Positions 1-15,720 are shown, counted from the stretch's first letter. The stretch: 15,720 nt of DNA from Candidatus Bathyarchaeia archaeon (GCA_049517415.1 JBEKSC010000038.1:1-15720); one strand, 5' to 3'. Program-made: numbers and translations. Notes: a model not told the origin generated them from the letters alone.

Positions 1-189
1 ATCAAATACAGAAAGCCCACAGTGCTTGTCGACCCGCTATTGGTGGCTTTTTCCAAAACCGTCCGCAATGTCGGTACAAAGAATGTTCGGTTCGTTCCTT
101 ACTGGGCAGTTGCTGGGTTCGCCGAGTTCCTAGGAGTTCTCGCATGCTCTCGAAAATATGTTTCGGACAAAGACGACGTTCTACGATAA
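1..189 (+). CDS. 3' end of a gene entering from the left edge, possibly the C-terminus of a GT2 glycosyltransferase
   Basis: Frame +1 is open from base 1 to TAA at 187-189: IKYRKPTVLVDPLLVAFSKTVRNVGTKNVRFVPYWAVAGFAEFLGVLACSRKYVSDKDDVLR*. Basic segment followed by amphipathic/hydrophobic helices, like GT2 tails. Product is inferred from context only. Confidence 0.4.
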   Translation: MKYRKPTVLVDPLLVAFSKTVRNVGTKNVRFVPYWAVAGFAEFLGVLACSRKYVSDKDDVLR

Positions 190-294
190 TAAGCCCCAGT
201 TTCATCATCCGCGTAATACAGTTACTTCTCCCTCGTTATCGTATATATCAATCCAAGTCTGTCCTGAGAGCTTTCCCATCTCGACTTTCCTTGA

Positions 295-810
295 TGGATA
301 CTTCACTTGGACTGTAAATTCGCCGCGCTAATTATCTGGAACGTCGAGACGCAGTGGAATGGGCGATTTATGGGAGGTATACACATCAGCGGTCTCCATA
401 CCAACTCGGAAGACAGCTTTCATCTCACTACGGGAGGGGTCGATTTGAACTCTGCTTCAGCATCGGTCCGCTTCGCGACGGGAGTCTGTCTGTTAGTCAG
501 ACGTTCATCCCCTAGCGATCGGGTAACCCGCTCCGCATGTCGTCTCCTGAACACTGGGCGCCGCTTCAAGGCGCAAAGTCGCTCTTCATCAAATGGACGA
601 TAAACGATGACGAAAGTGTCACCGCGACAAAATCAAGGAGTAAACTGCCATCGAAAGATGCAAAACGACTGAAGTACAAGGACTGGCTCATGAAAATCGA
701 GCCCTACATACAGCGTCGCCGGGAAAAAACATTTCCAGATTCTCAAAGAAGCAGGAATAGAGAGTCAAAGCATTTCCGCCGTTTGGATTACCTGGGAAAA
801 GAACAGCACA
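295..810 (+). pseudogene. Possible decayed class I SAM-dependent methyltransferase
   Basis: One frame shows degenerate motifs in the expected order: WILHLDCK (cf. ILDLGCG), GIHIS (cf. GIDIS), RFATGVCLL, RSACRLLNTGRRF (cf. REARRLLKPGGRF) and, after in-frame stops, KHFQILKEAGIE. TGA at 292-294 directly precedes motif I. Boundaries approximate. Confidence 0.3.
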
Positions 811-834
811 AGTCCTGACCGAGGGGCTCAATTG

Positions 835-1875
835 CTATCGTTGTCGGTGCATGAAGAATGCAGTCGGTATAAGTGATAAGAGCAGTGAAGGAAGATGGTG
901 ACGCAACTCATATCTCAACCGACCATTCAGTTCGCCAGGGAACCTGGTAACGTAGCGAGGTACGGGTGCATGCGTATCAAGGGATACAGTCTTCTCATGC
1001 AAAGAATCAATTGATCCGTCTAGGAACCCAATGCCGCAGTGACATCCCCACGACAGCGCGGAGTACCATATCCGGTATGATCCATCTTGCTCCCTTAGGA
1101 AACTACTCCGATAAATCGCACGGTTATCCCATCCAAACAAAGAGGGTTTCATGACAGGATTCTTGCTGGTCGGTTTAAACATGAGGCCGTCTTTGGAGGA
1201 GAGATGAAAGAGTCGTGTCCGTGTCGGATCGTATTTCTTGGGGAAAGCGGCAACGAGCGCTTCGTAAGCCTCCTCGACTTTCAAGACGTCGATATGCCAA
1301 GGAACATGTTGTGGGATTTCAATGTCACATGCTCGCTCATTTCGTAGATTGGTGAGGTTATAGCCTTCGCGATGAACGAGTTCAGAATGAACCAAGTTCT
1401 TGCTGGCGTTCATGCGGATGAACCACTCCTCCCAAATGCCCTCACTAACCTGGTAAGTAGGGGACACTGCTCCCACATCTTCGTGTATGACCTGTGGTTT
1501 ACTCCAGTGGAAATCACCCTTGCAGTTCATTGTGTTGAAAGTAACTTCATCAGTGCTCCTGCGAATAGTGAGATAGATAAGATGAAGGCGCCCTGAGTCA
1601 TAGACAAGTTCGGGATCTGCATGATGCATGTCAGGATTATCCGGCGGCAACACGAGAGGATCAGGGGTTTCGGCGAGCCTTTGCCAATCCAAGCCATTAT
1701 CGCTTGCACGTATGGTCGGATTCTCAAGACGATCATCCGTCAAGGGATAGGGCGTGAAGACCATGAAGTAAGGGTAAGCGGCGAATTGCGTGGGGACGCG
1801 AATGACGTCGGGATGCACGTGCTCCCAGCAATTGCCCAAACTTATGATCTTCAACGGCGCAGATGCATTCATCAT
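835..1875 (-). CDS. Five-bladed beta-propeller glycoside hydrolase-like protein (GH43/GH32/GH130-like superfamily)
   Basis: 346-aa ORF with repeated blade motifs: VHPDVI, YFMVFTPYP, ENPTIRASDNGLDW (Asp-box-like), HADPELVYD, PWHIDV, LSSKDGLMF, WDNRAIYRSSF, YRIWYSA. Starts 8 nt after the stop of the upstream GNAT fragment, so probably operonic. Confidence 0.7.
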   Translation of the reverse strand: MMNASAPLKIISLGNCWEHVHPDVIRVPTQFAAYPYFMVFTPYPLTDDRLENPTIRASDNGLDWQRLAETPDPLVLPPDNPDMHHADPELVYDSGRLHLIYLTIRRSTDEVTFNTMNCKGDFHWSKPQVIHEDVGAVSPTYQVSEGIWEEWFIRMNASKNLVHSELVHREGYNLTNLRNERACDIEIPQHVPWHIDVLKVEEAYEALVAAFPKKYDPTRTRLFHLSSKDGLMFKPTSKNPVMKPSLFGWDNRAIYRSSFLREQDGSYRIWYSALSWGCHCGIGFLDGSIDSLHEKTVSLDTHAPVPRYVTRFPGELNGRLRYELRHHLPSLLLSLIPTAFFMHRQR

Positions 1876-1883
1876 CTAGCCCT

Positions 1884-2604
1884 TCAAAACGTGTCCACAT
1901 CCTTCGAGGAAATGCGCCATGAAGAGTGAAGATGAATGTTTCCGTCGAGAGTTCTTGAGGTTAGTGACCGCACGATAAGCCGTTGCGTTCCGTGTCTGAA
2001 GTAACCGCATGATTTCAGGGCATGCGCAACGCCTCGATCATTCGTGACGGCAATACGCGCAGGCACTCGCAACTCCTTTGCGCGACGAGTTGCTCTAGAT
2101 GTAACTAACTCCAGTGCACGCCCGTCTGATCCACACATATCAATTAATGATATTTCTCCCCAATCATTGGTTCCAAAAGCAGCCCAAGCCCTGAGCTTTC
2201 CATCACAATAGGCCGAAAACCAGACATAACTGCGCTGCGATTTTGAATCAAACCTCCACTTGAACCAATCCAAGGAGCGCCCGATCCGGCAAGTTCCCCC
2301 AATATCACCCATAGCTGTCAGCTCAGCCAAGCATAGCAATTCCTCATCTGTCCGCTTCTCCGATCGAATTTCTATCCCAAGAGGTGCAGCGTTGTTACCG
2401 CTCGGTAACAAATGAACGCCCAGAGACGCGAAGTACTTCATTGGCTTAGACATTGACGTAATCCCAGTGGGATTGAGCACACGCGCAAATTCAGGAACGC
2501 CGCCGTATGATCCCAATTCAATTTATGTACCTGCGCATAATAGGCATTCTCGTTAGGAAAGCCGTACAACACCTCGATTCCCATCAAGGCAGCCATCCCT
2601 ATGC
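1884..2604 (-). pseudogene. Middle and C-terminal part of a split two-domain GNAT N-acyltransferase, with a 1-nt frameshift near 2505
   Basis: 2596-2505 translates as MAALMGIEVLYGFPNENAYYAQVHKLNWDHT (GFPN motif, not in the ORF track). After one missing base (gat cat ac ggc ggc gtt) it continues GGVPEFARVLNP...RSLDWFKWRF...LKSCGYF...WRISSKDVDTF, colinear with RNRQYLNWRY...LKNNGFI...WFVQIGDSDMR of the intact paralogue at 3205-4290. Confidence 0.85.
2584..2604. repeat. Left copy of a 21-bp imperfect direct repeat at the insertion junction
   Basis: tcaaggcagccatccctatgc, 18/21 identical to 4487-4507, all three differences transitions. It lies where GNAT homology starts; the same frame hits TAA a few codons further upstream. 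Confidence 0.85.
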
Positions 2605-2622
2605 TTGTGATCCGGCGGTCGG

Positions 2623-2629
2623 CTTAAAT
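2623..2629. promoter_or_regulatory. Candidate archaeal TATA box (CTTAAAT / ATTTAAG), possibly bidirectional
   Basis: Short AT-rich island in a GC-rich stretch, about 30 nt from both the maoC ATG (2657, +) and an ATG in the GNAT 3' fragment (2596, -). Confidence 0.3.
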
Positions 2630-2656
2630 CCCCGAGTTCGGGAAGAACAACCCTCA

Positions 2657-3100
2657 ATGAAGGCGAGAAGGACGACGGCGCTTCAGCCTGGCAAGAAGTA
2701 TCGCCAGATCGCGGTGGGCGAGCGTTTCCAGGAGACGACCACAATTACCGACCAGATGGTCCGGGAGTTTGCACGCGCCACGGGGGATGCTAACCCCGTG
2801 CATCTTGATGACGCCTACGCAGCGACTACTCTGTTCAAGCGCCGCATTGCTCATGGGATGCTCGTCGCTGGTCTCATCTCGAGAGCTCTTGGCATGAGCT
2901 TCCCAGGTGCTGGCACGATTTATCTGCGCCAACAGCTTGAGTTCATTCGGCCGGTCTTCATTGGCGATGTCATCACTGTACAGCTAGAGGTGGTCGAAAA
3001 GATCGACGAGAAGAAGGCTATCCGGGTCACCACCACTTGCAGCAACCATAGCGGCAAGAGCGTGCTCGCTGGCGAGGCGATCGTTATCCCTCCCCGCTGA
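2657..3100 (+). CDS. maoC: MaoC/PhaJ-family (R)-specific enoyl-CoA hydratase (hotdog fold)
   Basis: 147 aa from ATG 2657. Hydratase-2 motif FARATGDANPVHLDDAYAATTLFKRRIAHGML with the D-x4-H catalytic dyad, then FPGAGTIYLRQQLEFIRPVFIGD. The ORF-track start at 2507 overlaps the GNAT remnant and is unlikely. Confidence 0.92.
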   Translation: MKARRTTALQPGKKYRQIAVGERFQETTTITDQMVREFARATGDANPVHLDDAYAATTLFKRRIAHGMLVAGLISRALGMSFPGAGTIYLRQQLEFIRPVFIGDVITVQLEVVEKIDEKKAIRVTTTCSNHSGKSVLAGEAIVIPPR

Positions 3101-3204
3101 TTTCTGCAAGTCGCGGCATTGAGCGTAGCGCTTTTTCTGTTTCCTTGGATCCGCCTTCACATGCAAGCTCTGGCTAAGGCTAGTCCGATTCCCCGAAGCA
3201 CCCG

Positions 3205-4290
3205 TCATCTCATATCGGAGTCCCCGATCTGGACAAACCAGTTCTCACGCTTTGCTAGAAACTCCTTGGGAACGTGAAGAGAGCTCGAACATGCACAAAA
3301 GTGTCCACTATGCCAGAATATGAAACCGTTATTCTTCAGAACATGCCGATAAGTCTCATTTGCGATTAGGGGATAGAGGATGGCATCTGTCTCATTTGAT
3401 CGGCAGCTTTCAACAGCCATTGAAAGCAGGCCGTGCATTGTGGCTTCTGAGGTAGCTATTAGGTCAAAGATGTAGCTCAACCTCAGATCGTCATGCTTCT
3501 TGTGTTCCAAAACGATGTAGCCGGACATGTCCCCGGCTTCCCTGGCAACAAAGATACGGTAACTGTTGCCCGGGCTACCATATCGCCAGTTGAGATATTG
3601 CCGATTTCTAGCTACCGCTATCGGATACTCGCCGGACACCATGCCCCACAGCACGCTCACACGATCGTCGAAACGAGCCGCCACGTCGACCTCGACCTCC
3701 TCTCGGGGAGGCAGCTTGCGAGTTCTGAAGAGGACCTTGTCGAAAGCGACCGCGGCTCCCATGCCTAGGATCGTAGATAGCAGCTTGTTCCTGACCTTGA
3801 GCCGAACAGCTTTGCTCCAATTAAGTGACTTGAGCCCTACTTGCATGGTCCCAAGATCGAACCAGCCTGATTTCATGTGACCCGGATAGGCTGCGGCGTT
3901 GGGAAACCCGAAAGTAATGTGCAGTCCTGCTTTTGCAGCTTCATCGAGTGCACGTCGCTCTAGGGCGGAAAAGATCCCTTGATGCCGATAATCAGGGTGA
4001 GTCATGACATCTATGTTCTGAAGAACCTTGAGTACTTGGTCGCCGACCTTCATATCGAAAGGAACGAGTGGATATTGTCCCACTATCTTGGTGCCATGCT
4101 CGGCGATCCATATACTGGGAGCTCCTGCAGGATTCTCTTTGTACATCCAACGCCACCATCTCAGCCACTGCTCCCAATCAGATTCGGTTTCTGGGTACAG
4201 AGCCTTGCAAAGCTCCCAAATCCCAATTTCGTCCTCGGTTTCATAAGCTCTGATGAGCCATTTAGCACCCAATTGCCCTTTCATCTCCAA
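3205..4290 (-). CDS. Two-domain GNAT family N-acyltransferase of the type found in polysaccharide loci
   Basis: 361-aa intact ORF (TTG 4290, or ATG 4284): WLIRAYETEDE, WMYKENPAG, IAEHGTKIVGQY, motif A DVMTHPDYRHQGIF, FGFPNAAAY, and a second domain with RNRQYLNWRY and terminal GDSD. Confidence 0.9.
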   Translation of the reverse strand: MEMKGQLGAKWLIRAYETEDEIGIWELCKALYPETESDWEQWLRWWRWMYKENPAGAPSIWIAEHGTKIVGQYPLVPFDMKVGDQVLKVLQNIDVMTHPDYRHQGIFSALERRALDEAAKAGLHITFGFPNAAAYPGHMKSGWFDLGTMQVGLKSLNWSKAVRLKVRNKLLSTILGMGAAVAFDKVLFRTRKLPPREEVEVDVAARFDDRVSVLWGMVSGEYPIAVARNRQYLNWRYGSPGNSYRIFVAREAGDMSGYIVLEHKKHDDLRLSYIFDLIATSEATMHGLLSMAVESCRSNETDAILYPLIANETYRHVLKNNGFIFWHSGHFCACSSSLHVPKEFLAKRENWFVQIGDSDMR

Positions 4291-4486
4291 AGCGCACTCT
4301 GCAAGTCCCCAGAAGCCACGGAGCAGAAGTCCGAATCGTCTGCTGAACTTTTGTCTCGCAGTAGCCTAATATTTGTTTTTCTGCCTACCGCGACGGAAAC
4401 GCGTTGGCTTGGGCAGTTCTTGGAGTCAAAACTCGGACTTGCGTCTGGCGTAAGTGGGGTAGACCTGTTGAACGTTTCCTTTCGAG

Positions 4487-4507
4487 TCGAGGCGGCCATC
4501 TCTATGC
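4487..4507. repeat. Right copy of the 21-bp imperfect direct repeat
   Basis: tcgaggcggccatctctatgc encodes (C)IEMAAS on the minus strand, the last GNAT-like residues of the N-terminal fragment. It is 1903 bp from the left copy. Confidence 0.85.
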
Positions 4508-4775
4508 AGGTTTTTGCTAAGGCAGTGAACATGCCTTGATTGCGATAATCGGGGTGAGTCATGGCGTCAAACGCCTGGGCACTATACACATTGTCTGCTC
4601 CGAGACGAAGCTGTGTAGGCATCAGGGCGTATTGCCCAACTATCTGACCTGAGCACTCAGCAACTACAATGATGCTCTGACCAGCGGGATTGTCGTGAAA
4701 TTTCCAGGTGAAGTGTTCTTTAGGGCGGGTCGAGTGAAAGACAGCGGTAAATAGCTCGCGTATGGCAATCCTCAC
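4487..4775 (-). pseudogene. N-terminal part of the split GNAT N-acyltransferase
   Basis: IAIRELF...HFTWKFHDNPAG...VAECSGQIVGQY...DAMTHPDYRNQGMFTALAKTCIEMAAS aligns with the intact paralogue. Homology stops at the repeat and the remainder of ORF 4281-4847 is read-through into the insert. The first beta-strand (cf. WLIRAYETEDE) appears lost. Possible GTG at 4775. Confidence 0.85.
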
Positions 4776-4800
4776 GTAAAATGGCCCTTCGGGAATCGAC

Positions 4801-6021
4801 TTGAACCTCAAGACCCTGAGAATCCTCGTAATCTGGGATATCACCATAGGGCTCGAATTGAACGCTAACTACAAGATTAGACAGCTAGCAGAGCTCGCGA
4901 ACCGAGGGCATACTGTCACCTGGGTCGCGGCAAGAACCGCGACGCCGATAAGAGATCTCGGGGTCCGGACGTTTCACCTTGAGACACTCTGTATGCGGAA
5001 GGTTGTTCCGCTCGTATCTTTCCTACTATTCCAGTTATTTTCCGTTCGACACCTGATACCCTCTTTGAATCGTTCAGATGCCATAATCTTAGAGGTGCGC
5101 ACTGTGCCCATATTATTTCCTTTTCTTATGATCCGCCGTCTGGGCAGCTCGTCTCCCGCGTTGTTTCTTCGAGTATCTACTAATCCTGTTCAAACAGGAG
5201 GTCACTTGCGTACCCTCGCCATGCACTTTGTCGACACACTTTCGATCAAGCTTGCATCAAAGTTCTTCGACAAAATCCTCTTTATTTCTCCCATGATGGC
5301 ACAATCGTATTCGACTCGGTGCAGGATTCCTAGGCCCAAGATCGGGGTGTGGCCTTCCGCCGTAGATGCAAGCTTCTTCGAGTCACGCTCGAAAGCTAGA
5401 GTCAATCGTTTGCGTAAGGAGATCAGTTCTCCGGATCGGTTGACCGTACTCTATCACGGGGGCCTTTCGACGGAAAGAGGAATCATGGATACGGTTCGTG
5501 CCTTCAAGATTTTGACTGATGAACACTTTCCGGCCAAGCTTGTTCTACTGGGCAGCGGGCCCGCAACGAAAGAGATTTCCGAGTACGTCACAACAAACAA
5601 CTTGGAGGGTGTAGTTCAACTCATAGGACCTGTCAGCTACTCAGAGGTGCCTGACTATATCGCTGCCTGCGATGTGGGAATAATACCATGGCCGGACCAC
5701 CCATGGTGGCGGTACCAATGTCCCCTCAAGCTGTTGGAGTATTTGGCATCTAGTAAGCCGGTTATTGTGTCGAATATTCCCGCCAATGCGTGCGTGGTCG
5801 GCACGGCTCCAGTCGCAGTTTACTTGAGAGGGACCAGCCCGCGCGAAATCGCGAACGGAGTGCGTGCTTTCTCACTTCGTAGGGACCAGCTTAATCCGAG
5901 ACTAGGCCGACAAATTGCGTTCGCTTTTTCTGTCGAGAACATCGCAGATTTAATTGAGAGTGAAATAACTTCGGTGATTCACCGATCATCTGCTCGTGTG
6001 TCAGGTGCATCAGAACACTGA
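4801..6021 (+). CDS. Glycosyltransferase family 4 (GT-B)
   Basis: 406 aa: ELANRGHTVTWV, VWPSAVD, VLYHGGLSTERGI, LVLLGSGP, IGPVSYSEVPDYIAACDVGIIP, CPLKLLEYLASSKPVIVS. Confidence 0.93.
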   Translation: MNLKTLRILVIWDITIGLELNANYKIRQLAELANRGHTVTWVAARTATPIRDLGVRTFHLETLCMRKVVPLVSFLLFQLFSVRHLIPSLNRSDAIILEVRTVPILFPFLMIRRLGSSSPALFLRVSTNPVQTGGHLRTLAMHFVDTLSIKLASKFFDKILFISPMMAQSYSTRCRIPRPKIGVWPSAVDASFFESRSKARVNRLRKEISSPDRLTVLYHGGLSTERGIMDTVRAFKILTDEHFPAKLVLLGSGPATKEISEYVTTNNLEGVVQLIGPVSYSEVPDYIAACDVGIIPWPDHPWWRYQCPLKLLEYLASSKPVIVSNIPANACVVGTAPVAVYLRGTSPREIANGVRAFSLRRDQLNPRLGRQIAFAFSVENIADLIESEITSVIHRSSARVSGASEH

Positions 6022-6140
6022 ACACTTATCGACGGCCTCGTTTGGTTTTCGGACACTATGGAAATAACAATTACGATAGGCTGTACCGAAGATCCTTCCC
6101 TCGGTATTTGACGTCTATCATGTGAACCCTGTCTCGAAAC

Positions 6141-6913
6141 ATGAGGCGGCGAAGTATTAAGAGCCCTAGGTCCCATTTTCTATCTCGGATTGCCTTGCCA
6201 TCCGTCTCTTGGTGGTTGGAATGGGAGCAACACTCAAGGGGACGTGGTACAAGAAGGGATGAACTAAGAAGACATAGGCTTGTAACACATGTTGCTAGGC
6301 TGGGTCGATTAAATCGTGAATCCAAGGTTCTTAGTGTCGCACCTGGCTCCGGCTATTATGATCTTATTGTGCAAAGCCTAGTTAGGAAACTTGTCTGCGT
6401 TGTCCTTGATTCTCAAGCACTAAAAATCTGTAAAACAAGGAAACTTAGCAACTTAGTACGAGCGGATGCCCTTTGTCTTCCTTTCAGGCAGGGCATATTC
6501 GATTGTGCATACGCTCTTTCGCTTAGTATTATCGGTTCTAAGATTGCGAATAATCAGTCGCGAATACGAAGTATTAGTGAGCTGAAGCGCGTAACGAAAG
6601 TTGGTGGTACAGTCGTGATCGGGCATCCTATGGCAGTTTGGATAAGGCTAAATTATTTGTTGCAACATATTCAATGCGATCGGAGATTTTTCGTTTCTCC
6701 CTCGCAAGTGAAGAACGCGTACAGGCTGAATAAGTTAAGGGTGATAGGACTCGTTGCTATCTCGCCAATACGCCGCTTCCGTACTTCATATTGAGCAGAA
6801 CTAACTACCTCATCGTTGATAGGGCGCTTTCAAATCTGTTCAGGCATGAGTTCGGAACCTATCTTGTAATCGCTGGCACCCGAGCTAGAAGTAAACTAGC
6901 AGAAAGCATGTAG
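6141..6913 (+). pseudogene. Class I SAM-dependent methyltransferase (Methyltransf_11-like), probably frameshifted near the 3' end; the ORF as given ends at 6794
   Basis: KVLSVAPGSG, LVRADALCLPFRQGIFDCAY, SELKRVTKVGGTVVI. The -1 frame is open 6734-6913 and gives PLPYFILSRTNYLIVDRALSNLFRHEFGTYLVIAGTRARSKLAESM*, which supplies the final beta-strand. The MTase identity is firm; pseudogene status is less certain. Confidence 0.65.
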
Positions 6914-7431
6914 CAACAAATAACCGAAAAGTAACAGGTCATTTCATCAACCGAAGACGTACCGTTACCCGCAAATCTTACGGCTAGGTGATGGTCCTTT
7001 ACAACCCCTTTCTGAGCAGGCACCTCCTGCTGCCCAGTATGCCAACATACTCCGTAGGATAATTTTTCGTCAGTATATTGGGATTGTTTCAGACACTAGC
7101 CCCTATTTTGCGAAGAGAGAAGCTATTAGAGGGTTGTTGGACGACTGAGAGATGATGCTCTCGGTGATGGGCGGCCAGACATTTCGATGATTAAGTTGCA
7201 AGCAGGCAGCAGGACTAAAAGCTTCGATCCTTTTGTTTTCATCTGGGATGATTAAACTGGGTTCAATTACCATGTTATCGTAATCTCAGGATAACTCGAT
7301 TTCGAGCACCCCGCCTTGTATCCTTATACACAACGCATGGCGAAAGACAGCGTGGAAATGCCTTGGATGTTCATATTCCATCTCTGGAACACTTATCTGC
7401 CTTAAGGGAACCCATCCTTTGTTGATGATCA

Positions 7432-9336
7432 TTGAGTCGCGCTGAAGTCTTGGGACATAGGCGAATTTTGATTATTTCATTAATGATCGCAATCATAGAA
7501 GTTTCGCTCCTCGCCGGGTATCAGGCTGTCGCTATAACCGCGCCGAGTTCCAGTCAAACTGCGACCGTGAATAATCCCGCGCCTGAAGAAACCTGCACCT
7601 TCCTTGTTTTCACAGATGGAACCACTTCCTACATGCAGAGTTGTGCCACTGATGCAGTCTTGTTCAATTCAACATCCGCTTACAGCGTTATCCAAGATGC
7701 CGTTCAGAATGCTTCTGGTGGCAGCGTCTTCATCAAGGCGGGTTTGTACGTTATCTCCAATCAGATAACGCCTACTGTCAGTAATGTTACGCTTTACGGT
7801 GAAGGTTGGGGTAAAACAATTCTCAAAGCAAACACAAATATCGTAAACACAAGCAGACTCTTGACGACTGAAGATGGCATTCTCGCACTCTACGATGTGA
7901 CCGGCTGGACTGTCAAAGACATTGAGTTTAACGGCAACAAAGTCAATCAAGCCGGTTCAGGTGCAGGCAACCCAGACTTAGATTGTGTAGGTGCTTTCTC
8001 GAGTACAAGGGTAGTGTTTGACGATGTTTTTGTGCATGACTGCAAAACCTACGGCATCCACGTAGGCTCATATGGCTATTCCGAGATTCTTGACAATTAC
8101 GTTCTGAATGCGAACGCCGACGGAATTGTCCTCTACTCATACCCCACGAACTCTTACGGGAACGATATTGTTAGCCGCAACATCGTTGTGGGATCCAGTG
8201 ATGTAGGGATTAGTCTTCAACTCCTCAAGTACACGGTGGTTAGCGATAATGAGGTTGCAGGAATCAATCAAAGCGTCTCGCCTTGGGCTATCAACTCACA
8301 TAACGGTATTGACGCCGAAACTAGTGACAGCTATACTCAAATCGTAGGCAATCTAGTAACTTTCTGTCCGGGTAACGGAATCGAGTCCGCGCCTTCAACC
8401 ACCAACTACAACATGGGCATCAACAGCAACACAATTGCGGACATCGGCAACGGCGTCTATGTTTACAACACACAGCGAGCAACCATAAGCAACAACATAA
8501 TCGACAGCACAATGGGCAACAACGGCATGGGTATCTATTTGTACACTAATGCGAATGATATTGTGGTTTCAGGGAACGAGATCAGCGACACGATAGGTGA
8601 CGGTATTTTGGGCAATGGCGGACTGGCCACGATCACTGGAAACATAATCCGCCTAACCTCTACTACATCACCCGGCAAATTTGGTATAATGGTGAAAGCG
8701 AACAATAACACAGTTTCAGACAACCTCGTAGATTCGACTGGAACAACGAATGCTGAGTACGGAATAGAGGCAAATATCGGATACTATGGAATCTCAATTA
8801 TTGGTAATACGATTCAAGGATACCCAGGCAACCTTCAAGATGAGGGAATCGGATTGGAGGCTTCATACAGTAGTGCAATCGGGAACACTGTTGGCGGGTA
8901 CGCAATATGCATTTACGCCGCTTTTGGGACTGACGAAATCGTCAGCAACAATGGGCTTTCAAAATCGTCATGTCATTTTTCGATTATCGCTTCCGGACTG
9001 CAAGTTATAACTAGCAACATTGGCTACAACCCAATGGGACATCTGAGCAGTCCCTTCGATGACACCAACAATTATGTTTGCGATAATTGCGGCAGTTCAA
9101 CACCGCACAATGCCACAACGATGACCGTCACGGCTTCTCCGAAGATTATCATGATTGTGATTGGCAGTGGTTGGACTTCGGCTCATACTTTGGTAATCAA
9201 GATTGATGGCACACAAATCATATCCACCGCTACCCCGGCAGCGAATACGGTTTACACTTTCACATTAAACCCTCTTGAAACCTTCTACATTCAATATCAA
9301 AGTGGGCAAGCTACATTCATCGTGTCTGGAGAATGA
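7432..9336 (+). CDS. Secreted or membrane-anchored right-handed parallel beta-helix protein (pectin lyase fold, NosD/CASH-like)
   Basis: 634 aa. Signal-like N-terminus HRRILIISLMIAIIEVSLLAGYQAVA; cap motif IQDAVQNASGGSVFIKAGLY...NVTLYGEGWGKTIL; many (I/V)xGNxI...GI repeats; Asn/Gly/Thr-rich with several N-x-S/T sequons (NST, NAS, NVT, NTS, NQS, NNT, NAT). Confidence 0.88.
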   Translation: MSRAEVLGHRRILIISLMIAIIEVSLLAGYQAVAITAPSSSQTATVNNPAPEETCTFLVFTDGTTSYMQSCATDAVLFNSTSAYSVIQDAVQNASGGSVFIKAGLYVISNQITPTVSNVTLYGEGWGKTILKANTNIVNTSRLLTTEDGILALYDVTGWTVKDIEFNGNKVNQAGSGAGNPDLDCVGAFSSTRVVFDDVFVHDCKTYGIHVGSYGYSEILDNYVLNANADGIVLYSYPTNSYGNDIVSRNIVVGSSDVGISLQLLKYTVVSDNEVAGINQSVSPWAINSHNGIDAETSDSYTQIVGNLVTFCPGNGIESAPSTTNYNMGINSNTIADIGNGVYVYNTQRATISNNIIDSTMGNNGMGIYLYTNANDIVVSGNEISDTIGDGILGNGGLATITGNIIRLTSTTSPGKFGIMVKANNNTVSDNLVDSTGTTNAEYGIEANIGYYGISIIGNTIQGYPGNLQDEGIGLEASYSSAIGNTVGGYAICIYAAFGTDEIVSNNGLSKSSCHFSIIASGLQVITSNIGYNPMGHLSSPFDDTNNYVCDNCGSSTPHNATTMTVTASPKIIMIVIGSGWTSAHTLVIKIDGTQIISTATPAANTVYTFTLNPLETFYIQYQSGQATFIVSGE

Positions 9337-9696
9337 TTAGAGCGGTTGCGTTGGTTGATCGCCTCGGGATTAAACCCTATCTCAAACCTGAAAGGTTGGA
9401 TCAACATAATCTCCTTTCCATTATCGCCTTCTCTGACTTTAAGTCATAAGGGCCAGAACTTGTGAGTGTCTTTGACCGGTGTACGGTCCATTTCGTCGAT
9501 TTTCACGATCATAGGCCGACGAGTCACCATTGCGATGAACTTTATCCTTTTTTAGTTACGTTTATTCGTTGCCGAAGAGATAGCAAAGTATTGCCCGCAG
9601 AGGCCCTTAGTTTGAATTGCAGCCTGGGCATACACAACTCTGTCAGGAAGAAGCGGGGAAAATCGCGTTTATTTTAGTGCGATCGAGGACTTGATC

Positions 9697-11547
9697 ATGC
9701 CCGCAGCGAAGTCAGAGATTATCACGTCATCGCATACCTCGATCTTTCCATGGCTCGGCGCTCTTCTGCTCTTGCCTCTGACCGGAATGCTTGCATCGTA
9801 TTTTGCGTTTCGCTCTGTTCTACTGCTCATATGGCTGATCTTGGCTGCGACTGCGTTTTTGTCTCTAGTGAGGATTCGCCCCGAGTCTGCGGACGTATTG
9901 TTTGTCCTTGCATTGAGCTGCATCAGCTTATGTCTCTTGCTTTCAAACGCGTTGGTTTCAATGAACATTACTGGACAGGATATTCATCAAGAATTCTATT
10001 TGTTCGAAAGAGTTCTCGAAACCGGTCAATGGCAGTGGAACGCTTCTACACAAGAACTTGGTACTCGATACAATTCTGCGTTAAGCATAACCATTCTTCC
10101 GTCCATCGTAAGCATTGTCTCTGGAGTCGATGCAGTGTCGGTCTTCAAATTCATTTTCCCCATCATCTTCTCCCTTGTCCCCATATTCCTCTACAAGACT
10201 TATCGAAAAATCCTCACTCCACAAAACGCTTTCATCTCCGTTTTTCTTGTAATGGCATATCCCAATTATTACACCGAGATGCTAGGGTTGGCTCGTCAGC
10301 AGATTGCGGAAGTTTTTCTCACCTTACTGGTGTTGATGTCCCTCTCTTTTCAGACGGGGAAAAACTATGAAAGAAGAAGGACCTCACAGTCCATTGTTAT
10401 GATACTTCTATCTCTTAGCATCATACTGGCGCACTATTCGATCGCGTACATCTTTTTCATTCTTCTAATCGTCTCCATCCTCGCAGGTCGAATTTCGCCA
10501 AGGAACGCTAAGCCATTACTGGACCGTGAAACCTCACTTCTTTGGGTAGTGCTAGCGGTTGGCTGGTATTTCTTTCTTGCAGGAGGATCATCCCTACTTG
10601 ATGCAATACACCGCATTCAGGGTGTTACCGGTGGAATCTCAGACTTCTTTAGTTTAGAGGCTAGACCAACAATCGTGCAAGAGGCAATAGCAACGAACGC
10701 AGGGGGCGGAGTATTGCACTTGCTGAGCAGGGTGACCCAATATGCAGTCGTGATAGGCATTATACTGGGCGTCTTCGCGCTTTACGTGAAGAGAAATAAG
10801 AGTGATGCAGAGAAGAAAATGCTTCCTCTTATGGCTACATCGGTGGGGCTGCTTATCGCTACAGTAATTCTGCCCTTTTTTGCTAACTTATTCAATTTCT
10901 CGCGGTTCTTTCATGTCGCCCTTTTATTCGTAGCGCCATGCTTTGCTATCGGTCTGGAATGGGCCGATCTGTCGTTCCGATCAATATTCCGATTTCGATT
11001 TCCCTCTAGCTCCCTGCACCTTCCGACTGGGAAAACAATCGCGGCGGTCGCAATGGTAGCCGTACTGTCTTCTTATTTTCTCTTTACTTCTGGATGGGTG
11101 TGGGCGATCACCATGGACAAACCTGTATCTGCCGGGACGGTCTTCGATTGGCAGAGAATGCGGGAATCACCTGACACCAACATCAAGATCGCTTATTTTG
11201 ATGACTATACGCCTCAGCAGGATCGTGACGCGGCTCTTTGGATTAACTCCTACGGCTTAATGTCGCGAGCCGTTTGTGCGGATTCTGATTCGAAATTCCA
11301 CGTGTTAGCGTCCTATGGTGAACAGGATCCGAATAAGAACATCGTTGGGTATAACACACATGAGCTTCCATACCTATTTCTTTGCGAACGGACAGGCGAT
11401 TATGTCTATTTGAGCACATTGAATATGGTCTACGGCTTGGGAACAAGTGGTTATGCGGTGTGGCCGGTTTCGAGGATTTATGGGCAAGTCCTGACCGAGA
11501 ATCGGGTCTACTCAGGTGTGGCAGTTATCTATATGCCTGAGACATAG
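9697..11547 (+). CDS. DUF2206-like archaeal polytopic membrane protein (candidate GT-C fold enzyme or polymerase)
   Basis: About 616 aa (ATG 9697, or TTG 9691) with many TM helices. Motifs GQDIHQEFY, YNSALSITILP, ARQQIAEVF, AHYSIAYI, NFSRFFHVALLFVAP and C-terminal ENRVYSG match my recollection of DUF2206. Confidence 0.8.
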   Translation: MPAAKSEIITSSHTSIFPWLGALLLLPLTGMLASYFAFRSVLLLIWLILAATAFLSLVRIRPESADVLFVLALSCISLCLLLSNALVSMNITGQDIHQEFYLFERVLETGQWQWNASTQELGTRYNSALSITILPSIVSIVSGVDAVSVFKFIFPIIFSLVPIFLYKTYRKILTPQNAFISVFLVMAYPNYYTEMLGLARQQIAEVFLTLLVLMSLSFQTGKNYERRRTSQSIVMILLSLSIILAHYSIAYIFFILLIVSILAGRISPRNAKPLLDRETSLLWVVLAVGWYFFLAGGSSLLDAIHRIQGVTGGISDFFSLEARPTIVQEAIATNAGGGVLHLLSRVTQYAVVIGIILGVFALYVKRNKSDAEKKMLPLMATSVGLLIATVILPFFANLFNFSRFFHVALLFVAPCFAIGLEWADLSFRSIFRFRFPSSSLHLPTGKTIAAVAMVAVLSSYFLFTSGWVWAITMDKPVSAGTVFDWQRMRESPDTNIKIAYFDDYTPQQDRDAALWINSYGLMSRAVCADSDSKFHVLASYGEQDPNKNIVGYNTHELPYLFLCERTGDYVYLSTLNMVYGLGTSGYAVWPVSRIYGQVLTENRVYSGVAVIYMPET

Positions 11548-11584
11548 AATCCGAATTGAAACGTTTGTAGCGTAAAACGCAAAA

Positions 11585-12847
11585 TTGTTGCATTATCTAC
11601 CGAAATGCGTATGCCTCACGATTATGAAAGTCAGCGATTCAGCGGAAGCAGGAACTGACGTGCTCATATCGCAGAGCAAATACAGTATGGAACATGGTAT
11701 AAGCTTGCGAGTTGCACATTTGTCTCCTAGTTTCTTGCCAATCATTGGCGGAACTGAAATTTACATTAGCAATCTGGTCTCAGCTCTCGGAGAAAAAGGA
11801 GTGGAAAGTGAGGTTATCGCCCTCTGTGACTCGGAGAAATGGATACCATCACGAAGTGTTAAGGAACGGTTGATGGGAGAAACACGGATCATCATTTGGC
11901 CATCACATCGTCTTGTTGGCAAATTCGCCTTGTTGGCATCCATGTTAGTCAGAGTGCATTTGTTTCCATCTCAAGTTTCTCGCCTTAGAGAGCATTTGCG
12001 CAATTTCGATGTACTGCACTTCCATGATGATCTGGACTTATCATTTCCGATGGCCCTGTTGGCTGTCAATAAACCACGATTATTCTCATGTCACAGCTTG
12101 TGGACAACGATGAGAGCACCAAACCTCTTTGCGCCAAAACTTCTAGTAAAATCGGCCGATCTCTTCCATGTCTTCTCGGTGGCAGATCAAAAGAAGTTAG
12201 AGGGGATAGGAATACCTGATAGGCGAATCAGAGTGATACCTCAAGGTGTAAACGTCTCAGAGTTTCGACCACCAGAAAGCCGTCCACAACGCGATAACAT
12301 ACGAGTTGTTTTTGTTGGCAGAATTACAAGAATCAAAGGACTGATGACTCTCCTAAGAGCATTCGCGTTGGTCAATAGAAGCCAAGCTGGGCACCGCGTC
12401 GAACTTCTAATAGCGGGACCTGTTTGGGATCAGACATGCTACAAGGAACTGGATGACTACAAGAGGGAAATGCAATTACAGAACGTGAGGTTTGTGGGAC
12501 CCGTGTTGCCGTCCAATCTGCCAACGTTCCTCCGGAGCGCCGACATCTTTGCCTTTCCTTCCTTGATGGAGACCTTCCCCATAGTAGTGCTTGAGGCGAT
12601 GGCGTCAGGTCTCCCTGTTGTTGCTACCCCTGTAGGTGCTCTTCGAGAGGTTGTGACGGAGAACGAGACCGGGTTTCGGTTTCAACCAAGGGACTATGAA
12701 ACCATGGCAGAAAAACTGATGCTTCTGAGTTCAGACCGAAGGCTCCGTGAACGAATTGGAAGAAAGGCCCGAGAGAGAGTTGTGCGGTGTTACTCAAGCG
12801 AAAAGAATGCGCTTAAGATATTAGAGTTATATCGAGAGCTATCATGA
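11585..12847 (+). CDS. Glycosyltransferase family 4 (GT-B); true start probably ATG 11624 or 11687
   Basis: RVAHLSPSFLPIIGGTE, FDVLHFHD, VIPQGVN, VFVGRITRIKG, ADIFAFPSLMETFPIVVLEAMASGLPVVAT (E-x7-E). Confidence 0.95.
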   Translation: MLHYLPKCVCLTIMKVSDSAEAGTDVLISQSKYSMEHGISLRVAHLSPSFLPIIGGTEIYISNLVSALGEKGVESEVIALCDSEKWIPSRSVKERLMGETRIIIWPSHRLVGKFALLASMLVRVHLFPSQVSRLREHLRNFDVLHFHDDLDLSFPMALLAVNKPRLFSCHSLWTTMRAPNLFAPKLLVKSADLFHVFSVADQKKLEGIGIPDRRIRVIPQGVNVSEFRPPESRPQRDNIRVVFVGRITRIKGLMTLLRAFALVNRSQAGHRVELLIAGPVWDQTCYKELDDYKREMQLQNVRFVGPVLPSNLPTFLRSADIFAFPSLMETFPIVVLEAMASGLPVVATPVGALREVVTENETGFRFQPRDYETMAEKLMLLSSDRRLRERIGRKARERVVRCYSSEKNALKILELYRELS

Positions 12848-12849
12848 AT

Positions 12850-13179
12850 TTGGTTTCGCCACGACGCTCGCGTCGATGCTATACTGGTCGTAAGATGCAA
12901 GGGCTCTCCTGATCCAACCTGCAGATCGATCGCATATGAGTAGTCTTGCGTGGAGTGGTCCTGGATATCGCTCTCTTTCCTCTCCAGGTGATTATGTAGA
13001 ACTCACGTGTACTAAAGTCATGGAACTGTTCGAATATGAGCTGCAATGCGGGGCTTGAGGTAAACCTCGCCGTTGAGACCTCCTGCGAAGACAGGTAGCA
13101 TCTCCTTCGGCTGCTCCTTGGTCGCGGGTACCAGTCGAGCTCCTAGACCTGCAGCCGGAATAACCGCTTTCTCAATCAA
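12850..13179 (-). pseudogene. galU: Truncated, doubly frameshifted UTP--glucose-1-phosphate uridylyltransferase (GalU-like)
   Basis: From TTG 13179 (GGAGG at 13197-13193): [43 protein letters not shown], extra C near 13050, [28 protein letters not shown], 2 extra nt near 12965, QDHSTQDYSY...WRNQ, then it meets the 3' end of the convergent GT4. Not in the ORF track. Confidence 0.9.
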
Positions 13180-13362
13180 GGTTGCGAGTCAGCCTCCATC
13201 TTCTCCACACTTCAGATTTCTTTAACACACTACTTTCACTTCAAATTTATCCTAGTCTGTTTGACATTGCACTGGGCGGAAGGAACAAATCCGGATACCT
13301 AAAATCTATGAAGAGGCCACGTGAGCGTCTAGGTTCTCGACTGCTAATGGGAGTTTTCTAGA

Positions 13363-14343
13363 ATGAGCGTCGAAGGAAAGGTGCTAGTCACGGGTGGAGC
13401 TGGATTCATAGGCTCTCACCTGATCGATAACCTACTTGAAAACGGTAAGGTTGTGGTATGCTATGACAACTTCAGCCGATACTACTCTGGAAAAGAGCTT
13501 AACGTCAGAAGGCATTCCGATAATCCGAACTATCATCTAGTGAGAGCAGATGTTCTAGATTTCGAGAGCCTTTCCCAAGCTACGAAGGATGTTGAAGTGA
13601 TTTACCATTTGGCTGCTCAACCGGGTGTCCGTTACTCTATTGAGCATCCGCTAGAAGTCACGCAGATCAACGTCTGCGGCACAACGAATGTGCTAGAGGC
13701 CGCACGTCGGAGAAAAGTCACTAAGATCGTCTATGTTTCCAGCAGTTCTGTGTACGGTAACCCAGAACTCATGCCTGTAAAGGAAGATCAGCCGCTGCGC
13801 CCAATCAGCCCATACGGCGCCAGCAAGCTGGCTGGAGAAAAGTTTTGTGAAACTTATGTCAGACTCTACGACATGGACATAGTGATGCTGCGCTACTTCA
13901 CAGTATATGGGCCTGGCCAGAGACCTGATATGGCAATGCGAAAGTTCGTCACCCAGATATTAGAAAATAGACCGCCCATCATTTACGGTGACGGGACCCA
14001 GATGCGAGACTTCACGTATGTTGATGACATCGTCGCCGGAACAATCGCGGCAGCAGAGTGTAAGGGAAACGCAGGTGAGGCTTTCAACTTGGGTGGAGGA
14101 CACAGAATTACCATCAATGATCTGGTACAGCGTCTGCTCAAGTTGTGCGGTAAGGAGCGCGAGATTCAACCAGGTTACGAACCGGCGAAGTTGGGCGACG
14201 TTGAGAACACTCATGCAGACATCGCGAAGGCGAACCACGCACTTAGATACAATCCTAGCACGGATCTCGACCAAGGCCTGATGGGATTTACCCAATGGTG
14301 CGCTCATACTAGCAGGCCAAGCGACCTCCAACCCAAGCATTAA
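13363..14343 (+). CDS. NAD-dependent NDP-sugar epimerase/dehydratase (extended SDR), most like UDP-glucuronate 4-epimerase / CapI type
   Basis: 326 aa: VTGGAGFIG, HLAAQPGVRYS, SSSSVYG, SPYGASK (YxxxK), RYFTVYGPGQRPDMA, GDGTQMRDFTYVDD. Confidence 0.95.
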   Translation: MSVEGKVLVTGGAGFIGSHLIDNLLENGKVVVCYDNFSRYYSGKELNVRRHSDNPNYHLVRADVLDFESLSQATKDVEVIYHLAAQPGVRYSIEHPLEVTQINVCGTTNVLEAARRRKVTKIVYVSSSSVYGNPELMPVKEDQPLRPISPYGASKLAGEKFCETYVRLYDMDIVMLRYFTVYGPGQRPDMAMRKFVTQILENRPPIIYGDGTQMRDFTYVDDIVAGTIAAAECKGNAGEAFNLGGGHRITINDLVQRLLKLCGKEREIQPGYEPAKLGDVENTHADIAKANHALRYNPSTDLDQGLMGFTQWCAHTSRPSDLQPKH

Positions 14344-14498
14344 GGTACATCGAAACCAAAGAAAAAGGACTTGCCGTCTCGGAACTGTATGATACTCTTC
14401 GACTTAATGATCACTCAGTTTCTAGGGATGAAGTGGTAGATCTGGTTTGGCGGTTGGCTGGGCAAAACAAGCTTGATTTGGATGATGTATTTCTCTGA
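14337..14498 (+). pseudogene. Start-less remnant of a small winged-helix-like domain
   Basis: Frame open 14313-14498 with no start codon before the domain: ALRYIETKEKGLAVSELYDTLRLNDHSVSRDEVVDLVWRLAGQNKLDLDDVFL*. Three amphipathic helices plus a short strand, judged by pattern only. Confidence 0.35.
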
Positions 14499-14627
14499 AT
14501 CGTCAGATATAATTGGCCTATCTCATATAGAGGGACATAGCTGATTAGGTAATTCGTCACTATCAGCCCATATCTAACAGTTGAATGTTGAACCGACAGC
14601 CTATCCATACGTTCGGAAGTATGCAGC

Positions 14628-15720
14628 TTGGGGGAAGGATCTAATGCGGTTTCTGCGGCTAGGGGCGTATCCTATCTCTGGTTACAGACCATTACCCAGT
14701 CCGTTGCGCAAATTGTAGCTTTCGCCTTCTTCGCCCGGCTCATATCTGTAGGTGAGATGGGCGTATTCACGATTTTGAATCTGGCGTCCGGAGGTGCGTC
14801 AGCGCTTATGGGGCTCGGCGTGTCAAGCGTCACGACCAAATTCATTGCGGAAAATATTGCTCAAGGGAAGAAGAAGGCGGCGGCTTCAGTCTACTATAAG
14901 TCCCTTCTCTTGAGCGAGTTGGCTTCCATCATAGTCGCGGTAGTTTTGCTACTTTCAAAGTTTCCTGCAGGCGTTTCCAACCTACCAAACTCGCCGCTAA
15001 TTTCAGCCATCGGCATGTTCTTTGCGATTGATGTTATCGTGATCATTGGGCCAGTCGCGGCGGCGGTGTTCTATGGGTTACTTGAATTCAGGGGCTATGC
15101 TTTGATCTATGGGATCTACGCTAGCGCCAGACCATTGATGGTTGTTTTACTCGTCTATGAGACCGGTTCCTTACTCGGGCTTGTGGAAGCGTGGGTAATT
15201 TCTGATACCGTCTTGTCAGTCTACGTGTTCCTGTATTTCTGGCGGAGGCTTGGTCCGCCCGTTTTTCAGTTTAGCACGAAATATCTTCTAAAACTTTCCA
15301 CTCCGCTTTATCTTGCGACACTCGCGTCATTCCTGTACAGCTCGTTTGATAGGCTGACCTTGATCCCGTTAGTTTCACTCACTGCTCTGGGGGTTTATGG
15401 AGCCGCGGTAACCGCCTTCTCCGCGTACAGTGGTCTGATAGCTGTTTTCAATTCGGTTTTGCTTCCGGTCTTCTCGGGGGCGCATGGAGTTAAGGGACCT
15501 GAGGTGTTGGTGGATTCCGTTAGGACGGCGTCTCGGTATGTGTCGATTGTTGCTATGCCTTTGGCGTTCGCGCTAATCGCAACTGCCAGGCCCGCGCTTA
15601 CCTTGCTTGTTGGGGGGGCGTATCAAGGAGGTGTAATTCCACTCGCTGTACTAGCGCTTGGGTCGATCGCTAGCATAGTCGCGCTGTCGCTTGGTCCTGT
15701 CCTGATCGTTCTGAACGAGA
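14628..15720 (+). CDS. Wzx/AglR-like oligosaccharide flippase (MOP superfamily), partial, runs off the right edge
   Basis: Manual translation from TTG 14628, open to the window end: MGEGSNAVSAARGVSYLWLQTITQSVAQIVAFAFFARLISVGEMGVF...LGVSSVTTKFIAE...YLLKLSTPLYLA...SFDRLTL...ALGVYGAA...SVLLPVFS...ARPALTLLVGGAYQGGVIPLAVL. Confidence 0.93.
   Translation, partial: MGEGSNAVSAARGVSYLWLQTITQSVAQIVAFAFFARLISVGEMGVFTILNLASGGASALMGLGVSSVTTKFIAENIAQGKKKAAASVYYKSLLLSELASIIVAVVLLLSKFPAGVSNLPNSPLISAIGMFFAIDVIVIIGPVAAAVFYGLLEFRGYALIYGIYASARPLMVVLLVYETGSLLGLVEAWVISDTVLSVYVFLYFWRRLGPPVFQFSTKYLLKLSTPLYLATLASFLYSSFDRLTLIPLVSLTALGVYGAAVTAFSAYSGLIAVFNSVLLPVFSGAHGVKGPEVLVDSVRTASRYVSIVAMPLAFALIATARPALTLLVGGAYQGGVIPLAVLALGSIASIVALSLGPVLIVLNE

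Follow-up and report, generated by a model that had tools for sequence, protein, structure and literature searches.

A GNAT gene split by an insert carrying a second acyltransferase and a hydratase in a surface-glycan locus of an uncultured Bathyarchaeia archaeon

The window analyzed here (the whole stretch of DNA, 15,720 nt) holds part of a variable surface-glycan cluster of an uncultured peat archaeon. Within this cluster, a minus-strand GNAT gene, which we call GNAT-A, is split by a single-copy insert of 1,882 bp (2605 to 4486) that is joined bluntly at both ends. The N piece of GNAT-A (4488 to 4847, minus strand) starts with an ATG at 4847, shows homology to orthologues from 4766 to 4488, and matched Pfam Acetyltransf_9 (E 1.2e-13) and the GNAT-A family HMM (E 5e-47). 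It ends as ...ALAKTCIEMAAS at 4488 within ORF 4847..4281; after its last residues, CIEMAAS, the reading frame runs into the insert until a stop at 4281. From 2602 on, the gene continues in frame -3 as IGMAALMGIEVLYGFPN, and a middle piece (MGIEV...WDHT; 2504 to 2583, minus strand) extends this frame up to a 1-base frameshift at about 2504 to 2506, where frame -3 changes to frame -2. The C piece (1884 to 2504, minus strand; family HMM E 1e-93) then comprises 206 codons, none of them an internal stop, followed by a stop. These coordinates and peptides agree with the first-pass annotation; the length of the rebuilt gene, put there at about 329 codons, rises to about 353 when the gene is read from the ATG at 4847. 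The split point lies inside the first GNAT domain, just after the motif helix, so that neither fragment retains a whole domain, and GNAT-A is a dead gene. Its conserved downstream partner, p346 (835 to 1875, minus strand), starts 8 bp past the GNAT-A stop; in 9 of 13 related loci it is found after GNAT-A or after what is left of that gene. p346 has a five-bladed propeller-like fold, for which the best fold match was an N-acetylgalactosamine deacetylase (6n1b/6n1a; E 2e-17, TM 0.70).

The pieces of GNAT-A derive from a single ancestral gene that was split by the insertion. All three aligned colinearly on P0002, an intact GNAT-A orthologue of 343 aa: the N piece on residues 18 to 110 (86% identity), the middle piece on residues 104 to 137 and the C piece on residues 138 to 343 (88% identity). 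The one-gene origin proposed earlier is thereby borne out, as both halves match the same orthologue and not different GNAT subfamilies. The N and C sides overlap by exactly 7 codons on the orthologue. Across the split site the intact orthologues P0003 and P0002 read ...CIEMAASMGIEVLYGFPN and ...CIETAASMGIEALYGFPN, respectively, and the IEMAAS codons occur in them only once. Orthologue residues 1 to 17 have no clear counterpart in the window; therefore, a further lesion may lie at the 5′ end of GNAT-A.

The overlapping codons correspond to a direct repeat of 21 bp, the two copies of which bound the insert exactly at both ends. The N-side copy (4487 to 4507) covers the IEMAAS codons and one base of the codon that follows, and represents the orthologue state, whereas the C-side copy (2584 to 2604) reads IGMAAL. 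The copies are identical at 18 of 21 positions and all three differences are transitions; both amino acid changes sit in the C-side copy, and the residues found there were not seen at these positions in any orthologue inspected. Neither insert end shows microhomology; at the N junction, the pentamer CTCGA occurs as a tandem pair. The first-pass annotation had described the 18/21 match at both homology breaks and cautioned that it could have arisen by chance. A search of the whole 2.65-Mb genome revealed no further copy of either 21-mer with up to 3 mismatches, and by hand arithmetic about 0.05 such chance matches per genome are expected for one given 21-mer. What is decisive against a chance origin is position: the duplicated codons are single in the intact orthologues.

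The same arrangement was found in three JGI metagenome contigs, in which the region is 99.98 to 100% identical. All sampled words of positions 1700 to 5000 were present in 20 of the 24 sequencing runs listed, although these samples may share one campaign. Among the Logan contigs of four runs, single contigs of X1, X17 and X20 span the region with 0 differences, and in X7 both junctions are bridged by two contigs. Because the three metagenome contigs and the single contigs of three of the four runs examined carry the same arrangement, it is not an assembly chimera. The uninterrupted gene exists in relatives: P0002, P0136 and P0003 show it at the protein level, and the more distant orthologues of loci L009, L013 and L014 at the DNA level. 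The contigs of the four runs contained neither an empty allele nor a joined form; since contigs drop rare variants, this is no indication of absence.

The insert contains two intact genes, each with its own upstream region. GNAT-B (3205 to 4290, minus strand; Pfam Acetyltransf_9 E 9e-18) encodes an intact tandem-GNAT acyltransferase with a likely start at ATG 4284, resulting in 359 aa, a form that is also seen in P0118 and P0122. It keeps all 29 invariant columns of a 17-sequence alignment (A1), and its structure model (pLDDT 86) folds like 3n7z, 2hv2 and N-myristoyltransferases. GNAT-A and GNAT-B belong to the GNAT superfamily and are of the Acetyltransf_9 tandem-GNAT type, as assigned by PF13527 hits above cut-off in the N piece and GNAT-B, the internal likeness of N and C domains and the fold match; the insert does carry an intact member of the same broad family, as had been suggested. 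GNAT-B is 39% identical to the N part of GNAT-A, and BLASTP gave no significant similarity to the C part. Searching the sequences of solved structures with GNAT-B or P0002 gave no match, and NCBIfam held no model for GNAT-A, GNAT-B or p346. The second gene (2657 to 3100, plus strand; 147 aa) is convergent with GNAT-B and encodes a MaoC-type (R)-specific enoyl-CoA hydratase, which matched Pfam MaoC_dehydratas (PF01575; E 1.2e-24, 86.7 bits against a cut-off of 27) and NCBIfam hydratase models. Its ...GDANPVH... stretch matches the hydratase-2 motif, and its ATG is preceded, at a distance of about 30 nt, by a TTAAAT box. An Rfam search over positions 1500 to 5200 returned nothing above threshold; its three weak matches (E 0.045 to 0.73) were far below the gathering scores.

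Besides these genes, the insert holds a relic of another GNAT-A-family gene (4356 to 4429, plus strand), a C-domain segment (FSAYRDGNALAWAVLG) detected by tblastn and by the family HMM (E 0.004 in a search of the six-frame pieces from the window). Its DNA alignment score of 48 was reached by 0 of 300 shuffles. The relic runs in the opposite orientation to GNAT-A, and 57 bp separate it from the right insert end. A possible second scrap of this type (RGIGLALARACM; 3153 to 3204, minus strand) directly follows the GNAT-B stop; it is a weak candidate (HMM E 1.8; DNA score 26, reached by 10 of 300 shuffles) and also falls into repeat-search family D10. The inverted relic indicates that the insert came from a rearranged locus which already had GNAT-A-family genes, and a chunk torn from another scrambled glycan locus fits it better than a tidy cassette. 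The composition of the insert is mildly atypical and not decisive: its GC content is 53.2% compared to 50.1% for the genome (standard deviation, 2.0), which places it in the top 5.6% of genome windows, and its tetranucleotide distance is in the top 7%.

Marks of a mobile element were sought at the insert and around it. When the left end was aligned locally to the reverse-complemented right end, no terminal inverted repeat (TIR) emerged, as 481, 180 and 137 of 500 shuffles reached the observed score at 40, 80 and 150 nt, respectively. GT/CA tips were absent from the insert ends, and hairpin or attC-like folds of ends and spacer were weaker than in shuffles (z +1.1 to +1.3, by folding only, with no attC model). 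Neither the insert nor its noncoding ends had a second copy in the genome. No recombinase gene was present in the 12 ORFs of the window or in 9 ORFs scanned in the 8 kb to its left, none of which matched PF00589; the earlier statement that recombinase and TIR are missing here was therefore correct. Likewise, no transposase, inverted ends or several copies, as would mark an insertion sequence, MITE or transposon, were found, and the insert contains neither cas1 nor polB, with GNAT-B and MaoC as its only genes. Enzymes that could act in trans are encoded on other contigs of the genome, with four Cas1 matches, two of them full-length (contigs C3, C8 and C9), and six tyrosine recombinase matches (contigs C2, C3, C9 and C16). 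The casposon target of this genome, located beside the Cas1 genes, is a palindrome (core of about 14 bp) between GT and CA, and the insert junctions do not resemble it.

Relatives of the cargo were sparse. The closest GNAT-B relatives among 5.8 billion clustered proteins were 53% identical, so no near-identical GNAT-B was found there in another setting. GNAT-B was absent from all 22 genomes of the genus and reached at most 31% identity in 400 genomes of the class; MaoC was likewise absent from the 22 genus genomes and reached at most 45% identity. By these searches, both cargo genes are without close kin in the host lineage. One Dehalococcoidales genome carries homologues of GNAT-B and MaoC side by side (44% and 51% identity). 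Another sequence, P0129, has a 97% identical MaoC in a different upstream context, with homology starting at 2612 to 2615, at most 10 nt from the left end of the insert. The upstream ORF of P0129 faintly resembles the N-terminus of the casposase of this genome (E 7e-4 pairwise, 1.6 genome-wide). Its upstream part (residues 1 to 106) had no relative at E ≤ 1 in the 5.8-billion protein set, Pfam detected no Cas1 in it, and the viral contigs searched with P0129 contained no relative; we treated the likeness to a Cas1 N-terminus as unconfirmed.

In the 12 related loci that could be judged, GNAT-A is intact in 8 and reduced to a 5′-truncated remnant beside p346 in 4 (L015, L018, L019 and L020). These remnants have at least three different breakpoints, of which L018 and L019 share theirs, and other genes lie upstream. 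One further genome, G021, keeps a 30-aa scrap of GNAT-A, which was the sole match to the C piece among 40 relatives (1 of 40). The family is multicopy in some loci, with a second copy after p346 in L012 and several in a row in G202, while the host genome has no GNAT-A matches beyond the pieces in the window. This locus type turns over by illegitimate events, and the remnant series places GNAT-A at a turnover edge. An arrangement of variable genes followed by a GNAT-A remnant is a common one, judging from the remnants in 4 of the 12 related loci and the scrap in G021.

The C-side repeat heads a hyper-diverged patch of about 100 bp that ends at the frameshift near 2504 to 2506. From this repeat up to the frameshift, the window lineage shows 7 unique amino acid changes in 34 residues, compared to 9 in the next 204 (Fisher one-sided p 0.003, an optimistic value, as the boundaries were chosen post hoc and only proteins were compared). 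P0002 and P0003, used as controls, had no such excess. The changes lead to states not seen elsewhere in the family, with AYYAQV where 17 members matched by pattern have SYHGFV or close variants. By contrast, no residue differs from P0003 in the N-side repeat or in the final 25 residues of the N piece. The C piece has 10 unique changes, compared to 12 and 14 in intact orthologues. The N piece has about 7 derived changes after its misaligned start, compared to 2 in P0002 (counted by hand from the alignment); the pieces are not pristine, and GNAT-A may have been decaying already before the insertion. For an old decayed patch between two young pieces, an imported remnant would be a better explanation than a clean duplication followed by uniform decay. 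Error-prone fill-in was considered as a cause of the patch and rejected as unlikely, since the patch extends about 80 bp past the repeat and 7 changes in 34 residues plus an indel were judged too dense.

We consider it moderately probable that GNAT-A was broken once, when about 1.9 kb of DNA was captured from a different glycan locus, similar in general type, through host break repair or illegitimate recombination and without a recombinase that is dedicated or encoded by an element; both the repair mechanism and the kind of donor are what we infer from the features above. Within this class we tentatively prefer a variant in which the incoming DNA would have ended in a short, decayed, 5′-truncated GNAT-A remnant. 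By annealing to the resident gene, this remnant would have served as a homology anchor; the crossover would lie near 2504, and the other end would have been joined bluntly at 4486/4487. The 21-bp repeat may then be that part of the remnant which overlaps with the terminal bases of the resident N piece, imperfect from the start. This variant demands that the break fell inside the short region matching the remnant. The other variant, a fill-in of a staggered break that left a true target duplication which mutated later, seems rather unlikely. Capture in general has to accommodate blunt joins that used no microhomology; such joins, together with clean repeats on both sides, are the classic mark of integrases and transposases that cut with a stagger. 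Moreover, the loss of homology to P0129 within 10 nt of the left end is also expected of the end of a discrete cassette.

The strongest rival is indeed such a cassette, nonautonomous and mobilized in trans by an integrase that the host or a different element encodes (a casposase of the Cas1 type or some other enzyme cutting with a 21-nt stagger), with the 21-mer as its mutated target site duplication. The blunt joins, the repeat exactly at both ends, a repeat length within the casposon range of 1 to 27 nt (in the part of PMC4046053 available), the Cas1 and tyrosine recombinase genes on other contigs, the P0129 context and the faint casposase likeness of its upstream ORF would all suit it. We nevertheless regard it as unlikely, and the first-pass proposal of a discrete cassette was not supported: insert, ends and 21-mer are single-copy in the genome, GNAT-B has no relative above 53% among the clustered proteins, TIRs, GT/CA tips and hairpins are lacking, the junctions are unlike the casposon site of the genome and an inverted GNAT-A relic lies inside. 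In addition, the changes in the repeat are on one side alone and continue over 80 further diverged bases, and the P0129 upstream part lacks relatives and a Pfam Cas1 match. A bolder version, which we hold to be a long shot, is that GNAT-B and MaoC form a recombinase-less two-gene module, moved in trans by a 21-nt staggered-cut integrase of the Cas1 family or another kind, with a preference for insertion into acyltransferase genes within archaeal glycan loci, and with the relic as the scar of an earlier landing and the P0129 contig as a second site. If it were true, a single event would kill the resident enzyme and install a different acyl-transfer chemistry at the cell surface; the split of GNAT-A is not sufficient to define a novel type of mobile element.

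Integration of a small DNA circle by the Campbell route, with a tyrosine recombinase or host homologous recombination acting on a shared short core of about 21 bp, is similarly improbable. Att cores typically form direct repeats of about 20 bp (in the available portion of PMC6563490), the mismatches could reflect core differences between donor and target in hybrid attL/attR sites, and tyrosine recombinases exist in the genome; however, no integrase lies in or beside the insert, the target is protein-coding and without dyad symmetry, the 20.6-kb locus (L005) has no tRNA, the core has no other copy in the genome, and a core crossover does not explain divergence that reaches about 80 bp past the core on one side. 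Separate paralogues, a tandem duplication with deletions, or a chimera are scarcely credible explanations of the GNAT-A pieces even though the family is multicopy in L012 and G202 and truncated remnants are common, as both pieces match one orthologue colinearly at equal identity with an exact 7-codon overlap, the host genome has only these matches, and independent assemblies agree to the base.

With regard to function, GNAT-B and MaoC probably now N-acylate the amino sugar that this locus makes, and the former acyl group may have given way to a hydroxyacyl group. A putative in-place replacement of GNAT-A function by GNAT-B is plausible, but a change of acyl group appears at least as likely as a like-for-like replacement, because GNAT-B shares only 39% identity in the N part, has no significant BLASTP similarity to the C part and is accompanied by a hydratase; this functional swap is again something we infer. 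The locus offers a clean snapshot of gene content change in the surface-glycan clusters of uncultured Bathyarchaeia, in which one event both disabled the resident acyltransferase and supplied a different acyltransferase along with a hydratase.

Several known systems share features with this arrangement. The GNAT-B model has the same two-GNAT-domain fold as the Eis-like tandem GNATs (3n7z, 2hv2 and 2i00) and N-myristoyltransferases (Foldseek E ~1e-15, TM ~0.6), whereas sequence identity to these is 11 to 16% and GNAT-B had no sequence-level match to any solved chain. Casposons produce target site duplications of 1 to 27 nt with a median of 15, according to the accessible part of Krupovic et al. 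2014 (PMC4046053), and this genome carries casposases; in contrast to casposons, the insert has no TIRs, cas1 or polB, its repeat is imperfect, its target is unlike the casposon site of this genome and it occurs once. Unlike elements with attL/attR sites, for which the portion of PMC6563490 at hand gives direct repeats of about 20 bp at both ends, the insert lacks an integrase and a tRNA target, has only two cargo genes and shows divergence past the core. Integron gene cassettes, reported in Archaea in the part of bioRxiv 10.1101/2022.02.06.479319 that was available, are also gene units without a recombinase that bring new functions, but the insert has no attC-like hairpin at its ends, is not part of an array, has no intI in its vicinity and holds two convergent genes, each provided with its own upstream region. 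A further resemblance in layout is to Rhs/CDI tips and the T6SS effector-immunity arrays of Vibrio cholerae, where, in the excerpt of PMC5361080 used here, homology-facilitated illegitimate recombination and module displacement leave orphan remnants. As described there, one end is anchored in a conserved or homologous stretch and the other is joined illegitimately, the resident gene is left as a fragment and orphans form a series, here the GNAT-A remnants beside p346. In distinction from what that excerpt describes, both gene halves are kept here with an overlap of 21 bp, the blunt join is without microhomology, the host is an archaeon, and the genes are glycan acyltransferases instead of toxins. 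If the anchor model is true, a displacement mechanism found so far mainly at bacterial toxin loci would extend to archaea and to glycan genes.

The acyltransferase gene GNAT-A, on the minus strand, is interrupted by an insert of 1,882 bp (2605-4486). Its N piece lies in an ORF at 4847..4281 (-) that matches Pfam Acetyltransf_9 (E 1.2e-13); homology to relatives stops at ...CIEMAAS, position 4488, and the reading picks up at 2602 in a different frame as IGMAALMGIEVLYGFPN...WDHT. After a 1-base shift near 2504-2506, 206 codons lead to the stop at 1884. With the C piece as the query, 26 relatives were obtained from a clustered protein collection. P0002 (343 aa), the best full-length relative, was colinear with all three pieces and showed 86% identity to the N piece and 88% to the C piece, while another orthologue, P0136, differed from P0002 in the first residue only. 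The orthologue P0003 reads ...CIEMAASMGIEVLYGFPN... and contains the codons duplicated in the window once; these codons are therefore single in intact genes. Given this and the colinearity of P0002, both halves derive from a single ancestral gene, as the first-pass annotation had proposed when it described a split GNAT gene, and not from different subfamilies. The contigs encoding P0136, P0002 and P0003 measure 16.3, 1.3 and 29.8 kb, and their alleles are intact or nearly so. The direct repeat that it reported at both breaks was also recovered: the 21-mers at 4487-4507 and 2584-2604 are equal at 18/21 positions, and the whole genome contained no further copy of either with up to 3 mismatches (by our own arithmetic, about 0.05 such matches per genome are expected by chance for one given 21-mer). 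The split arrangement is not an assembly chimera and recurs in independent contigs. The region was 99.98 to 100% identical across three JGI metagenome contigs, one of them from a 236-kb contig, and all sampled words of 1700-5000 were present in 20 of the 24 public runs listed. A single contig spanned the arrangement without difference in three of the four runs examined, and two contigs bridged both junctions in the fourth. A joined (empty) form was not seen in the run contigs, which cannot reveal rare variants.

The break lies within the first GNAT domain, directly past the CoA-binding helix, so GNAT-A is, judging by its sequence, dead, in line with the knock-out suggested earlier. Decay may have set in before the insertion event. 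The window lacks a counterpart of orthologue residues 1-17: the 5' end of the gene (~4767-4847, -) did not align to them, and a pair of short, similar stretches (ITRI... and YVRI...) is spaced by about 48 nt. This suggests a small duplication or deletion, which would be another lesion unless the N terminus varies naturally. The gene call for P0003, the closest relative, itself begins only at an internal Met. P0003 and the window also share an R where the other nine aligned orthologues carry P. The divergence of the pseudogene is suggestively uneven. Both amino-acid differences between the repeats (E to G and S to L) fall on the C-side copy, and these residues are absent at both positions in all orthologues inspected. 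The 27 codons that follow include a cluster, AYYAQV, where 17 pattern-matched family members have SYHGFV or close variants, and the diverged stretch terminates at the frameshift. Counting window-unique residues at positions where P0002 and P0003 agree with each other, we found 7 in this 34-residue patch versus 9 in the next 204 (one-sided Fisher p 0.003), a result that is no more than suggestive, because the patch limits were set after inspecting the data and the comparison is at the protein level only. P0002 and P0003 showed no comparable excess in the patch. By contrast, P0003 agrees fully with the N-side repeat and with the N piece over its final 25 residues, and unique changes numbered 10 in the C piece, 12 in P0002 and 14 in P0003.

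The insert carries two convergent genes. GNAT-B (4284/4290..3205, -) is intact, retains all columns invariant in a 17-sequence family alignment and was modeled as a two-GNAT-domain structure (pLDDT 86) whose predicted fold resembles the Eis-like acetyltransferases 3n7z and 2hv2 as well as N-myristoyltransferases. Its identity to the GNAT-A N piece is 39%; against the C piece, BLASTP gave nothing significant (best local match E 0.64), although GNAT-B could be aligned colinearly with the GNAT-A family profile up to model position 307. GNAT-B thus shares the broad family and architecture of GNAT-A, yet belongs to a separate subfamily. The second gene, MaoC (2657..3100, +), encodes a 147-aa protein of the (R)-specific enoyl-CoA hydratase type. 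Neither gene had a match in any of the 22 genus genomes, and the best identities across 400 genomes of the class were 31% for GNAT-B and 45% for MaoC; by these searches the host lineage has no close kin of either. The best GNAT-B relatives in any source reached 53% identity, and those among species-representative genomes were from Dehalococcoidia (43-44%). In one Dehalococcoidia locus (L022), a 51% identical MaoC homologue lies 362 nt downstream of the GNAT-B homologue; no such neighbour was found in L023 and L034, the two further loci with sufficient flank. In one related locus, an intact GNAT-A orthologue and the downstream gene p346 flank a distant MaoC-like gene (25% identical; L011:7042-7398); adjacency of a hydratase to this acyltransferase family thus recurs independently. 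The composition of the insert is only mildly atypical (GC 53.2% versus 50.1 +/- 2.0 for the genome; top 5.6% of genome windows).

Relics of the GNAT-A family were found within the insert. The right junction is separated from GNAT-B by 196 bp, in which a statistically solid relic from the C domain of a further GNAT-A-family gene was detected on the opposite strand (4356-4429, +) by tblastn, by the family HMM (E 0.004 among six-frame pieces of the window) and by a 74-nt DNA alignment whose score was reached by 0/300 shuffles. A weaker, marginal scrap (3153-3204, -; score reached by 10/300 shuffles) directly follows the GNAT-B stop and resembles the helix immediately preceding the GNAT-A break point. 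The source of the insert would thus have been an already scrambled locus holding GNAT-A-type genes.

Related loci place GNAT-A at the margin of a region of gene turnover. In the window, p346 (835..1875, -) starts 8 bp downstream of GNAT-A, and it follows GNAT-A or a remnant in 9 of 13 related metagenome loci. Judgement was possible for 12 loci: GNAT-A is intact in 8 of them, and in the other 4 only a 5'-truncated remnant remains beside p346. These remnants differ in length (L015:9852-10600, L020:9890-10102, L018:359-692 and L019:1514-1847) and have at least three different breakpoints, one of them common to L018 and L019; a 30-aa scrap persists in a genus relative (G021:C206:3928-4017, locus L004). 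Most remnants immediately precede p346, and the place of the N part is taken by unrelated genes: a GT4 glycosyltransferase and what we take to be an asparagine-synthase-like N-terminal fragment, read from an MCGIAG start, in L015, and a 568-aa ORF, presumably a carbamoyltransferase, in L020. None of the truncated loci has an N piece upstream of the remnant; among the loci compared, both halves thus survive in the window alone. Breakage seems to recur in this zone, on the border of a variable glycan region. An additional GNAT-A-family copy lies downstream of p346 at L012:3789-4376, and a relative's contig (G202:C24) carries four consecutive GNAT-B/GNAT-A-like genes; in some genomes the family is locally multicopy.

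The window is a complete 15.7-kb contig of a 2.65-Mb metagenome-assembled genome, and a family scan of its ORFs identified it as a surface-glycan gene cluster with two GT4 glycosyltransferases, a methyltransferase, a beta-helix protein, a DUF2206 membrane protein, an epimerase and a flippase. On the left, a further 8 kb could be read from longer contigs of this population; it encodes GT2 enzymes, an oxidoreductase-epimerase fusion and a DegT-type sugar aminotransferase, and the aminotransferase makes an amino sugar the probable product of the locus. No family in Pfam or NCBIfam matched the conserved protein p346. Its model (pLDDT 73) most closely resembled a five-bladed-propeller N-acetylgalactosamine deacetylase of Flavonifractor plautii (6n1b/6n1a, E 2e-17, TM 0.70), with GH43 enzymes ranking below. 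The protein may therefore be a sugar N-deacetylase partnering the acyltransferase, which suggests N-acyl exchange on a glycan sugar. With a hydratase that can produce (R)-3-hydroxyacyl-CoA, GNAT-B may attach another kind of acyl group. Replacement of GNAT-A in place by GNAT-B, as first predicted, is plausible; a change in chemistry is at least as likely.

We consider it fairly probable that the insert was captured during the repair of a break in GNAT-A, independently of a recombinase. In one variant, which we hold tentatively, the incoming fragment would have terminated in a GNAT-A remnant that was old, decayed and truncated at its 5' end, like those in related loci. This remnant would have annealed with the C-side end of the break, with a crossover near 2504, and a blunt join would have linked the N-side end to the opposite end of the fragment. 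The repeated 21 bp would then be the portion of the remnant extending past the break, so that the "repeat" would have been imperfect from the outset and the diverged patch would be accounted for. In the other variant, which seems rather unlikely, a staggered break was filled in, and the resulting true duplication mutated afterwards. Both variants must contend with blunt junctions that lack microhomology, and with the clean flanking repeat that an integrase would leave.

That the insert is a mobile cassette, as the first-pass annotation held, is improbable. No terminal inverted repeats were found at its ends, no hairpins at either end or in the spacer, no Rfam match reaching threshold in 1500-5200, no tRNA near the insert, no recombinase among 12 window and 9 left-flank ORFs and no second copy of the insert or its noncoding ends in the genome; none of the features checked gave a positive sign. 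Enzymes that could act in trans do exist on other contigs (two full-length Cas1 genes, two Cas1 fragments and six tyrosine recombinase matches), but the junctions are unlike the GT/CA-flanked palindromic site present in three copies around the Cas1 genes (G000:C3:135123-135154, 143130-143163 and 151759-151783), and the insert lacks GT/CA tips. Published casposon duplications range over 1-27 nt (median 15; PMC4046053); repeat length by itself is therefore compatible with a Cas1-type enzyme, but all other defining features are absent. In the literature library searched, no paper linked Bathyarchaeia with casposons. The cassette reading draws most on P0129, encoded on a 1,783-nt ENA contig, whose MaoC is 97% identical to that of the window in another upstream context. 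The upstream frame and the window have just the final 14-15 codons in common, with homology beginning at 2612-2615, at most 10 nt from the insert end, and the contig represents either the donor type or a second site of a discrete unit. The upstream part faintly resembles a casposase N terminus (pairwise E 7e-4, genome-wide E 1.6), but it had no relative at E <= 1 in a large protein set, and Pfam did not detect Cas1. P0129 has 92 upstream codons of open frame without a relative; residues 45-71 are those faintly like the N terminus of the casposase on C3. A module mobilized in trans that swaps acyltransferases is highly improbable.

Capture during break repair with a remnant as the anchor resembles homology-facilitated illegitimate recombination, which has been proposed to explain toxin modules that were displaced and left orphan remnants (PMC5361080). 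The insertion is an event of a known kind, namely, the turnover of gene content by illegitimate recombination in variable surface-structure loci.
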